A stretch of DNA of 64,000 nucleotides from an uncultured bacterium. GTDB lineage: Bacteria; Omnitrophota; Omnitrophia; Omnitrophales; Aquincolibacteriaceae. The stretch covers positions 21,861-85,860 of the forward strand of contig CAYPIR010000001.1 in assembly GCA_964410905.1 (NCBI GenBank). Direction: 5' to 3'. The translations under genes and the position numbers were made by a program. Of this stretch, positions 1 through 64,000 are shown in pieces. The notes below the pieces were generated by a model. It searched no databases, was not told where the DNA came from, and saw only the letters and a program-made list of their open reading frames with translations. Numbering within the stretch: position 1 is the first letter of the stretch; each line of letters begins with the position of its first letter.

Positions 1-600
1 ATTATAAAAAGCATCATCTATCATAGAAAAACTTTTTGTTACAAATATTGTTTGCTGTAAAAAAAGAAGATCTCCGCCCAAACAAATGCCTTCCGGAAAT
101 CGAATATTGTTATCAAGAACAAGACTCCTACGATATATTGCCGTCCACCAATAAAGATTAAAATAAAATTTATCATTACCGTGTTTGGCTATAATGCTAT
201 TCAATTGAACTGTTTTGGTTTTTCCATAATAGTCCGTCTCTTTCGCGTTGCCTTTGACTATATCCGCATTTGTTTCTATCTTTTTCTCCCAAAGTTTCTC
301 ATAAAAATCCAAATCGACTTCATCATCGTTGTCCACAAAACCCAGATATTCTCCAGTTGCCAAATCTAATCCTTTGTTTCTAGCGACTGATTCTCCGCCG
401 TTTTTTTCATTACAAACCGCTTTAAGATTAGAATATTTTTTTGAATATTCTTGAATAATCTCCCAAGAATCATCCGTAGAAGCATCGTCCACCACGATTA
501 TTTCTATGTCTTTAAGCGTTTGATTACATACGCTGTCGAGACATCTACGCAAGTATAATTCTGCGTTATAAACTGGAATAATTATAGAAACCTTAGGCAC
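1..600 (-). CDS. glycosyltransferase family 2 protein (partial; N-terminal part in window, gene continues past window start)
   Basis: Minus-strand frame is open from the GTG at 598-600 down to position 1. Translation VPKVSIIIPVYNAELYLRRCLDSVCNQTLKDIEIIVVDDASTDDS...GEYLGFVDNDDEVDLDFYEKL carries GT2 signatures (IIPVYN, VDDxS, DxDD) and is paralogous to the N-terminus of the adjacent 593..2266 ORF. It is absent from the ORF track because no stop falls in the window. Confidence 0.75.
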   Translation of the reverse strand, partial: MPKVSIIIPVYNAELYLRRCLDSVCNQTLKDIEIIVVDDASTDDSWEIIQEYSKKYSNLKAVCNEKNGGESVARNKGLDLATGEYLGFVDNDDEVDLDFYEKLWEKKIETNADIVKGNAKETDYYGKTKTVQLNSIIAKHGNDKFYFNLYWWTAIYRRSLVLDNNIRFPEGICLGGDLLFLQQTIFVTKSFSMIDDAFYN

Positions 601-2266
601 TAGCTACCAACCTCTTCTTGAGAATTGAAAAAAGTTCAATTTTAGTCATCGGCTTAAAACCCTCTTTAAAACCCACAGTGGAACAAGTTCCCGCAAATAA
701 GTTTCCTTTATACTTTTTATCCAAATATTCCTTGGATTGCCAATATGTTCTAGGCAATCTAAGAGTAAATCCTGCATCTGAACAATGGCAACAATCCATA
801 ACAACAATTCGAGATTCAATGCCATGCTTGATGTGGGCGGATATGCAAAAATCTTCAACATAAAGATCCCACTGCAGGCATTCATCGAAACGTAATTTAT
901 ATTTATTTATGAGAGATGAATGAGCAATAAGACATTGACAATCAAATGTATCTACTTTTTCATCGCCTGTAATCACTTTGCCTGCCAGCCTGTTTGTTTC
1001 ACTGCCATCTCTGCATTCTTGAAATATCGTACCTTTCAATTCGTTATAAAAAAAAGTATCTATATATCCAATTTTTGCTCCAACAGGCCCCCACAAAAAT
1101 GTCTTATCAAGGTTTTCTATCTTGGGCAAAACATTTTCGAGAACTTCCCAATCTGAGTGACAGAAGACAAACCACGCGGGCTTAGAATATTCATATTTAT
1201 CTAGAAATTGATTATATCTTTCAGCGACTCCAATGTTTTTAACACTATTATCAAAAGCGTGAAACTCTATCTGTTGTTCATTTGAAATAAATCCATTTTT
1301 GCGCACTAAACGATTATACAAATCAAAATCTTGAACAACGCTAATAAAATAAATACTCTTATTTGCCATCTTACGTCTACCCACTTCGCGACAAAAATTT
1401 ATACACGCCGTCGTTGAAATTTTAAGCATCTCTGCTCGAACAAGATCTTTATAATTCAGCGAGTCATAAAAATCTAAAAGTTGGCTGAGCATAAAACTAG
1501 CCATTTCTTTCCCATGCGTATACATGTAACAAGTAGAAAACCATAAACTTAAAACAAAGGCTTTGGATTTTGTAGATATGGCCGCAGATTCAACCTCATT
1601 AAACAAGATGCGCATACCTTCAATTTTATCGTGGACACTAAAGCTGCTCCGCCTAGCAAGTAAAGCTTCACTCTCAAGCACATAATATTTAGCTTCATCG
1701 CATACTTTAACTGCGTTTGATTTAAGCGCTACCAGAAAAGCAAAAATTGGATCCTCCATATCTCGTAATAGCGGAAAAGTAATATTGGAACTTTTTAATA
1801 AATTTTTTCTATATATTGCACTAGCAAATTCCGCAGAAAAGGTATTTTTATCCACCTTTACTCTGCCATTCAAAAACATATTTTGAACTCCACTTGAAAT
1901 AAAAAAATAGATTCCCTTCACTACATCCGCCGCTGTTTCGACCGCCTTACTATGCAACTTCTCATAAAAATCCAAGTCAATAAAATCGTCTGAATCGACA
2001 AATCCGATATATTCTCCCGCCGCTGCTTCTATCCCAATATTGCGAGCGACTGCGGCGCCTCTATTTTCAGATTGTTCAATTATTTTTATCCTAGAGTCTT
2101 TAGCGGCATATTCTTTCAAAATCGCAAGCGAGCCGTCTGTCGATTTGTCATCTACGCAGATAATCTCAATATCCTTCAACGTCTGGGCGCAAACCGTATC
2201 CAAACATTTCCTGAAATACTGTTCTGGCACGTTATAAACTGGAATAATCACTGAAACTTTAGGCAT
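593..2266 (-). CDS. two-domain glycosyltransferase (N-terminal GT2 domain plus C-terminal GT-like domain)
   Basis: 557-aa ORF. N-terminus MPKVSVIIPVYN...ICVDDKSTDGS...GFVDSDD matches GT-A/GT2 motifs. A second ~300-aa C-terminal domain follows with no intervening stop. The stop TAA (593-595) overlaps the GTG start of the downstream paralog by 8 nt. Confidence 0.8.
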   Translation of the reverse strand: MPKVSVIIPVYNVPEQYFRKCLDTVCAQTLKDIEIICVDDKSTDGSLAILKEYAAKDSRIKIIEQSENRGAAVARNIGIEAAAGEYIGFVDSDDFIDLDFYEKLHSKAVETAADVVKGIYFFISSGVQNMFLNGRVKVDKNTFSAEFASAIYRKNLLKSSNITFPLLRDMEDPIFAFLVALKSNAVKVCDEAKYYVLESEALLARRSSFSVHDKIEGMRILFNEVESAAISTKSKAFVLSLWFSTCYMYTHGKEMASFMLSQLLDFYDSLNYKDLVRAEMLKISTTACINFCREVGRRKMANKSIYFISVVQDFDLYNRLVRKNGFISNEQQIEFHAFDNSVKNIGVAERYNQFLDKYEYSKPAWFVFCHSDWEVLENVLPKIENLDKTFLWGPVGAKIGYIDTFFYNELKGTIFQECRDGSETNRLAGKVITGDEKVDTFDCQCLIAHSSLINKYKLRFDECLQWDLYVEDFCISAHIKHGIESRIVVMDCCHCSDAGFTLRLPRTYWQSKEYLDKKYKGNLFAGTCSTVGFKEGFKPMTKIELFSILKKRLVASA

Positions 2267-2267
2267 T

Positions 2268-2283
2268 CCCCCCCCTTTTTTTT
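2268..2283. repeat. homopolymeric C8-T8 tract (A8-G8 on the coding strand) ending 1 nt upstream of the ATG of the 593..2266 glycosyltransferase
   Basis: Direct read: positions 2268-2275 are C8 and 2276-2283 are T8. On the minus strand this reads ...caaaaaaaaGGGGGGGGaATG, so the G8 occupies the ribosome-binding-site position. Confidence 0.9.
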
Positions 2284-2337
2284 GAATTTTCTTCTAACAT
2301 TATGAGTAAACCAATCTTTGAAACTATAGCGCCCCGC

Positions 2338-3531
2338 TTAATCACCAATTAATCCAAGTGAAAATAACGGTTTTTTCTCTGTTGTATTAAAAGCATAAGA
2401 GTCAGCCAATATTATTTTTCTTCCTGTTTTCACGCCTTTAAACTGACTTCGCCCCTTACCCTTTCCTCCGATTTCAAAAACTGTATCCATATCCGTCAAA
2501 ATGTAATCTGGGGTCTTTTTCCCAGTGGTCGATTTTAAATAATTGATTTTTTTGCCGAAAATTTTGCAACATTGCGCAAAAAAATCCTCTCTCAAGCCGC
2601 CCAAAGCCAAGTCAAAACCATTAAACAATAACCGATACGGCAAACTCAACAAAACTTTAGGCTCTTTTAAAACGTTTGTTCCCGTAGGGAATATCACCTG
2701 AATGACAAACGACTGCTCCAAAAGCAATACATATTGTTCAGCCTTATACTTTGTAATTCCTAAATTTTTCGATATGCTCGAATAATTAATTCCGTCCACA
2801 GCCGATAAGGCAGCAAATTTAACTAGTTTGCTTATCGTATTTAACTCTTCCATAGTTATATTTCTGTTAACTCGCGGAATATCTTTGTAAAGAATGGCGT
2901 TCAAAATGTTATCAAGCAGCGGAATAATGTCCGGTTCGTCTAACGCAAAAGGCATTAATCCGCCTTTTATGTAATCGTAAAAATATTCTCCATACCGCAG
3001 TAACGAAACAGGTAATTTTTTACCCATAAAATCTTCTAAACTGAGCGGCTCAATTACTGCGTCTGTTTTAAATTCAATATATTCACGCAAAGAAAACGGA
3101 TACAGCGGCTTTAATATTAGGCGGCGCGACATATCGTTTTTATATTTCCCCATAGACAGCGCCGTAGAACTTGTAAAGAACACTTTTAAATCTAACAATT
3201 CATAAACACTTTGTATCTCTTTATCAAAATTCGCATACGCATGAACTTCGTCCAGCAAGAAAACTCTTATACCCAGTTTCTCTTTCAAATCCTTTAAGGT
3301 CTCAAACATTTTTCCTTCAAAGGATTCCATCGATATGTAAAAAGAATTTTCAAGCTTTAAAGCAAGTTGTTTTAAAGTTGTAGTTTTTCCCACGCCGCGT
3401 GGTCCAACTATGCCAACAAAGTGCTTACCTTTATCAGACAACAATTCCGCAAAAAGCCTTCTGCTTCTTTTGAATTGCTTAGCACTTTCTTTTGACAGCC
3501 TATCCAATTCTACGAGTTTGCTAATTTCCAT
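2338..3531 (-). CDS. AAA+ ATPase, DUF4143-type (AAA_14 + DUF4143 architecture)
   Basis: Walker A GIVGPRGVGKTT and Walker B VFLLDEVH. The overall layout matches the widespread COG1373-like predicted ATPases of unknown function. Confidence 0.75.
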   Translation of the reverse strand: MEISKLVELDRLSKESAKQFKRSRRLFAELLSDKGKHFVGIVGPRGVGKTTTLKQLALKLENSFYISMESFEGKMFETLKDLKEKLGIRVFLLDEVHAYANFDKEIQSVYELLDLKVFFTSSTALSMGKYKNDMSRRLILKPLYPFSLREYIEFKTDAVIEPLSLEDFMGKKLPVSLLRYGEYFYDYIKGGLMPFALDEPDIIPLLDNILNAILYKDIPRVNRNITMEELNTISKLVKFAALSAVDGINYSSISKNLGITKYKAEQYVLLLEQSFVIQVIFPTGTNVLKEPKVLLSLPYRLLFNGFDLALGGLREDFFAQCCKIFGKKINYLKSTTGKKTPDYILTDMDTVFEIGGKGKGRSQFKGVKTGRKIILADSYAFNTTEKKPLFSLGLIGD

Positions 3532-3544
3532 ATTTCAGCCCTCC

Positions 3545-3619
3545 AATAATGTTATTTTGTCCAATCATTAAACAAAATATATACTATATTGTCAAGTAAT
3601 TAAACAAAATAACATTATT
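3545..3619. promoter_or_regulatory. 16-bp perfect inverted repeat (AATAATGTTATTTTGT ... ACAAAATAACATTATT) enclosing two 13-nt direct repeats ATTAAACAAAATA
   Basis: Arms lie at 3545-3560 and 3604-3619. Direct repeats lie at 3567-3579 and 3599-3611. The element sits between the stop of the PqqD-like gene and the start of the ATPase gene on the minus strand. It is a candidate terminator, operator or both. Confidence 0.4.
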
Positions 3620-3636
3620 CTGGCACATAAACTCAT

Positions 3637-4131
3637 CTATTGAGCCCCGTCCTTTCCCATTTCTTCTTCTTTTGCTTTTTTTGCCTTAAGCTTTTCGGCG
3701 TCCGTTTCGAGCGCGCTTTTTTCTGGCGTCCAGCCCGTGTCATCTTTAACTTCATGGATTGGGTCGGCAAGCAGCAATTCTTGCGCGTCGTTATATTCTG
3801 TAACAAACAATGCGAAATTTTCCGCTGTCGCAATTTTGCTATTAATTGCAGCCCCGCCCTTTCCATCTCCGCCGGCAACGATAAGCCCTTTTTCAACCAA
3901 CGCGTCAACAAATAATTTAAAATTTTCATCAATATTAGCAGGGACTCCCGCTATAGACTTTAGAGATGCCAAAACCGCTTCGCTAGATGCTCCTCCGATA
4001 ATGCGCGCAAATACTTCCGTTCCAAGCGGATTCATTCCGTAATAAATGCCCGTTTCTGAATTAATGACGATTGCGATTCCATCCGCAATGTCGGAAAACA
4101 TTTTCGATTCGTTTAAAACATAATTTGCCAT
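3637..4131 (-). CDS. PqqD-family (RRE-like) peptide-chaperone-like protein with long C-terminal low-complexity tail
   Basis: The N-terminal ~90 aa (…FSDIADGIAIVINSETGIYYGMNPLGTEVFARI…) resembles the PqqD/RiPP-recognition-element fold. The C-terminal ~70 aa are acidic and Lys-rich (…AEKLKAKKAKEEEMGKDGAQ). The ATG lies 1 nt from the upstream kinase stop, so the two are translationally coupled. Confidence 0.65.
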   Translation of the reverse strand: MANYVLNESKMFSDIADGIAIVINSETGIYYGMNPLGTEVFARIIGGASSEAVLASLKSIAGVPANIDENFKLFVDALVEKGLIVAGGDGKGGAAINSKIATAENFALFVTEYNDAQELLLADPIHEVKDDTGWTPEKSALETDAEKLKAKKAKEEEMGKDGAQ

Positions 4132-4132
4132 T

Positions 4133-5221
4133 TTATTTTTTCTCCTTGTTTAGTTTGTTGCAAAACTCTCGCAAGCATTCGACATTGGCATAAATATCGG
4201 GTGAGAGATTTATTTGATAAAAGTTGAAGTCCCTAACAAAATTCATTAATTTGCGAACTGTTGCAATATCAAGCTTGTCGCCCATCTGATTGATAGTTGA
4301 ATGAATAAGCTGCGTAATCGCTCTGCCTTTTTCGCACGACGCAATTGAGGGAGCTTTGTCAGATACAATTTCAGGGAAAATGCACGCTTTGATCGCGTAG
4401 TTTTCTCTGAACTGTTTGTGATAATTAGAAATGCTAAATACGTATTTATCACGCCTCGCGTTGTTGGAAACAAACTTGCCGTCAAACTCATAATAAAGTT
4501 CGTTCCACATTCGCGGGCTCAAAGTAACAATGGAATATATTGGCGAACTGAGCAATTTGCCATTCGTTTGTTTTTCTAAGATAAGATAATCATCTGAAAC
4601 ATATTCAAAGCCTTGCATCATAGACAATACCGCCAAAGTAGATTTGCCGCGTTGTCCGCGCGCGCATACCAAAACTCCGCTGCCGTTTAATCCTACCACC
4701 GCCGCATGAACAAGGTTTGCCGTCGGCGATTTGATGACCTTGTTGAAAAGCTGCACAAAAATATGCCCTTGTTTTATGAACTCTTCCGGGTCAAGATTTT
4801 CAGCGGCATAATAGTATGTATTGTTTTTTGCATCGTAAGCATTAACAAAACCTGTCGTTGGAAAAACAGAAATGTTAGAGCCGTCATCGCCTTTAATGTC
4901 GACATCAATCCAATCTTGATGTAAGACTAACTTTTCAATTCTCGCGCGCATTTTGCCGTGCGAATCAAGCAAGGATTCTGACAACTGTTTTATTTTTGTT
5001 TCTTTCCAAATAACAAGCGTCGCGTCATAGCAATCCGAGTTTGATTTCAATGTAAAGGCGAGTTGTTTTTCAACAAGAGGCGTCCACTCTTTATGAAAAC
5101 ATTCAATTCGCAATGTCTTAGAACCTAATCGCACAAACCGTATCCATTCGCGCGTGTTTGTTTGGCGAATATTGCTATCAAGTTTTTGGACATATGCCGG
5201 CGCATCGCCTTTTATGAACAT
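4133..5221 (-). CDS. HPr kinase/phosphorylase-related serine-kinase-like protein (HprK-related kinase)
   Basis: The P-loop GLNGSGVLVCARGQRGKST is followed by YVSDDYLIL, matching the C-terminal catalytic domain pattern of HprK (GxSGxGKSE ... DD). Its start overlaps the stop of the upstream nucleotidyltransferase gene by 10 nt. Confidence 0.65.
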   Translation of the reverse strand: MFIKGDAPAYVQKLDSNIRQTNTREWIRFVRLGSKTLRIECFHKEWTPLVEKQLAFTLKSNSDCYDATLVIWKETKIKQLSESLLDSHGKMRARIEKLVLHQDWIDVDIKGDDGSNISVFPTTGFVNAYDAKNNTYYYAAENLDPEEFIKQGHIFVQLFNKVIKSPTANLVHAAVVGLNGSGVLVCARGQRGKSTLAVLSMMQGFEYVSDDYLILEKQTNGKLLSSPIYSIVTLSPRMWNELYYEFDGKFVSNNARRDKYVFSISNYHKQFRENYAIKACIFPEIVSDKAPSIASCEKGRAITQLIHSTINQMGDKLDIATVRKLMNFVRDFNFYQINLSPDIYANVECLREFCNKLNKEKK

Positions 5222-6216
5222 TTTCGCTGCTCCCGCATTGAATTAAATCCCTCAGCCATTTTTAAAAACAGCGCTATTAACTGATCGCTTTTGCCAATTG
5301 TTTTAAGAAATCTGTGATAAGGCTTATCTTTTAACCAATTTTTCATTACTTCAAAATTTTTAATCGCATTTTTCAGCTTTAATTTTTTGCAGCGCCATTT
5401 CACATCATAGACATAAAATCTGTAAAAAACCAAACGGTTCCTATAATTTGCTGCGGATTTTTTTAGCTTTTTATTGTGGAGAAATAAATCGGGCAAGAGA
5501 TTGGGCGATATGCGATTTAAAAGTTTTGCGGCAAAAAACAATGTCGCTTCGCAAGATGCCTTTTGGGCATTTTGAAAAACTCTTTTCCAATCAAAATTAG
5601 GATTAGTTTCGAGCAAATATTTAATGTCAAAAAGAGCAAACAAAACTCCGCCTAGGGTTGTTTTGTAATGCAAATTTCGGCTTATGTTGGTCAGCGCGAC
5701 AAATACAAAATCCTCAGGGGTAGGCACAAACGCTCTCGCGCCGAAAACATCTTGCAAAGTTGCCCGCGAAAAAAAGTCTCTCATTAAACTTTTGTCATAA
5801 TCAGGGACATCAAAATCAATAAAACGATGTATATCAACCGTTCCTTCGTCCGTTCCTTTTGGATGTAAGTCCGCCGAGTAGGCATTAAATTCCGCGACCG
5901 TATAGCCGAGATTTTTTGCTATCTCAAGCGACTTTCTATAATCTTCTTCGCGTACCAAAATATCTATGTCGCCCATTGCTCTGGGTAATTCCGGTCTTAT
6001 ATATTTCATCGCGCCGCCTTTTAAAATCATTGGAATAATTCCGTTTTGGTTAAGGGCGCGGACGACTTTGCCAAAATGCGCGATAAGTTTGAGGTTGGCA
6101 AAACGATGAAATTCCAGAACTCCTTTTAAACGCGGATAAATTAGGTCGGGCACGTCAAAATTAGGACGGGATTTTATTGTATACGAGAGAAGTAAAATTT
6201 TTCTGCCATCCGCCAA
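5212..6216 (-). CDS. nucleotidyltransferase family protein (uncharacterised NTase, PF14907-like); true start probably upstream at ATG 6428-6430 in a repeat-dependent frame
   Basis: Minimal-nucleotidyltransferase motif GDIDILV is preceded by LKGGAM. The track start is a TTG with no Shine-Dalgarno sequence. The same reading frame stays open for a further 56 codons upstream, running through the (CAAG)n tract to 6431 (protein-like sequence DTNRLSFLKEDKVFWAEEAFYQEIV...). Confidence 0.7.
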   Translation of the reverse strand: MADGRKILLLSYTIKSRPNFDVPDLIYPRLKGVLEFHRFANLKLIAHFGKVVRALNQNGIIPMILKGGAMKYIRPELPRAMGDIDILVREEDYRKSLEIAKNLGYTVAEFNAYSADLHPKGTDEGTVDIHRFIDFDVPDYDKSLMRDFFSRATLQDVFGARAFVPTPEDFVFVALTNISRNLHYKTTLGGVLFALFDIKYLLETNPNFDWKRVFQNAQKASCEATLFFAAKLLNRISPNLLPDLFLHNKKLKKSAANYRNRLVFYRFYVYDVKWRCKKLKLKNAIKNFEVMKNWLKDKPYHRFLKTIGKSDQLIALFLKMAEGFNSMREQRKCS

Positions 6217-6376
6217 TTCGATATCAAAATCGATGAGAAAATCATCTAGTGTTTTTTGCGTGGATTCTTCGCGGAAAGCAAGATCGATAAGTTTTTGGTC
6301 TTTTTGCGAAACAATTTCTTGATAAAACGCTTCTTCCGCCCAAAAGACTTTGTCTTCTTTTAAAAAACTTAATCGA

Positions 6377-6430
<54 letters not shown>

Positions 6431-6491
6431 TCTTAAACTCGCGGTTTTGCATTTTTTAAAAATTAGAAAAATAATTTTCTGTCCATTTTTT

Positions 6492-7520
6492 CTATTTCGT
6501 TAAGAGTTCGTTAACTTTATTCATTACCGCGAACGCGTCGGCGACATAAAGCACATCGGCTTTACCTTGCGCCCAGCCGCAATTGGCGTCTGTATTAACG
6601 GCGCGACGTTCGTTAATGAAACGCCAACCGACAACATGCGGTTCCTCACCGTGACAACAAGTCGCAAGCCCTTTTGGATGTCTGGGCGTAGACCCCGTTT
6701 GCCCGACTTGATTCATGTGCCCAATAAAAGAAAGAACCGCCTCGCCTTCAGCTCCAAGGTCGACAAGCGATTTACTGCTTCCAAGAGACGCTTTTGTATT
6801 TTTGAGAAAATCTAAAATATGTTTTTCGGCATCTTTCGAATGCGTCTGGCCATCGGCTTGTTTTTTTGTCCATCCCGCACCCGCAACAAATAAAAGTTCC
6901 GCGTCAGGACGAATTGTCTGCGCGTCTGCTGGCGGAGCCTGAACACCAACCGATTTGGTTCGTTTGTCTGCGTCTGTTAAAGCAACTGTTACTGCCTCAA
7001 CCGCCGCGGAACCAGCCGTGCCATTAAATGCTTGAAACACTCCCGAATCAACCGCCAAAATCCAAGGACGCGCCGCGCGAGAAAGTGTCGCAACCATTCG
7101 CTGACGGTAATACCAACGTTGGATATTGAGTTTTCCGTCCTGAATAGAAATTCCGCTTATATGCGTATCAATTGCTCCGTTTAATCGAAACGAAAGTCCC
7201 GGCAACGCACGCGCAAAACGGCTTGTTGAAGGCGCGATTATGATTGCCGCGCCTGATGTCTTTGCTATTGCTTCAAGAGCCTTAACATCTGAGGCATAGC
7301 GTGAATCCGCGAAATCGGCGCCCGAAACGCCATAAATCTTAGTGGCTCCCGCTCCGGCAATTTGGTCGGCCGCAGATTTAACGTCAGCGCCAATCAAGCC
7401 TATAGAAAGTTCCGCGTTTAAATCTTTTGTAATTTGCCGCGCTCCCGATAAAACCTCAAGCGCGATTTTGGGAAGGCTTCCATTTGAATCCGTATGTGCT
7501 AAATAAAGAATTTTTTCCAT
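6492..7520 (-). CDS. etfA: electron transfer flavoprotein subunit alpha
   Basis: 342 aa. C-terminal FAD-binding region carries VGQTG ... AVNTDAN ... ADxxxV motifs typical of EtfA. It lies adjacent to etfB. Confidence 0.85.
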   Translation of the reverse strand: MEKILYLAHTDSNGSLPKIALEVLSGARQITKDLNAELSIGLIGADVKSAADQIAGAGATKIYGVSGADFADSRYASDVKALEAIAKTSGAAIIIAPSTSRFARALPGLSFRLNGAIDTHISGISIQDGKLNIQRWYYRQRMVATLSRAARPWILAVDSGVFQAFNGTAGSAAVEAVTVALTDADKRTKSVGVQAPPADAQTIRPDAELLFVAGAGWTKKQADGQTHSKDAEKHILDFLKNTKASLGSSKSLVDLGAEGEAVLSFIGHMNQVGQTGSTPRHPKGLATCCHGEEPHVVGWRFINERRAVNTDANCGWAQGKADVLYVADAFAVMNKVNELLTK

Positions 7521-7532
7521 TTTCTCTCTCCC

Positions 7533-8342
7533 TTAACCTTTAATCCATGTAACGATTTCTTTAGCGATTTCGTCAACGGACGTGTCTTTTACAATTCGAG
7601 TTTGGCGCTGCTGCTTTGGAAGCTCGACAGACGCAAATTGTATTTTGTCCGTCTTAAGTCCGGCGGGCGCGGCCTTCTGCAGCGCGGGCATAATTCCGCG
7701 CATATTCGCCATTCCCACTTGAGGGTTATTCGGCGGCTCAGGTAAATTTCCCGTCGCCCAGCCAATCGCCGCGGGCGCGCCGACGCAAGAGGAAACCTGA
7801 TATTTTCCACCCTCGATTCGTTCAAGAATTTTAAAAGAACCGTCTGCTTGAACTGTAAGTTCATCAACAGACAAAAACACATCGGTAATTCCAAGATGCT
7901 CCGCGATAAGTTGAATTGTTGTTCCTGAATCGCGGGAAGCCGAAGAACAGCCGCCGAACACAAGTGTTTTTGTTTTATCAAATCCCGGCAGTTTAGAAAT
8001 AGTGCCGGCAAGCGCAGCCGCGACTTCGGAGGAGTCCGTAAATCCGCTGGCAGAACCGTCAATCGCCACAAGTTCAAACGGAACTTTTTGCGCGATAGTC
8101 ATCATCAACTGCTGAAGTTTTGCTTTAGGTCCAAGGCTCAAAAGAGTAACCTTGCTACCCGGAAATAGCTTCGCTAAGTTTGCCGCTTCAAAAAGCGAAT
8201 GCCCCGCCCAAGGGTCAAGAACCGAAGGCAGCATCATTTCATTTCTAAGCGCATGACCTGTCGACCCTTGAATTGGCTCAAGTGTTTGAAGTGGATCCGG
8301 AACCAAACTTCCGCAAACTATAATATTAAAAACATTACTCAT
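7533..8342 (-). CDS. etfB: electron transfer flavoprotein subunit beta
   Basis: 269 aa. N-terminus MSNVFNIIVCGSLVPDP matches EtfB-family N-termini. Operon position supports the call. Confidence 0.85.
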   Translation of the reverse strand: MSNVFNIIVCGSLVPDPLQTLEPIQGSTGHALRNEMMLPSVLDPWAGHSLFEAANLAKLFPGSKVTLLSLGPKAKLQQLMMTIAQKVPFELVAIDGSASGFTDSSEVAAALAGTISKLPGFDKTKTLVFGGCSSASRDSGTTIQLIAEHLGITDVFLSVDELTVQADGSFKILERIEGGKYQVSSCVGAPAAIGWATGNLPEPPNNPQVGMANMRGIMPALQKAAPAGLKTDKIQFASVELPKQQRQTRIVKDTSVDEIAKEIVTWIKG

Positions 8343-8406
8343 ACTTCCTCCCTTTTTATTGATTACTTTTCATTTGCCTTTAGCTAGTAGTTATAACGCC
8401 GCTATG

Positions 8407-10260
8407 TTAATTAACATTTGAATGCAGTCCGCCGGAACCAGCGCGGAAATCCACGTTCGTCAAATCACTCCCGCGTTCACGTTCGCATGAGCAATTCCAA
8501 AGACATGCCGCGCAATGAATACATTTTTCACGGTCAAAAAGCGGAACTCCGCCATCGGAGTTTGCCGTTATGGCTTGCCCTGAGCACATCTCAATACAAA
8601 TTTTTGTTTTACATTTTTTGCATTTTTCAGAATCTAAAAACACAACGTGATCGGCAAAACCGTCGGCGGCTTGAACTTTTCCGCCTAGTAAGAGCGCGTC
8701 CTGATGCGACAAGAGCAATTTTCCATCGTATTGAATTTTAGGCCAACCTGCCAAATCCATCAAATCATCGTGAACGGATGTATTGGTTTCAGCCGCCTTT
8801 TTGCGCGCCTCTTCAATTTTTTCCGGCGCGATTTTGCCTTTGTAATAATCTTCAATGGAAGGAACGCGTTCAGAAACAGTTTTTAATTTCACGGGGATGT
8901 TAAGAAAGCCTTTTGTAAAACCAGAAAGCCCCATTCCAATCATTCCAAGTTCAAAACAAGCGCTAAATCCATCGCGCGCTTTTTCCGCCAACTTGCCGTC
9001 TTTTTGAATCCAGCTCTCGCGGCGGGTTTTGAGATATGTCGCCTCAAGATTTTCTTTTGTCGTCGGCTTCCCTTCTTTTAAAAGTTGAATATATCCTTCG
9101 GCAAGCTGCGTCCCCGTTGTCCATGCCTCATCAACGCCAGAACCTTTTAACATATTTGTGCTACCTGAGCCTTCGCCGATGCGCGCAAAACCGTCGCCTA
9201 CAATAAATGGCTCGCCGCGAATCCCCGCTTCTTGCAAACTCTTCGCGCCCCAGGATTTTAAAGCCGCGCCTTGCAAATGTTTCCACAAAACAGGATGCTG
9301 CATCCAGTGCTGAAAATAGCGATATGCCGTGCGGACAGGGTTATCAAGCCAAGACGGAATAAAAATTCCAAGCGACGCGACGCGATCAGGATATACATAA
9401 AGAAAACCAAAAATCTCGGGTTCCGGATAGCCGAATGTATGAATTACAGTCCCGGGCTGAAGCGTTGTGTTTTCCGGCAAATCAATTACCGCTTTCATGC
9501 CTAGCGCCCATTCTCGTTGATGATTTCCTTCAGGCAATCCAAATGTATTGTCTAATTTTTGCCCGACCGGACCGTATGGACCGTCGCCTACAACAGTAAA
9601 AGGCGCGTTAATATTCATACCCGGAGAAAACGATCCCGTAGGATTTCCATTTTTCTCAACTCCTTGATCAGCAAGTCTAACCCCCGCTACGCGATTAGAA
9701 TCAAAAAGAGGTTCTTTTACGGGCATTCCCGGCCAAATTTGGACAAGTCCGGACCCCATCAAATTGGAACCAACCCATTGCGTAAACTGTCCCATGGATA
9801 AAATCCAACCACCATGCTTTGCCATAAAGGGAGGAATAAAAGGAAGTTTAAACGAATGGTCTTTAAACCAAGGAAGAATTCCGCCAAGAATTCGCAAAGT
9901 TCCATCTACTATTTTAAGAAGCCAAGAACGGCGGCTTGCGCCGACTGGGTCAAGCAGATAATAGACTTCTTCGTTCTTTACGGGAGTCGCGAGCGGAATT
10001 TGCGCTAACTCTTCAGAAGACAACGATTGTTTAATGCCCTTTGCTTCTGTAACTATTCCCGAAACACCAAAACCAATATCATCGGCGCGTTCATAACAAA
10101 TTACTTGAAGAGGCATTCCTGGCGCAACCTTACTTTGAAAATGTTCAGCGGTGGGTTCTTTTTGAATTTCTTGAGTTAACTTGTGAAGAAATCCCGCGGT
10201 AGCCGGTCCAAAACCAACACAAACAACATCAACGTCAATTTTTTGTCGTTCAACTGTCAT
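8407..10260 (-). CDS. electron-transfer flavoprotein:quinone oxidoreductase (ETF-QO/FixC-like) with C-terminal 4Fe-4S ferredoxin domain
   Basis: 617 aa. N-terminal FAD-binding GxGxxG (VCVGFGPATAG) and a C-terminal ferredoxin cysteine pattern (CxxCxxxC, CIHCAACLWNC). Placed in the ETF operon. Confidence 0.8.
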   Translation of the reverse strand: MTVERQKIDVDVVCVGFGPATAGFLHKLTQEIQKEPTAEHFQSKVAPGMPLQVICYERADDIGFGVSGIVTEAKGIKQSLSSEELAQIPLATPVKNEEVYYLLDPVGASRRSWLLKIVDGTLRILGGILPWFKDHSFKLPFIPPFMAKHGGWILSMGQFTQWVGSNLMGSGLVQIWPGMPVKEPLFDSNRVAGVRLADQGVEKNGNPTGSFSPGMNINAPFTVVGDGPYGPVGQKLDNTFGLPEGNHQREWALGMKAVIDLPENTTLQPGTVIHTFGYPEPEIFGFLYVYPDRVASLGIFIPSWLDNPVRTAYRYFQHWMQHPVLWKHLQGAALKSWGAKSLQEAGIRGEPFIVGDGFARIGEGSGSTNMLKGSGVDEAWTTGTQLAEGYIQLLKEGKPTTKENLEATYLKTRRESWIQKDGKLAEKARDGFSACFELGMIGMGLSGFTKGFLNIPVKLKTVSERVPSIEDYYKGKIAPEKIEEARKKAAETNTSVHDDLMDLAGWPKIQYDGKLLLSHQDALLLGGKVQAADGFADHVVFLDSEKCKKCKTKICIEMCSGQAITANSDGGVPLFDREKCIHCAACLWNCSCERERGSDLTNVDFRAGSGGLHSNVN

Positions 10261-10488
10261 TTTTACCCCTTATGGTAAGAGTGTTTTTAAAAACAAATTG
10301 GATTCCGCAATAAAACAATTTGCAAAATGTCGCCCCTGTAAAATCAATAATTTTACAAGAAAAATTCGGCAGAGATTAACAAACGATGCCGCGAGAATAC
10401 GCGGAGGCTTGATAATCTCTGTCGAATTTTTTATTCATCTAACTAACTTTCAAACAAAAACATCAGAAATGGCTATTAGCAAACCATC

Positions 10489-12582
10489 CTATAACGGATA
10501 ATCCAACGCTTCAGGGATCATAACATTTGCAACAGACTCCGCGGCACGATCTTTTGAGAAACGAAGTCCGACAAGACTCGCTTCAGTCTTCGCTCGAAGT
10601 TCCGCGAATGCTTTGAGTTCAGCGTCTTTAGTAATATCTGTTCCAGCCGGCAAATATCCATAAATAAGATCAGCGCAAATTTTGCCGACCTCGCCAACGG
10701 CACGAGCCGCCTGAACACCGCTCAAATCTGAATAGAAATTAACAAAACCCTCAAGCCCTTCAGCAAGAGTAGGATTCTCCGGGCCCTTTGCTTCAAGTTC
10801 CAAAGTGTCCAAAATTAACTGACGCGTTCCAAGCAGCCACGCGATTGCATCAGTCAGCGGGAACATAACGCCCTGACGCGCTCCGCCATAAAGAGTCTTT
10901 CCGTTAGCGTCTTTATGCGACTGAAGATATTCAAATGACAATAGCCAAAGATCTATCGCGCTGGCAAGAGCAATCGCTCCGGTTTCCGGTTTGCTGCCGC
11001 CTATTTTTCGCAGGTCATTCGCCCAGCCTTTAAACTGCGCTAGGAAAATATCATTCGTCATCGTGCGGCTTAATTGCAAACGCTGCACGCATTCAGGACC
11101 TTCGTATGTTGCCTCAAGTTGCGCGTCCGACCACTTTTGAGTTAAAAACCCCGGGCAGTCTTCCGTGATGCCGTAACCGCCTACAAGACTGACGGCTTCG
11201 CGCATCATTGTTGCGCCGTATCCTGTATTCCAGAGTTTCCCAGCCGGACAATACACGTCAGCCAAGGACTCCCAGACAAGATACTGCGTCAAAAGATCGT
11301 TTTTGAGTTCTTCAAAACGCTTGGCATCGCGTTCGGCTTCTGGTTTTGCCAAAAGTTCGATATATTCCAACGCCTTTTTACGCGGTTCAGCAAGCGCTTT
11401 CGTTTGCGCTCTCACGCCTTTAATCCCTTGTTTTTCAAAGAGCTCATCTTTTTGGCGTTCCAAAACGTCAAACATGTCAAAAATTCTCGAACCTTCAAAG
11501 CCGAGCGCGGCACCCGCTTCGCCTGTCGCCCAAACGTCGACAAGTCTATGCGTTGGATCTTCTTTTTGCTGAATGCCCAAGTCGTAGCGGGATGTCCCTT
11601 GTGTTACAGACGCTCCTCCGCGATAACGGGTCCGTTGATAACGGATAACAGGCTCAATCGCCGAAAGAAGTTTCGCGGTAGTCATAATGCCAACCGTTAC
11701 GCGAGTTCTGCGGAACACGGCTTCGATAACTTCGCTATTGTTAAAATTAGGAATAATTACGCCGTCTTTAATTGTGTATCCGCCGATAATGCGGCTTGCA
11801 GGAACACGCAAATTAAAAATCGGGTCGTGTGTGCTGGAAAGCTGGTGAACAAGTTTCAAAGTCGGCGCGCCGCGGTCATAAACTCCCTGGTCGCCTTCTT
11901 CTAAAATAATCATACAACTTGATTTAATACGCGGATCATCGGTGTCTACGGACGCTGTAACAAAATTCGCGTATCCCATATTGGTGATAAAACGGCCGCG
12001 TTTTTCAACCTGCAAAATAGGCTCCTTGCCTTCTTCCCATTCAGCAACGCGAAGTTTTCCCGACAACATACCCGCGTCCACGCCGACATATGGGAGAGGT
12101 TCCGTTAGAGCAAACGAACCGCGATATTTGGGAGCTTCGTTGTTAATTGGAACGCAGCCGCCCTTATATTGTAATTTTTGTTCTTTCGTGCCTTTTTCAT
12201 GAATAGGCTCAAGAGCAAGATTGTTCGCGAGACTTGCCGTCGCCGCGCCCGCGTCAACCCAGCAAAGTTCAAAAGCAATCATGGCAAGAACAAGATTTTT
12301 GGGACCCTCTATGTATCCGCCTTCTTCCGGTTCCATAAACGCGGCTGTAATCCCCGCTTTATCAAACTCTCTTAACATTTCCTGTTTTTCTTTTGTCCAT
12401 TCATGCGTGGCGCGCTGTTTATCAGCAACCATACGGGCAACAACGCTGCGGGCAACCGCGCGAGTTGATTGAATTACCATTTGAAGATCATAACGGTCAG
12501 AAAAACGCCACATAATTTGGCGAACCGCATCGGTAGGAAGAGTGCTCAGCAACGCTCTTTTTTCAGAATTAGTCGTGGTCAT
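10489..12582 (-). CDS. large acyl-CoA dehydrogenase family protein
   Basis: 697-aa ORF with the acyl-CoA dehydrogenase middle and C-terminal domain pattern. Called by family and by position downstream of the ETF genes. Confidence 0.75.
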   Translation of the reverse strand: MTTTNSEKRALLSTLPTDAVRQIMWRFSDRYDLQMVIQSTRAVARSVVARMVADKQRATHEWTKEKQEMLREFDKAGITAAFMEPEEGGYIEGPKNLVLAMIAFELCWVDAGAATASLANNLALEPIHEKGTKEQKLQYKGGCVPINNEAPKYRGSFALTEPLPYVGVDAGMLSGKLRVAEWEEGKEPILQVEKRGRFITNMGYANFVTASVDTDDPRIKSSCMIILEEGDQGVYDRGAPTLKLVHQLSSTHDPIFNLRVPASRIIGGYTIKDGVIIPNFNNSEVIEAVFRRTRVTVGIMTTAKLLSAIEPVIRYQRTRYRGGASVTQGTSRYDLGIQQKEDPTHRLVDVWATGEAGAALGFEGSRIFDMFDVLERQKDELFEKQGIKGVRAQTKALAEPRKKALEYIELLAKPEAERDAKRFEELKNDLLTQYLVWESLADVYCPAGKLWNTGYGATMMREAVSLVGGYGITEDCPGFLTQKWSDAQLEATYEGPECVQRLQLSRTMTNDIFLAQFKGWANDLRKIGGSKPETGAIALASAIDLWLLSFEYLQSHKDANGKTLYGGARQGVMFPLTDAIAWLLGTRQLILDTLELEAKGPENPTLAEGLEGFVNFYSDLSGVQAARAVGEVGKICADLIYGYLPAGTDITKDAELKAFAELRAKTEASLVGLRFSKDRAAESVANVMIPEALDYPL

Positions 12583-12618
12583 TAAATTGTTCCTTTCTTA
12601 ATTGGTGTTACAGACAAA

Positions 12619-12651
12619 AAAATCCCCGCAAAACAAAAGGGATTTGGATAG
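12619..12651 (-). terminator. candidate intrinsic terminator (7-bp stem AAATCCC/GGGATTT plus T7 on the minus strand) downstream of the R-M island
   Basis: The minus strand reads ccAAATCCCttttgttttgcgGGGATTTttttgtctg. The weak, AT-rich stem limits confidence. Confidence 0.3.
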
Positions 12652-12729
12652 GAAAGCCGATCCAAGAGTTAAAAAGTAGAGTGATATTATTCAAAAACAA
12701 CTCTAGTTGCAAGAAAAAATAAGGGCAGT

Positions 12730-13470
12730 TTAAACGTTGTCTATGATTAACTTCAAAATCTCTAAAACATCGTGCTTATGCGCAACCGACAACATTCCAA
12801 ACAGCCTAAAAATTTCAAGAAACACGTCCGCATTGCTGTCATCAATTACAAATTCAGCCTCTTCTTTTTGTTCTGCCGTTCTGCCAATTAGCACAGTGTC
12901 TGTCTTCAGTTTTGTTATTGGGAAACACAAATAAAGCATAGGCATAATCCCAACTGCATACTGCTTTTCTCTTGTAATTATTTCAACGACAATATCAAAA
13001 TCTCCAAATTTATGAACTAGCAATGGATATTCGACACTAGATGTTTCAAAAGTAATTTCATTTAATAGAATTTTAACCGGATTTGTCCGCTTTATTTTGA
13101 GTTCGTTTTCCAAAAGATTAAAATCCTCACCAGCATTAACAAAATTTATCAATTTATTTATTTTTTGCTTATCGATTAAACCGTTCTTCGCTAAGTGAAA
13201 AACATACTCTGAAAGTTCATAAAGAGATTTCCGTTTACTATTCGCGCCAGTAAAAGTTAAGTCTTGCAAAGATGTTGTTTTCTTACCTTTTTCGATATCA
13301 GACAAAATTGCGTCATAACCAATTTGCCATTCGACATACATATCCTGAGAAAATGGCGTTTGACGAGTTGCGACAGAAAAACCATATTCATAAATCATTT
13401 TCCGTCTTTTAATTCTGACTTTGCCATTGGTTGTAACTAGTGGGATTTTAATTTTGTATTGGTAACTCAT
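12730..13470 (-). CDS. hypothetical protein, candidate type II restriction endonuclease partnering the adjacent methyltransferase
   Basis: 246-aa ORF in an AT-rich island. Its start overlaps the stop of the upstream methyltransferase by 4 nt. No recognisable family; a possible D...E..K-like segment (GDFDIVVEIITREK) is present. Confidence 0.45.
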   Translation of the reverse strand: MSYQYKIKIPLVTTNGKVRIKRRKMIYEYGFSVATRQTPFSQDMYVEWQIGYDAILSDIEKGKKTTSLQDLTFTGANSKRKSLYELSEYVFHLAKNGLIDKQKINKLINFVNAGEDFNLLENELKIKRTNPVKILLNEITFETSSVEYPLLVHKFGDFDIVVEIITREKQYAVGIMPMLYLCFPITKLKTDTVLIGRTAEQKEEAEFVIDDSNADVFLEIFRLFGMLSVAHKHDVLEILKLIIDNV

Positions 13471-14630
13471 AGCAAAATTGTCCGCTTAAATAGCTTGTCA
13501 AAATAAATGTTAACTCTTTGTTTTGATAGTTGAATTTGGGCATCATCTATTTGGCTTGTTCCAAATATATCCGGATGCTTCGCACGCGATAAAATTTCAA
13601 AATCTTTTCTATAGACCTTAAATGCCTCATTATTAATAGGCACGTTTAGATTCCCCATATAGTAAGGCAGTCTTTCAGCATAGTCTTTAAAAATATCAAC
13701 ATATTGATAATATTCAAGTTTGCTAGACTTAACCTGAACAGCATTTGGAATATCTTCCTTAATGAATGTTCTGCTTCGTTTTAGTGCATTGATGTCTCGC
13801 ATAGTATAAAAAAGAAAGCCCTTCCAATTCTGCCTTTTATATCTACTAGGATACTTATCCAAATAGTTATCAATATAATCAAATTGATTTAATGAAAATG
13901 TCAAACCTTCCAGAGTTTTAAAACTCCAAGCCTCAACATCCTTAAAGGTCATTCCATGTCCATCTTTTTTATAAATAGCAATAACTATTGGGAAACCAGT
14001 CATTTTGGAGACTTCAGAAAATTCTTGGCTTGAAAACACCAAAGTATCAAGCAATTTATAATTATTTAAAAATGGTTTGAGGCTATTAAAATTAGTTTTT
14101 TTGATTAAATAGGATAGCGGATGCAAAACCGCAACAAATTCGGGCTTTAATTTATTATAAGCAAGCAAAGACGACAAACCAATGTCTCGCGATTCAATGT
14201 CTTTATCAACAGGATACCTAGCCTCAGTTTTTATATCGCATTTAACATGCGAAGTTTTATCGTTATAAGGCGGATTCCCGACCAAAATAACTTTTGCATA
14301 ATCGCTGATACCATAATTAATTCTATTAACTCGATGCAAAGCATTTTGTTTTAAAAAAGTAATTTCTGGGAAATTAGATTTTGCAGTTTCTAGCGCCATT
14401 AAATCAATATCTGCACCAACACATCTAACTTGGAGAGGCAAATCAACATTAAAAAAAGCTCCATATCCACAGCTTGGTTCTAATAAAACATCACAGCTTT
14501 CAAAAGCATTATATTTGTTTAGCAACTCGTACGTTTTAGAAACAAGTTTTTGCGGTGTATAGAAACTGCCTAAATTTGTCTTATCACTATAACTTAAATG
14601 CCTCGCTGTTTTATCTAATAAATTTTGCAT
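13467..14630 (-). CDS. gamma-class N6-adenine DNA methyltransferase (TaqI/Eco57I-like)
   Basis: Motif X GSFYTPQKLV, motif I LEPSCGYGAFF and motif IV VGNPPY occur in the gamma-class order. The C-terminal ~250 aa are a candidate target-recognition domain. Confidence 0.8.
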   Translation of the reverse strand: MQNLLDKTARHLSYSDKTNLGSFYTPQKLVSKTYELLNKYNAFESCDVLLEPSCGYGAFFNVDLPLQVRCVGADIDLMALETAKSNFPEITFLKQNALHRVNRINYGISDYAKVILVGNPPYNDKTSHVKCDIKTEARYPVDKDIESRDIGLSSLLAYNKLKPEFVAVLHPLSYLIKKTNFNSLKPFLNNYKLLDTLVFSSQEFSEVSKMTGFPIVIAIYKKDGHGMTFKDVEAWSFKTLEGLTFSLNQFDYIDNYLDKYPSRYKRQNWKGFLFYTMRDINALKRSRTFIKEDIPNAVQVKSSKLEYYQYVDIFKDYAERLPYYMGNLNVPINNEAFKVYRKDFEILSRAKHPDIFGTSQIDDAQIQLSKQRVNIYFDKLFKRTILL

Positions 14631-14704
14631 ATTAATTTTCTCAATATTATTGTTTTAAATAATATTAATATTATATATTTGCCAACACAGTTGTCTAGCC
14701 TTTA

Positions 14705-16723
14705 TTACTTTCCCCAGCGGAACATCAACGCGCCAAGCGGCGGAATACTTATGTTCATTGAAAACGGTCTATATTGCCAAGCCGTCGACTCCGCGTGAAC
14801 GCCGCCCAAATTCCCAATTCCGCAGCCTCCATATTCATTTCCTTGGGAATTTAAAATCTCTTTGTAATATCCCCAGCGCGGAACGCCCACTCGATAATTA
14901 CGCAAAACCACGGGTGTCATATTAAATACAAAAATAAGCACGGATTTTCTGTCCCGAGACCAACGCAAGAAACTTATAACCGAATGGGCGCTATCCGAGT
15001 GGTCTATCCACTCAAAAAGCTCCGGCGAATCATCAGTTTCATAAAGCGCGGGATTCGCGCGGTAAATACGATTCAAATCTCTGACAAATTCACTGATAAG
15101 ATGATGCGCGGGCGACTTTGTCAGGTGCCAATCAAGCGACTGCGCGTAATTCCATTCATTTCTCTGGGCGAAATCCGTCCCCATAAACAAAAGTTTTTTA
15201 CCGGGAAAAGCAAACATATAACTTAAAAAAAGCCTGCTTCCAGAAAACTTCCGCCAATCGCTGCCGGGCATTTTTTCAAGCAAAGACCGTTTGCCATAAA
15301 CAAGTTCATCATGCGAAATGGGCAAAATATAGTTCTCGGAAAACGCGTAGCCCGCTGAAAACGGGAAAACGTCTTGATGCCATTTACGATAAATCGGGTC
15401 TTTTGAAAAGTATTCAATTGTGTCGTGCATCCAGCCCATATTCCATTTCATGCTGAATCCAAGACCGCCAAGATGAACGGGCTTTGACACCGCGGGCCAC
15501 GCCGTGGACTCTTCGGCAATAGTCAAAACTCCAGGATATTTTGCGTGAACAACTCGGTTTAGACGCTTCAGAAACTCTATCGCTTCAAGATTTTCTCTGC
15601 CGCCGTATTTGTTCGCTTCCCATTCGCCGTCTTTCCTCGAATAATTTAGATAAAGCATGCAGGACACCGCGTCCACTCTGAGTCCGTCGACGTGATATTT
15701 GTCCAGCCAGAACAGCGCGTTAGAAATAAGAAAATTATCAACCTCGCGGCGCCCAAAATCGAACACCAAAGTTCCCCATTCTTTTTGCTCGGCGCGCCGC
15801 CAATTCGGAGACGAATAAATCGGCGTTCCGTCAAAATCAAAAAGCCCGTGTCCATCGCGGGGAAAATGCGCCGGCACCCAATCCAAAATCACGCCTATTC
15901 CGTGCTGATGGCAATAATCCACAAAATACATCAAATCTTCTGGCGAACCATAACGCTTCGTAGGCGCGTAATAATTGATGACTTGATAACCCCAAGATTC
16001 ATCCAACGGATACTCCATAACAGGCATCAGTTCTATATGCGTGTAGCCCATGTATTGAACATATTCAACTAGTTGGCGCGCGAGATCTCGATAGTTCAAA
16101 AATCCCCAGCCGTTTTCGCCGTCTCGTTTCCACGACCCCAAATGGACCTCATAAATCGATATTGGCGAAGTTTGCGTTTTTTTATTGTTTCGTTCTTCAA
16201 GCCACTCGCGATCGTTCCATTTATATTTGGCGAGAGAAGAAACTACGGCAGCGGTTTTTGGACGCAGTTCGGTTTCAAACGCGTAAGGATCCGTTTTAAA
16301 CAAGACGGCATCGGTTTCTTTAGAACGAATCGCAAACTTATAAAGCGCGCCATCCCGAAGTTTTGGAATAAAAATAACCCACATGCCAGAAAATGGAATT
16401 TGCGACATCAAATGTTTCTCTGCGTTCCATTTATTAAAATCGCCGACAACTGAAACCGATTTCGCGTTCGGCGCCCATACGGTAAAAAGCACGCCCTTTT
16501 CGCCTTTTATCACGACAGGGTGCGCGCCCATTTTTTCATAACTTCTATAGTGACTTCCTTCATTCAAAAGATAGAGGTCATAATCGCTGATAGAAACGGG
16601 AAATGACGCGGACTTTTTATTTTTTATTCTTGCCGCGCGCAAAGGTTTAGAAACCGTAATGCTTTTTCGTTTCGCTGATTTTATTTTTCTTGTTTTTATT
16701 TTTTTTCGGTTTTTATAATTCAT
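14705..16723 (-). CDS. glgB: 1,4-alpha-glucan branching enzyme
   Basis: 672 aa with the GH13 branching-enzyme pattern (…YLLNEGSHYRSYEKMGAHP…, catalytic core). A ~40-aa Lys/Arg-rich N-terminal extension is present. Confidence 0.9.
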   Translation of the reverse strand: MNYKNRKKIKTRKIKSAKRKSITVSKPLRAARIKNKKSASFPVSISDYDLYLLNEGSHYRSYEKMGAHPVVIKGEKGVLFTVWAPNAKSVSVVGDFNKWNAEKHLMSQIPFSGMWVIFIPKLRDGALYKFAIRSKETDAVLFKTDPYAFETELRPKTAAVVSSLAKYKWNDREWLEERNNKKTQTSPISIYEVHLGSWKRDGENGWGFLNYRDLARQLVEYVQYMGYTHIELMPVMEYPLDESWGYQVINYYAPTKRYGSPEDLMYFVDYCHQHGIGVILDWVPAHFPRDGHGLFDFDGTPIYSSPNWRRAEQKEWGTLVFDFGRREVDNFLISNALFWLDKYHVDGLRVDAVSCMLYLNYSRKDGEWEANKYGGRENLEAIEFLKRLNRVVHAKYPGVLTIAEESTAWPAVSKPVHLGGLGFSMKWNMGWMHDTIEYFSKDPIYRKWHQDVFPFSAGYAFSENYILPISHDELVYGKRSLLEKMPGSDWRKFSGSRLFLSYMFAFPGKKLLFMGTDFAQRNEWNYAQSLDWHLTKSPAHHLISEFVRDLNRIYRANPALYETDDSPELFEWIDHSDSAHSVISFLRWSRDRKSVLIFVFNMTPVVLRNYRVGVPRWGYYKEILNSQGNEYGGCGIGNLGGVHAESTAWQYRPFSMNISIPPLGALMFRWGK

Positions 16724-17074
16724 GTTAACTCATATTGGTTATGGATGAGGTGTAATAGCAACATTTGTTATATTCGATTTTTTAGGACCATAACATCAAA
16801 AAAGTTTGCAAGCAGCCGGCGTATTATTTTGCGCGTATGCCTCAAAAACTTTCTGGGTTAAATTAAATGGATTAGATATAGAACTATACGCATGTGTATT
16901 TAATAACGGATGTTTGGGATTAACAGGATTATGTCCTAAAATCTCTGTAAAAGATGAATCTTTGATTATATTATTTTCTTCCATAATAGTTTCTCCTCTC
17001 TATCGCAGAAAACTCTACCGTAAGTGGGCGTTGTATACAAGTGGGCTTTCCTCACGCGCGATTAACGCAACAAA

Positions 17075-18370
17075 TCACTCAGGTATGGCGCTGGGAAGCC
17101 CGCCTGCGCCATGCGGTAAGATTCCTTTTTTTATGTAAACAGCGCGCACAAGCTGCCTCATATCAGGCAATTTTTTTATAAACACAAATGCCGCTATTAA
17201 ACTTAAAGATGTGCAAATAAAAAGCGTCAAGGGAGCGCCAATTTTCGTGGCAATCCAGCCCGACATTAAACTGCCAAACGGCATAGAACCAAAAAACGAC
17301 AATGTATAAAGTCCCATTAAGCGTCCGCGTTTATTTTCGTCAACAATTGTTTGCAAAACGGTGTTGCAAGCAGCCATGTTGCACATAATCGCAAAACCTC
17401 CTATCATCAAAAAAACAGTGGCGGCGGACAACGACTTTAAAAATGCGAAACTCATCACCGCCAAACTATAAAGCGCGGCACTCCAGCCAATCATTTTTAT
17501 AAGTCCCAAAACATTTTTTCGCGCGGCTAAAAAAAGAGCGCCCAATAACGCCCCAAATCCAAAAACTCCCATCAAAAATCCCAAAGTCTGCGGTCCTCCC
17601 CCAAAAATATCCCGCGCGTAAACCGGCATCAAAACTTGAAGCGGAATTCCAAAAAGACTGACAATCCCAAGCAGCGTTAAAATTCGTCGTATGGGCAAAG
17701 AATTATAGGCATATTTTACGCCTTCTTTAAGTTCATCAATAATATGTTTAGGTTCACTTGTAGGGTTTCGTTTTATATTTAAAATTTTTATACAAATAAG
17801 CACTGGAATATAAGACGCGGCGTTTATCATAAAACAAATCTTTTCGCCCGCCGCCACTATTAAGAATCCGGCAATCGCGGGACCGGCAAGCCGCGCGGCA
17901 TTAAACATGGAAGATGAAAGCGCTATTGCGTTTCCCAAGTCCGCGCGGTTATCCAGCATATCAATCGTCAGCGATTGTCTATTGGGAATATCAAAAGCAA
18001 ACAAAATCCCAAGCCATGTCCCCAGCACCATAATGTGCCAAACTTCGATCAAATCAAATGAAACAAGGATGCTGAGAATTGTTGCCTGCACCATAAACAG
18101 CGCCTGCGTAATGAAGAGAATTTTTTTCCGGTCGAATCGGTCGGCTAAAACGCCGCCAAACGAGGTAAGAAAAGCCGAAGGCACTTGTTCCAAAAAGCTC
18201 GCAATTCCCAAGAGAAACGGTGATCCGGTTAAGCGATAAATAAGCCAACTGATTGCGGTTTGCTGCATCCAAGTCCCAACAAGCGAAGCGCTTTGCCCAC
18301 AAAAAAATATACGGTAATTTCGGTTGCGAAGGGCTCTGAAAATCTGTGGTGAATTAAAATGCATTTTCAT
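17075..18370 (-). CDS. MFS transporter
   Basis: Polytopic membrane protein with the MFS pattern. The track start at 18451 overlaps the upstream gene, so the start is trimmed to the MKMHF Met at 18370. Confidence 0.75.
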   Translation of the reverse strand: MKMHFNSPQIFRALRNRNYRIFFCGQSASLVGTWMQQTAISWLIYRLTGSPFLLGIASFLEQVPSAFLTSFGGVLADRFDRKKILFITQALFMVQATILSILVSFDLIEVWHIMVLGTWLGILFAFDIPNRQSLTIDMLDNRADLGNAIALSSSMFNAARLAGPAIAGFLIVAAGEKICFMINAASYIPVLICIKILNIKRNPTSEPKHIIDELKEGVKYAYNSLPIRRILTLLGIVSLFGIPLQVLMPVYARDIFGGGPQTLGFLMGVFGFGALLGALFLAARKNVLGLIKMIGWSAALYSLAVMSFAFLKSLSAATVFLMIGGFAIMCNMAACNTVLQTIVDENKRGRLMGLYTLSFFGSMPFGSLMSGWIATKIGAPLTLFICTSLSLIAAFVFIKKLPDMRQLVRAVYIKKGILPHGAGGLPSAIPE

Positions 18371-18374
18371 TTTA

Positions 18375-20336
18375 TTATTCGTAGCGCAGCGCGCGAATAG
18401 GATCAAGCATTGCCGCTTGTTTGGCGGGCCAAAGTCCAAAAACAATACCAACTCCGGCTGAAAAAGCGAACGCTAAAATAAGCGAGGTGGGAGTAATGAT
18501 CATTTTCCAATTGGCAAAAGTCGCGATTGTCCACGATATTCCTGACGCGAGAAAAATTCCGGCGAGTCCTCCCACGAAGGTTACCAAAACAGCTTCTACT
18601 AAAAACTGCGTCAATATATCGTCAGGCGTTGCCCCAAGAGCTTTGCGGAGTCCAATTTCGCGAGTACGTTCTTTTACCGACACAAGCATAATGTTCATAA
18701 TTCCGATGCCGCCGACAACAAGCGAAATCGCCGCGACGCTGCCGAGCAAAACCGAAAAAGTTCTCGTGGTATTTTGAATCGCCGCTTGAAGATCCGCCAT
18801 ATTACGGATAAAAAAACTATCGTATTTATCGGGCGTAAGGCGATGCCTTCGGATAATAAGTTGATTTATTTCTTCTTGAGCTTCCGACATTTTGTCAAGC
18901 GACACCACTTCAACGTCTATTTGATCCACATACTCTTTTCCAAGCAGTCTCCGCATTGCCGTCATAAGCGGAATCAGCACGACATCGTCTTCATCTTGAA
19001 AACCGCTTGAGCCAAGCGAAGGTAAAACACCAAGAATTTGAAAACTTACGCGGTTAATGCGAATGGTTCTGCCAACCGGGTCTTCGCTTCCAAAAAGGTT
19101 ATCCTTTACTGTCTTGCCAATCAACGCCACGCGCTGGCGGCTTTGGTTTTCGTCATTGGTAAAAAACCGTCCAGACACAGGTTCTTGATTTTTCATGGAA
19201 GCGTATTCAGGCACAACGCCCATTACGCGGCTGCTCCAATTTTTATCGCCAAACACAAGCTGCGCGCTGCCGCGGACTTGCGGCGAGACCTTGCTGACTG
19301 TTAAAATCTGCGTCATAGCTTTTGCGTCTTCCACAGTAAATCTTGTCGCGGTTGACGCGTCGACGCTCGCGCCTCTAACTTTTATCGAGCCGGGACGAAT
19401 TATCAAAAGATTAGAACCCATTTTAGATAAATCTTCTCTGATAGACTCTCCCGCTCCTCGCCCAAGCGCGAGCATAGTAATAACGCAAGCCACGCCGATT
19501 AAAACCCCAAGCATTGAAAGGGCGGAACGAAGTTTATTGTTCAGCAGCACTCGTGAAGCCTGCCTAAAATGTTCTTTTAATTCTCCGATGCTGTATTTTT
19601 TCCTTGAAGATGTCCCATGGTTAAATTCTGGAATTTCTAAATCTTTTTTTTCAAAACTTTGTATTTTTTCATCGCTCACAATTCGTCCATCGCTCATACG
19701 AATCACGCGCTCCGCCTGCGCGGCAAGATTTTCATCGTGCGTTACAAGCGCGATAGTCATCCCCTGTCTATGCAAATCTCTAAAAATTTCCATTATTTCT
19801 TTTCCCGCTTTTGAATCAAGATTTCCTGTCGGTTCATCCGCCAAAATCATATATGGATTATTTGCAAGAGCGCGGGCAATTGCGACGCGTTGCTGCTGCC
19901 CGCCGGAAAGCTCATTTGGGCGGTGATTGATTCGTTCTCCTAGTCCTACTTTTTTTAGAAGTTCTCGCGGAATGTCTAAATTTTCTTTTCGACTTTCGGA
20001 GTAAAGAAGCGGAAGGGCTACATTTTCAGCCGCGCTGGAACGCGACATTAAATTGAATTGTTGAAAAACAAATCCAATGGCACGATTCCGCAAAAACGCG
20101 TATTCTTCCTCTCTAAGACCCGCAGTTTCCTTGCCAAGAAGCCTGAAATGTCCAGTGTCTGGAGAATCGAGAAATCCTAAGAGGTGCATAAGCGTGGATT
20201 TGCCGGAACCGGAAGGGCCCATTATTGCGACAAAATCGCCTTTTTCTATCGACAAAGAAATATCTTGAAGCGCGCGAACTTCAACATCGCCAATTTTATA
20301 AATCTTTGAAATATGTTCAGCTTCAAGAAGTTTCAT
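18375..20336 (-). CDS. macB: MacB-type ABC transporter (fused ATPase + FtsX-like permease)
   Basis: Walker A GPSGSGKST, signature LSGGQQQRVAIARAL and a C-terminal FtsX-like four-TM permease. Start trimmed to MKLLEAEHI. Confidence 0.85.
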   Translation of the reverse strand: MKLLEAEHISKIYKIGDVEVRALQDISLSIEKGDFVAIMGPSGSGKSTLMHLLGFLDSPDTGHFRLLGKETAGLREEEYAFLRNRAIGFVFQQFNLMSRSSAAENVALPLLYSESRKENLDIPRELLKKVGLGERINHRPNELSGGQQQRVAIARALANNPYMILADEPTGNLDSKAGKEIMEIFRDLHRQGMTIALVTHDENLAAQAERVIRMSDGRIVSDEKIQSFEKKDLEIPEFNHGTSSRKKYSIGELKEHFRQASRVLLNNKLRSALSMLGVLIGVACVITMLALGRGAGESIREDLSKMGSNLLIIRPGSIKVRGASVDASTATRFTVEDAKAMTQILTVSKVSPQVRGSAQLVFGDKNWSSRVMGVVPEYASMKNQEPVSGRFFTNDENQSRQRVALIGKTVKDNLFGSEDPVGRTIRINRVSFQILGVLPSLGSSGFQDEDDVVLIPLMTAMRRLLGKEYVDQIDVEVVSLDKMSEAQEEINQLIIRRHRLTPDKYDSFFIRNMADLQAAIQNTTRTFSVLLGSVAAISLVVGGIGIMNIMLVSVKERTREIGLRKALGATPDDILTQFLVEAVLVTFVGGLAGIFLASGISWTIATFANWKMIITPTSLILAFAFSAGVGIVFGLWPAKQAAMLDPIRALRYE

Positions 20337-20337
20337 A

Positions 20338-21345
20338 TTAAGATTTTTTTGTTCCTGAAGATGACGGCTTTGACGGACGAAAAATATTTGCCGAGCTTTG
20401 TTTTTCGGTTTTACGGACAATAGCTATTTTCTCGTCTTCGCTTAACCCCTTCGTTATAATTGTCATGCTTCCATCTGTATCGCCAAGCTCCACAGCAATA
20501 GGCGTTAATTTTTTCTTATCGTTTTTTTGATAAATGGCAAAGGAACTTTCAAACGGCCGTGCGAGTTCTTTAGGCCAATCCATAATAGCTTCCGACGGCG
20601 CGAGTAAAACATCCTTCGCCTCTTTCACAATAAATGTTACATTCGCAGTCATACCGCTCCTAAACGAATCAGGAACTTCTTCAGGCAACACATCAACTTT
20701 ATAAACATTTACATTGTTTTCCAGCGTGCTTTCAAAGGTGATGTGATCTACCTTTCCTTCAAATGTTTCATTACGATACGCATCCAAGCGAATCTCCGCT
20801 CGTTGCCCTATTTTAATTAATGAAAGGTCTGTTTCATCTACTAACCCCTCAACAATCAACCTGTCGGAAACTACCACAACGGCATCCGTAGTCGATACTG
20901 TTTGACCCGGCTCAACGGAACGGACAATAACCATTCCATCAAGCGGCGACAGCAAAGGCGCCGGCTTATACGCTTCTTCCCATCTTTTTAATGTCTCAGG
21001 ACTCTCACCGCGAGCCGCGTCAAGAAGCACCGCGCGCTCGACTGAACTCATATAAGCAAGAATCTGTCCACGATTTACCATCTCGCCTTCTCGGACAAGA
21101 ATATCTTCTATACGTCCTGCTATCGGCGCTTTGACTTCAACGCGGTTGTAAGGTTTAACCGTTCCCGTCGCCGTAACGCTTAGCCACAAATCTCCGCGCG
21201 TAATTTTATCCATTCTTATTAGTTCTAAACCGTCAGACGATTTTCCGCATGAAGAAAATCCTTGCATCGCTCCGATTAAAATTACTATTAAAATTATCCA
21301 TTTCAAAAATCCACGTTTTTTATTTTTTTGATTGTTCATAATCAT
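20338..21345 (-). CDS. macA: HlyD/MacA-family periplasmic adaptor subunit
   Basis: 335 aa with an N-terminal TM/signal segment, lipoyl-like and beta-barrel adaptor pattern. Sits between the macB and TolC-like genes. Confidence 0.8.
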   Translation of the reverse strand: MIMNNQKNKKRGFLKWIILIVILIGAMQGFSSCGKSSDGLELIRMDKITRGDLWLSVTATGTVKPYNRVEVKAPIAGRIEDILVREGEMVNRGQILAYMSSVERAVLLDAARGESPETLKRWEEAYKPAPLLSPLDGMVIVRSVEPGQTVSTTDAVVVVSDRLIVEGLVDETDLSLIKIGQRAEIRLDAYRNETFEGKVDHITFESTLENNVNVYKVDVLPEEVPDSFRSGMTANVTFIVKEAKDVLLAPSEAIMDWPKELARPFESSFAIYQKNDKKKLTPIAVELGDTDGSMTIITKGLSEDEKIAIVRKTEKQSSANIFRPSKPSSSGTKKS

Positions 21346-22666
21346 CCTCTAAAGTCACGCCGCGGACTTTGTCCCAATTGGCTTGTTGTTGAAATACATT
21401 CGCAAGACTTTCGACATAATCTTTTTCCGCGCTGACGCTTTCCTGTTCCGCCGTGTCAAAATCGGTAAAATTAACAAGCCCGCTCGAATATTCAGCGCGA
21501 ATAATTTCAGCGCGTTTACGGCTCGCCTCTAAAAACTTCTTTTTAACTTCGACATATTCCATAGCGTCCACATACTTTGTCCATATCTCTGCTAACGACG
21601 CGACCGCCTCATCACGCGCGCTTTTCGCCGTCCGTTCCGCCGCTTCATAATCCGCCTTCGCTTTACGTATTGCCGCGACATTCTTTCCGCCTTCAAAGAA
21701 CGGTATGGAAACAGAAACTCCAAGAGATCCCGAATCACGCAGATTTGACGAGCGATCGCCTGAGTATCCGTAATTATATGTTCCGTCCACCTGCGGCAAT
21801 ACCGAAGATTGCGCTGAAACCATATCGGCTTTAGCCGCTTCCGCGAGTTTAATTAATCGATTAACGCCAAAATTCGCTTCCGCGAGTTCTACATAATTTG
21901 GAGTTTCCGCTCGAAGTTCTTCTATCATTTTTTCAAGGTCATCACCGATAGTAAGCGGTAAAACAAATTCCCCGCCGCTTTCTCGCGATAAACGAAGCGA
22001 TTCACTTTCGATTTGTCTTTGAGTCTGCCCCACATCATAAACCGCCTGACTTGCCGCAGCTTCTGCCCGCAGCGACGAGCCTAAATTTTCACGCCCCGCA
22101 CCGTAACGGAGTCTGACAAGTTCCGCATTCTGTTTCCTGCGCTCTTCAATTTGTTTATTGGTAGCGAGAAGTCTTTCATAACGAATTAATTCCACATATG
22201 AAGAACGCAGTCTATATCGAACCTCTGAACTTATCGTCTGATATTGCCATTGAAGAGCTTCAAGTTGTCTGCCCGCTTTAATCCATTTTCCGGTAATATC
22301 TCCGCCGTGGAAAATAGGCTGTGTGGCCTTTATGTTAAGCGCGAGGCTATCGCCTGTTTTACTGGTGTTTGTTGAGCGTCCAACGTTTTTTTGAACTTCG
22401 CCTTGAACCAAAGGAAGATAATCGCCGAACGCGCTATCTTTGTTTCTCTCGCCGGATGTAATTTGAAAACGGGCCTCTTGAAGATCCGGGTTTTGACTAA
22501 GCGTTTGCCTGACAAGTCCGTCCCAAGTAAGAATTTTCGCGTCATTACTTTTTGAGATTTTCAATTGAGGCAAAGAGACGGCAAGACAACCCGACAATAA
22601 AAACACGGTTGCCAAAATAAACGCGTTAGAAATTTTTTTTCGATACGAAGTTTTTCTGTTTTTCAT
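21320..22666 (-). CDS. TolC/NodT-family outer-membrane efflux lipoprotein
   Basis: Lipobox LSGC after a signal peptide. Two-repeat TolC-like architecture. Confidence 0.8.
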   Translation of the reverse strand: MKNRKTSYRKKISNAFILATVFLLSGCLAVSLPQLKISKSNDAKILTWDGLVRQTLSQNPDLQEARFQITSGERNKDSAFGDYLPLVQGEVQKNVGRSTNTSKTGDSLALNIKATQPIFHGGDITGKWIKAGRQLEALQWQYQTISSEVRYRLRSSYVELIRYERLLATNKQIEERRKQNAELVRLRYGAGRENLGSSLRAEAAASQAVYDVGQTQRQIESESLRLSRESGGEFVLPLTIGDDLEKMIEELRAETPNYVELAEANFGVNRLIKLAEAAKADMVSAQSSVLPQVDGTYNYGYSGDRSSNLRDSGSLGVSVSIPFFEGGKNVAAIRKAKADYEAAERTAKSARDEAVASLAEIWTKYVDAMEYVEVKKKFLEASRKRAEIIRAEYSSGLVNFTDFDTAEQESVSAEKDYVESLANVFQQQANWDKVRGVTLEDDYEQSKK

Positions 22667-22741
22667 AAGAGGCAAATCATACCAAAACTTTATGATGTTT
22701 AATACAGGAAGGAATCGACATTTTTTTATTTTTATATCGTT

Positions 22742-25047
<2,306 letters not shown>

Positions 25048-25054
25048 TTTTTTC

Positions 25055-25597
25055 TTATTTTCCACCTTCGTCCACCTCCAACAATTGATTGCGGATATGA
25101 TAAGCGACAATTCCAAACGCGACAGAAACGTTTAACGAGTTTTTCAGTCCCGACATTTCAATTTCTACGGTTTCATCGCAGAGTTTCACCAACTCATCAG
25201 ACACACCCGAGACTTCATTGCCCAGCACAAGACAAACCGCTCCCGTCGGTTTGTAGTCTTGATAAGGGATACTATTGTCGAGTTGTTCTAAAAAAACAAT
25301 TCTGTAGCCGAGAGATTTAAGTTCCGTCAGAAGCTCCGCTGCGTTTTTGCGATATTCCCAAGTGATTTTTTTCTCGGCTCCAAGCGCAGTTTTAGAAATT
25401 TGGTTATCAGGCGGACAGCCCGTAATTCCGCACAGGTAGAGTTTTTCCAGCCCCGCTCCATCGGCTGTTCGGAAAACAGAACCCACATTATAGAGGCTGC
25501 GAATATTATTTAGGACGGCACAAAATGGAAGGCAGCGTTCATTTTCTTGCGTTCTTTTTTGCCGAACAAGAAGTTCTTCATGACTTAGTTTACGCAT
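25055..25597 (-). CDS. SpoU/TrmH-family RNA 2'-O-methyltransferase
   Basis: 180 aa with the SPOUT-class pattern (…[11 protein letters not shown]…). Confidence 0.7.
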
Positions 25598-25603
25598 AAC
25601 AAA

Positions 25604-26371
25604 TTATTTTTTGTTATCCCAAACATAATATCTTCTGTATCCCCAGTGATAAACGCTTTCAGGAATTTTTCTCAAAAACCAAACTACAACTCTCCACCAA
25701 CCCGGCACATAAGCGACCCGCTTCCTTTTTTGAATCACTTTATAAATTTTTTCAGCGGCAATTTCGGGCGAGATAATTCCGACAAGCCCTTTTCTTCCAT
25801 GCAACAATTTTGTATTAACAAACCCCGGTCTTATGTCTATAACTTTGACATCCGTCAGTGAAAACTTTTGCCGCAATCCTTCCATATAATTTGAAACAAA
25901 TGCCTTTGAGGCGTTGTAAGACGGCGAACGGCCGCTGCCTCTGTGCGATGCAACTGACGAAATTCCTACGATACAACCTGTCTTTTTTTTAAAAAAATAT
26001 TCCACTGCAACATTTATCATTGCCGCAAAACCCATCGCATTTACTTTTATCATTTCCTCTTCGCCCGCCCAAGCAAGCGTTTCGTTTTGGACTAGGACTC
26101 CCGCGTTTATAATTATCAAATCAACCCCGGCCAGCACCATAATCAAGTTCCTAAGTTCATGCATTGCTTCTCCGACGTCACGGACATCTATTACGCGGAC
26201 AACAGTTTCGCCTTGAATTTCGTTTTGAAGCGCGCCAAGCGTTTCTTGATTACGCCCAGCGATTCCGACCACATAGCCTTCCGTAGAAAGTTTTTTTGCG
26301 ATTGCGCGGCCGATACCGCTTCCCGCACCAATCACTATTGCTTTTTTAGGCGAGGTGTTTAGATTTGTCAT
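25604..26371 (-). CDS. SDR-family oxidoreductase
   Basis: Rossmann GAGSGIG motif and YxxxK catalytic motif (YNASK). Confidence 0.85.
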
Positions 26372-26559
26372 TTGTTTATGGATAAAAATTTTTCAATGGA
26401 ACGGTCGAAGGTTTTTTCAACAGATTGGGGGAAATAACAGGCGGGTAGTTGTTTACGACTTCTATGATACGCTACGCATTCACAACAAATGCCTTTCCGC
26501 GGGCAAGGTTCGTAGGAACAATTACAAAAACTTTTATTTTTAGTGCTTTTGCATTCCAT
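26368..26559 (-). CDS. cysteine-rich small protein (63 aa), possibly metal-binding
   Basis: Eight cysteines in [41 protein letters not shown]. The stop overlaps the start of the SDR gene (ATGA), indicating translational coupling. Confidence 0.5.
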
Positions 26560-26611
26560 TTTAGGCTCTCTCTATTTCGCTTTCTCGTTAAAAACTTTCA
26601 CGGCATGTCTT

Positions 26612-26635
26612 ATTCCGTAAATTCCGTGATTCCGT
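26612..26635. promoter_or_regulatory. three tandem ATTCCGT heptamers (ACGGAAT on the minus strand) spaced 9 and 8 nt, upstream of the cysteine-rich ORF operon
   Basis: Direct read: copies at 26612-18, 26621-27 and 26629-35. Confidence 0.35.
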
Positions 26636-26871
26636 TTCGTTGAATTCTTTTAGTTAAGAAGTCATCTCGCGCGTAGCAGCAGGATCTAGATTCTGTGACG
26701 TTAAAAAACAACGCACAGAATAACTATTCAAAAAATCTTCAATGTATAACCGTTTCACTATTATCACGAGAAGATTACCATCAGTCGCACACCTACTCTT
26801 CGCTTCGGACGCTGCCCCCTTTTTTTGTTTACCTTTCAGGAAGCCTTCGACTTTTACAAATCACAGAAAAG

Positions 26872-26948
26872 TGGTCGGGGCGATTGGATTCGAACCAACG
26901 GCCTCTCGGTCCCGAACCGAGCGCACTACCAAGCTGTGCTACGCCCCG
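26872..26948 (-). tRNA. tRNA-Pro (anticodon CGG), CCA encoded
   Basis: Cloverleaf folded by hand: acceptor stem CGGGGCG/CGCCCCG, D stem GCAC/GTGC, anticodon stem CTCGG/CCGAG, anticodon loop TTCGGGA, T loop TTCGAAT, discriminator A followed by CCA. Confidence 0.9.
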
Positions 26949-27011
26949 AATATTTTTTATGAAGGTTGGAAGTATATCAAATTTCAATTTTTCATTGGAT
27001 AAAAATATCCA

Positions 27012-28232
27012 TCAATTTTCAAGTGAATTAGGCTCTTCCTCAGCCTCTAATTTCACGTTATATTTAATCCCTAATCTTTCTAGTTTAATAGCAGATTTAA
27101 CAATGCCTTGCCCACCGGTTAGCTTCGTATTTGCTTTTTCATACGCTTTTTGCACTTCCCCTAACTTACTTCCAACATCTTCCATAGCATCAACAAAGCC
27201 TTCAACTCGGCTGTGCATTTCCTCACCCGTCTTAATGATTGCCTCCATATTTTTGCTTGTCTTGTCTATGCTCCACAAATTGTCCACGACTTTCAAAATT
27301 GGGAAAAGCGAAGATGCTGTCGCGATAGCAATTTTTCTCGCCGCAGCAAACTCAAACAAATCAGGAGATGCTTCAAGCGCCGCAAAATACGCATACTCTA
27401 TTGGGATAAACATAATGACAAAATCCGGACTCCGCCCATTCACCTTTTTGCTTTTTTGATATTCCTTAGACGTCAGCCCTTTTATATGATTTTTTATATC
27501 TTCAACTAGCGCGTTTAAATATTTATTTTTTTCATCAATATCAGCTCCATTAACCCAAGCTGAATAATTCACAAGCGACATTTTGGAATCGATTATAACT
27601 TTTCTATCGTCCGGCAAAGACACGACACAATCAAGTATCACCTTCTCTGAATCTTCGCTTTTATCCGCAAATTGCAGCTCGTAATTCACCCCTTTTTGAA
27701 GCCCCGCCATTTGCAGCACGCGCTCAAGCAGCACTTCGCCCCAATTCCCTTGCATTTTTTTATTTTGCAAGGCATTGGTTAATTCGTTTGCTTCTTTAGA
27801 CAAATTTTGATTCAAATTTTTCAAATCGTGAAACGCCAACTCAAACGAGCGGTTTTTTTCCATTTGTTCTTTGTGAAGTCTCTCTATTGTTTCTTTATAA
27901 ACATTCATCTTTTCTTTTAAAGGATCAATCAACCCCGACATTTCTTTTTGGTTTACATCCTTAAAGTCCTTGGAATGTTCTCGAACAATATCTGCGGCAA
28001 TTGCTTTAAATGTATCAGCGGCGTTTGAGATAATCGCTTCGTTTTCGCGTTTAAGCTGCTCCCGCTGTTGGATAAGACTATCTTTATCTTTTTGAAGCGC
28101 TGTTTTCTCGACTTCGTATTGCGTTATTTTTCGCTGAAATTCGTTTGCTCCTTGCAAAATACCATTTTTTTTACCTAATAAAAATCCTGCCGCGCAGCCC
28201 AAAACCGCCAAAATAACTAGAATGATTTCCAT
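27012..28232 (-). CDS. rmuC: DNA recombination protein RmuC
   Basis: 406 aa. N-terminal TM segment, coiled coil and a C-terminal RmuC domain. Confidence 0.8.
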   Translation of the reverse strand: MEIILVILAVLGCAAGFLLGKKNGILQGANEFQRKITQYEVEKTALQKDKDSLIQQREQLKRENEAIISNAADTFKAIAADIVREHSKDFKDVNQKEMSGLIDPLKEKMNVYKETIERLHKEQMEKNRSFELAFHDLKNLNQNLSKEANELTNALQNKKMQGNWGEVLLERVLQMAGLQKGVNYELQFADKSEDSEKVILDCVVSLPDDRKVIIDSKMSLVNYSAWVNGADIDEKNKYLNALVEDIKNHIKGLTSKEYQKSKKVNGRSPDFVIMFIPIEYAYFAALEASPDLFEFAAARKIAIATASSLFPILKVVDNLWSIDKTSKNMEAIIKTGEEMHSRVEGFVDAMEDVGSKLGEVQKAYEKANTKLTGGQGIVKSAIKLERLGIKYNVKLEAEEEPNSLEN

Positions 28233-28270
28233 AAATTTTTCTCCCGCGTTTAAGCTTTTATATTAATTAA

Positions 28271-30028
28271 TTATTCAGCAAAAGCCGCTTCGTCAGAAAT
28301 AATTTCTTGTGAATGCGAAGAAGAAGCTGAGGATAAATTTTTTCTGGCTCTGAAACCTTGCGTTAAAAGCGCCGCTTCCATCACCTCTTTAAACACAGGC
28401 GCGGCAACAGTTCCGCCGTAATAGGACGGATGCGGATCGTCCAAGACAACAACCATCGCGTATTGAGGGTTATCAGCGGGAACAAACCCAATAAAAGAAG
28501 ACATAAAATTGCTATGTGAATAACCTTTACCGTTAGGCAAAACCTTTTGAGCAGTTCCCGTTTTTCCGCCGACAGAAACATTTTCAATTTTCGCGCGAGT
28601 TCCTGTCCCCCGCTCAACCACTTCTGTCAAAATATCACGCATAGTTTTGGCGACTTCAGGCTTTATGACGCGCCTTTTTGTTATCGGTTTTTTCTTCTTT
28701 ATAACAACGCCGGAAGCATCTCGTATTTCCGAAATAATATACGGCTGCATCAACACGCCGTCATTTGCTATCACGGACATTGCCGTTACCATCTGTAGCG
28801 CCGTTACCGTAACCTCTTGTCCCATGGGAATATTGTAAGGTGATGTTTTCGACCATTGGGCGACGGGCCGCGTAAATCCAGAAACCTCGCCGGGCAAATC
28901 CACACCCGTAATTTTTCCGAAACCAAAACTTTGAACATAACTTTGAAATTTGTCGCTTCCCATTTTTAAGGCGATTTTCACAGTCCCAATGTTGCTTGAT
29001 TTAATCATAACCTCGCTCATCGGTATCGTCCCATACGGGTGCACATCGCGAAGAGTTTTTACGCCATAATTCCATTTTCCTTTTTCGCAATTAAAATTCG
29101 TATCGGGAGTTACAACTCCGTCATTCAACGCGCCTGAGCCCGCAACAATTTTAAACACAGAACCAGGCTCATACGTATCTGTTACTGAACGGTTGCGTTT
29201 AGAATCAGCGGTCGCTTTGGCATAATAATTTGGATCAAAGCCCGGCTGATTCGCCATAGCCAAAATCTCTCCCGTTTTCGGATTCAAAACAATAGCCCAC
29301 GCGCCCTTCGCGTTCCATTGTTTATACGCCGCTTCAAGAGCCTTTTCCGTCAAGTATTGCAAATGCTGGTCTATGGTGAGCACTATGCGATTTCCGTCTA
29401 TGGCCGGAAGACTTTTCATTTCAAAGGCTTTAATTTCTCTGCCGAGTGCGTCCCGCTGCGTTATCCGCTGACCGGATTTTCCGCAAAGTTCACCATTGAG
29501 CGACCGCTCCAAACCATCCAAGCCTTCGTTATCAACATTAGAAAATCCCAAGACCTGCGAAAGCATCGTCCCTTGCGGATAAAACCGTTTGTATTCTTCC
29601 ATAATTCCAAACTCCGAACTCTTGAGCGCTTTAATTTTGTCAGCCTCTTCTATGGTTACGTGCCTCTTTAACCATACGAAAGCTTTATCGCGTTTGAGAC
29701 GCTCCTTTGCCCAATCAATTTCTAATCCTAAAATTTTTGAAATTTCTTTGGCAAGAGTGTCGACCTCATCGCTAGGAATAATTCGAGGCACCGCGTAAAT
29801 TGAAGGAACTTTTAAATTGGTAACAAATTCTTTTCCATTGCGGTCGGTAATAGAACCTCGAAGCGGCGGGATATCGATACGAACAATATGCTGGCTATTG
29901 GCTCGTTTTAAAAGTGATTGGCGGCGAATGCAGGTAAGTTGAACAAACTGATAAATGATTAGGCTAAAGAGGAGAAAAATCACGCCGTATACAACCCAAA
30001 ATCGCTTGAGAGGAAGCGGCGTTCGCAT
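28271..30028 (-). CDS. ftsI: penicillin-binding protein (peptidoglycan D,D-transpeptidase FtsI/PBP2-type)
   Basis: SxxK (SVFK), SSN and KTG motifs. N-terminal TM anchor. Sits in the dcw cluster after ftsL. Confidence 0.9.
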   Translation of the reverse strand: MRTPLPLKRFWVVYGVIFLLFSLIIYQFVQLTCIRRQSLLKRANSQHIVRIDIPPLRGSITDRNGKEFVTNLKVPSIYAVPRIIPSDEVDTLAKEISKILGLEIDWAKERLKRDKAFVWLKRHVTIEEADKIKALKSSEFGIMEEYKRFYPQGTMLSQVLGFSNVDNEGLDGLERSLNGELCGKSGQRITQRDALGREIKAFEMKSLPAIDGNRIVLTIDQHLQYLTEKALEAAYKQWNAKGAWAIVLNPKTGEILAMANQPGFDPNYYAKATADSKRNRSVTDTYEPGSVFKIVAGSGALNDGVVTPDTNFNCEKGKWNYGVKTLRDVHPYGTIPMSEVMIKSSNIGTVKIALKMGSDKFQSYVQSFGFGKITGVDLPGEVSGFTRPVAQWSKTSPYNIPMGQEVTVTALQMVTAMSVIANDGVLMQPYIISEIRDASGVVIKKKKPITKRRVIKPEVAKTMRDILTEVVERGTGTRAKIENVSVGGKTGTAQKVLPNGKGYSHSNFMSSFIGFVPADNPQYAMVVVLDDPHPSYYGGTVAAPVFKEVMEAALLTQGFRARKNLSSASSSHSQEIISDEAAFAE

Positions 30029-30030
30029 TT

Positions 30031-30426
30031 TTAAGAAATCGAATCAGTTTTAGCAGCCTGCGCGGTTTGAATCCATTTACCAAAGAAATTCATAATTTCA
30101 GATGAAAAAGACCGCGTTGTTTTTTCAAGCACTGCGGCAGAAATAACACGGTCGGCAATAGCCGGAACTTCAACCACCTGAACTTTATTGGGCAAAGTCA
30201 AGCCCATATCGTAGTGTTTCATTTTTTCTTCAAGAAGGCGGGGGGCCCTCAACTGCTCTATTTTGTAAGCAAACTTTCTGAGAATCTCTTGTTTCTGCTC
30301 CAAAGACTTTTTATTCTTATCAATATCAAGGGAAACGATTACGCTGCCCAATTGAAAATGGACATAGAAAATCACCAAAAAAGCGACTGCCGCAATTGCA
30401 AGTAAACTTTTTACGCTGCCTTTCAT
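30031..30426 (-). CDS. ftsL: cell division protein FtsL-like
   Basis: Small bitopic protein with a coiled coil. Lies between rsmH and ftsI. Confidence 0.65.
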   Translation of the reverse strand: MKGSVKSLLAIAAVAFLVIFYVHFQLGSVIVSLDIDKNKKSLEQKQEILRKFAYKIEQLRAPRLLEEKMKHYDMGLTLPNKVQVVEVPAIADRVISAAVLEKTTRSFSSEIMNFFGKWIQTAQAAKTDSIS

Positions 30427-31334
30427 AATATCCTCTCAATCACGCGCAACTTCGCGCTTCTTGATCTAGGGTTGCTTAATATTTCCGTTCGTTCCGCGAC
30501 AATAGGTTTCTTGAAAACAAGCCGTCCCTTTCCCTGCGCGTTCCATTCTTTAAATTTATTTTTTACAATTCTGTCCTCAAGAGAATGAAACGTAATAATT
30601 CCAAGCCGTCCATGTGGCAAAAGCAAATCAAACGCTCCCGCCATTCCTTCTTTCAGCGCTTCCAATTCGTCGTTTACAGCGATACGAATTGCCTGAAAAA
30701 CTTTTGTGAATGGATTCCGTCTCGCCCACGCGGGACGTTTTCCTTTTTCAAATCTAAGGTGTTCCGGCAACGCCTCTTGTAAAATCTCATTTAAATCCGA
30801 AACCGTATTAAAACTTTTGCCATTTCGTCTGGCTTCGACTATCACATGAGCAAATCTTCGTGAGTGGCGCTCCTCACCGTAATAATAAAAAAGGTCGGCA
30901 AGCTCAGTTTCTGTCATGCTTTCAAGAATTTCAGACGCTCTTGAACCTTTTTCCGTGTCCATCCGCATATCCAACAAACCGTTTGAATCAAAGCTAAACC
31001 CACGATTTTCATCAGCCAATTGTTCTGAAGAAATCCCAATGTCAAGAAGCACCGCGTCAAAACCCGCTATTTGAAAATTCTGAAAAACTTCTCCGACATT
31101 CCTGAAGTTTTCGTGAACAAGTCTGACGCGTGAGTCATTCGCGAAAAGTGGTTTGCATCTTTCTATCGCGGCAGAATCTTGGTCAAAGGAAAATAATTTT
31201 CCGTTCTCGCCTATTTGCGAAAGCATAGCCTCCGAATGTCCGCCGCTACCAAGCGTTCCGTCCATCACAATCGCGCCCGGTCGAATACTCAATGCCGCAA
31301 GAACTTCTTTTAAAAGAACAGGATTATGCCGCAA
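30423..31334 (-). CDS. rsmH: 16S rRNA (cytosine1402-N4)-methyltransferase
   Basis: MraW/RsmH pattern (GxDGTLGxGGHS). Confidence 0.9.
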   Translation of the reverse strand: MRHNPVLLKEVLAALSIRPGAIVMDGTLGSGGHSEAMLSQIGENGKLFSFDQDSAAIERCKPLFANDSRVRLVHENFRNVGEVFQNFQIAGFDAVLLDIGISSEQLADENRGFSFDSNGLLDMRMDTEKGSRASEILESMTETELADLFYYYGEERHSRRFAHVIVEARRNGKSFNTVSDLNEILQEALPEHLRFEKGKRPAWARRNPFTKVFQAIRIAVNDELEALKEGMAGAFDLLLPHGRLGIITFHSLEDRIVKNKFKEWNAQGKGRLVFKKPIVAERTEILSNPRSRSAKLRVIERIL

Positions 31335-31659
31335 AGCTGGAAATCGCTTCTTCTTTCGTTGAATAACTTTCCATCAGACCGTTTACTCCAATCATTCGAA
31401 AAGCCTTTTCAACCTCAGGCCGAAGATTGCAAAGTTTGATGTCTCCTTTTTGTTCACGGACGCGGCGAAGACGTTCGACAAGAATTCCAACTCCGGCAAG
31501 CTCCACTCTTCTCGCTTCCTGCAAATCAAGCAAAAGACATTTGTGGTTTTTGTTGAGAAGCCTATTCATACGGTCCTTCATCTTGATCATGCTAAAAGCG
31601 TCCAGGTCTCCGTTAAATTTAAGGACATCTACATTCCGTTTTGTTTTTGAATAAAGCAT
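31324..31659 (-). CDS. STAS-domain anti-sigma-factor antagonist (SpoIIAA-like)
   Basis: 111 aa with the typical STAS pattern (…LDLQEARRVELAGVGILVERLRRV…). Confidence 0.75.
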   Translation of the reverse strand: MLYSKTKRNVDVLKFNGDLDAFSMIKMKDRMNRLLNKNHKCLLLDLQEARRVELAGVGILVERLRRVREQKGDIKLCNLRPEVEKAFRMIGVNGLMESYSTKEEAISSFAA

Positions 31660-31677
31660 ATCAAGCTCTCCTTTGTA

Positions 31678-32154
31678 TTATTTAAAAGCAAGTTTTTCCG
31701 CAAGTTCTTCAAATTTTTGTTCATTAGCATTAAAAAAGTTTTGCCATTTCTCTTTCGCCCAAATTTCTATGCGGTTTGAAACTCCGACAAAAACAACATC
31801 GGATTTAATTTCCACGCGAGTTTTTAATTTTTCTGGAATCAAGATTCTTCCCTGTTTATCGCAATCGACTTCGTAGGCGCTGCCAAAAAAACGGCGGTTA
31901 AACGCGCGCGCTTCGACAGATGTAAAAGACAAATCACGAAATTTTTTCTCTTCAGCTTTCCATTGCTCTTCGGTGAAAACAAACAAGCACTTGTCCAACC
32001 CTTCCGTAATAAAAAATCTCTCGACAAAACGGTCTTTAAAAATTTCACGGAATTTAGACGGAATCATCACACGATTTTTTACGTCAACCACGTGTTCAAA
32101 TTCACCGTAAAACATTTTCTTGAGCTCTCCTTTATATCCACCACTTATTACCAC
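31678..32154 (-). CDS. mraZ: transcriptional regulator MraZ
   Basis: 158 aa with duplicated MraZ domains (DxxxR motifs). Confidence 0.85.
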   Translation of the reverse strand: MVISGGYKGELKKMFYGEFEHVVDVKNRVMIPSKFREIFKDRFVERFFITEGLDKCLFVFTEEQWKAEEKKFRDLSFTSVEARAFNRRFFGSAYEVDCDKQGRILIPEKLKTRVEIKSDVVFVGVSNRIEIWAKEKWQNFFNANEQKFEELAEKLAFK

Positions 32155-32331
32155 TTATTACCACTTTATTAACGGCGGAAGTATATTCATTCTTAAATGG
32201 CGTGTCAAAACATTTTTTTTAGGGATTTTAAAAACAAGGAGGCTTTTTAGAGACAGAGTACGGGAAGGTGAAAACACGCAAAAAATCTTGTGGGGCAAAA
32301 CTAGGAAAAACGACTTAGGGAAGGAAAAACT

Positions 32332-33048
32332 TTAATCTTCGATATAAAGAATTCTAGAACAGTTTTCACAAACAGTAATTTCCACGCCAATTTTTATTTC
32401 GTTAATTAGTTGAGGGCGGAGTTGCAGCTGGCAAGCCAAACAAACACCATTCACTACGCGTGCGAGCGCTCGCCCTTCTTTTTTTTCCGCAATCCTGTTG
32501 TAGAGGTCTTTAATTTCTGGAGGAAGAACATCAACCGTCGAGCTGCGTTTATTCAAGGCATCTTCAAGTTGAGTTTGAATGTTTTTTTCTTGATTATTAA
32601 GTTCAACGTCTTTTTGTTGATATTCTTTTTCTATAGCTGTGAAATTTTCTTTTTCTTTTTTCACATCCTCTTTAATAGCTTCAACTTCATCTAAAATCTG
32701 GATAATTCCCTCTTCCAAAATCGAGTTGTCTGCTTTAAGCGACGCGATTTCTTGTTGAAGCGCGGAATACTCTTTGTTGGTTCTCACTTGCGAAAGCTGC
32801 CCATCAAGTTTTTTAATTTGATTTTCTTTTTGGGAAAGTTCAAGTTCTTTTTCTTTAAGTTTTACCTGAATGTCTTTGGCTGCTTTTTCAATTTCGCGAA
32901 GATGGTTTTTTTTTGATTCTAACTCGTCCTTGAGTTGTTTCTTTAAATATGGCATTTCCTCAAGCTGTAAACGCGACTGATGTATTAGGACATCAAGTTG
33001 TTGGGCTTTTTTGAGGACATCGAGGTTTTGAGAAATTTGGCTAGACAT
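32332..33048 (-). CDS. coiled-coil protein with C-terminal C4 zinc ribbon (COG1579-like)
   Basis: Long coiled coil followed by CLACQLQL…VCENCSRILY. Confidence 0.7.
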   Translation of the reverse strand: MSSQISQNLDVLKKAQQLDVLIHQSRLQLEEMPYLKKQLKDELESKKNHLREIEKAAKDIQVKLKEKELELSQKENQIKKLDGQLSQVRTNKEYSALQQEIASLKADNSILEEGIIQILDEVEAIKEDVKKEKENFTAIEKEYQQKDVELNNQEKNIQTQLEDALNKRSSTVDVLPPEIKDLYNRIAEKKEGRALARVVNGVCLACQLQLRPQLINEIKIGVEITVCENCSRILYIED

Positions 33049-33135
33049 AATTGCCGATGATTATATGAGAATCATCTCATCGCTTCAAGAATTAAAGACG
33101 TTTTTTTAACGTGGGATTTTTTATGAGATAAAAAA

Positions 33136-33533
33136 GGAAGGTCTTCTCTATAAGCCGGGTTCTGTTCTTTTATCTCGCGATAAAAGAGACGACCATCTAT
33201 CTAGGACAGTTGTTGCCAATTGTCTCGGTCGGCTTACCCAATAAAGTTAAGAGATTGCTCTCTTTGTAGAAGTGGACGCTTCCGCCAATTTGGCTCTTTA
33301 TCCTGTTTAGCCTTTCTTCACGTAGAGATTGCCGCGTTTCACCCTCTAAGACTTTCGTCCTAAAGACTCGTCTCTGTGGCTCTAATCCGTTCTGAAAATA
33401 TCTTGCGATAAATCCAGAAGATGGGCGTTACCCATTACGATGTCCTATGAAGCCCGGACTTTCCTCCCACAACGGTTTGATGAGACGTTTCTCACCCTTT
33501 CGCTTGTGCGCGATCGTCCGAAAAGACCTTCCC
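33136..33533 (-). ncRNA. rnpB: RNase P RNA (bacterial type A)
   Basis: The minus strand contains GGGAGGAAAGTCCGGGCTTCATAGGACA (P4 5' strand) and ACAGAACCCGGCTTA (P4 3' strand). P1 pairing GGAAGGTCTT/AAGACCTTCC is followed by a T6 run. Confidence 0.85.
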
Positions 33534-33558
33534 GAAATTTTCAAAGAATACTAAAAAA

Positions 33559-33632
33559 TGGACCCACCTGGACTCGAACCAGGAACCAAAGGATTATGAG
33601 TCCTCTGCTCTAACCGATTGAGCTATGGGTCC
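33559..33632 (-). tRNA. tRNA-Met (anticodon CAT; lysidine-type tRNA-Ile2 not excluded), no encoded CCA
   Basis: Hand-folded: acceptor stem GGACCCA/TGGGTCC, D stem GCTC/GAGC, anticodon loop CTCATAA, T loop TTCGAGT. Confidence 0.85.
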
Positions 33633-33776
33633 CCAAAACAAGGACGCGTAGCATAACCAAGAAATAAAAAAAAAACAAGCCGTCAAAATTACAAAAATTA
33701 ATAATTTTACAGACAAATTGGGAAGAATAAAAAAAACCTATAACGCGGCAAATACTTTAAGCGAAAGGAATATCCA

Positions 33777-34190
33777 TTATTTAGATAAAAGCTCCTCTAT
33801 TTTTTTTTGAAGATTGGTTAAATCAAATGGCTTTTCAATGTAAGCACTAATTCCTTCTTGATCAAAAAGAGACTGCATCTGACTGCCAGCGCCAGTAAGC
33901 ATCATGACACGAGTTTTGCGTATGCGTTCCTGCTCCGCCATATCCTCGTGCCTATAGCCTCGAAGATTCCTAAGATATGTTAGCCCGTCATCGCCGCCAG
34001 AAATACGCACATCCAGCAAAACGCAATCGGGTTTTTCTTCTACGGTTTTCAGTAGACCTTCTCCGCCATCATGCGCAACAATGACCTCATAGCCAAGACG
34101 CGTGAATTTTTCTTTAATTATTTGACAGATGTCATCTTCATCATCAACTACAAGAATGCGTTTTTGATTTTCGCTCATGTATTTCTCCAC
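33777..34190 (-). CDS. single-domain response regulator (CheY-like receiver)
   Basis: Conserved aspartates (DDEDD, phospho-acceptor D at LLDV) and a conserved K (KPF). Confidence 0.85.
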   Translation of the reverse strand: MEKYMSENQKRILVVDDEDDICQIIKEKFTRLGYEVIVAHDGGEGLLKTVEEKPDCVLLDVRISGGDDGLTYLRNLRGYRHEDMAEQERIRKTRVMMLTGAGSQMQSLFDQEGISAYIEKPFDLTNLQKKIEELLSK

Positions 34191-34235
34191 TTAATAAAAC
34201 TGTTGATTTATTTATACGCCGCGAAGTTCCGCCAT

Positions 34236-35756
34236 CTATTTGCAAATTTGCGCGGTACTATTCCAGCTTTTCCCGGTCGGACATTTTAGATAAGGAAAAT
34301 TTCCGGAAACAGGCATCCAAGCTCCATAGGGATTAGTCGTTGCATAAAACCACCCGCCAGTTGCAGGGTATTTGTAAACAGCTCCTCCTCTATTTGTGCC
34401 TGTCACGCCCGTGCCATAAAAATCGCTTATAGCAGTTGCTTTCCCTGTGGAATCCGAAACACCGCCAATGGTATTTGTTGGCGCAAGCCCTGAGGCAAAC
34501 CACCAAGAGTTAGGAATTGAAGATGTCCCGCTTTTTATTGCTCCAATCAGCCCTCCTGTTGCCAGAAAACTCAAACCGTTTCCCGTACTAAAATTTGCTA
34601 CTGAAAATGAATCTTCAATGATAATTGTCCCAGCAACACTCCCTATAAGCCCTCCGGCTGTTATTTGTGCACCAGAGGTTGTATAGCCCAACCCTGGGGG
34701 AGTCCCTTCAGTAATCAAGTTCCCTTGAAAGTAGGAACTAGAAATCCTCACGTCTCTTCCATATCCCACTAACCCGCCTGCGCTGTTTTTGTTATCGCCC
34801 AACTCTGGATTTCTGGCCGAAATTGTGCCTTTAAAATAAGAATTTTCAATAGTGCAATTTCCAATTATCCCGCCAGGCCACTCCCCACAACACCAACTCG
34901 ATTCACATTGTCCAATGAGACCGCCTACCGCGCCGCGATCGGCAAATAAACTCCCTGTAGCGGAACAATTAATAATTTGTATATTTCGCCCAACACCGAC
35001 AAAGCTTCCTACTCGAATATTTTGACTAACAGCAAGATTGCGAAGATGCAAATTCCTTATAACAGCACCATCCGCTTGTGAGAAAAGTCCGTAGCCGCCG
35101 TAATTCCCCGGCGGGATAACCGCATAAACATTGCTGACCGTATGTCCGCCGCCGTCAATAGTACCTGATATAGGAGTCGTCTGTCCCAGCGGGGACCATC
35201 CTTCAGCCAAACTCGGTCCACTATCGTCGCTAGTACCGGGAACTCCATCATAACCCACCCCTTCAAAAAATTGGTTATAACCTTTTCCCCAAAGACTTCC
35301 CCCGAATCCAGCATTACTCGGGTTAGTAGACGAACAATCAAGATCTTGGGTTAAAAGATATGTTTTCCCTGTCGCTGGGAATGCATTTATAAGCCCGATC
35401 AGTTGAAATTCTTCACAGCTGCTTAACAAAATTTCATTCCCCTCTCCTGTCCTCGCCGCCGCTCTAAGGACTGTAGCTCCTGTGCTAGGATTGCGATAAG
35501 CAAAGTGAAGTTTTGTCGCCAAAGGATGGTCAAGATCGACATGAGTAATACCCCAAATTCCGGTTGAAGTTCTTACGCGAAGCGGAGAATTGGTCAATTT
35601 CAAGCTTTCGCAGTTGAGCCCAACTATTTTATCGCCATCGTAGTAGCGCAGCCCGCAATCTGTAGCATATGCATGAGGGAAAGAGACAAAGAAAAGGGAA
35701 AGAAAAAAGAAGACTGCGAAAAGAAATTTGAGGCTATATTTTTGATCTCCCGACAT
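34236..35756 (-). CDS. secreted GLUG-motif repeat protein
   Basis: Signal peptide. Repeated GGLIG/GGLVG motifs and an IDGGGHTVSNVY segment typical of GLUG-containing beta-helical proteins. Confidence 0.65.
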   Translation of the reverse strand: MSGDQKYSLKFLFAVFFFLSLFFVSFPHAYATDCGLRYYDGDKIVGLNCESLKLTNSPLRVRTSTGIWGITHVDLDHPLATKLHFAYRNPSTGATVLRAAARTGEGNEILLSSCEEFQLIGLINAFPATGKTYLLTQDLDCSSTNPSNAGFGGSLWGKGYNQFFEGVGYDGVPGTSDDSGPSLAEGWSPLGQTTPISGTIDGGGHTVSNVYAVIPPGNYGGYGLFSQADGAVIRNLHLRNLAVSQNIRVGSFVGVGRNIQIINCSATGSLFADRGAVGGLIGQCESSWCCGEWPGGIIGNCTIENSYFKGTISARNPELGDNKNSAGGLVGYGRDVRISSSYFQGNLITEGTPPGLGYTTSGAQITAGGLIGSVAGTIIIEDSFSVANFSTGNGLSFLATGGLIGAIKSGTSSIPNSWWFASGLAPTNTIGGVSDSTGKATAISDFYGTGVTGTNRGGAVYKYPATGGWFYATTNPYGAWMPVSGNFPYLKCPTGKSWNSTAQICK

Positions 35757-35862
35757 GATAGCTTCCTCAGAATATGTTTTTTAGAACGACACACTCGCAA
35801 AAAATCTCGCCGACGCGCCAACTTACAAATTCACTTGAACAGTCTGTAAGAGTATCGGAATT

Positions 35863-37530
35863 TTATTCGCTTAGCTTAATATCCAAAAAATTTTTAAGTT
35901 TACGAGACCTCGTTGGATGACGCAATTTGCGAAGTGCTTTGGCTTCAATTTGACGGACACGTTCACGAGTAACTTTAAAAATATGTCCAACCTCTTCAAG
36001 CGTTCTTGGGTATCCATCGCCGATACCAAAACGAAGACGCAACACTTTTTCCTCACGTTCTGTCAAAGTCAAAAGAACATCGTCCATCTGTTCTTTGAGC
36101 ATACTGTAGGCAGTTGCGTTAGCGGGAGACACGGCTGTTTTATCTTCAATGAAATCACCAAAACTTGTATCGCCTTCATCGCCTATCGGCATTTGTAAAC
36201 TGACAGGCTCTTGTGCAATTTTTAAGATGCCTTTTACTTTATCCACAGGCATCTTTAAAAGTTGAGCAACTTCTTCTGGGGTCGGTTCACGCCCTGTTTC
36301 TTGCACTAAATGGCGGGAGGCGCGGAAAAACTTATTAATAGTTTCAATCATATGCACAGGAATGCGAATCGTCCGCGCTTGATCGGCAATAGAACGCGTA
36401 ATCGCCTGACGAATCCACCACGTAGCGTAGGTAGAAAATTTGTATCCGCGTTTGTATTCAAATTTATCAACCGCTTTCATTAACCCAATGTTCCCTTCTT
36501 GAATTAAATCAAGAAATGACAAACCGCGGTTGGTGTATTTTTTCGCGATGCTGACAACAAGACGAAGGTTTGCCGCAACAAGCGCTTTTTTAGCGTTTGA
36601 GAGTTCCCACTCTTTGCGGATAATTGGACGAAATTGTTCCAAAAGTTTTTTTTCATCGCCACCAAGTTCTCGCAAAAGTTTTTTACTGCGTTTTTCCAGC
36701 TGTATTTTTTGCGGTTGCAGCGCGACGCTCCGCATTTTTTTTGCTTCATCGTGATTTCTTTTTAACTCTTTTAATTTAGCACGGACATTGGCAACAATCT
36801 GTTCGACAATGGCAATGCTTAAATTAAACCGCATCAAAACGTCAACCGCGACCGTGGCTTTACGCGCTTTTTTAAGCTCGCCTATAAGTTTTTTAAGATT
36901 TCTTTTTATGGTGTCAAGATGCGCTCTCTCTTCACTTTCTATAATTGCTTCAAGCTGGACTTGCCCATTCAAAATTTTCTCGGAAAGTTCCAATACTTCA
37001 AATCGCGCCGCTTGAGTTTCGTAAACCACTTTTTTAAGTTCCGATTCGCAAAACTCTATGCGCTTTGAAATCTCAATCTCTTGCTCACGCGTAAGAAGAG
37101 AAATTTGTCCCATTTGACGAAGATATGTTCTAACGGGGTCATCAATACGCGCCTTTTCTTCTTCCGCCGCGGAGTCATCTTCCATTTCAGTGGACTTAAC
37201 GTTTTTTTTATCAGCGCCTTGCGAAGCATCCATAGGCTTTATGGCCTCATTAGAAACAACTATTCCCTTTTCGCTCAACGCAATAATTATCTCTTCAACC
37301 TTTTCCGGATTATTCCATTCCGTCGGTAATTCCTTTTTCATTTGGTCGATTGTTACAGAACCATTTTGGGTTCCAAACGCAATCAGCTTTTCGAGAACGC
37401 CTGAAGGAAGTTTTGATATGTTTTTTTTGCTGCCGGCAGATTTTTTAGTAGCAGGTTTTTTCTTCTTGGAAGAAACGGACATTTTTTTCATAGCGGTTTT
37501 TTTTGGAGATTTTTTAGCGGATTTTTTCAT
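35863..37530 (-). CDS. rpoD: RNA polymerase sigma-70 factor RpoD with Lys-rich N-terminal extension
   Basis: Regions 1.2, 2 (…[19 protein letters not shown]…), 3 and 4 are present. The N-terminal ~45 aa are [10 protein letters not shown]-type. Confidence 0.95.
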
Positions 37531-37559
37531 AGAATTTTGAATTGTATATTTTTTCGTTA

Positions 37560-39386
37560 TTAAAATCTATTGTTTTCTGCAACCTTTTTTAAAGTTTTTA
37601 GTTTAAGCATTCTTTCATTATATTCCTTCATCAACTCGTGACTTTTCTCTTTATCTCCCGAAGATTCCGCCTGAGCGATTTTGGCGGAATATTCTTTTAT
37701 TTCTTTTTCTAGCGCCGAACGCTGGATAGCTTTGACGCAATCCATAAACGCGGTTTCTCTATCCGTAAACTCATCTACAGTGAGGGACGTTTCCATAAAT
37801 CCTTTTCGATAAGACTCGTCGGAAATTTTTTCACTAACTTCAAGAACCGAGCTCTTCCCTCCGCGCAAATTAGTCTGCGTTAAATAATCAAATATATTTT
37901 GAGAATCGAGATTTTGCAAATCTTCCCGCTTTATTTCCTTTGAAGCAGTATCGCAAAATGGAGGAACCTCTGTCATAAGTAGAAGCAATAACCATTCCCG
38001 TTTAAGCGCTGGAGTTTTAGGGGCGACTTTTATTAAAGTTTTAGGCGCTTCTTGAAAATCTTTCTGAGAAGAATTCGCGGCAAACACTCTAAATTCCTTT
38101 TTCAAAACCGCTTCGTCTATCTTCAATGCGGTTGATAGACGCTTAATGTATTCGGACAATCTGACCGCGTCTTTTACTTTCCTCAAAGTATCTATCATTT
38201 CGCGCGTGATTTTAGAAACACCTAACGCGTCTTTTTGCGGAAAACGCTTAAGAAGCGATACTAGTTTGTAATCAAAAAAATCTTTAGCTGTTTTGAGTTC
38301 GCGCGCGAACACGTCATTTCCATATTTATTTAAAAAATCATCCGGATCTAATCCGTCCGGCAAATGCACAAGTTTTACCTGCATGCCGCCTTCTAGCAAT
38401 ATTTCAAGCCCGCGCAAAGACGCCGATTCACCCGCTTTATCGCCGTCGTAAACTACTATTACTTCTTCCACAAACCGTCGCATAATTCTGACATGGTCTT
38501 CACCAAGCGCCGTGCCGAGAGTCGCCACGGTATTTTTAAATCCGTGCTGGTAAAGCGCCAGAAAATCCATATAGCCTTCCACCAAAATCAGATTTGGCCA
38601 TTCACGCGATATGTGTTTTTTTGCTTGATAAAGTCCAAACAATTCACGGCGTTTTGAAAAAATCGCGGTCTCGGGAGAGTTTAGATATTTAGGCCCCGGC
38701 TCATCTCCCATAACGCGGCCGCCAAAGGCTATGACTTTCCCTGATAAATTTTGTATAGGGAAAACAAGTCGCCCATGAAATGTATCATAAAGATTTCCCT
38801 TCGCCGATTTTTGAACAAGCGCTGCTTTTTGCAAAGTTTCCATAGAATAGCCGCGCACCGTCATCGCGTTCACCAGCGCTCCCCATTCTTGAGTCGCCCA
38901 GCCCAAACGAAATTCTTTTATAATTTCATTCGAAATTTTACGTTTCGCGAGATAATCCCGCGCCACGATGCCCGATGGTTTCAAAAGTAAATCGTGATAA
39001 AAATTCGCGGCTTCTTCGCAAGCGTCATAAAGCGGTTCTTTTACGGCATCTTCTTTTTTTGTGAATTTTCTTTCCGGCAAGGTTATATGCGCTCGTTCGG
39101 CAAGCATTTTCAAACTTTCGGGAAAAGTCATATTTTCGTGCCGCATTAAAAATGTAAAAACGCTTCCGCCCGCTCCGCAGCCAAAACAATAAAACATTTG
39201 TTTTTCGCGACTTACAAAAAAAGACGGTGTTTTTTCTTGATGGAAGGGGCAGCAAGCTTTGAACTCGCGTCCTGAATGTTTCAGTGTTATGTATTGCGAA
39301 AGGACCTCGACAATATCATTTGCCGCGCGAACATCTTCTATTATTTGGTCATCGTGAGAAGCGTTTTCAAAATGACTTTGCGCCAT
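37560..39386 (-). CDS. dnaG: DNA primase
   Basis: Zn-finger [11 protein letters not shown], a TOPRIM domain and a C-terminal helicase-interaction region. Confidence 0.95.
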
Positions 39387-39392
39387 AAATAT

Positions 39393-39986
39393 TTACGCGC
39401 TCTTTTTGGGAATAATACCCAATGTCGACTTTGGAGAAAATGGCGATACAATCGCGTCGCGAATATCGGGAAGCAGCGTTGAAACCGTATAACCTGTGTA
39501 TGTTTTTCCGGGTTTGAATGTGTCTTTGATCGCGCTTAGCGGAAAAAGCAAAACAAATTGTATGATGAAACTCATGAGTATAAGTGAATGCGCCACTCCC
39601 AAAATTAGTCCGCCTAAAATTTTCAAAAGACCCTGCCCTTCAATATGAAAAAACTTTCCCAAAAATTTACTCAACCATGAAAGTACAATCCAAATAATCG
39701 CCGCATAGATGAAAAACGCTATAGGATTTGAGACTTTCTCATTAAGAATGAAAATGTTTCGTGTAATAATTTTAGACAGCAGCGGGTAAATTGAAAGACA
39801 TGAAACACCCACAACAAGAAGCACGATAAGACGAGAAAACATATCCCCGAAACCAAGTTTGCTCCCGCGAGCAACTCCCCAAATAACAAATACAAAAAAT
39901 ACCCAATCAATTGGCGTAAAACTTTGCAAAGTAGAAACAAACGCGCCTCGACGGGCACTTTCAATGAAATTATAAAACCATTCCAT
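39393..39986 (-). CDS. cvpA: CvpA-family membrane protein
   Basis: 197 aa with four TM helices in the CvpA pattern. Confidence 0.7.
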   Translation of the reverse strand: MEWFYNFIESARRGAFVSTLQSFTPIDWVFFVFVIWGVARGSKLGFGDMFSRLIVLLVVGVSCLSIYPLLSKIITRNIFILNEKVSNPIAFFIYAAIIWIVLSWLSKFLGKFFHIEGQGLLKILGGLILGVAHSLILMSFIIQFVLLFPLSAIKDTFKPGKTYTGYTVSTLLPDIRDAIVSPFSPKSTLGIIPKKSA

Positions 39987-39988
39987 AT

Positions 39989-41335
39989 TTAATCTCTCCG
40001 CTTTGTTAGAACATTGAGCGACTCGCCTTTGAAACCGTCTTCAAAAATTTCTGTCAAATGATACGGTATGATACACCCTTGAACATTTTCCTGACACTCA
40101 AAAAAAACTTTTAAAAAATTCGGAGTAAGACCAACCGCCCGTCCCGTTTTTTCATCAGGATATTCCGCCAATATGTCAAATGTCCGTCCTAAATATATGT
40201 TCCGTCTTGAAAGCGAAAACTCATCTCCCGCCTTTGATAACGCACGAACCCTATCGCGGACAATTTTTTTGTCGCATTCTCCCCAGCCGCTCGCCGCGGT
40301 ACCTTCGCGCGGGCTATATGGAAATACATGAGTTTTGAGCGGCTGCAGTTCTTTTAAAAGATTTAGCGTGTTTTGAAATTGTTCGTCAGTCTCAGACGGA
40401 AAACCGACAAGAGCGTCAACGCTAAACTCAAAATCCGCTACCCGCTCTTTCATCTCCAATACAACATCTCGATATTGTTCACGAGTGTATCGCCTGTTCA
40501 TTTTTTTTAAAATTTCATTATCGCCGCTTTGCAACGGCAAATGAATATGCGGACAAAGTTTTGGAACTTCGCAAAACGCGGCGCGCAACGGCTCGTCTAA
40601 ATCCGTTAGTTCTATGGAACTCAGCCTCACGCGTTTTATCTCGTTAAATTGAGCGCAGGCCTCTATTACGTCACGAAGAGACAAATTTTTTCCATCAAAA
40701 TCTTTTCCATAAGCGCCCAGCTGTATCCCCGTCAAAATAATTTCTTTATAACCCGAGTCTCGCAGCCGCTTTATCTCGTCCAAAATGTCAGGCAGCGGAC
40801 GGCTTCGGGACGCGCCTCGAACAATGGAAACCTTACAATAACTACACGCGTGATTGCAACCGTCTTGAATTTTCACATAAGCCCGCGTTTTTCCTTCGGA
40901 TTTCGAAACGGAAAGCGCGGGATAATTTTCATTGCCCATCGCGTTTTGCGGTTGATTGATGCCGCAAGAGTTTTCAATAAGTTCAAAAATCCGTTCTTTT
41001 TCATTGTTGGGAAAAATCAAATCAACTTCCGGCAAAGCGTCTATCTCCGCTCTGTTTTTTTCCACATAGCAACCGGTTACAGCAACTCTCGCTTCGGGAT
41101 GTTCACGCTTAAGTCTGCGAACCCAATACCTGTTTGTCCTGTCCGCGTCTTGCGTTACCGTGCAAGTGTTTATGACAACCAAGTCGCATTTTATTCCTTT
41201 TTGCCCTTCTATGTCTTTATAGCCGTGCCGTTCGAGAGCTTCGCGCATCGCTTGCGTTTCGTATTGGTTGACTTTGCATCCCAGAGTATAAAAGCGAACC
41301 GTTTTGGTAGGAATTTCTACATTATTAATAGACAT
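39989..41335 (-). CDS. MiaB/RimO-family radical-SAM methylthiotransferase (MtaB-like)
   Basis: N-terminal MTTase cysteine triad, a radical-SAM CxxxCxxC (CNHACSYC) and a C-terminal TRAM-like region. Confidence 0.85.
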   Translation of the reverse strand: MSINNVEIPTKTVRFYTLGCKVNQYETQAMREALERHGYKDIEGQKGIKCDLVVINTCTVTQDADRTNRYWVRRLKREHPEARVAVTGCYVEKNRAEIDALPEVDLIFPNNEKERIFELIENSCGINQPQNAMGNENYPALSVSKSEGKTRAYVKIQDGCNHACSYCKVSIVRGASRSRPLPDILDEIKRLRDSGYKEIILTGIQLGAYGKDFDGKNLSLRDVIEACAQFNEIKRVRLSSIELTDLDEPLRAAFCEVPKLCPHIHLPLQSGDNEILKKMNRRYTREQYRDVVLEMKERVADFEFSVDALVGFPSETDEQFQNTLNLLKELQPLKTHVFPYSPREGTAASGWGECDKKIVRDRVRALSKAGDEFSLSRRNIYLGRTFDILAEYPDEKTGRAVGLTPNFLKVFFECQENVQGCIIPYHLTEIFEDGFKGESLNVLTKRRD

Positions 41336-42147
41336 TATTTCGATTCCAAGACTCCATAAAATCTTAAGGCAGCGGCAACACCCACAAAAGCCGTGTCAGC
41401 CTTAAAAAGCACTTCGCCAAGTTTTACGATCCAAAAATTTTTTTCTCTTCTGTGCCATCTTGCCCATTTAATTTCATCTTCAGAAAAACCACCTTCCGGT
41501 CCAATAAAAATATTTAGCTTTTCAAATGACGCTTTATTGGATTCAAAAATTTTTATCCAGCCAGAAAATGGTATCGCGTCTTTCGCGGGATGAAAAATCA
41601 CAACCGCTTCATCTTCGCCTATAGCGGCGAGCACGTCTTTAAAACTTTGCGGGCCATTAATTTTGACAAGGTTTAGACAACCAGACTGTTTGCTTGCTTC
41701 ACACGCGATTCGATTCCAACGCTCAACAACTTTTTCCGTTTTCTCACGCGCGATTTGAACCTCACAGTGTTCCGAAACTATCGGAGAAAATTCAAAAACT
41801 CCCAACTCCTGCGATTTCTCCACAAGCAAATCCGTTTTCCCTTTGCGGAGCATTGTCGGAAACATTCTAAGCTTAACTCTGTCTCGAAACTCGCCCGTTT
41901 TTACTATGAGTCTTGTTATATGAAGTTTGGTTTTTCCATCGGGCAAGAATGACAAAATAACGGCCTCAACTTCCGCGCCCTTCCCATCAGTTACAAAACA
42001 CGCGTCGCCTTCTTTCAGCCGTATGGATTCCTGAACATGCTTGGTTTCCGCCTCATCAAGTAATAAAGTTTCCGTATTCGCCGACAAAGACTGCGTTGTA
42101 AAAAAGCGTCTCAGTTTTCTTGATTGTTTTTTATCATTACTATTCAC
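41335..42147 (-). CDS. rsmE: 16S rRNA (uracil1498-N3)-methyltransferase RsmE-family
   Basis: 270 aa with a PUA-like N-terminus and a SPOUT C-terminal domain. Confidence 0.8.
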   Translation of the reverse strand: MNSNDKKQSRKLRRFFTTQSLSANTETLLLDEAETKHVQESIRLKEGDACFVTDGKGAEVEAVILSFLPDGKTKLHITRLIVKTGEFRDRVKLRMFPTMLRKGKTDLLVEKSQELGVFEFSPIVSEHCEVQIAREKTEKVVERWNRIACEASKQSGCLNLVKINGPQSFKDVLAAIGEDEAVVIFHPAKDAIPFSGWIKIFESNKASFEKLNIFIGPEGGFSEDEIKWARWHRREKNFWIVKLGEVLFKADTAFVGVAAALRFYGVLESK

Positions 42148-42239
42148 ATAGCACCTGAAAAATATCTATATACAAAAAAGACCCGCGAGCAAAAATCCCG
42201 CGGGTCAAAAGAGAATCTAAAGGATTCAAAACACAAACA

Positions 42240-42497
42240 CTATTTCTTACCTTCTGGAGCCGCTCCGGCAGTCCCTTCTTCTTTGGGTTTCTTATACCTA
42301 ATTACATTTTTGGCCAATAAACCTTTTTCGCCTTGTTCGACATCGAACTCGACCTCTTCATCAGGATTTAAGCGTTTATAGCCTTCACCTTGAATCGCGG
42401 AATAATGAACAAAAATATCCTTATCCTCGCCTTCTTTGGTCAAAAAGCCGAAACCCTTTACATTAGAGAACCACTTAACTTTACCTTTTTCTGCCAT
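42240..42497 (-). CDS. cold-shock protein with Lys/Glu-rich C-terminal tail
   Basis: [19 protein letters not shown] motifs. An 18-aa tail [16 protein letters not shown] follows. Confidence 0.9.
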
Positions 42498-42569
42498 ACC
42501 GCCTCCTTAAAACTTCATTTATTTCTTTTTTGCATCGCAGACTATCCGGACGCAATGTAACAAACCCGC

Positions 42570-42842
42570 TCATTTCACTTTTATTTTTAAAACAAGTCCG
42601 GGTTTAAAAATTACAACTTTTTTCTCTGGAACGGCCACTTCCTCGCCAGTACGAGGGTTTCTGCCAAGACGGCCTCGGCGGCTTTTCACTTTAAAAACAC
42701 CAAAGTTACGAAGCTCAACCGTTTCGCCGCGCTGAAGACTTTCGGAAATAACATCAAGCGTTTTTTGAACAATCTTCTTAACATCAATTTGTGTTAAATT
42801 AGTTTCATTAGAAACTTTATTAACAATATCTTTTTTAGTCAA
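42570..42842 (-). CDS. hup: HU family DNA-binding protein
   Basis: 90 aa containing …RNFGVFKVKSRRGRLGRNPRTGEEV…. Confidence 0.95.
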   Translation of the reverse strand: MTKKDIVNKVSNETNLTQIDVKKIVQKTLDVISESLQRGETVELRNFGVFKVKSRRGRLGRNPRTGEEVAVPEKKVVIFKPGLVLKIKVK

Positions 42843-43039
42843 AACTTTATCTCCCTGAAATATGATTTACGAATAAAACCCATAAAAACTTGCGGATTAT
42901 AACGCGGTATTATTATTTGTCAAGAGGGAAACATCCGTAACTTGCGTATTCATAACAAGTTAGGAATAACGGCCGAAAGATTGCGAGGCATTGCTGTCCT
43001 TGCGTATTGAACGCAAATGCGGGAAAAATTCCTTCTGTA

Positions 43040-43080
43040 GTCATTCTGTCCCAGTGCCCAATGTACTGGAACAGAATGAC
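43040..43080. other. long imperfect inverted repeat (16-bp arms, 15/16 paired, 9-nt loop) in the dnaE-hup intergenic region
   Basis: GTCATTCTGTCCCAGT gcccaatgt ACTGGAACAGAATGAC. The same 330-bp spacer also carries further small hairpins and a 10-nt direct repeat CTTGCGTATT at 42941 and 42999. Confidence 0.5.
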
Positions 43081-43148
43081 TTTGGAACTAAACCTGTCCA
43101 CGAATTAGTAGGCAAGCACAAGTATGACGAGATTGTAAAAGCCGATAA

Positions 43149-43173
43149 ATCCCGCGTTTGCAGGCGGCGGGAT
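43149..43173 (-). terminator. candidate terminator hairpin immediately downstream of dnaE
   Basis: ATCCCG...CGGGAT stem followed by a U-rich stretch on the minus strand. Weak. Confidence 0.3.
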
Positions 43174-43175
43174 AA

Positions 43176-46100
43176 TTACGTGCGGATTTTTATGGAATCC
43201 TCACCCGCAATTTTTTCGATTTCTTCAAAAAGTTCTTGCGACGGCGTAACACGCAGCTCTGGCCCCAGTGCCACAACTGTTCCTTCTCCTGACGGAGATT
43301 GAAATTTAATGTTAACGGAAACATTTCCTTTATATTTTTCTAAAACCGTTTTAATTTCTTTCAAGCTTTCTTCAGTAAGTCCCGCGGTAGAAAGTTTGAT
43401 TAAAACACCGACTGTGAATTTTTTCGCTATGTCTTCCAAAGAAACAATTTCGTCCGCTAGAACTTTAACGGCATCTTCTTTCGCGTCCGCTTTCCCTTTT
43501 ACAAAAATCATTTTGTCTTTATTAAGCAATATTAACGATTTTTTATAAACCGACGGAAAAACCACAACTTCGCATGTCCCGCTCAAATCCTGCAAATTCA
43601 AAAAAGCCATTTTGTCGCCTTTTTTTGTCAGAATTTCACGCGACGAATCTACAATCCCTCCTATAAAAATTTCTGCGTCCTGTCCAAACTCTGATAAATT
43701 TGCGGTTGTCGCGTTCGCGTAGTTTTTAAGAATTTTTTCGTGACGGGAAAGCGGATGCGATGAAACATAAAATCCGAGCAGCTCGCGCTCAAAGGCTAAT
43801 TTTTGATTTTCTTGCCATTCAGGAATATCCGGCGCTTTGTTTTCATCTTGTTGAAACGCGGCGTCTCCATTATCAAAAAACGACGCTTGCCCTAAGTTTC
43901 TGTCCTTTTGCAAATTAGAACCTATCTGAAGAGCTGTGTCGAGCATCGCGAAAAGCTGCGAGCGAAAAAATCCCCAGTTGTCAAATGAACCGCTTTTAAC
44001 TAAACTTTCAAGTACGCGGTGATTACAAGTTCTAAGGTCAATTCTCTGAACAAAATCAAGCAACGACTTAAACAGTCCATCTTTTTTGCGCGCCGCGACA
44101 ATTGAGTCTATCGCCGTTTGTCCTACGTTTTTAATGGCGGCAAGTCCAAACCTAATAGCATTGTCCGAACAAGTGAAGTCAGCATAACTTTCGTTAATGT
44201 CAGGTGGAAGGACTTTAATCCCCATCCGTTTTGCGGCTTCAATATACTGAACGACTTTGTCCGTGTTATTCCGTTCAGATGTGAGAAGCGCGGTCATAAA
44301 CTCTACGGGGTAATGAGCCTTTAAATATGCGGTTTGATATGTAACCACCGCGTACGCTGTAGAATGCGATTTGTTAAATCCGTAACCGGCAAACTTCACA
44401 ATATCCGTCCAAATTTTTTCCGCTGTTTTCTTAGGAACTTTATTTTGGACAGCTCCGTTAACAAACGCGTCTTGTTCTTTTTCCATTACCTCAACAATTT
44501 TCTTTCCCATAGCACGCCTAAGCGAATCGGCTTTGGCTAGCGTAAAACCGGATAAGTCGCGCGCTATTCTCATCACCTGCTCTTGATAGAGAATTACGCC
44601 GTAAGTTTCTTTTAAACTTAATTCAAGCAGCGGATGGTCATACTTAATTTGTCCGGGATTGCGCATTCTTATGACAAAATCATCTACCATTCCCGTCTCA
44701 CGCGGTCCGGGACGATAAAGCGCCAAAAGCGCGACCAGATGCTCAAATTGATTCGGACGCATTTTTTTAAGCAAATCGCGCATCCCCGAACTTTCTAGCT
44801 GGAACACGCCGAACGAATCTCCGCGCGAAAGCATTTCATAAGTTTTCGTGTCGCCCTCAGGGAGATTTAAAATATCAATCTTTTTCCCATACCGAGCATC
44901 GATCATTTTTACAGTATCATCTATCACCGTTAAAGTCTTAAGTCCCAAAAAATCCATTTTGAGCAGCCCGATTTTTTCTAGGTCTTTCATCGTATACTGC
45001 GTGCAAAATTGGTTGTCCGGTGTTTTGTAAAGCGGCGCGCGGTCAGTAATCGGAACGTCTGAAATAACAACTCCCGCCGCGTGGACAGACGCGTGGCGGG
45101 AAAGACCTTCTATCGCTTGCGAGGTTTTTAAAAGTTGATTGATTCGGACATCTTCGTTTACTAATTTTTGCAGCTCGGGCTCTTGCACCAGCGCTCTTTC
45201 TAGTGTTATTTTTAGTTCAGTCGGAATAAGTTTCGCTATACGGTCAACCTCGCTGAACTCAAGCCCCATCACGCGTCCGACATCGCGTATGGCAGCCCTT
45301 GCCGCCATTGTTCCGAATGTGATAATTTGAGCTACATTATCCACGCCATATTTTTTCTTAACGTATTCGATGACTTCCTCTCGTCTGACATAGCAAAAAT
45401 CAATATCAATATCAGGCATGCTTACGCGTTCGGGATTAAGAAACCGCTCAAAGTAGAGGTGATAACGGATTGGATCAATTTCCGTGATATGAAGCGAATA
45501 TGCCACGAGGCTTCCGGCAGCCGAACCGCGTCCTGGTCCAACGGGAATGTTTTTTTCTTTGGCGAATCGAATAAAATCCCACACGATCAAAAAGTAACTT
45601 ATGAATCCCATATTGGTGATTAGGTCCAGTTCCAAGCGCAGTCTTTTATCGTATTCTTCCGGGATGTTTCCGCCGAAACGCTCGCGGAGAAGTTTGTAGC
45701 AAAGATCGTCAAAATAATCTTTAAGAGTCTTTCCGTCTGGCGCGGGAAACTTGGGCAGATGATTTTTGTTAAACTCCAAGAGCAGATTACATTTGTTTGC
45801 TATTTCGACTGTGTTTTGAATCGCCTTGGGATATTGCGAAAAAAGTGCCTTCATTTCATCTGCGGATTTCAAATAATACTGGCTTCCTTGATACCGCAAA
45901 CGATTTGTTTCTTCAAGTTTCGCTCCTGCCCCGATACAAATAAGCGCATCATGAGCAGTTGCCTCAGTTTGATAAATATAATGCGTGTCATTGGTGGCAA
46001 CCAATTCGAGTCCAAGTTCTTCACCAAGTTTTACCGAACCTTCTGTAACTTTTTTTTGCGGGTCAAGGCCATGATCCATAATTTCTAAATAGAACCTTTC

Positions 46101-46613
46101 TTTGCCAAAAATTTCTATATATTCCTGAGCGACCTTGCGGGCTTCTTGGTATCTATCGTGATAAAGATGATATGGGATCTCTCCTTTCAAGCCTCCGGAG
46201 AGCGCAATTATTCCCTGCGAGTATTGCTTAAGGCAATCTTTGTCAACGCGAGGACGATAATAAAACCCTTCGGTAAATCCAATGCTTGTGAGTTTTATAA
46301 GGTTGTGATAACCCTCTTCATTCATCGTAAGAAGCGTGAGATGAAATGAGGCTTCTTTTATGCCGTGGGCCTGTTTTTCAAACCGTGAGCCGGGGGACAC
46401 ATACGCGCTAATGCCGATAATAGGCTTTACGCCTTCTTTCATAGCCGCGTTATAAAACTGTATCGCGCCGAAAAGATTTCCGTTGTCAGTCATCGCGAGC
46501 GCCGGGAAACGAAGTTCCTTGGCGCGCTTGACAAGATTTGAAATCTTACAAGTCGCGTCAAGCAAACTATATTCCGTATGACAATGTAGCGGGACAAAAT
46601 TGCTATGCGGCAT
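43176..46613 (-). CDS. dnaE: DNA polymerase III subunit alpha
   Basis: 1145 aa with a PHP domain, a polymerase core and an OB fold. Confidence 0.95.
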   Translation of the reverse strand: MPHSNFVPLHCHTEYSLLDATCKISNLVKRAKELRFPALAMTDNGNLFGAIQFYNAAMKEGVKPIIGISAYVSPGSRFEKQAHGIKEASFHLTLLTMNEEGYHNLIKLTSIGFTEGFYYRPRVDKDCLKQYSQGIIALSGGLKGEIPYHLYHDRYQEARKVAQEYIEIFGKERFYLEIMDHGLDPQKKVTEGSVKLGEELGLELVATNDTHYIYQTEATAHDALICIGAGAKLEETNRLRYQGSQYYLKSADEMKALFSQYPKAIQNTVEIANKCNLLLEFNKNHLPKFPAPDGKTLKDYFDDLCYKLLRERFGGNIPEEYDKRLRLELDLITNMGFISYFLIVWDFIRFAKEKNIPVGPGRGSAAGSLVAYSLHITEIDPIRYHLYFERFLNPERVSMPDIDIDFCYVRREEVIEYVKKKYGVDNVAQIITFGTMAARAAIRDVGRVMGLEFSEVDRIAKLIPTELKITLERALVQEPELQKLVNEDVRINQLLKTSQAIEGLSRHASVHAAGVVISDVPITDRAPLYKTPDNQFCTQYTMKDLEKIGLLKMDFLGLKTLTVIDDTVKMIDARYGKKIDILNLPEGDTKTYEMLSRGDSFGVFQLESSGMRDLLKKMRPNQFEHLVALLALYRPGPRETGMVDDFVIRMRNPGQIKYDHPLLELSLKETYGVILYQEQVMRIARDLSGFTLAKADSLRRAMGKKIVEVMEKEQDAFVNGAVQNKVPKKTAEKIWTDIVKFAGYGFNKSHSTAYAVVTYQTAYLKAHYPVEFMTALLTSERNNTDKVVQYIEAAKRMGIKVLPPDINESYADFTCSDNAIRFGLAAIKNVGQTAIDSIVAARKKDGLFKSLLDFVQRIDLRTCNHRVLESLVKSGSFDNWGFFRSQLFAMLDTALQIGSNLQKDRNLGQASFFDNGDAAFQQDENKAPDIPEWQENQKLAFERELLGFYVSSHPLSRHEKILKNYANATTANLSEFGQDAEIFIGGIVDSSREILTKKGDKMAFLNLQDLSGTCEVVVFPSVYKKSLILLNKDKMIFVKGKADAKEDAVKVLADEIVSLEDIAKKFTVGVLIKLSTAGLTEESLKEIKTVLEKYKGNVSVNIKFQSPSGEGTVVALGPELRVTPSQELFEEIEKIAGEDSIKIRT

Positions 46614-46698
46614 TTAGATATTTGGACCTTTGGTTATAAGCAGATTGTCAAATTGAAAAAATTTTTATCGTATTTTTTACTTTTCATGCTTTTGCAGA

Positions 46699-47436
46699 CT
46701 ACTTCCTAAACACAAATAGATATTCGTGCGCCAGCAGCAAGAAATTGTGTTTAATGCTGTTGGTCTTCCAAAATCCTGTTGCTTTGCAATTATGCTGTTC
46801 TTTGATAATAATCTCCTTTGTGATAAACCCTGCTTTTTCAAATATCTTCATCACCCCAAAACTCATTGGAACAACACAACCCTTTTTTCTAGTGTCGCCC
46901 ATGAGTATGGCGCAGAATTTACCTTTCTTCAAAACACGATAGCATTCAGACGCGACAGATTTCATGGCTTCTAAAAAATCCTTGACGTCCAAAAGCGAAA
47001 GATCACCGTCAATATTCTCGCTGTAATGAATGATGTCGGCATAAGGCGGATGCGTGCAGATCAAGTCTATGCTCTCGTCTGAAATAAAACTAAGGTTTTC
47101 TGCTGTCCCCTTATGCAGAGTAACTTTCCCAGCATTAGGATATTCAAAATCGAGCTTTGCTCGACAGCGATTCAATGCATCCGGGTTTACGTCCACTCCA
47201 ATAATATTGCGATTCAGCAGTTTTGCTTCTACCAGCGTCGTTCCACCTCCGGCAAATTGATCAAGCACCAAATCGCCTTCTCTGGAATAACGCAGCAGGA
47301 TATTGCGCGGAATATACGGCGACCAATTTCCACGCCATTTGGCATCATGTGTCGCCCAATTACCGCGTTCAGGGAAACTCCAAACGGTGTTTGTTTCCAA
47401 CTCAAAATTCTCCGGCGCCCATTTCTTAATTGTCAT
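46699..47436 (-). CDS. DNA methyltransferase (second methylase of the GATC R-M cassette, M.MboIC/DpnA-like)
   Basis: Motif I LDQFAGGGTT and catalytic THPPY. Confidence 0.75.
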   Translation of the reverse strand: MTIKKWAPENFELETNTVWSFPERGNWATHDAKWRGNWSPYIPRNILLRYSREGDLVLDQFAGGGTTLVEAKLLNRNIIGVDVNPDALNRCRAKLDFEYPNAGKVTLHKGTAENLSFISDESIDLICTHPPYADIIHYSENIDGDLSLLDVKDFLEAMKSVASECYRVLKKGKFCAILMGDTRKKGCVVPMSFGVMKIFEKAGFITKEIIIKEQHNCKATGFWKTNSIKHNFLLLAHEYLFVFRK

Positions 47437-48290
47437 TGAAATACTCTACCCATCACACCGTCCTCTAAATCTGAAATGCTGTATATATGCTCCATAACGT
47501 CAAAAGTTTCCTCGAGATTGTTGCGTGCGGAAATCCATCCCTTGCCGTCGGTGAGCCACACAAAAACAAATCCATTTATACTCTTCGCCTCTTGTGCAAT
47601 ATTCTTATAGCTCCGCGCTGTTTCATTCAGTTTAGAGCCGCCACCTGCGTAGAAATTCGTTTCAATCGCATAAATGATTTGCCCCACCTTGACGACAAAA
47701 TCGAAACGCTTCGTCACCTTACCATCATTACTGAGTGCCGACAGGTCAAGCCCCCATTTGCTCTCAATATCAGCGATTCTCATTTCTTTGAAATATGTTA
47801 CATCGCGTTGGAGACCTGCCTTGCAAAGATAGTTCTCGACAAGATTTTCCATAAGATGACCGCCGCGATTCTTTCGCCCGTTGCTGTTAAGTCCCGTCTC
47901 TACGCCCGTAACATAATCAACAAGGTTATGAACGATATGCTTTTCCATCAGATCGAACAGCCCCGTTTTCCTCATAAACACCCTATACTGAGCAGCCGTC
48001 TGATTGGGATTTGTGAATTTGTAGGAGAATTCTCCGTCTTCATCTATGGCGTATATTTCGCTTGTTCTAACTGCAAGCAAGAGAGGAATGCATTTCAGGG
48101 TATCAGGATATTTCGTAACCAACGCATCAAATTCTGATTCGATGTCCACTGACCCAATCAGTGAGTTCAAAATATTCAGTTCAACTTTTATCTCATTCAC
48201 ATTGCGGTGAACCTTTTCAAAATCAATGTAATATGCGTAGTCGCTAATACTCTCGCGGAAGTGCGAAAACCATTCAGTGAAATTCCTCAC
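47433..48290 (-). CDS. type II restriction endonuclease, DpnII/MboI family (GATC)
   Basis: 285 aa. The segments DYVTGVETGLNSNGRKNRGG and NFYAGGGSKLNETARSYK match my recollection of DpnII-family endonucleases. Flanked by two methyltransferases. Confidence 0.65.
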   Translation of the reverse strand: MRNFTEWFSHFRESISDYAYYIDFEKVHRNVNEIKVELNILNSLIGSVDIESEFDALVTKYPDTLKCIPLLLAVRTSEIYAIDEDGEFSYKFTNPNQTAAQYRVFMRKTGLFDLMEKHIVHNLVDYVTGVETGLNSNGRKNRGGHLMENLVENYLCKAGLQRDVTYFKEMRIADIESKWGLDLSALSNDGKVTKRFDFVVKVGQIIYAIETNFYAGGGSKLNETARSYKNIAQEAKSINGFVFVWLTDGKGWISARNNLEETFDVMEHIYSISDLEDGVMGRVFQ

Positions 48291-49369
48291 ACACTAGCTC
48301 CTCCATAGTTTGAAATGAGTAATTCGCTTACATGCCCACGCTTCTCGCCAACCGAATTGATAGCACGGCTTGCTGAGATTCTGGCTATAGATAGCGATTT
48401 GTATAGTTCATCAAAAAAGTTGTCGCTTTCGTTAGTGTTCTTAGGATCGGAATTGCTTGCGACAACATATGCGCCCTTACGGCTAAGTTCCTTGATAAAT
48501 CGAGCAAGTTCTTTTTGCTTTTTATCGTCAAATCCACCTTGTGCATATGCTGTAAAACTCGCCGTCTCAGAGAGCGGACGATACGGAGGATCAAAATAAA
48601 CGAAGGTATTCTTATCTATAAATTCTCTCGATTCCTTATAGTCGCCGCAGACAATATCAACATTCTGCAACCGCTCAGAAACCGCGGATAAATTACCCTC
48701 ATCGCAAATAGTCGGTTTTTTATAACTCCCCATTGGGACATTGAATCCACCCTTGCTATTCACACGATACAAACCATTGAAGCAAGTTCTGTTAAGGAAA
48801 ATGAATAACGCTGCAAGTTCTACGGAATCACTTTCCTTGACTTTAAGCGCATTAAAACGGTTTCTGTTCTCATAATAAATGGCACTCCGTTTACTATCAC
48901 TGGCAGCCAAGTATTGAGTTTCAAAAGTTCCAAGAAGTTTGAGTAAATTATCAATGCGATCACGAATAATGATATAGGTGTGAATAAGCTCTCTATTGAT
49001 GTCGCTAATATAAACTTTAGCTAATTTATATTTGCTCAACACATCAAAAAGCACCGCGCCGCCGCCGACAAATGGCTCCGCATATTTTGTAATTGTTTCC
49101 CCTAATCCGACAGGATATTTTTCACGAATTTCACTGAGAATCTGCGATTTCCCTCCTGCCCATTTTAGAAAAGGTTTTACCGTCGAGTCTTCAAGCGGCT
49201 GAAAACGCAATCTTCTTGCGTCCTCTGGCTTCGACGCAGATTTTGGAATTACCCACATATTACCAAGTATTTCGGCACCACCAATTCTGTTCTCTGAACA
49301 CAAAACAGCGACTCGTCTTTGTGAGATACCCCACTGTTCTGATGCCTCTTTGGCAGTCATAAAATCCAT
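48287..49369 (-). CDS. Dam-family N6-adenine DNA methyltransferase with N-terminal HTH extension
   Basis: PFLKWAGGK, EPFVGGGAV and FDPPY motifs. The first ~60 aa look like an excisionase/MerR-like helix-turn-helix. Confidence 0.8.
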   Translation of the reverse strand: MDFMTAKEASEQWGISQRRVAVLCSENRIGGAEILGNMWVIPKSASKPEDARRLRFQPLEDSTVKPFLKWAGGKSQILSEIREKYPVGLGETITKYAEPFVGGGAVLFDVLSKYKLAKVYISDINRELIHTYIIIRDRIDNLLKLLGTFETQYLAASDSKRSAIYYENRNRFNALKVKESDSVELAALFIFLNRTCFNGLYRVNSKGGFNVPMGSYKKPTICDEGNLSAVSERLQNVDIVCGDYKESREFIDKNTFVYFDPPYRPLSETASFTAYAQGGFDDKKQKELARFIKELSRKGAYVVASNSDPKNTNESDNFFDELYKSLSIARISASRAINSVGEKRGHVSELLISNYGGASV

Positions 49370-49425
49370 TCGTACCCCTCCTCAGAATCTTGTATTATTA
49401 TATTCGCGTTTAAGAATGATATCAA

Positions 49426-50961
49426 TTACTCCCACTCAATTGTCGCGGGCGGCTTGGAGGTAATATCGTATACAACGCGATTGATATGCTTAACTTCATT
49501 TACTATACGGATGCTTACGCTGTCTAGGACTTCATATGGAATCCGAGCCCAATCCGCTGTCATAAAGTCTGTTGTCGTCACTCCGCGAAGAGCCACTGTG
49601 TAATCATATGTTCTAAAATCTCCCATCACGCCGACAGAGCGGACATCGGTTACAACCGCGAAATACTGGTTGATAGAACGTTCAAGCCCCGCTATTTTTA
49701 TTTCCTCGCGAAAAATCGCATCCGCTTCGCGCAAAATCTCAAGTTTCGCCTCAGTTACTTCTCCGATTACGCGAACGCCAAGTCCGGGACCGGGAAAAGG
49801 CTGCCGCCACACCAAGTTTTCAGGAAGTCCTAGTTCAATGCCCATCCTTCTAACTTCGTCCTTAAAAAGAAGTCTAATCGGCTCTATCAACTCCTCAAAA
49901 TCAACAACTGAAGGAAGTCCGCCGACATTATGATGCGATTTAATCACAGCGGAATCGCCAAGCCCGCTTTCAATGACATCGGGATAAATCGTCCCTTGAA
50001 CCAAAAAGTCTACTTTGCCGATTTTCTTCGCTTCGTCTTCAAACACTCGTATAAACTCTTCGCCAATCGCTTTGCGCTTTGCTTCGGGTTCGATAATGCC
50101 TTTTAATTTTTTTAAGAATCGCTCCTTGGCATTCGCGCGGACAAAATGCGAGTCAAAAAACCCGTCAAAAACTTTCTCGACTTCATCGCCTTCATTTTTG
50201 CGCATAAGTCCATGGTCAACAAAAACGCATGTAAGCTGCTTGCCTATTGCTTTTGACACAAGCGCGGCAACAACGCTGGAGTCAACGCCACCGGACAACG
50301 CGCAAAGAGCCTTGCCTTCTCCGACTTGCTTACGGATTTTTTTTATCTGCTCATCAATATAACTCGCCATTGTCCAATCGCCCGAACATCCGCAAATTTC
50401 ATACAAAAAATTGTGAAGCATATTTTTTCCGTTGGGAGTGTGATTTACTTCGGGATGAAATTGAACGCCATAGAATTTTTTCTTAGCATCCTCAATAGCC
50501 GCGGCAGGACAAGTTTCTGTTTTCCCCGTTACGCGAAATCCCGCGGGAAGTTCCTTTACAAAATCCGTATGACTCATCCAACAAGTTTCCGTTTTGCTCA
50601 CGCCTTTAAAAAGCGCGCTGTCGGTTTCAAGCATTGCGGTCGATTTGCCATATTCGCTTTTTGTATGCGCGTTACCAACTTTCCCGCCGAGACTATAAGC
50701 CAGCAATTGACAGCCGTAACAAATTCCTAAAATAGGCACGCCCAAATTTAAAATACGTTTGTCGCAACGTGGAGATTTTTCATCACAAACACTGTTGGGA
50801 CCACCTGTTAAAATAATGCCTTTGGGATTTTTCGCAGCAATTTCTTCGAAAGGTTTATTCCAAGGCAACAGCTCGCAATAAACATTTTGTTCTCTAACTC
50901 TTCGCGCGATAAGCTGACTGTATTGTCCGCCAAAATCTAAAATCACTATGGTTTGATTCAT
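49426..50961 (-). CDS. guaA: GMP synthase (glutamine-hydrolysing)
   Basis: Glutamine amidotransferase (GATase) catalytic Cys (GICYGCQ) and ATP-PPase SGGVDSS motif. Confidence 0.95.
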
Positions 50962-51015
50962 AATTTCCTCATTAAATATTTTTGAATGTTTCTCTATAGA
51001 TTAAGCCAATAAAGT

Positions 51016-51762
51016 TTGGATTATATCACGCTTTATGTTAAATTATCCGCCGTTATGCTTAAACTTTTGCGAACACATACAAAAACTATTGTTTGGATTG
51101 TTGTCGGTTCATTTCTTCTTTGGGGCGGATATTCCGTTACAACACTTAAAAAAGAAGGCCGTTACGCGGGCGAAGTCTTCGGCAAAGCCGTAACATTCCA
51201 AGACTTCAATGTTTTTTCACGCGCCACACAGCTTTTTATGCCCTCGGAACAGCCTCTTGAAGACGCCGATCTTGTTCGCGCGTACACTTGGCAAAACATT
51301 ATTTTTTCACGCGAGGCAAAACGCGAAGGCGTAAAAATCTCTGACGAAGATGTCCGAAATGAAATTGCCAAAATTTTAACCCAGCAAGGCATAAGCAACC
51401 CTACTCAAGAACAATATCGTATTTGGCTTGCCCGCTCGCTTCAAATTTCTCCAAGCGAATTTGAGGAAGGGCTTCGCGAATTTATGCGCATTCAAAAGTT
51501 AATTCAAAGCAAAATTTCCAGCTTCGCGCTTCAAGATAAAATATCTGCCGCCTCGTCTGAGGAAGAAAAAGCAAAGTTCGCCGTCAAGCAGCGTGAAAGT
51601 TTTATCGCTTGGACAGATGAGGTAAACGCCCGTGCGAAAATTAAAGATTATCTTGCTCTGACGCTTGCGAGGAACAATTCAGTAGAAGTTACAAATGAAG
51701 TTCAAGCAATCGCGGAGCCCATCACTTCGGAAGTGAAAACTGACGAAAAAACAAATCCATAA
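51016..51762 (+). CDS. membrane-anchored SurA-N-terminal-domain chaperone-like protein
   Basis: N-terminal TM helix followed by a domain resembling the SurA/PpiD N-terminal chaperone module. Confidence 0.55.
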   Translation: MDYITLYVKLSAVMLKLLRTHTKTIVWIVVGSFLLWGGYSVTTLKKEGRYAGEVFGKAVTFQDFNVFSRATQLFMPSEQPLEDADLVRAYTWQNIIFSREAKREGVKISDEDVRNEIAKILTQQGISNPTQEQYRIWLARSLQISPSEFEEGLREFMRIQKLIQSKISSFALQDKISAASSEEEKAKFAVKQRESFIAWTDEVNARAKIKDYLALTLARNNSVEVTNEVQAIAEPITSEVKTDEKTNP

Positions 51763-51803
51763 TTCCTTGTCTTAATTCTCTATCACTATAAGGAGATTCT
51801 CAC

Positions 51804-52838
51804 GTGAACACTGTTGACTCTATCGCAAAAATTGTAAATGGAACTGTTGTCGGCGATTCTTCCGCGCAAATAGAAAACGTAACGAACTCCGAGAACCCTC
51901 TCAAAAACCATATAGCGTTCGCGCAAGATGAGAAAACTCTGAAGGCTTTAGAAGCGTCTGAAATAACTTGCGTTATTGTTTCAAAACAAGTTACGCAATC
52001 ATCGAAAATTCTTATTCAAGTTGAGCAACCCAAACACGCGTGGGCAAAGCTTTTGCGCGCGCTATTCCCCGCTAAAAAATTTTCAGGAACAATCTCTGAA
52101 AAATCTGCCATCGCGAAGTCGGCAAAATTAGGAGCGAATGTTACAGTAGAAGCATTTGCGAATATTGGCGAAAATGTTGTCATAGAAGACAATGCGGTGA
52201 TACGTTCCGGATCATTTATAGATGAAAATGTGAAGATTGGAAAAAATTCTGTGATTCATCCAAATGTCGTAATTTATGCCGGCTCAGTTCTGGGTGATAA
52301 TGTAATTATTCACGCGGGAACGGTTATTGGAGCCGATGGGTTTGGTTACGTGGAAACTCAAGGCGAGCGAGAAAAACTCCCGCAAATTGGAAATGTCATA
52401 ATTGAAAATGATGTGGAAATTGGAGCTTGCTGCACAGTCGACCGCGCGGCCATCGGTTCTACCCGCGTTGGCAAAGGTTGTAAAATTGATAACCTTGTTC
52501 AAATCGCGCACAACGTTCAACTGGGTGAACACTGCGCGATTTCCGCGCAAACAGGAATTTCCGGAAGCTGCAAAATCGGATCGCATGTTACGATGGGTGG
52601 TTCGGTCGGCATTGGCGATCATGTTGAAATTGGCGACTGGGCAATGATTGGCGCCGGAGCGGGATTCCCCTCCAATAAAAAAGTCCCAGGCAAACAAATT
52701 TATTTCGGGCAACCGGCAAGACCATATCAAGAAATGCGAAAGCAATTTGGCGCGCAACTTCGTTCGGCTGAAACTTTAGACGATGTCCGAGCTCTTAAGA
52801 AAAAAGTCGCGGAATTAGAGAAAAAACTGCTCGGTTAA
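51804..52838 (+). CDS. lpxD: UDP-3-O-acylglucosamine N-acyltransferase
   Basis: Left-handed beta-helix hexapeptide repeats throughout. GTG start preceded by AAGGAG. Confidence 0.85.
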
Positions 52839-52848
52839 TTTCTAGCCT

Positions 52849-53514
52849 CTATCGCTTCAATTCAATCAGACTTAAAAACTCGCTCCGCGAACGCGCGTCT
52901 TTTCTAAACGCCCCAAGCATTGCGCTTGTTACGGTGTAAGCACCCGCTTTGCGAACGCCTCTCATTGCCATACAAAGATGAAGCGCCTCAATAACAACCG
53001 CCACGCCTTCCGGATTTAATTCTTCCATCAAACATTCGGCAATTTGCGTTGTAAGCCTCTCTTGTACTTGAAGACGCTTAGCAAAAATTTCCACAATACG
53101 CGGTATTTTGCTAAGTCCTACAATTTTTCCATTTGGCATATAAGCGATATGCGCTTTACCATAAAATGGCAGCAGATGATGTTCGCAAAGCGAAAAAATC
53201 TCAATATCTTTAACAATAACCATTTCATCATACGGTTCTTTAAAAATCGCTCCACTCAGAACCTCTTTTGGATTTTGTTTATAGCCTTGTGTCAAATACC
53301 GAAGAGACTTCGCCACTCGCTCCGGGGTTTTTAGCAGCCCTTCTCGCTTAGGATTTTCGCCCAAAAGTTCCAGCATATTTTTTACCACATTTTCAAAAAT
53401 TCCATCCGGAGTTTTTGATAATCTCTCTTGTTTCGAGGCGTTGCTCAAAGATTTCCGCGCATTTTTTAAGGCATTCCCCGTAGCTTTATCATACATAATC
53501 ATTTTCTTTTTCAT
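52849..53514 (-). CDS. folE: GTP cyclohydrolase I
   Basis: CEHHLLPF motif and a C-terminal catalytic region. Confidence 0.9.
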
Positions 53515-54398
53515 AAAATTTTCCTATCCCCAGTCTCCGTAAGAGTTTTTTTAAAAACTTTCGCGATAAAAACTAAAATGAGCATTAAAAAAATCCAGCC
53601 TACCACGCCGTCATAGACTTTCTTGGTCGCCCAGAAAAAAACATTATCGTTTGAAAATCTCATAAAAAGTCCCGCGCTCTTAATAAAGAAAACACAGCCG
53701 GCATGCAAGCCTATGGATGTCCAAAGAGAACGGGAGCGGGTAAGCGCGAAATTAAGCGCGAGACCAAACAAAAAAAGTCCGACAAAAGCAGGCCAAACGG
53801 ATTGCCATTCGGCAAATGATTGTATCGGCGCGAGAACTAATTTCAAACTATCAGCAATTCCGGGCGACGTGGAAATTTCCGGCTTTTTCACGCTGACAAA
53901 ATGAAGCGAAGAATAAAAAAGACTTGTCGCAATCATCGCGAGCGCGGTGCCGCCTCTAAATAATTTATCCCGAAGTCCCGTGAACACAAACCCGCGAAAA
54001 AAAAACTCCTCTATTGTTCCAATCAAAACCGCGGCCAAGAAACAGCCGACAAGTTTTCTAGCCCATTCCAAATACGGCAAATCGCGTAAAGCAATTTGAG
54101 AATTTACTCCCAGCAAGGACACGGCAGAAAAAATCAAGAGCGTTACAATCGCTATCCCAAAGCCTTTTAAAAAAAATACTAGACTTTGTTTTTGCCAATC
54201 CATTTTATAAGCGGCAAATGTTTCTTTTTTTATCTTCACAAACAAAGCAACCGCGACGAGCGTCAAAATCATAACGACTCGATTAAAAATCCTTCCGAAC
54301 TTAAACGATGGCATCAAGTCGTAAAGGATGGGCGTCAGCACAACGCTTAGGACAAGTATAGAAAGGAAAATTGCCAGAAACTTAAAAACCGATTTCAT
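53511..54398 (-). CDS. CPBP-family (CAAX) intramembrane metalloprotease
   Basis: [10 protein letters not shown] (motif 1) and …SSLHF (motif 2). Confidence 0.8.
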
Positions 54399-54413
54399 AG
54401 TCCGCCTTTTTTT

Positions 54414-54869
54414 CTACATTCTTAATTCCAAAGTCATTTCGATCTCAACGGCAGCATTCATAGGAAGGCTCGCGACTCCGACAGCCGAACGCGCGTGCGT
54501 TCCCGCCTCGCCGAATATTTTAACAAGCAGCTCTGACGCGCCATTAACGACTTCAGGAATTTCATAAAAATTCGGCGCGGCTTGAACAAAACCTGTCAAA
54601 TTAACAACCCGCACTATTTGGTCAAATCCAATTTCTTTCATAATAGAAACTGAGTTTAAAACCGCGGCTTTAGCGGCAAGCTGTCCCTCTTCAAGCGTCA
54701 GAGTATCGCCGACTTTCCCGGTCAAAATTTTGCCCGTGGAATCCTTAGAAATTTGCCCGCTGATGAACGCGCGATTCCTGGAAATCACAACGGGTTTATA
54801 AACTCCGACAGGTTGAGGAGCCGGCGGAAGAGATATTCCCAATTCACTCAATTTTTCTTCTATGGACAT
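54414..54869 (-). CDS. RidA/YjgF-family protein
   Basis: 151 aa with the chorismate-mutase-like fold pattern. Confidence 0.8.
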   Translation of the reverse strand: MSIEEKLSELGISLPPAPQPVGVYKPVVISRNRAFISGQISKDSTGKILTGKVGDTLTLEEGQLAAKAAVLNSVSIMKEIGFDQIVRVVNLTGFVQAAPNFYEIPEVVNGASELLVKIFGEAGTHARSAVGVASLPMNAAVEIEMTLELRM

Positions 54870-54883
54870 AAACCACCTCTTTG

Positions 54884-55582
54884 TTATTTTTTAGAAATAT
54901 TTGTTATTATAAGTGTAGCGGCGCCAAAACAAAAACGTTTCATTAGCGTAAACTCAAACCCTTCTTTTTCCATTTCCGCAACAATTTCGTTTGGTGTTTT
55001 AAAATCCCGAACCGATTCAGAAAGAAACCGATATGCTTTCCAATCGCCTGAAACAATCCCGCCAATCAACGGTAAAAAAATCCAAAGATAAGGATAGAAA
55101 AATATTTTAGCAAAAAAATTTGTCGGCCGCGTCAGCTCCAAAAACGCGACTTTCCCGTTATGTTTCAAAACCCGTTTTATGTTTTTTAAAAAAACAGAAA
55201 AGGATTGGACGCTTCTCAGCGTAAAAGCGGACACCACCAAATCAAAACTTCCGTCCACAAACGGCAAAGCCTCAAAATCGCCTTTGAGCCAAATAGTATT
55301 TTGCGAGATTCGTTCTCTAGCGGCTTCAAGCATTTTTTTAGAAAAATCCAATCCCACAGAAATTTCCCATGTTTTACTTTTGATAAAACATTCCAAAAAC
55401 TTTCCTGTCCCGCAGCCCAAATCCAAAATGGCCTTGGGTTCAACATCAAAAGTTTTTAAAATTATTTTCGAGGATTTTGCCCTCCAGCCGTCAGACATTC
55501 CAAAACTCAAAATGTTGTTAATCGCATCATAGTAAGGCGTTATAGAATCAAAAGATTTTTGAATAAATTCTTTATCAGCCAT
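54884..55582 (-). CDS. ubiE: class I SAM-dependent methyltransferase, UbiE/MenG-like (demethylmenaquinone methyltransferase candidate)
   Basis: N-terminus has YDAIN and LDLGCGTGKF motifs. Confidence 0.75.
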   Translation of the reverse strand: MADKEFIQKSFDSITPYYDAINNILSFGMSDGWRAKSSKIILKTFDVEPKAILDLGCGTGKFLECFIKSKTWEISVGLDFSKKMLEAARERISQNTIWLKGDFEALPFVDGSFDLVVSAFTLRSVQSFSVFLKNIKRVLKHNGKVAFLELTRPTNFFAKIFFYPYLWIFLPLIGGIVSGDWKAYRFLSESVRDFKTPNEIVAEMEKEGFEFTLMKRFCFGAATLIITNISKK

Positions 55583-55596
55583 ACACAGCCTCCTTT

Positions 55597-56670
55597 TTAT
55601 TTAAAAACACTCAAAACTTCATACTCCGTATTTCTTTGAACCGGTATAAAACCAGCGTTTTTAATAAGCCGTGTTAAATCTTCCTTGCGTGTCAAAATTT
55701 TTATCCCAGTCGATTCTAAAACTTTATCTTCCAAGAGAGTTCCGCCCATATCGTCCGCGCCGAACATCAAAGCAATTTGCGCCAGCTTCAGCCCTTCTGT
55801 AAGCCAGCCTGCCTGAATGTGCTCAAAATTATCCAGCATAAGCCTAGAAATTGCTACAGTCTTTAGATAATCATCTCCTCCCGCTTGTGATAAATGACTT
55901 AATGCCGGCGTCCCTCGCGGCGAAAAACTCCAAGGAATAAACGACCGAAAGCCCTTTGTTTCATTTTGAAGTGCTCTTAACCTTAAGAGATGTTCAACGC
56001 GTTCCGCCTTTGTTTCAATATGACCAAACATCATTGTCGCGGTTGTTTTAAAACCAACCTCGTGCGCTTCCCGCATTACTTCAAGCCATTTTTCAGTTGA
56101 AATTTTTTTTGGACTAATTATTTTACGAACCCGCTCAACCAAAATTTCCGCTCCGCCTCCCGGCAGTGAACTGAGCCCTGCTTCTTTAAACTTCAGCAGT
56201 ATATCGCGGAGAGACATTTTGTTTTTTTTTGCCAACATTTCCATTTCTATCGCGGAAAAAGAATGTATGGCAATTTGCGGAAATTTTTTATGAATAGCGT
56301 TCGTGATTTCTAAAAAATAATTCAAATCTAAATCAGGATTAATTCCTCCTTGTATCAACACCTGCGTCCCGCCCAAACGGACAAGTTCTTCCACTTTTGT
56401 CAAAATCGCCTCGCAAGACAAAACAAACTTTTTTGAGCTTTTAGGTTTGCAATAAAACGCGCAAAATCCACATTCAATCACACAAACATTTGTATAACTT
56501 ACGTTGCGGTCGACAACAAAACTAACCGCGTGGGGCAAAAGACGCGGCGTTAATTTTAAGGCTGCTTGTCCCAGCTCAAGTAAATTGGCATCATAAAGCG
56601 CGACTCCGTCTTCTAACGATAGCCTTTCGCCCGCGAGCCTTTTTTGCAAAATAGGTTCAATGTTTGCCAT
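55597..56670 (-). CDS. radical-SAM futalosine-pathway enzyme (MqnC/MqnE family)
   Basis: CVIECGFC cysteine cluster. 357 aa, CofH/MqnC/MqnE-like. Confidence 0.75.
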   Translation of the reverse strand: MANIEPILQKRLAGERLSLEDGVALYDANLLELGQAALKLTPRLLPHAVSFVVDRNVSYTNVCVIECGFCAFYCKPKSSKKFVLSCEAILTKVEELVRLGGTQVLIQGGINPDLDLNYFLEITNAIHKKFPQIAIHSFSAIEMEMLAKKNKMSLRDILLKFKEAGLSSLPGGGAEILVERVRKIISPKKISTEKWLEVMREAHEVGFKTTATMMFGHIETKAERVEHLLRLRALQNETKGFRSFIPWSFSPRGTPALSHLSQAGGDDYLKTVAISRLMLDNFEHIQAGWLTEGLKLAQIALMFGADDMGGTLLEDKVLESTGIKILTRKEDLTRLIKNAGFIPVQRNTEYEVLSVFK

Positions 56671-56672
56671 AA

Positions 56673-57521
56673 TTAATTAAAAAATTCTATTTCGCTGAGT
56701 TCGTTACGAACAAGTCCGTCTTCATAAGCAAGGTTAAAAAAACGCGTAAGCCCTTGTTGCATTTCATTATCAAGGCTATATTCAAGTCCGTCAAAATATC
56801 CAATCAATTGGCAAAACCTAGCATCTCCCAGATCGATTTTCATAGAATCAAAAATCATTTTTTCCAAATCCGCCAAATTGCATTTCGTGTTTTCTCGCAG
56901 CGCGTGGCAAAATTCATGAAGCTCGTCGGGATTATTCTTAGCAAAATCTTTGCGAGCAACCCAAAGAGAAAAAACAAACGGAAGGTTTGTTAAATTTCGC
57001 CACAGTCTAGCTAAATCATATTTATAAATAAGCGTTTTGGGCTGACAAAAAAGAGCCTCATCGCCAATCACAACCGCCGCAATATGTTTTTTAAATATTT
57101 CTCCCAAGTTTTGCGCTACGGTTTCAAATGAATTTTTAAAACCAAACGAATGTTTCAAAATAATTTTTATTAACGATATTGAACTGTAGCTTTCTTTTGA
57201 AAGCGCTATCGTTCCCCCGTTCAATTCCTCTATTTTTTTTCGAGATAAAAGCAAAACGCTGCGCGCAAAAGCTTGCGCTCCAATACAAATGTCGGGCAAA
57301 AGTAAATATTCATTTTGATGTCTTAAGTACTCAAGTGAGGATACGGGGCCTAACGCAATACGCCCTTCACGCAGCGCGGAATTTATATTGGCGGGATAAT
57401 CTTCCAAAAACTCTATATCTTTTAAGCCGCGATTTTTAAGTCTTTCTTCCAGCCCAAAATAAAACGGCAGACAATTGAGATAAGAGATTTTTCCTATTTT
57501 CATTTCGCGTTTCCGACCCAA
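56673..57521 (-). CDS. mqnA: MqnA/MqnD-family menaquinone biosynthesis protein (chorismate dehydratase-like)
   Basis: N-terminus MKIGKISYLNCLPF is typical of MqnA. Confidence 0.7.
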   Translation of the reverse strand: MGRKREMKIGKISYLNCLPFYFGLEERLKNRGLKDIEFLEDYPANINSALREGRIALGPVSSLEYLRHQNEYLLLPDICIGAQAFARSVLLLSRKKIEELNGGTIALSKESYSSISLIKIILKHSFGFKNSFETVAQNLGEIFKKHIAAVVIGDEALFCQPKTLIYKYDLARLWRNLTNLPFVFSLWVARKDFAKNNPDELHEFCHALRENTKCNLADLEKMIFDSMKIDLGDARFCQLIGYFDGLEYSLDNEMQQGLTRFFNLAYEDGLVRNELSEIEFFN

Positions 57522-58069
57522 CGCGGAAAAAGCATATGCGTCAAATCCATTTGATCTAAAACTTTTCCAACTACAAAATCGATCAAGTCTCGCACCGTAT
57601 TTCGCGCGGAATAAAACGCCGGCATCGGAGGAACAATCCGCACTCCAAGCCGCGAAAGTTTCAGCATATTTTCTAGGTGTATGGCCGAAAGCGGCGTCTC
57701 GCGAGGAACAAGTATCAATTTACGCCCTTCTTTAATCGTGCAGTCAGCGGCTCTGTGAATAAGGTTTTGGCTAAGCCCCGCGGCAATCGCGCCGAGCGTT
57801 CCCATACTGCACGGAATAATCACCATTCCCGCAGTTGGATACGAGCCGCTTGCAATTGATGCCGTAAAATCATAAAAATTGTAAACGCGTATAGATTTTG
57901 AATTTTCAAGAAAAGCGAAATTCCCATTTGATTCTTCAGCGATAACTTTTTTTGCCGTGTCAGAAATAACAAGTTCTACGGGGATATTCCTCTCTCCCAA
58001 AACTTCCAAAAGCCTTTCGGCATAAACCGCTCCGCTTGCTCCTGTAACAGCTACAACATAAGGTTTCAT
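57500..58069 (-). CDS. ubiX: UbiX-family flavin prenyltransferase
   Basis: 189-aa flavoprotein pattern (VAVTGASGAVYA). Confidence 0.85.
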   Translation of the reverse strand: MKPYVVAVTGASGAVYAERLLEVLGERNIPVELVISDTAKKVIAEESNGNFAFLENSKSIRVYNFYDFTASIASGSYPTAGMVIIPCSMGTLGAIAAGLSQNLIHRAADCTIKEGRKLILVPRETPLSAIHLENMLKLSRLGVRIVPPMPAFYSARNTVRDLIDFVVGKVLDQMDLTHMLFPRWVGNAK

Positions 58070-58117
58070 AATTTTGTCCTTTTAAATAATTTCCAAACCT
58101 CCGATAAAACCTTTTTT

Positions 58118-58981
58118 TTAAAACACCTCGTCGCAGAAAACCGCGATAAAAAATAAAACGCTCACCACCGCGTTCATAGTAAAAAATGCTTCGTTAATTT
58201 TTACTTCGCTAAAAGACCGCGTAAGACTATGTTCGCGAATTAAAAACCCGCTTATGACAAAAATGCCTGCGAAATAAAAAATTCCGCTATGGGCAAAAAA
58301 ACCAGCCGAAATCCAAAAAAGCACCGCAGCAATATGCAAAATCCGCGAAATAGTTAAAGTAACCTCTCTGCCCCATTTGGCAGGAAACGAAAAAAGATTG
58401 TTCGCGTGATCAAATTCTATATCCTGCAAAGCGTAAATCATATCAAATCCCGCTACCCAAAAAGTTACACCCAAGGTTAAAAACAAAGGCGGGAAATCAT
58501 ATGTTCCACGGCTCGCTATCCAAGCGCCATACGGAGCGATGCCAAGAATTAAACCCAATATGAAATGCGAAAAATAGGTTACTCGTTTTGCGTATGGATA
58601 GACCCAAGTCAAAATGACTGGGATTGGAGAAAGAAAAACACAAAGTGCTCCAAGTTTAACCGCGCTGTATTCAAAAATAATAAATGAGGCGACAATCGCT
58701 ATTAAAACATTTCGCGCGCTTAACTGCTTTTGCGGAAGCGCCCTGCCGCAAGTTCTAGGATTTTTCGCGTCTATATTTCTATCAACAAAACGGTTGATTG
58801 CCATCGCCATTGTTCTAAAGTTCACCATCGCCAAAGTTATCCACAAAAAAATGGAAGCGCGAGGCAACCCGCCTTCGGCAAGAATCAATCCTGAATAAGC
58901 AAACGGGAGTGCGAAAATTGAATGCTCAAGTTTAATGTCTTTTGAGAAAACCAAGAGTTTTTTAAGAAAAGTTTTAATCAA
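58118..58981 (-). CDS. UbiA-family prenyltransferase (MqnP-like candidate)
   Basis: Polytopic protein with the Asp-rich motifs of the UbiA family. Confidence 0.8.
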   Translation of the reverse strand: MIKTFLKKLLVFSKDIKLEHSIFALPFAYSGLILAEGGLPRASIFLWITLAMVNFRTMAMAINRFVDRNIDAKNPRTCGRALPQKQLSARNVLIAIVASFIIFEYSAVKLGALCVFLSPIPVILTWVYPYAKRVTYFSHFILGLILGIAPYGAWIASRGTYDFPPLFLTLGVTFWVAGFDMIYALQDIEFDHANNLFSFPAKWGREVTLTISRILHIAAVLFWISAGFFAHSGIFYFAGIFVISGFLIREHSLTRSFSEVKINEAFFTMNAVVSVLFFIAVFCDEVF

Positions 58982-60428
58982 TCCCGTATTCTGCCCATCT
59001 GTCCGTTACAAGTTTTTTTATTTCCTCACTCATTATTATATCGTCAGGCCAAGGGCGGTTCATTCCCTCTTCTTTTGTTTTGCGAGTAGCGTCTATCCCA
59101 ATTTTTGAACCTCTTAAATTGTCTGGCGAGCTGTGGTCAAGTTCATCAAGCGGACCTTCAGAAAAAACAAAATCTCGTTTCGGATCTATATTATTTAGTA
59201 CTCGCCACGCAACTTCGCTTGTATTTTGGATATCCGCGTCGTTGTCCAAAACTATAATCATTTTAGAAAACATCATTTGTCCCAGCCCCCAGAGAGCGTG
59301 AATGATTTTTCGTCCTTGCGCGGGATATGTTTTCTTTATTTTGACTATCAAACAATTGTGAAAATTTCCCTCCCACGGCATCGCAATGTCCAATATTTCC
59401 GGGAACTGTTTTTGAATAAGCGGCAGAAAAATTCTTTCTATCGCTTTTCCCATAAAACAATCTTCCATAGGCGGACGGCCTACAACAGTCGTTGCGTAAA
59501 TAGGCTTTTTGCGATGAGTCATACAAGTTATGTGAAAAACAGGAAAATCTTTTGCCTGCGAATAAAATCCTGTGTGATCGCCAAAAGGACCTTCAAGACG
59601 ACTTTCTCCCGCTTCAACATATCCTTCTAAAATTATCTCGGCTTCCGAAGGGATTTCCAAATCAATGGTTTTGCATCGAGCAAGTTCGACTGAACTCCGC
59701 CGCAAAAATCCCGCCAACATCAATTCATCAATCCCTGACGGCAGCGGACACACCGCAGAAAACATAAGCGCGGGATCAGCGCCAATCGCGACCGCTACAG
59801 GCAATTTCCCGCCGCCCGTCTCGCTTAATTTTCTAAAATGCTCAGAACCATCTTTATGAATATGCCAATGCATTCCAGTTGTTTGATTGTCATAGACTTG
59901 CATCCGATACATCCCAAGATTGCGAACGCCGGTTTGCGGGTCTTTGGTGATAACAATTGGAAGAGTGATAAATTTGCCGCCGTCTTTCGGCCAACATTTC
60001 AAAATCGGAATCGTGTCAAGAATCGCTCCCTCTCCTGCCCTAACAACAACTTCTTGACAAGGCGCATTTCGGACAATCTTGGGGATAATGTTTTTTAGCT
60101 CAAATGCTTTTGGAACAAGCGATAGACCTTGTGTAATATTTTGCGGCGGTTTTAAATCCAGAAACGATTTTATGCGCGCGGCAATTTCGTCTATGTTTTT
60201 CACGTCAAGCGCCATTGCCATCCGCTTGTAGGAACCATATAAATTGATAGCCACTGGAAACGCAGAGCCTTGTATATTTTTAAAAAGAAGCGCGGAGCCA
60301 TTCTGCTTCACAACTCGGTCATATATCTCCGTAATCTCAAGTTCCGGATTAACTGACGCATCAATTTCCCGCAACTCTCCAGAGTCTTTTAAGACTTTAA
60401 TAAATTCAGATAGGTTTTTAAAGTTCAT
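58974..60428 (-). CDS. UbiD-family decarboxylase
   Basis: 484 aa with the UbiD pattern. Confidence 0.85.
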   Translation of the reverse strand: MNFKNLSEFIKVLKDSGELREIDASVNPELEITEIYDRVVKQNGSALLFKNIQGSAFPVAINLYGSYKRMAMALDVKNIDEIAARIKSFLDLKPPQNITQGLSLVPKAFELKNIIPKIVRNAPCQEVVVRAGEGAILDTIPILKCWPKDGGKFITLPIVITKDPQTGVRNLGMYRMQVYDNQTTGMHWHIHKDGSEHFRKLSETGGGKLPVAVAIGADPALMFSAVCPLPSGIDELMLAGFLRRSSVELARCKTIDLEIPSEAEIILEGYVEAGESRLEGPFGDHTGFYSQAKDFPVFHITCMTHRKKPIYATTVVGRPPMEDCFMGKAIERIFLPLIQKQFPEILDIAMPWEGNFHNCLIVKIKKTYPAQGRKIIHALWGLGQMMFSKMIIVLDNDADIQNTSEVAWRVLNNIDPKRDFVFSEGPLDELDHSSPDNLRGSKIGIDATRKTKEEGMNRPWPDDIIMSEEIKKLVTDRWAEYGID

Positions 60429-60718
60429 CTATTAAATTCCTTTTACATCTTCGTCACGCAACCGTAGGACTTACATAAAAAACAACCTTATTTCCAAAGC
60501 TTCGCAATGTTGTTTTTTGTTTAATCTTAGATTAGCATCTTTATAGAAAAAACATAAGAAAAATTCATCGTCGTTAACAAGCAACGCCATCTGAGAATCA
60601 ATTGAGCTTTGGTAACTACGATAAATTTTTGTTTAATTTAGACAATACAAATTGCCTCGGTTTAATTCGCGCGGAATTGCTTTTCCAAACAAATTTACTA
60701 CAGAAAATCATAAAACGG

Positions 60719-61639
60719 TTAGGATTGTGATTCAAGAAAACGCAGAAGTTCTTGCATATCAAGAGGTAAGTCGCTTTTGAGGGCTATCCATTTTTTAGTA
60801 TGCGGTTGTTCAAAACCAATAGAGAGCGCGTGAAGGGCTTGTCTTTTGATAGCCGGAAACGGAATGCCATAAAGAGTGTCCCCAAGCACCGGATGCCCCA
60901 TATGAGCAAAATGAACGCGGATTTGATGAGTCCGTCCCGTTTGAGGGCGAATTTCAACCCAAGTCGCGTTTTTATATCGTTTAAGAACTTTAAAAAAAGT
61001 TAACGCCTCTTTGCCGCCCGTCGGTCTAACAATAATTTTTTTTCTATTTAAAAACGCTCTGCCGACAGGCTCATTGCAATATCCCTCATCGTGCTGCACG
61101 ACTCCTTGGACAATCGCGTTATACACACGATCTACTGAATGCTCTTTAAATTGCTCAGCAAGCTTAGCGTGCGCAAAATCGTTTTTCGCCACAACCAAAA
61201 GCCCCGACGTATCCTTATCCAAACGGTGAACAATTCCAGGTCTAATCGCATCACTCCCACCTTTTAAATTTTTCACATGGAAAAGAACAGCGTTTACAAG
61301 CGTATGATCAGGATTTCCATTAGCAGGATGAACCACCATTCCAGAAGGTTTGTTTACAACAAGGCAATCCTCATCCTCATAAACAATTTCAAGCGGAATT
61401 TCTTCGGCGAGAAGCGATTTCGTAATAATTTCTCTGTCCGCAACAATGACGGCCTCGCCCTCTTTTACCAAATAATGAGAGCTTGCGACATTGCCATTTA
61501 CCGAAACATCTCCATTTTTAATCATCTTTTGCAAATGGGCTCTTGAATGCTTATCAGCCATTTTTTGCGCTAAAAAAACATCAAGCCTTCTATCCGCGTC
61601 CATTGCCTCGACTAGAAACTCAAAACTTTTTGCTGCCAT
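60719..61639 (-). CDS. rluD: RluA-family 23S rRNA pseudouridine synthase (RluD-like) with S4 domain
   Basis: S4 domain followed by the HRLDKDTSG catalytic motif. Start trimmed to MAAKS. Confidence 0.85.
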   Translation of the reverse strand: MAAKSFEFLVEAMDADRRLDVFLAQKMADKHSRAHLQKMIKNGDVSVNGNVASSHYLVKEGEAVIVADREIITKSLLAEEIPLEIVYEDEDCLVVNKPSGMVVHPANGNPDHTLVNAVLFHVKNLKGGSDAIRPGIVHRLDKDTSGLLVVAKNDFAHAKLAEQFKEHSVDRVYNAIVQGVVQHDEGYCNEPVGRAFLNRKKIIVRPTGGKEALTFFKVLKRYKNATWVEIRPQTGRTHQIRVHFAHMGHPVLGDTLYGIPFPAIKRQALHALSIGFEQPHTKKWIALKSDLPLDMQELLRFLESQS

Positions 61640-61640
61640 A

Positions 61641-62378
61641 TCAGTTTCTTTTTGCCTTTCTAACTTTAAAGAACACAAACGCGATTAAGATAATGCCCGC
61701 GCTGATAAGTTGATTTGCCGTAAGTCCTTGCCAAGTCCAAGATGATTCGCGTAAAAATTCAACTAAGTAGCGGCCAAGCGCGTAAAGCATGAAATAAAGA
61801 AGTCCAATTTCGCCTGAAAAATGCTTGCGTTTTGCCCGTAACCGCAAGAAAAAGAAAAGCCCTACATTAAAAGCGGCTTCGTAAATTTGAGTGGGGTGAA
61901 CTTTGTACTCAAGAGCAGGAAACTGCACGGCAAATGGCAAATCACTCGGTTTTCCGTAGCAGCAGCCATTTAAAAAACAACCCATTCTGCCAAACACATG
62001 TGAAAGCGCGACATATGGCGTCAGAAAATCAAGACTTTGCCAAACTCCCCAGCCGTGATTCCTTGTCCAGTAGATGAAACTTACAAAACCTGATATTGCT
62101 CCTCCATAAAAAACAAGTCCGCCTTGCCAAACTTTTATAATGTCTAATGGATTGGCCCCGTAATAAGAAAAATTCTGGAAAACATAAAAAAGTCTCGCGC
62201 CGATAATCCCCCACATCACGACAAAAAAAACCATATCTAAAATTTGGGCGACGGGCGGGAAACCGTCTTTTTTTGCTTGGCGATGCATCAAAAACAAAGA
62301 GACAAGAATGCCGATAGCGATACAAAGTCCATAAGAAAAAACATGAAAATCACCAAATGAAATTACAACGGGATGCAT
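61641..62378 (-). CDS. lgt: prolipoprotein diacylglyceryl transferase
   Basis: Lgt signature region (…GGLVFYGG…). Confidence 0.9.
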   Translation of the reverse strand: MHPVVISFGDFHVFSYGLCIAIGILVSLFLMHRQAKKDGFPPVAQILDMVFFVVMWGIIGARLFYVFQNFSYYGANPLDIIKVWQGGLVFYGGAISGFVSFIYWTRNHGWGVWQSLDFLTPYVALSHVFGRMGCFLNGCCYGKPSDLPFAVQFPALEYKVHPTQIYEAAFNVGLFFFLRLRAKRKHFSGEIGLLYFMLYALGRYLVEFLRESSWTWQGLTANQLISAGIILIAFVFFKVRKAKRN

Positions 62379-62830
62379 CAGTTCCCCTTTCGTTTAAAAG
62401 CATAAATAAAGTACAGCCCGACACCCACGGAAATAGCGATGTCCGCGACATTAAAAACAGGCCAAACTTTAAAATCGATAAAGTCCACAACCGCGGAGAA
62501 TCTTAGGCGATCAATCCAGTTCCCTATCGCCCCGGCAATAATAAGCGAATACGCGAACATATCGAGAGAGGAATTCTTTGAGGATTTCTTTTTGTTAAGA
62601 TAAAGCAAAAACATGAGAAGAAAAATAAGGCTAAGAGTAATCGCGCCAAAAAGGATTTCTTTATGCTCGCTAAAAAGTCCAAAGGCGACTCCTTTATTCA
62701 TAACGAGCGAAAAATCCAAAATTCGAGGAATTATTTGAACAGAACGCTCCAACGAAAGATTTTTAAGAGCGAAGAATTTTGTCGCTTGATCTAGCAGAAT
62801 AACTATTATGACTAGCAGGTAACAAAACAT
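62378..62830 (-). CDS. lspA: signal peptidase II
   Basis: 150 aa with four TM helices and conserved N/D residues. Confidence 0.85.
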   Translation of the reverse strand: MFCYLLVIIVILLDQATKFFALKNLSLERSVQIIPRILDFSLVMNKGVAFGLFSEHKEILFGAITLSLIFLLMFLLYLNKKKSSKNSSLDMFAYSLIIAGAIGNWIDRLRFSAVVDFIDFKVWPVFNVADIAISVGVGLYFIYAFKRKGN

Positions 62831-63444
62831 TAAAACCGGCGAATGTCTTTATCGATTTCTTCCTGCGCCTTTATAGAAAGCCGAGCGTAAGGGATTGCCA
62901 AAAGTCTTTTTTTAGGAATCGCTGTCCCATAGACTTCGCAAATGCCATATGTGTCGTCTTCTATTTTTTTCAAGGCCACGCTGATATCGTTTAAAAGCTG
63001 CTGCTGATTTGAAGCGATGCCGATGTTCAGTTCTCTGTCATAGTTGTCTGTAGCAAGGTCGGAAGGATCAGAAAGTTCCGCCGCGCTGCTCACGCCTTTT
63101 TTAACAAGCGCGTCTTCCTCCACCTGCTGAATATTACCGACAATCTTTTTTTGAATTTGAAGCAAAGTTTTCTTGAAGCTGTTTAGTTCACTCTTGAGAA
63201 ACGGAGATTTTTTAAGTTTCTTTTCAGTCTTAGCGATTGAAACTTTTTTTGCCGATTTGCTTTTCACCGCGGCTTTCTTAATAATTTTAACTTTCTTTTT
63301 AGAAGGCGTAACTTTTTTAATTGTTTTTATTTTTGATTTTTTAGGGCCAACTTTTTTTACCGTTTTTTTAGCAACTTTTTTTATCGCTTTTTTCACTGCT
63401 TTTTTCACTGCTTTTTTTATCTTGTTTTTTTTCGCTTTCGCCAT
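62830..63444 (-). CDS. DksA/TraR-family protein with N-terminal histone-H1-like Lys/Ala repeat domain
   Basis: The N-terminal ~75 aa are AKKAVKKAVKKAIKK repeats. The C-terminal ~110 aa have a DksA-like coiled coil and a degenerate zinc-finger region with only one Cys. Confidence 0.65.
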   Translation of the reverse strand: MAKAKKNKIKKAVKKAVKKAIKKVAKKTVKKVGPKKSKIKTIKKVTPSKKKVKIIKKAAVKSKSAKKVSIAKTEKKLKKSPFLKSELNSFKKTLLQIQKKIVGNIQQVEEDALVKKGVSSAAELSDPSDLATDNYDRELNIGIASNQQQLLNDISVALKKIEDDTYGICEVYGTAIPKKRLLAIPYARLSIKAQEEIDKDIRRF

Positions 63445-63496
63445 AACAAACCCTCTTTCTATACTGAATAACCGGGAAACGGCGCTCGGTTTTTAT

Positions 63497-63535
63497 TGAC
63501 AAAAAATGACTCTTTCCGCCTAAAAAACGCGCGCA
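63497..63535 (-). promoter_or_regulatory. candidate sigma-70 promoter (TTGCGC-17-TATAAT) for the DksA-like gene
   Basis: Reverse complement of 63530-63535 is TTGCGC; a 17-nt spacer precedes TATAAT (reverse complement of 63497-63502). Confidence 0.35.
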
Positions 63536-63658
63536 TTATACCGACCGCTTCATATGGGCGCAAGCGATAAAACTCTTTTGAAAATTAAATTATGGGAAAG
63601 AAACGAGATTTAAAAAAGAGGCTGATGATTGGTTAGAAGCGTAAAAAGTTCCACTGCC

Positions 63659-63999
63659 TTACTTGTTTATAAAATCTATTAAAACGGTCGGCAGCTGCCC
63701 TTTTTTTTGCAACTCTTTAGAGAGAGATTTTAAAAACGCGCTAACAACGGCTGGGTCAAACTGCGTTCCAGAACAATTTATAATTTCTTGTATTGCAAAG
63801 TCAAGACTCTGTCCTTCTCTATAACATCGTGAAGAGACGATTGCGTGAAAACTATCGACAACGCATATAAGCCTCGCCTCGATTGGAATCTCTTCACCTT
63901 TTAATCCACGAGGATAACCCGTTCCGTCAAAGCGTTCGTGATGCGCTAAAATTATTTCACGCACGCGTTTAAATCCGCTTAAAGGCTCTAAAATTCGCG
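63659..63999 (-). CDS. HD-GYP domain protein (partial; N-terminus beyond the window end)
   Basis: …HHERFDGTGYPRGL motif. The frame stays open to the window edge. Confidence 0.7.
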   Translation of the reverse strand, partial: RILEPLSGFKRVREIILAHHERFDGTGYPRGLKGEEIPIEARLICVVDSFHAIVSSRCYREGQSLDFAIQEIINCSGTQFDPAVVSAFLKSLSKELQKKGQLPTVLIDFINK

Positions 64000-64000
64000 C

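Follow-up and report, generated by a model that had tools for sequence, protein, structure and literature searches.

Does a run of eight Gs that nearly touches the start codon of a glycosyltransferase gene in an uncultured Omnitrophota bacterium control that gene through changes in its length, or is it an ordinary ribosome-binding site? We addressed this question in a 64,000-nucleotide stretch of DNA, referred to here as the window, for which a preliminary description had proposed that the G tract may be an on/off or volume control and that a second hypermutable tract 4 kb away may combine with it to vary a surface polysaccharide. On the + strand, CCCCCCCC occupies window positions 2268–2275 and TTTTTTTT positions 2276–2283, giving C8 and then T8. 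The coding (−) strand reads, 5′ to 3′ across 2283–2264, AAAAAAAAGGGGGGGG-A-ATG, with a single base (2267) between G8 and the ATG. The G8 had been described as preceded by A8 and as abutting the glycosyltransferase start codon, which, with its 1-nt gap, is nearly exact. The features at this end of the window are:

1–600, − strand: second GT2 gene, incomplete at the window edge (PF00535, 4.3e-40)
593–2266, − strand: glycosyltransferase with two GT-A domains, 557 aa (PF00535, motif DSDD, AF2 model, Foldseek)
2264–2266, − strand: ATG start codon of this bifunctional glycosyltransferase (M1 invariant in 22 homologues)
2268–2275, − strand: G8 homopolymer (C8 on the + strand); Gs 1–5 and the two As before them make up the Shine–Dalgarno sequence, and Gs 6–8 and A2267 make up the spacer
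2276–2283, − strand: A8 run immediately 5′ of G8, source of the two As in AAGGGGG and of an A-rich leader

The glycosyltransferase had been called a two-domain protein, and both halves could be assigned. Its N-terminal domain matched PF00535 in Pfam (2.5e-39, residues 5–142), and the three aspartates of its Asp-rich, DXD-type motif DSDD (D91, D93 and D94) are invariant across 22 homologues. Residues from about 297 to 557 had no match in Pfam, and a sequence-profile search of this C-terminal domain against the PDB returned noise only. An AF2 model of the protein (pLDDT 88) gave the domain a GT-A fold, and Foldseek placed 2nxv/2qgi at the top of its matches (TM 0.69–0.72), followed by heparosan synthase 2, ppGalNAc-T, chondroitin synthase and SpsA. 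We also found that MPKVSVIIPVYN aligned at residue 1 in 21 of 22 homologues and that M1 was invariant in the alignment; the ATG at 2266–2264 is therefore the true start, and the tract is non-coding. The second GT2 gene starts with GTG (600–598) and overlaps the stop of the first (GTGCCTAA). From this arrangement the two genes are probably translationally coupled, and the A8G8 leader probably feeds both.

Among 5.8 billion proteins, the best homologue of the glycosyltransferase reached 45% identity across its full length; a partial match reached 52%. Exact-sequence searches with the glycosyltransferase gave no contig, although the protein itself is present in an NCBI-derived set. Among the matches listed in a scan of a genome collection, no orthologue exceeded 51% identity over a comparable stretch, and the matches of higher identity covered only about 115 N-terminal residues. 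Two scans of JGI metagenomes, one spanning the tract with a variable gap and the other using a degenerate back-translation of the glycosyltransferase N terminus, gave no match.

We found that the strongest pairing of the leader with the canonical anti-Shine–Dalgarno sequence is a 7-bp duplex formed by AAGGGGG at the A/G junction. Its energy, −11.2 kcal/mol, ranks fourth strongest of 35 genes. Canonical Shine–Dalgarno sequences occur throughout the window; two other genes have AAGGGG followed by 5 nt, and more than four Gs are found in no other Shine–Dalgarno sequence of the window. The spacer is made of the Gs left over plus one A, that is, n−4 nt for n Gs. At G8 it measures 4 nt, at the short end of the 3–10 nt range in other well-paired genes of the window, a comparison that is rough only, as the pairing register differs from gene to gene. 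Sequence and energy calculation together identify A8G8 as the ribosome-binding site of the glycosyltransferase, and the conserved ATG and the 7-bp duplex confirm what had been claimed of the tract, that it lies in the ribosome-binding-site position and outside the coding sequence.

This geometry bears on what a change in tract length could do. Because the spacer is n−4 nt, slippage would grade translation rather than switch it on or off. Any five Gs can pair with the anti-Shine–Dalgarno sequence, so a one-unit change may have a small effect; the size of the effect of G8 length on expression is something that we infer. Folding of the leader with G4 to G13 revealed no length-dependent mRNA structure, and a riboswitch-like or hairpin mechanism was dropped on that ground. 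The tract Gs were mostly unpaired in the predicted fold (unpaired probability about 0.6).

No G/C run of at least 7 other than C8 occurs in the 64 kb. Second in length is a single G6, the G6/C6 at 30240, which is the only other G/C run of at least 6 in the window; it sits between PBP and a 303-aa ORF, probably inside a short unlisted gene. At a G+C content of 41.8%, the window contained 12 C5 runs against 27 expected, no C6 run against 6.4 expected and no C7 run against 1.5 expected, a depletion of G/C runs that grows with run length. With the tract masked, an independent-base model predicted about 0.69 G/C runs of at least 8 per window, by which G8 alone is unremarkable. Third-order and fourth-order Markov models, also with the tract masked, predicted about 0.09 and about 0.03 such runs, respectively (C and G summed). 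G8 is over-represented against this background and is an outlier against the decay of run lengths. The A8 is compositionally ordinary, as the + strand of the window holds 26 T runs of at least 8.

Two Logan assemblies, L083 (SRR11845625) and L084 (SRR27197510), contained an identical A8G8. An assembly artefact is ruled out, because independent Logan assemblies from different runs give the same sequence as the window, three assemblies in all from at least two sequencing runs. G8 was present in all three copies; these represent one clone, with 100% identity over 2.8–3.4 kb, and all Logan contigs are 99.97–100% identical to the window, so their agreement on G8 speaks only weakly for stability. 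The two Logan contigs running across G8 end within 33 nt of each other (1636–1669), inside the glycosyltransferase gene and at a place without a repeat. These ends may reflect a strain-divergence branch in the assembly graph of the glycosyltransferase, or simply low coverage.

The second hypermutable-type tract, which the preliminary description had placed 4 kb away in the same locus, proved to be real, and we found that it shares with G8 not just a neighbourhood but one conserved cassette. The features of this cassette upstream of the glycosyltransferase are:

2338–3531, − strand: AAA_14/DUF4143 ATPase gene, between the PqqD-like gene and the glycosyltransferase (Pfam domains)
3545–3619: region upstream of the ATPase gene with a 35-nt imperfect palindrome, motif TATTTTGTCAAA / TTTGACAAAATA
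3637–4131, − strand: PqqD-like gene (peptide-recognition-element type), third of the cassette (domain match; conserved copies)
4133–5221, − strand: HPr-kinase-related gene, second of the cassette, whose start overlaps the NTP_transf_5 stop by 10 nt
5212–6452, − strand: NTP_transf_5 nucleotidyltransferase gene, first of the cassette (PF14907), with the repeat in its 5′ coding region
6384–6423, − strand: perfect (CAAG)10 tetranucleotide repeat ((CTTG)10 on the + strand), 100% pure and 4.1 kb from G8

Both G8 and (CAAG)10 lie within this one 6.4-kb cassette, and the remaining 57 kb of the window contain no such repeat. Empirical cut-offs for phase-variable repeats are at least 7 units for poly-G/C and at least 5 units for tetranucleotides (PMC6321876); both repeats exceed these PhasomeIt values. 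Both are also placed where a one-unit change would alter expression, G8 as Shine–Dalgarno sequence and spacer and (CAAG)10 by setting the reading frame.

The frame of the NTP_transf_5 gene is open across the repeat, and two alternative starts, ATG1 (6452–6450) and ATG2 (6430–6428), lie before it in different frames. ATG1 is in frame at n = 8 and 11 and ATG2 at n = 9 and 12; the assembly has n = 10, which puts neither ATG in frame. Homology to the orthologue in locus L091 begins 17 residues past the repeat, upstream of the first in-frame internal start (6216). This places the repeat truly inside the gene, and in the assembly that gene is either OFF or truncated. Judged by its sequence, (CAAG)n has the classical design of a tetranucleotide frameshift switch and is far more convincing as a switch than G8. 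The k-mer limit explains why the Logan contigs L081, L082 and L085 each break off within (CAAG)n.

Comparison with homologous loci separated the older parts of this arrangement from the newer ones. In the locus of the homologue P0020, a two-domain glycosyltransferase is preceded, in order, by NTP_transf_5, a 375-aa HPrK-like gene and a PqqD-like gene. The same three genes lie upstream of the glycosyltransferase match in Gastranaerophilales, Rickettsiales and Alphaproteobacteria MAGs, adjoining it in the first two and standing about 2.5 kb off in the Alphaproteobacteria MAG. PqqD-like copies with 56–62% identity are found directly upstream of the glycosyltransferase in L001, L003 and L091–94, and about 2.5 kb upstream in L004. 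By sequence comparison the cassette, itself uncharacterised, is conserved across Omnitrophota, Gastranaerophilales and alphaproteobacterial MAGs. In three relatives the glycosyltransferase starts 0–12 nt from the PqqD stop, and these relatives have no repeats at the position of either G8 or (CAAG)n. The comparison does not support the preliminary reading: the position equivalent to G8 is not a homopolymer in the only syntenic relatives, which belong to other phyla and are 41–51% identical over the matched stretch of the glycosyltransferase.

Homologues of the ATPase (69–77% identity) occur in unrelated genomic contexts, and their 3′ flanks are not conserved. As the cassette is found elsewhere without it, the ATPase is an insertion here. 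The palindrome motif recurs upstream of the 69–77% identical ATPase genes in L086, L087, L089 and L090, suggesting that ATPase and palindrome form an autonomous module that moves between loci and is probably self-regulated. We searched the flanks of the module for target-site duplications or direct repeats and found nothing convincing; a 9-nt flank match read by eye (ATAATGTTA) is within chance. The A8G8 leader is thus lineage-specific and lies on the glycosyltransferase side of an ATPase insertion that broke an ancestral tight PqqD–glycosyltransferase junction.

What the cassette makes is a separate matter. In lasso-peptide clusters, an HPr-kinase phosphorylates a C-terminal serine, and a nucleotidyltransferase has been linked to glycosylation of that serine (PMC7533575). 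The tailoring set of those clusters resembles the present cassette in that the HPr-kinase, PqqD, nucleotidyltransferase and GT2 families occur together beside the glycosyltransferase. In contrast to the lasso clusters, we saw no lasso cyclase, leader protease or precursor peptide in the present cassette or in L091–94. With no lasso cyclase or protease, the surface polysaccharide named as the product in the preliminary description stays an assumption; by analogy, the partner genes resemble enzymes that phosphorylate and glycosylate peptides.

Positions 1–6400 of the window have a low G+C content (35–39%) compared with 46% in the adjoining ETF genes, and the nearest homologues of the glycosyltransferase are in gut-associated MAGs of other phyla. 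The low G+C content and the presence of the nearest homologues in other phyla are consistent with horizontal acquisition of the cassette. The window, part of a 153,953-bp contig, also encodes LigA, 64–67% identical to proteins named ‘Candidatus Omnitrophota bacterium’, together with DnaE, RpoD, DnaG, GuaA, RNase P RNA and two tRNAs, and is therefore chromosomal DNA; nearly all of its genes are on the − strand. A second low-G+C patch (37%) lies at 12730–14630, where an ORF with an NPPY motif overlaps a 246-aa ORF. The former is probably an N6-adenine DNA methyltransferase, and the patch may be a restriction-modification or defence module.

We observed that long poly-G/C tracts recur among 80 loci fetched by homology to the glycosyltransferase. 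L077, from a Gastranaerophilales MAG with 31% G+C, carries five G11–G12 tracts within 17.7 kb of a glycosyltransferase cluster (1223–1234, 9374–9384, 10429–10439, 12667–12677 and 14091–14101), each followed by TAA. One G11 there sits 4 nt ahead of a GT2 ATG; the others are at gene ends or early in ORFs. In L019, a C10 at 1397–1406, which is G10 on the other strand, lies twelve codons after an ATG with an AAGGAGG Shine–Dalgarno sequence; it is out of frame with the downstream ORF (523–1305), is divergent from the GT2 homologue and resembles a frameshift switch that is OFF. L042, a 2372-bp scaffold of Brachyspira innocens ATCC 29796, begins with (AAGC)10 at 1–40, the same repeat unit as the CAAG of the window, 100 nt upstream of the GT2 start, and ends with (GTGTT)19 at 2278–2372 beside a divergent gene; bounded by repeats in this way, the assembly broke at both. 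In L024, from a Candidatus Parendomicrobium MAG, G9 (13283–13291) and G12 (15086–15097) are each followed by the −10-like TATAGTT, which suggests that these tracts are promoter-associated. These loci show that repeats around such glycosyltransferase genes are common in uncultured, host-associated lineages; they show nothing direct about the window.

We propose that A8G8 is the translation-initiation region of an operon made up of the bifunctional glycosyltransferase and the coupled second GT2. A pure G8 is by nature liable to gain or lose one unit through slipped-strand events. A change of one G would shift the distance between the Shine–Dalgarno sequence and the AUG and would grade the amount of glycosyltransferase instead of turning it fully off; shorter tracts would be translated worse, and somewhat longer ones equally well or better. 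Of the two modes of control suggested in the preliminary description, the graded, volume-like one would fit this geometry, and on/off switching is not predicted by it. Counting in favour of such a slippage-driven translational rheostat are the unique G/C run of at least 7, the strong Shine–Dalgarno sequence, the n−4 spacer and the repeat switch in the cassette. Counting against it are the syntenic cassettes without repeats in other phyla and the presence of G8 in every copy, the latter a weak point as the copies come from one clone. With eight Gs, the tract is close to the shortest for which phase variation has been demonstrated. On balance we put the probability of the rheostat at about 0.45.

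The proposal can be extended to the whole cassette, whose first gene would carry the (CAAG)n frameshift switch, OFF in the assembly, so that the two repeats together could produce combinatorial variation of a glycoconjugate. We regard as rather doubtful this fuller picture of a two-switch contingency system on a conserved glycosylation cassette, in which a two-start (CAAG)n frameshift is combined with poly-G tuning of Shine–Dalgarno sequence and spacer.

The strongest competitor of the rheostat, to which we would give somewhat less than even odds, is a fixed, strong ribosome-binding site. According to this explanation, the purine-rich leader was selected, or arose by chance, after the ATPase separated the glycosyltransferase from its partner; the homopolymer is incidental, is held at G8 by purifying selection and has no biologically useful rate of variation. 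The tract is indeed a top-quartile Shine–Dalgarno sequence with a spacing that other genes use too, although AAGGGGG suffices for that function, and three spacer Gs besides are improbable in an AT-rich genome. A fixed site would sit well with the identity of the three assemblies and with relatives that have no repeat at this position, but less well with a genome that otherwise avoids G/C runs longer than 5, with a window in which other Shine–Dalgarno sequences stop at four Gs, and with a high-confidence repeat switch in the same cassette. Also in its favour, G8 is barely above the cut-offs, and the PhasomeIt authors caution that the mutation rate of tracts close to the cut-off may be too low for real switching (PMC6321876).

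We give little credence to the G-run as a landing site for a trans-acting, C/U-rich small RNA or an RNA-binding protein, comparable to RepG, which would provide conditional regulation with its sign or strength set by tract length. The G-repeat in the 5′ untranslated region (5′UTR) upstream of a lipopolysaccharide glycosyltransferase operon in Helicobacter pylori acts in this way (PMC8322730), and the predicted accessibility of the tract Gs would permit it here. However, no candidate small RNA emerged within the window, where the Rfam matches were limited to RNase P RNA and two tRNAs, none of them near the tract. In addition, the tract overlaps the Shine–Dalgarno sequence, so simple Shine–Dalgarno function explains it without a partner.

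Least credible of all is an action on transcription, through tract length altering promoter geometry or through a start inside A8/G8 with reiterative transcription: promoter-located poly-G/C tracts are a known class (Neisseria porA and opc, Treponema pallidum tpr genes), and visual reading of the 71-nt intergenic region suggests weak promoter-like elements (TGTTAGAAG; TTGGTT-N17-GAAAAT), which would put the start site in or just before A8, but a consensus scan found no promoter on the − strand in 2267–2337, promoter and terminator matches in 500–6600 were fewer than in shuffled sequence, with none in the glycosyltransferase leader, and a scan found no terminator between the ATPase gene and the glycosyltransferase, making read-through possible. 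A promoter-spacer switch of the Neisseria porA/opc type is excluded, because the tract ends 1 nt before the ATG and cannot sit between −35 and −10, and there is no − strand promoter match.

Repeat-driven phase variation is textbook knowledge for host-adapted pathogens and, to our knowledge, is essentially undescribed in candidate phyla known from metagenomes alone. A full-text literature search for Omnitrophota together with ‘phase variation’ returned no paper. If the two-switch reading is true, Omnitrophota would gain their first described case of repeat-driven phase variation, one that would include a distinct translational mode, the control of spacing by a homopolymeric Shine–Dalgarno sequence. 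Omnitrophota have ultra-small cells and are predicted to be host-dependent (PMC10066038), and stochastic changes in a glycoconjugate, whether secreted or on the surface, would fit a way of life in which cells attach to others or evade phages. A homopolymer that serves as both Shine–Dalgarno sequence and spacer also offers a simple model for graded rather than binary control. A8G8 is plausible as a credible, slippage-prone ‘volume knob’ of a familiar kind; its interest lies mainly in the phylum and in the Shine–Dalgarno–spacer geometry, and its practical value is modest.

How familiar that kind is can be judged from known systems. Haemophilus influenzae has tetranucleotide switches with several start codons, in lic1A and lic2A (CAAT) and in lex2A (GCAA), and GCAA and CAAG are one repeat in different register. 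The companion (CAAG)10 is like them in being perfect, in following closely on alternative ATGs in different frames and in lying at the 5′ end of the first gene of a glycan-modifying cluster; it is unlike them in belonging to an NTP_transf_5 nucleotidyltransferase gene of an uncultured environmental Omnitrophota. For G8, the lgt tracts of Neisseria, mostly poly-G of 9–15 (PMC5953494), and the tracts of Campylobacter jejuni NCTC 11168, where all those of at least 8 vary (PMC6321876), provide the parallel of poly-G at glycosyltransferase genes, which in those species build variable surface glycans. Those tracts lie inside the reading frame and give true on/off switching by frameshift, whereas G8 lies outside the ORF.

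Closer parallels are found outside coding sequence. The G-repeat in the 5′UTR of H. pylori tlpB-hp0102 gives gradual, rheostat-like post-transcriptional control through the small RNA RepG (PMC8322730). It shares with A8G8 a G-run in the untranslated leader of an operon with a glycosyltransferase; it differs in needing RepG and in lying upstream of the Shine–Dalgarno sequence, whereas here the run is itself Shine–Dalgarno sequence and spacer. In the espR 5′UTR of Mycobacterium tuberculosis, a +1 variant of a 7G tract raises translation efficiency (PMC11898584), a likeness in that a short, non-coding tract of 7–8 Gs can act as a translational phase variant. The espR tract, 144 bp ahead of the start codon, works by way of 5′UTR folding, whereas a change in the spacing between Shine–Dalgarno sequence and AUG is proposed here. 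The nearest functional analogues of A8G8 are these non-coding G-tracts that tune translation, tlpB-hp0102 and espR.

Follow-up and report, generated by a model that had tools for sequence, protein, structure and literature searches.

What is encoded in the AT-rich DNA that lies between two metabolic genes of an environmental Omnitrophota bacterium, and which function would it serve? We addressed this question in a window of 64,000 nucleotides, meaning the whole stretch of DNA that was analysed. Across positions ~12600-14700, the GC content falls to 0.31-0.34, compared with 0.45-0.49 in the flanking genes. The refined low-GC cassette (12716..14704) consists of a promoter spacer and two minus-strand genes, hereafter M and R. 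Its GC content is 0.321 against 0.421 for the remaining window, and none of the 581 other windows of the same size was as low, which bears out the AT-rich island described in the first-pass annotation. The GC content at third codon positions is 0.26 in M and 0.30 in R, and 0.38-0.47 in five neighbouring genes. The island had also been thought to interrupt conserved metabolic genes, but no gene is broken: glgB (stop at 14705) and the acyl-CoA dehydrogenase gene (start at 12582) are intact on either side. Between these two genes, there is no third minus-strand ORF of at least 50 aa. M and R fill the cassette, with a 74-nt spacer as its sole non-coding DNA, and no gene for a small helix-turn-helix controller (C-protein) was found within it.

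The R gene (12730..13470, minus strand) encodes a protein of 246 aa. This protein matched the Pfam family PF09522 (RE_R_Pab1) over profile positions 1-119 of 119 with an E-value of 6.8e-43 and a score of 146 bits, where the gathering cut-off is 25 bits. Its residues 3-244 matched R.CcoLI (PDB 7CFA) over the full length at E 2.1e-45, and R.PabI (PDB 2DVY) was matched at E 6.8e-13. The structure predicted by AlphaFold (pLDDT 92.2) superposed on 7CFA_A with TM scores of 0.85/0.89 and an rmsd of 2.3 A, and on the R.PabI chains with TM scores of 0.72/0.81. Up to E 0.001, the PDB gave 15 structural matches, each of them a chain of R.CcoLI or R.PabI, and no structure other than HALFPIPE was matched below E 0.09. 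In terms of PD-(D/E)XK, HNH, GIY-YIG and PLD nucleases, R had no match in Pfam, NCBIfam, PADLOC or fold comparison; the NCBIfam search gave no match to either M or R. On the basis of its sequence, R is a member of the known R.PabI (HALFPIPE) family and is not novel. The PF09522 score and the full-length R.CcoLI match contradict the earlier statement that the 246-aa ORF has no recognisable family. Homologues are already called 'R.Pab1 family restriction endonuclease' in NCBI records.

The residues expected for the chemistry of this family are conserved in R. Y52, D53, K81, H231 and D234 do not vary among 121 homologues, of which 120 also have N77. Y52, D53, N77, K81, H231 and D234 correspond to Y52, D53, N67, K71, H222 and D225 of R.CcoLI, respectively. 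The glycosylase residues Tyr/His/Asp (Y68/H211/D214 in R.PabI; Y52/H222/D225 in R.CcoLI) and the equivalents of Y52, D53, K81, H231 and D234 have roles assigned in PMC7806768. R also carries the AP-lyase set that mesophile-type enzymes have on an inserted beta-sheet, K81 with D53 and N77, and its model has strands at 53-55, 72-74 and 80-83. Of the ten base-contact residues listed for R.CcoLI, nine are kept (K17, R19, E47, Q49, I50, Q170, M178, Y180 and F224). The remaining one, R.CcoLI Gln164, which is predicted to contact thymine, is replaced by Met176. We describe R as a restriction glycosylase because of the PF09522 and R.CcoLI matches, the predicted fold and the invariant catalytic residues. 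By homology, R would be a sequence-specific adenine DNA glycosylase with AP-lyase activity and not a nuclease that hydrolyses phosphodiesters. Therefore, when the 246-aa ORF was first proposed to be a novel or divergent restriction endonuclease, its assignment as the restriction component was appropriate, but its novelty is not upheld, and its homology to the R.PabI family speaks against phosphodiester hydrolysis.

The M gene (13467..14630, minus strand) encodes 387 aa, and M is a gamma-class N6-adenine DNA methyltransferase of the M.PabI-homologue type, belonging to the bacterial lineage of M.HpyAXII and M.CcoLI. FYTP is located at residues 23-26, LEPSCGYGAFF at 50-60 and NPPY at 119-122, and FYTP, EPSCGYGAF (51-59) and NPPY are conserved in 63 homologues. 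The layout is that of the gamma class, in which motif X is followed by motif I, motif IV and a C-terminal target-recognition domain, and the bacterial M.PabI-homologue family layout has been described (PMC4615327). PADLOC matched M to MTase_II PDLC03275 (E 7e-81), and the Pfam N6_Mtase match was below threshold at 16.4 bits. Residues 11-349 of the 387 showed 42% identity (E 3e-84) to the methylase paired with R.Pab1 on the C. jejuni plasmid NZ_CP092023.1; the annotation of this Campylobacter counterpart reads Eco57I-type methylase domain protein. A PDB sequence search with M gave no useful match. The predicted structure (pLDDT 91.8) found M.BseCI, CamA and BsaXI as the best PDB folds, which, together with the motif order X, I, IV, agrees with the gamma N6A methyltransferase proposed at first. 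M shares the catalytic-domain fold and the motif order X-I-IV with NPPY with enzymes of the M.TaqI, M.BseCI and CamA type, and M.BseCI (E 2e-11) and CamA match it best in the PDB, but the identity to such folds is just 12-16%. The TM score to solved folds is ~0.4 because the C-terminal target-recognition domain is without a close solved counterpart. The predicted product of M is GTm6AC.

The linkage of the two genes is obligate across related loci. Of these loci, 71 have 286 bp or more of DNA upstream, and in all 71 an M homologue lies directly upstream of R on the same strand; the 11 loci without one have at most 251 bp of upstream sequence. Accordingly, the 246-aa ORF was not found to be widespread without methyltransferases. 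This gene order is that of the bacterial lineage (PMC4615327). In the window, M ends (TGA) and R begins (ATG) within a shared ATGA at 13467..13470 on the minus strand, and R lacks an obvious ribosome-binding site of its own. This overlap probably couples the translation of R to that of M. Relatives have short spacers, with 10 nt instead of the overlap in one of them (L084), and in another (P0122) M and R are fused in frame into a chain of 632 aa. The AT-rich spacer of 74 nt that separates the end of glgB from the M start contains TAGACA-16-TATAAT (14670..14697, minus strand), a sigma-70-like candidate promoter that fits 11 of 12 consensus positions and is the best site within 12400-14900. This is probably the cassette's own promoter. 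The total of promoter-like sites in 12400-14900 is no higher than in shuffled sequence, so the call is based on position and match quality.

With regard to the boundaries, the DNA at ~12583-12724 (minus strand) aligns with the DNA upstream of the orthologous acyl-CoA dehydrogenase gene in three cassette-free relatives (L170, L172 and L173). On account of this alignment, we place the right boundary of the cassette ~6-20 nt past the R stop codon and assign the hairpin there to the host leader. This hairpin has an 8-bp stem (12645-12638 / 12627-12620) followed by UUUUGU, and folds at -7.7 kcal/mol with z = 0.19, no better than shuffled sequence; the intrinsic terminator scan found nothing downstream of R and did not pick it up. 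The hairpin with its T-run had been taken as the end of the island. It is present, although weak, but it belongs to the leader of the acyl-CoA dehydrogenase gene, and we rejected it as a cassette terminator considering its shuffled-like folding and its position in host leader DNA.

In these three relatives, the cassette is missing upstream of the acyl-CoA dehydrogenase gene, whose product is 82-84% identical; the downstream ETF gene row is kept, but the gene upstream differs in each. Downstream of glgB, its closest relative (L002, 72% identity) shows no synteny with the window; the ORF that follows there (775 aa) is unrelated to acyl-CoA dehydrogenase. Because the gene order upstream of acyl-CoA dehydrogenase differs in every relative examined, a precise empty site was not found among them, and the right-hand boundary alone was placed. 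We found no convincing repeats, direct or inverted, at the flanks of the cassette, and no integrase or transposase is located in or beside it. Assemblies from three sequencing runs all have the cassette beside this acyl-CoA dehydrogenase gene, and the contig is carried by the samples SRR11845625, SRR11845623 and SRR27197510. The host assignment is based on the nearest named homologues of this dehydrogenase (76-82% identical), all of them labelled Candidatus Omnitrophota. Across related loci, the GC content of the cassette is below that of its flanks in 35 of 36. Judging from its low GC content, also at third codon positions, its absence in the three relatives and this GC difference across loci, the cassette was probably acquired horizontally.

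The window is strongly depleted in GTAC, with 22 sites observed and 65.5 expected (O/E 0.34), the lowest value of the 256 tetramers. For background loci (n=77), the pooled GTAC O/E is 0.83, and 1.3% of them are as low as the window. Loci with R homologues have a pooled value of 0.47 (Mann-Whitney p = 1e-9 versus background). Related Omnitrophota loci, with no cassette at the positions examined, have a value of 0.90. That GTAC is depleted here but not in related Omnitrophota loci implies a restriction pressure, either ongoing or in the past. On the other hand, GGCC (0.39) and GATC (0.42) are nearly as depleted in the window, so that the tetramer avoidance reflects several pressures, and the avoidance of GTAC could predate the cassette. 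The three characterised members of the family all cut GTAC (PMC10273834), and the predicted target of R is the unmethylated adenine of GTAC.

Taken together, we consider it very probable that this Omnitrophota chromosome carries, at this locus, a minimal Type II restriction-modification cassette of the PabI family. Its mechanism is modelled by homology on R.PabI, R.HpyAXII and R.CcoLI, with homologues that are 36-43% identical; the glycosylase/AP-lyase chemistry of the family is described in PMC7806768 and PMC10273834. Transcription would start from the promoter in the 74-nt spacer after glgB, and read-through from glgB may also occur, with R translated via the ATGA coupling to M. M would convert GTAC of the host to GTm6AC. 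R would bind DNA as a homodimer via its half-pipe beta-sheet, unwind GTAC, flip out G and A, and excise the unmethylated adenine, in a reaction that would not require a metal ion. Lys81, held by Asp53 on the inserted beta-sheet of the mesophile type, may then cut the backbone at the abasic site by beta-elimination. Acting on both strands, R would produce double-strand breaks with ends that are hard to religate, and incoming unmethylated DNA would be destroyed.

It is unlikely that R is silent or functionally decayed, leaving M to work by itself as an orphan-like epigenetic mark. Disruption of R with M still in place is common in this family (PMC4615327), and an intact R ORF does not prove expression. 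The lack of an obvious ribosome-binding site for R would also fit silence, as would a second sample in which R has four clustered nonsynonymous changes and the ~1760 bp around has zero. However, R is full length, every catalytic residue and nine of the ten base-contact residues are intact, and the four variant positions (109-123) are outside the catalytic and base-contact residues. The depletion of GTAC at this locus and not in related Omnitrophota loci also argues against silence.

Slightly less probable still is that the pair recognises something other than plain GTAC, such as an altered or extended site, owing to the replacement of the thymine-contacting Gln by Met176. Gln occupies this position in R.PabI, R.CcoLI and 96 of the 121 homologues, and the 25 Met-type sequences are concentrated among the nearest relatives of the window R. 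It is equally improbable, in our view, that the Met-type sub-clade differs in how it reads its site from the three GTAC enzymes characterised so far. Such differences could be an altered or extended site or a different tolerance to modified thymine. The evidence against this is that no tetramer in the window is more depleted than GTAC, that the eight Met-type loci are also depleted (12 GTAC observed and 51.5 expected), that the remaining base contacts are all conserved and that all three characterised members cut GTAC (PMC10273834). By reasoning, a palindrome with an excised adenine also needs T on the opposite side. If the specificity did differ, the Met-type sub-clade would be a variant without precedent among base-excising restriction enzymes. 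The M-R coupling in this sub-clade is very tight, and one relative has a natural single-chain M-R fusion. That the 246-aa protein should be a conventional endonuclease, novel or highly divergent, that hydrolyses phosphodiesters has nothing in its favour except its position beside a methyltransferase and is extremely improbable, given its full-length R.PabI family membership, its HALFPIPE fold with no other significant structural match, its conserved glycosylase and AP-lyase residues, and the metal-independent glycosylase activity of the characterised family members (PMC10273834).

Among known systems, the restriction-modification cassette proposed here is closest to R.CcoLI / M.CcoLI of Campylobacter coli (PDB 7CFA) and to the related pair on Campylobacter conjugative plasmids, in which M is located upstream of R in the same orientation. 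The window R is 36% identical to 7CFA (Foldseek) and 43% identical to the plasmid copy (BLASTP). R.CcoLI likewise has the catalytic Tyr/His/Asp, the AP-lyase trio of Lys, Asp and Asn, and the inserted beta-sheet of the mesophile type, but the insertion beside the active site is 10 residues longer in the window R. The two genes overlap by ATGA here, whereas a short spacer separates them there, and the hosts differ as well, an environmental Omnitrophota bacterium in one case and a member of Campylobacterales in the other. R.PabI / M.PabI of Pyrococcus abyssi (PDB 2DVY, 3WAZ) represents the founding restriction glycosylase. It shares with the window R the HALFPIPE fold, the equivalents of the catalytic Y68/H211/D214, and the presumed GTAC target with adenine excision, but the identity is just 22-24%. 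In R.PabI, there is also no inserted beta-sheet to position the lysine, and the AP-lyase activity is only weak. In archaeal PabI systems, unlike the window pair, M and R are arranged tail-to-tail, and the methyltransferase may not be orthologous. The R.HpyAXII / M.HpyAXII pair of Helicobacter pylori, compared through its published description, belongs to the same bacterial lineage as the window pair, but its host and chromosomal locus differ. R.HpyAXII targets GTAC and limits DNA uptake, and the genome of its host avoids GTAC (PMC10273834).

In terms of distribution, 371 homologous protein clusters of R and at least 517 confirmed metagenomic stretches with an R homologue were found. The named matches come from Planctomycetes, Fibrobacterota, Spirochaetes, Rickettsiales, candidate phyla radiation bacteria and Clostridia, and none was found in 50,697 phage records. 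A literature search for a broad metagenomic survey of the R.PabI family found nothing relevant. To our knowledge, restriction glycosylases are the sole known class of restriction enzymes that attacks the base and not the backbone. The homologues provide a diverse source of such enzymes with no new mechanism, and automatic annotation by Pfam and NCBI already names these proteins. The family has been described as limited to a few thermophiles, Campylobacter and Helicobacter (PMC10273834). Our study corrects this published distribution and indicates that the R.PabI family is widespread in uncultivated mesophiles, together with its methyltransferase and the avoidance of GTAC.

We have identified the product of the 246-aa ORF (R; 13470..12730, minus strand) as a member of the PabI family. 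The first-pass annotation had left this protein unassigned, as probably a novel or divergent restriction endonuclease, and neither description holds. R matched the Pfam model PF09522 (R.Pab1 restriction endonuclease) with an E-value of 6.8e-43, its residues 3-244 matched the sequence of the R.CcoLI crystal structure from Campylobacter coli (PDB 7CFA) with 2.1e-45, and a sequence search reached R.PabI from Pyrococcus abyssi (PDB 2DVY) with 6.8e-13. The predicted structure of R (pLDDT 92.2) was superposed on R.CcoLI with TM-scores of 0.85/0.89 and an rmsd of 2.3 Å and on R.PabI with 0.72/0.81, and all 15 structure matches of this model at E <= 0.001 were chains of these two proteins. PabI family members are DNA glycosylases, and in the mesophilic members the abasic site is cut by beta-elimination via a lysine positioned by an inserted beta-sheet (PMC7806768, PMC10273834). 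By alignment, the catalytic set (Y52, H231 and D234) and the AP-lyase set (K81, D53 and N77) are intact in R; N77 is kept in 120 of 121 homologues, and the other five residues are invariant. Nine of the ten base-contact residues of R.CcoLI are kept as well. The sole exception is the predicted thymine contact, which is Gln164 in R.CcoLI and Met176 in R (12943-12945); this position is also Gln in R.PabI and also Met in 25 of the 121 closest homologues. Over 1807 bp, a contig from another sequencing run, SRR27197510, differs from the window by only four substitutions, all in R and no more than 43 bp apart (13146, 13136, 13122 and 13104; codons 109-123). All four are nonsynonymous transitions (N109D, N112S, F117L and E123K). 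Strain variation under selection, a recombined patch or a mixed assembly may account for this cluster.

The 387-aa ORF upstream of R (M; 14630..13467, minus strand) encodes a gamma-class N6-adenine methyltransferase, as the first reading had described. Its motifs FYTP (23-26), LEPSCGYGAFF (50-60) and NPPY (119-122) follow the order of this class and are kept across 63 homologues. The Pfam N6_Mtase match was sub-threshold, and the PADLOC Type II methyltransferase model matched with an E-value of 7e-81. The nearest solved structures to the predicted model (pLDDT 91.8) are M.BseCI, CamA and BsaXI. The TM-scores are only about 0.4, as no solved structure closely resembles the C-terminal half.

M and R are strictly linked. 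The first-pass annotation had proposed their linkage as a point on which its reading could be refuted, and the linkage was upheld in the 82 R-homologue loci examined (80 metagenomic contigs and two from a look-up). In each of the 71 loci where 286 bp or more precede the R homologue, an M homologue is the immediate upstream neighbour on that strand, and the 11 loci lacking one have at most 251 bp of upstream sequence each. This arrangement is that described for the bacterial PabI lineage (PMC4615327). A C. jejuni conjugative plasmid carries an annotated R.Pab1-family gene, and the methylase encoded directly 5' of it shares 42% identity with M (E = 3e-84, residues 11-349 of M); the R proteins of the window and this plasmid are 43% identical. 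Accordingly, the two genes have diverged together. The pair was seen on 14 conjugative Campylobacter plasmids, including C. jejuni NZ_CP092023.1 (8050-11444), the one plasmid examined for neighbours, where a VapC toxin gene lies two genes away; no R homologue was found in 50,697 phage records. The closest relative of M, at 62% identity, is a single polypeptide of 632 aa, P0122, in which M runs into an R.PabI-type domain. Its gene, found in two independent assemblies (6001-7899 in both L167 and L168), is set within a same-strand row of methionine-biosynthesis genes, and we found no description of a natural M-R fusion in the papers on the PabI family that we consulted.

All characterised PabI members target GTAC (PMC10273834), and this tetramer is avoided in the window. 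Among the 256 tetramers it is the most under-represented: trinucleotide frequencies predict 65.5 sites and base composition about 232, and 22 were observed. Of 77 background loci drawn from diverse bacteria, only 1.3% are as GTAC-poor as the window. The pooled observed/expected ratio was 0.83 in this background and 0.47 in loci with an R homologue (Mann-Whitney p = 1e-9), and 0.90 in six related Omnitrophota loci with no cassette at the positions examined. The eight loci with Met at the thymine-contact position were also GTAC-poor (12 observed, 51.5 expected). In our view these counts are good, though indirect, evidence for GTAC as the target of the pair and for pressure exerted by it in this lineage. 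A caveat is that in the window GGCC (58 observed, 150 expected) and GATC (83 and 195) are nearly as depleted as GTAC, and therefore other systems also shape this genome; ACGT and CATG occur about half as often as expected. These depletions suggest several further 4-bp restriction systems, carried or encountered by the host. By homology, M would form GTm6AC, and an R dimer would remove the adenine of unmethylated GTAC in a metal-independent manner, with Lys81 as the predicted beta-elimination residue; opposed lesions would give double-strand breaks that ligate poorly. The gene layout suggests that the cassette may be driven by its own promoter and that translation of R is probably coupled to M.

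The cassette follows glgB (16723..14705, minus strand) after a very AT-rich spacer of 74 nt, which holds the region's best promoter-like site, TAGACA-16-TATAAT. The ATG of R shares an ATGA with the TGA of M, and 147 nt separate R from the gene for a 697-aa acyl-CoA dehydrogenase (12582..10489, minus strand), with ETF-QO and the genes for two ETF subunits downstream of it. GC is 0.31-0.34 across M and R, against 0.45-0.49 on both flanks. The island at 12716-14704 has a GC of 0.321 against 0.421 in the remaining window, a value as low as this was seen in none of 581 other segments of equal length, and GC3 is 0.26 and 0.30 in the two ORFs against 0.38-0.47 in five neighbouring genes. Therefore, the AT-rich two-ORF island noticed in the first reading is real. 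In 35 of 36 loci, PabI-family cassettes are poorer in GC than the flanking DNA, with a mean difference of 0.08. Another lower-GC stretch (0.35-0.40) at 1-6000 encodes a family-2 glycosyltransferase, an AAA_14/DUF4143 ATPase, a protein that matches no Pfam model and an NTP_transf_5 nucleotidyltransferase, and may be a second acquired segment. The window also holds a class A bacterial RNase P RNA (33135-33529, 183 bits) adjoining a tRNA (33559-33632), and a second tRNA at 26875-26948; nearly all of its long ORFs are on the minus strand, with negative GC skew throughout.

The presence of the cassette is lineage-specific. The named nearest homologues of the acyl-CoA dehydrogenase (76-82% identity) all belong to Candidatus Omnitrophota, to which the closest glgB relatives likewise point. 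In three relatives whose acyl-CoA dehydrogenase is 82-84% identical, the ETF-QO/ETF row is kept downstream, and the cassette is absent upstream, where each has a different gene. On the glgB side, the neighbours differ in every relative examined. By alignment, similarity to the three relatives resumes 6-20 nt past the R stop and continues to the acyl-CoA dehydrogenase start, and the cassette therefore ends at about 12716-12729. The hairpin with a T-run (12645-12620; 8 bp, weak, -7.7 kcal/mol, z = 0.19), which had been taken as the end of the island, accordingly sits in host leader DNA. This conserved region (12583-12724), a candidate promoter and leader for the acyl-CoA dehydrogenase/ETF row, includes a CTTGC..(N17-18)..TGAATAAGATA block and the small hairpin, whose loop has 12 additional bases in the window. 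Assemblies of three sequencing runs show the same cassette beside the same acyl-CoA dehydrogenase gene. At the cassette we found neither repeats nor an integrase or transposase, a result that fits the bare two-gene insertions reported for the PabI family in C. coli.

The cassette is thus a PabI family member closest to R.CcoLI/M.CcoLI. It differs from that system in its host phylum, in an insertion beside the R active site that is longer by 10 residues, in Met instead of Gln at the thymine contact and in the ATGA overlap. Pfam and NCBI labels for such proteins already exist, and the mechanism is not new. The family has been described as limited to some thermophiles and Campylobacterales (PMC4615327, PMC10273834). 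Our database searches gave 371 homologous protein clusters and at least 517 confirmed metagenomic stretches, with named matches in Planctomycetes, Fibrobacterota, Spirochaetes, Rickettsiales, candidate phyla radiation bacteria and Clostridia. These searches widen the published distribution of the PabI family, which is worth recording.
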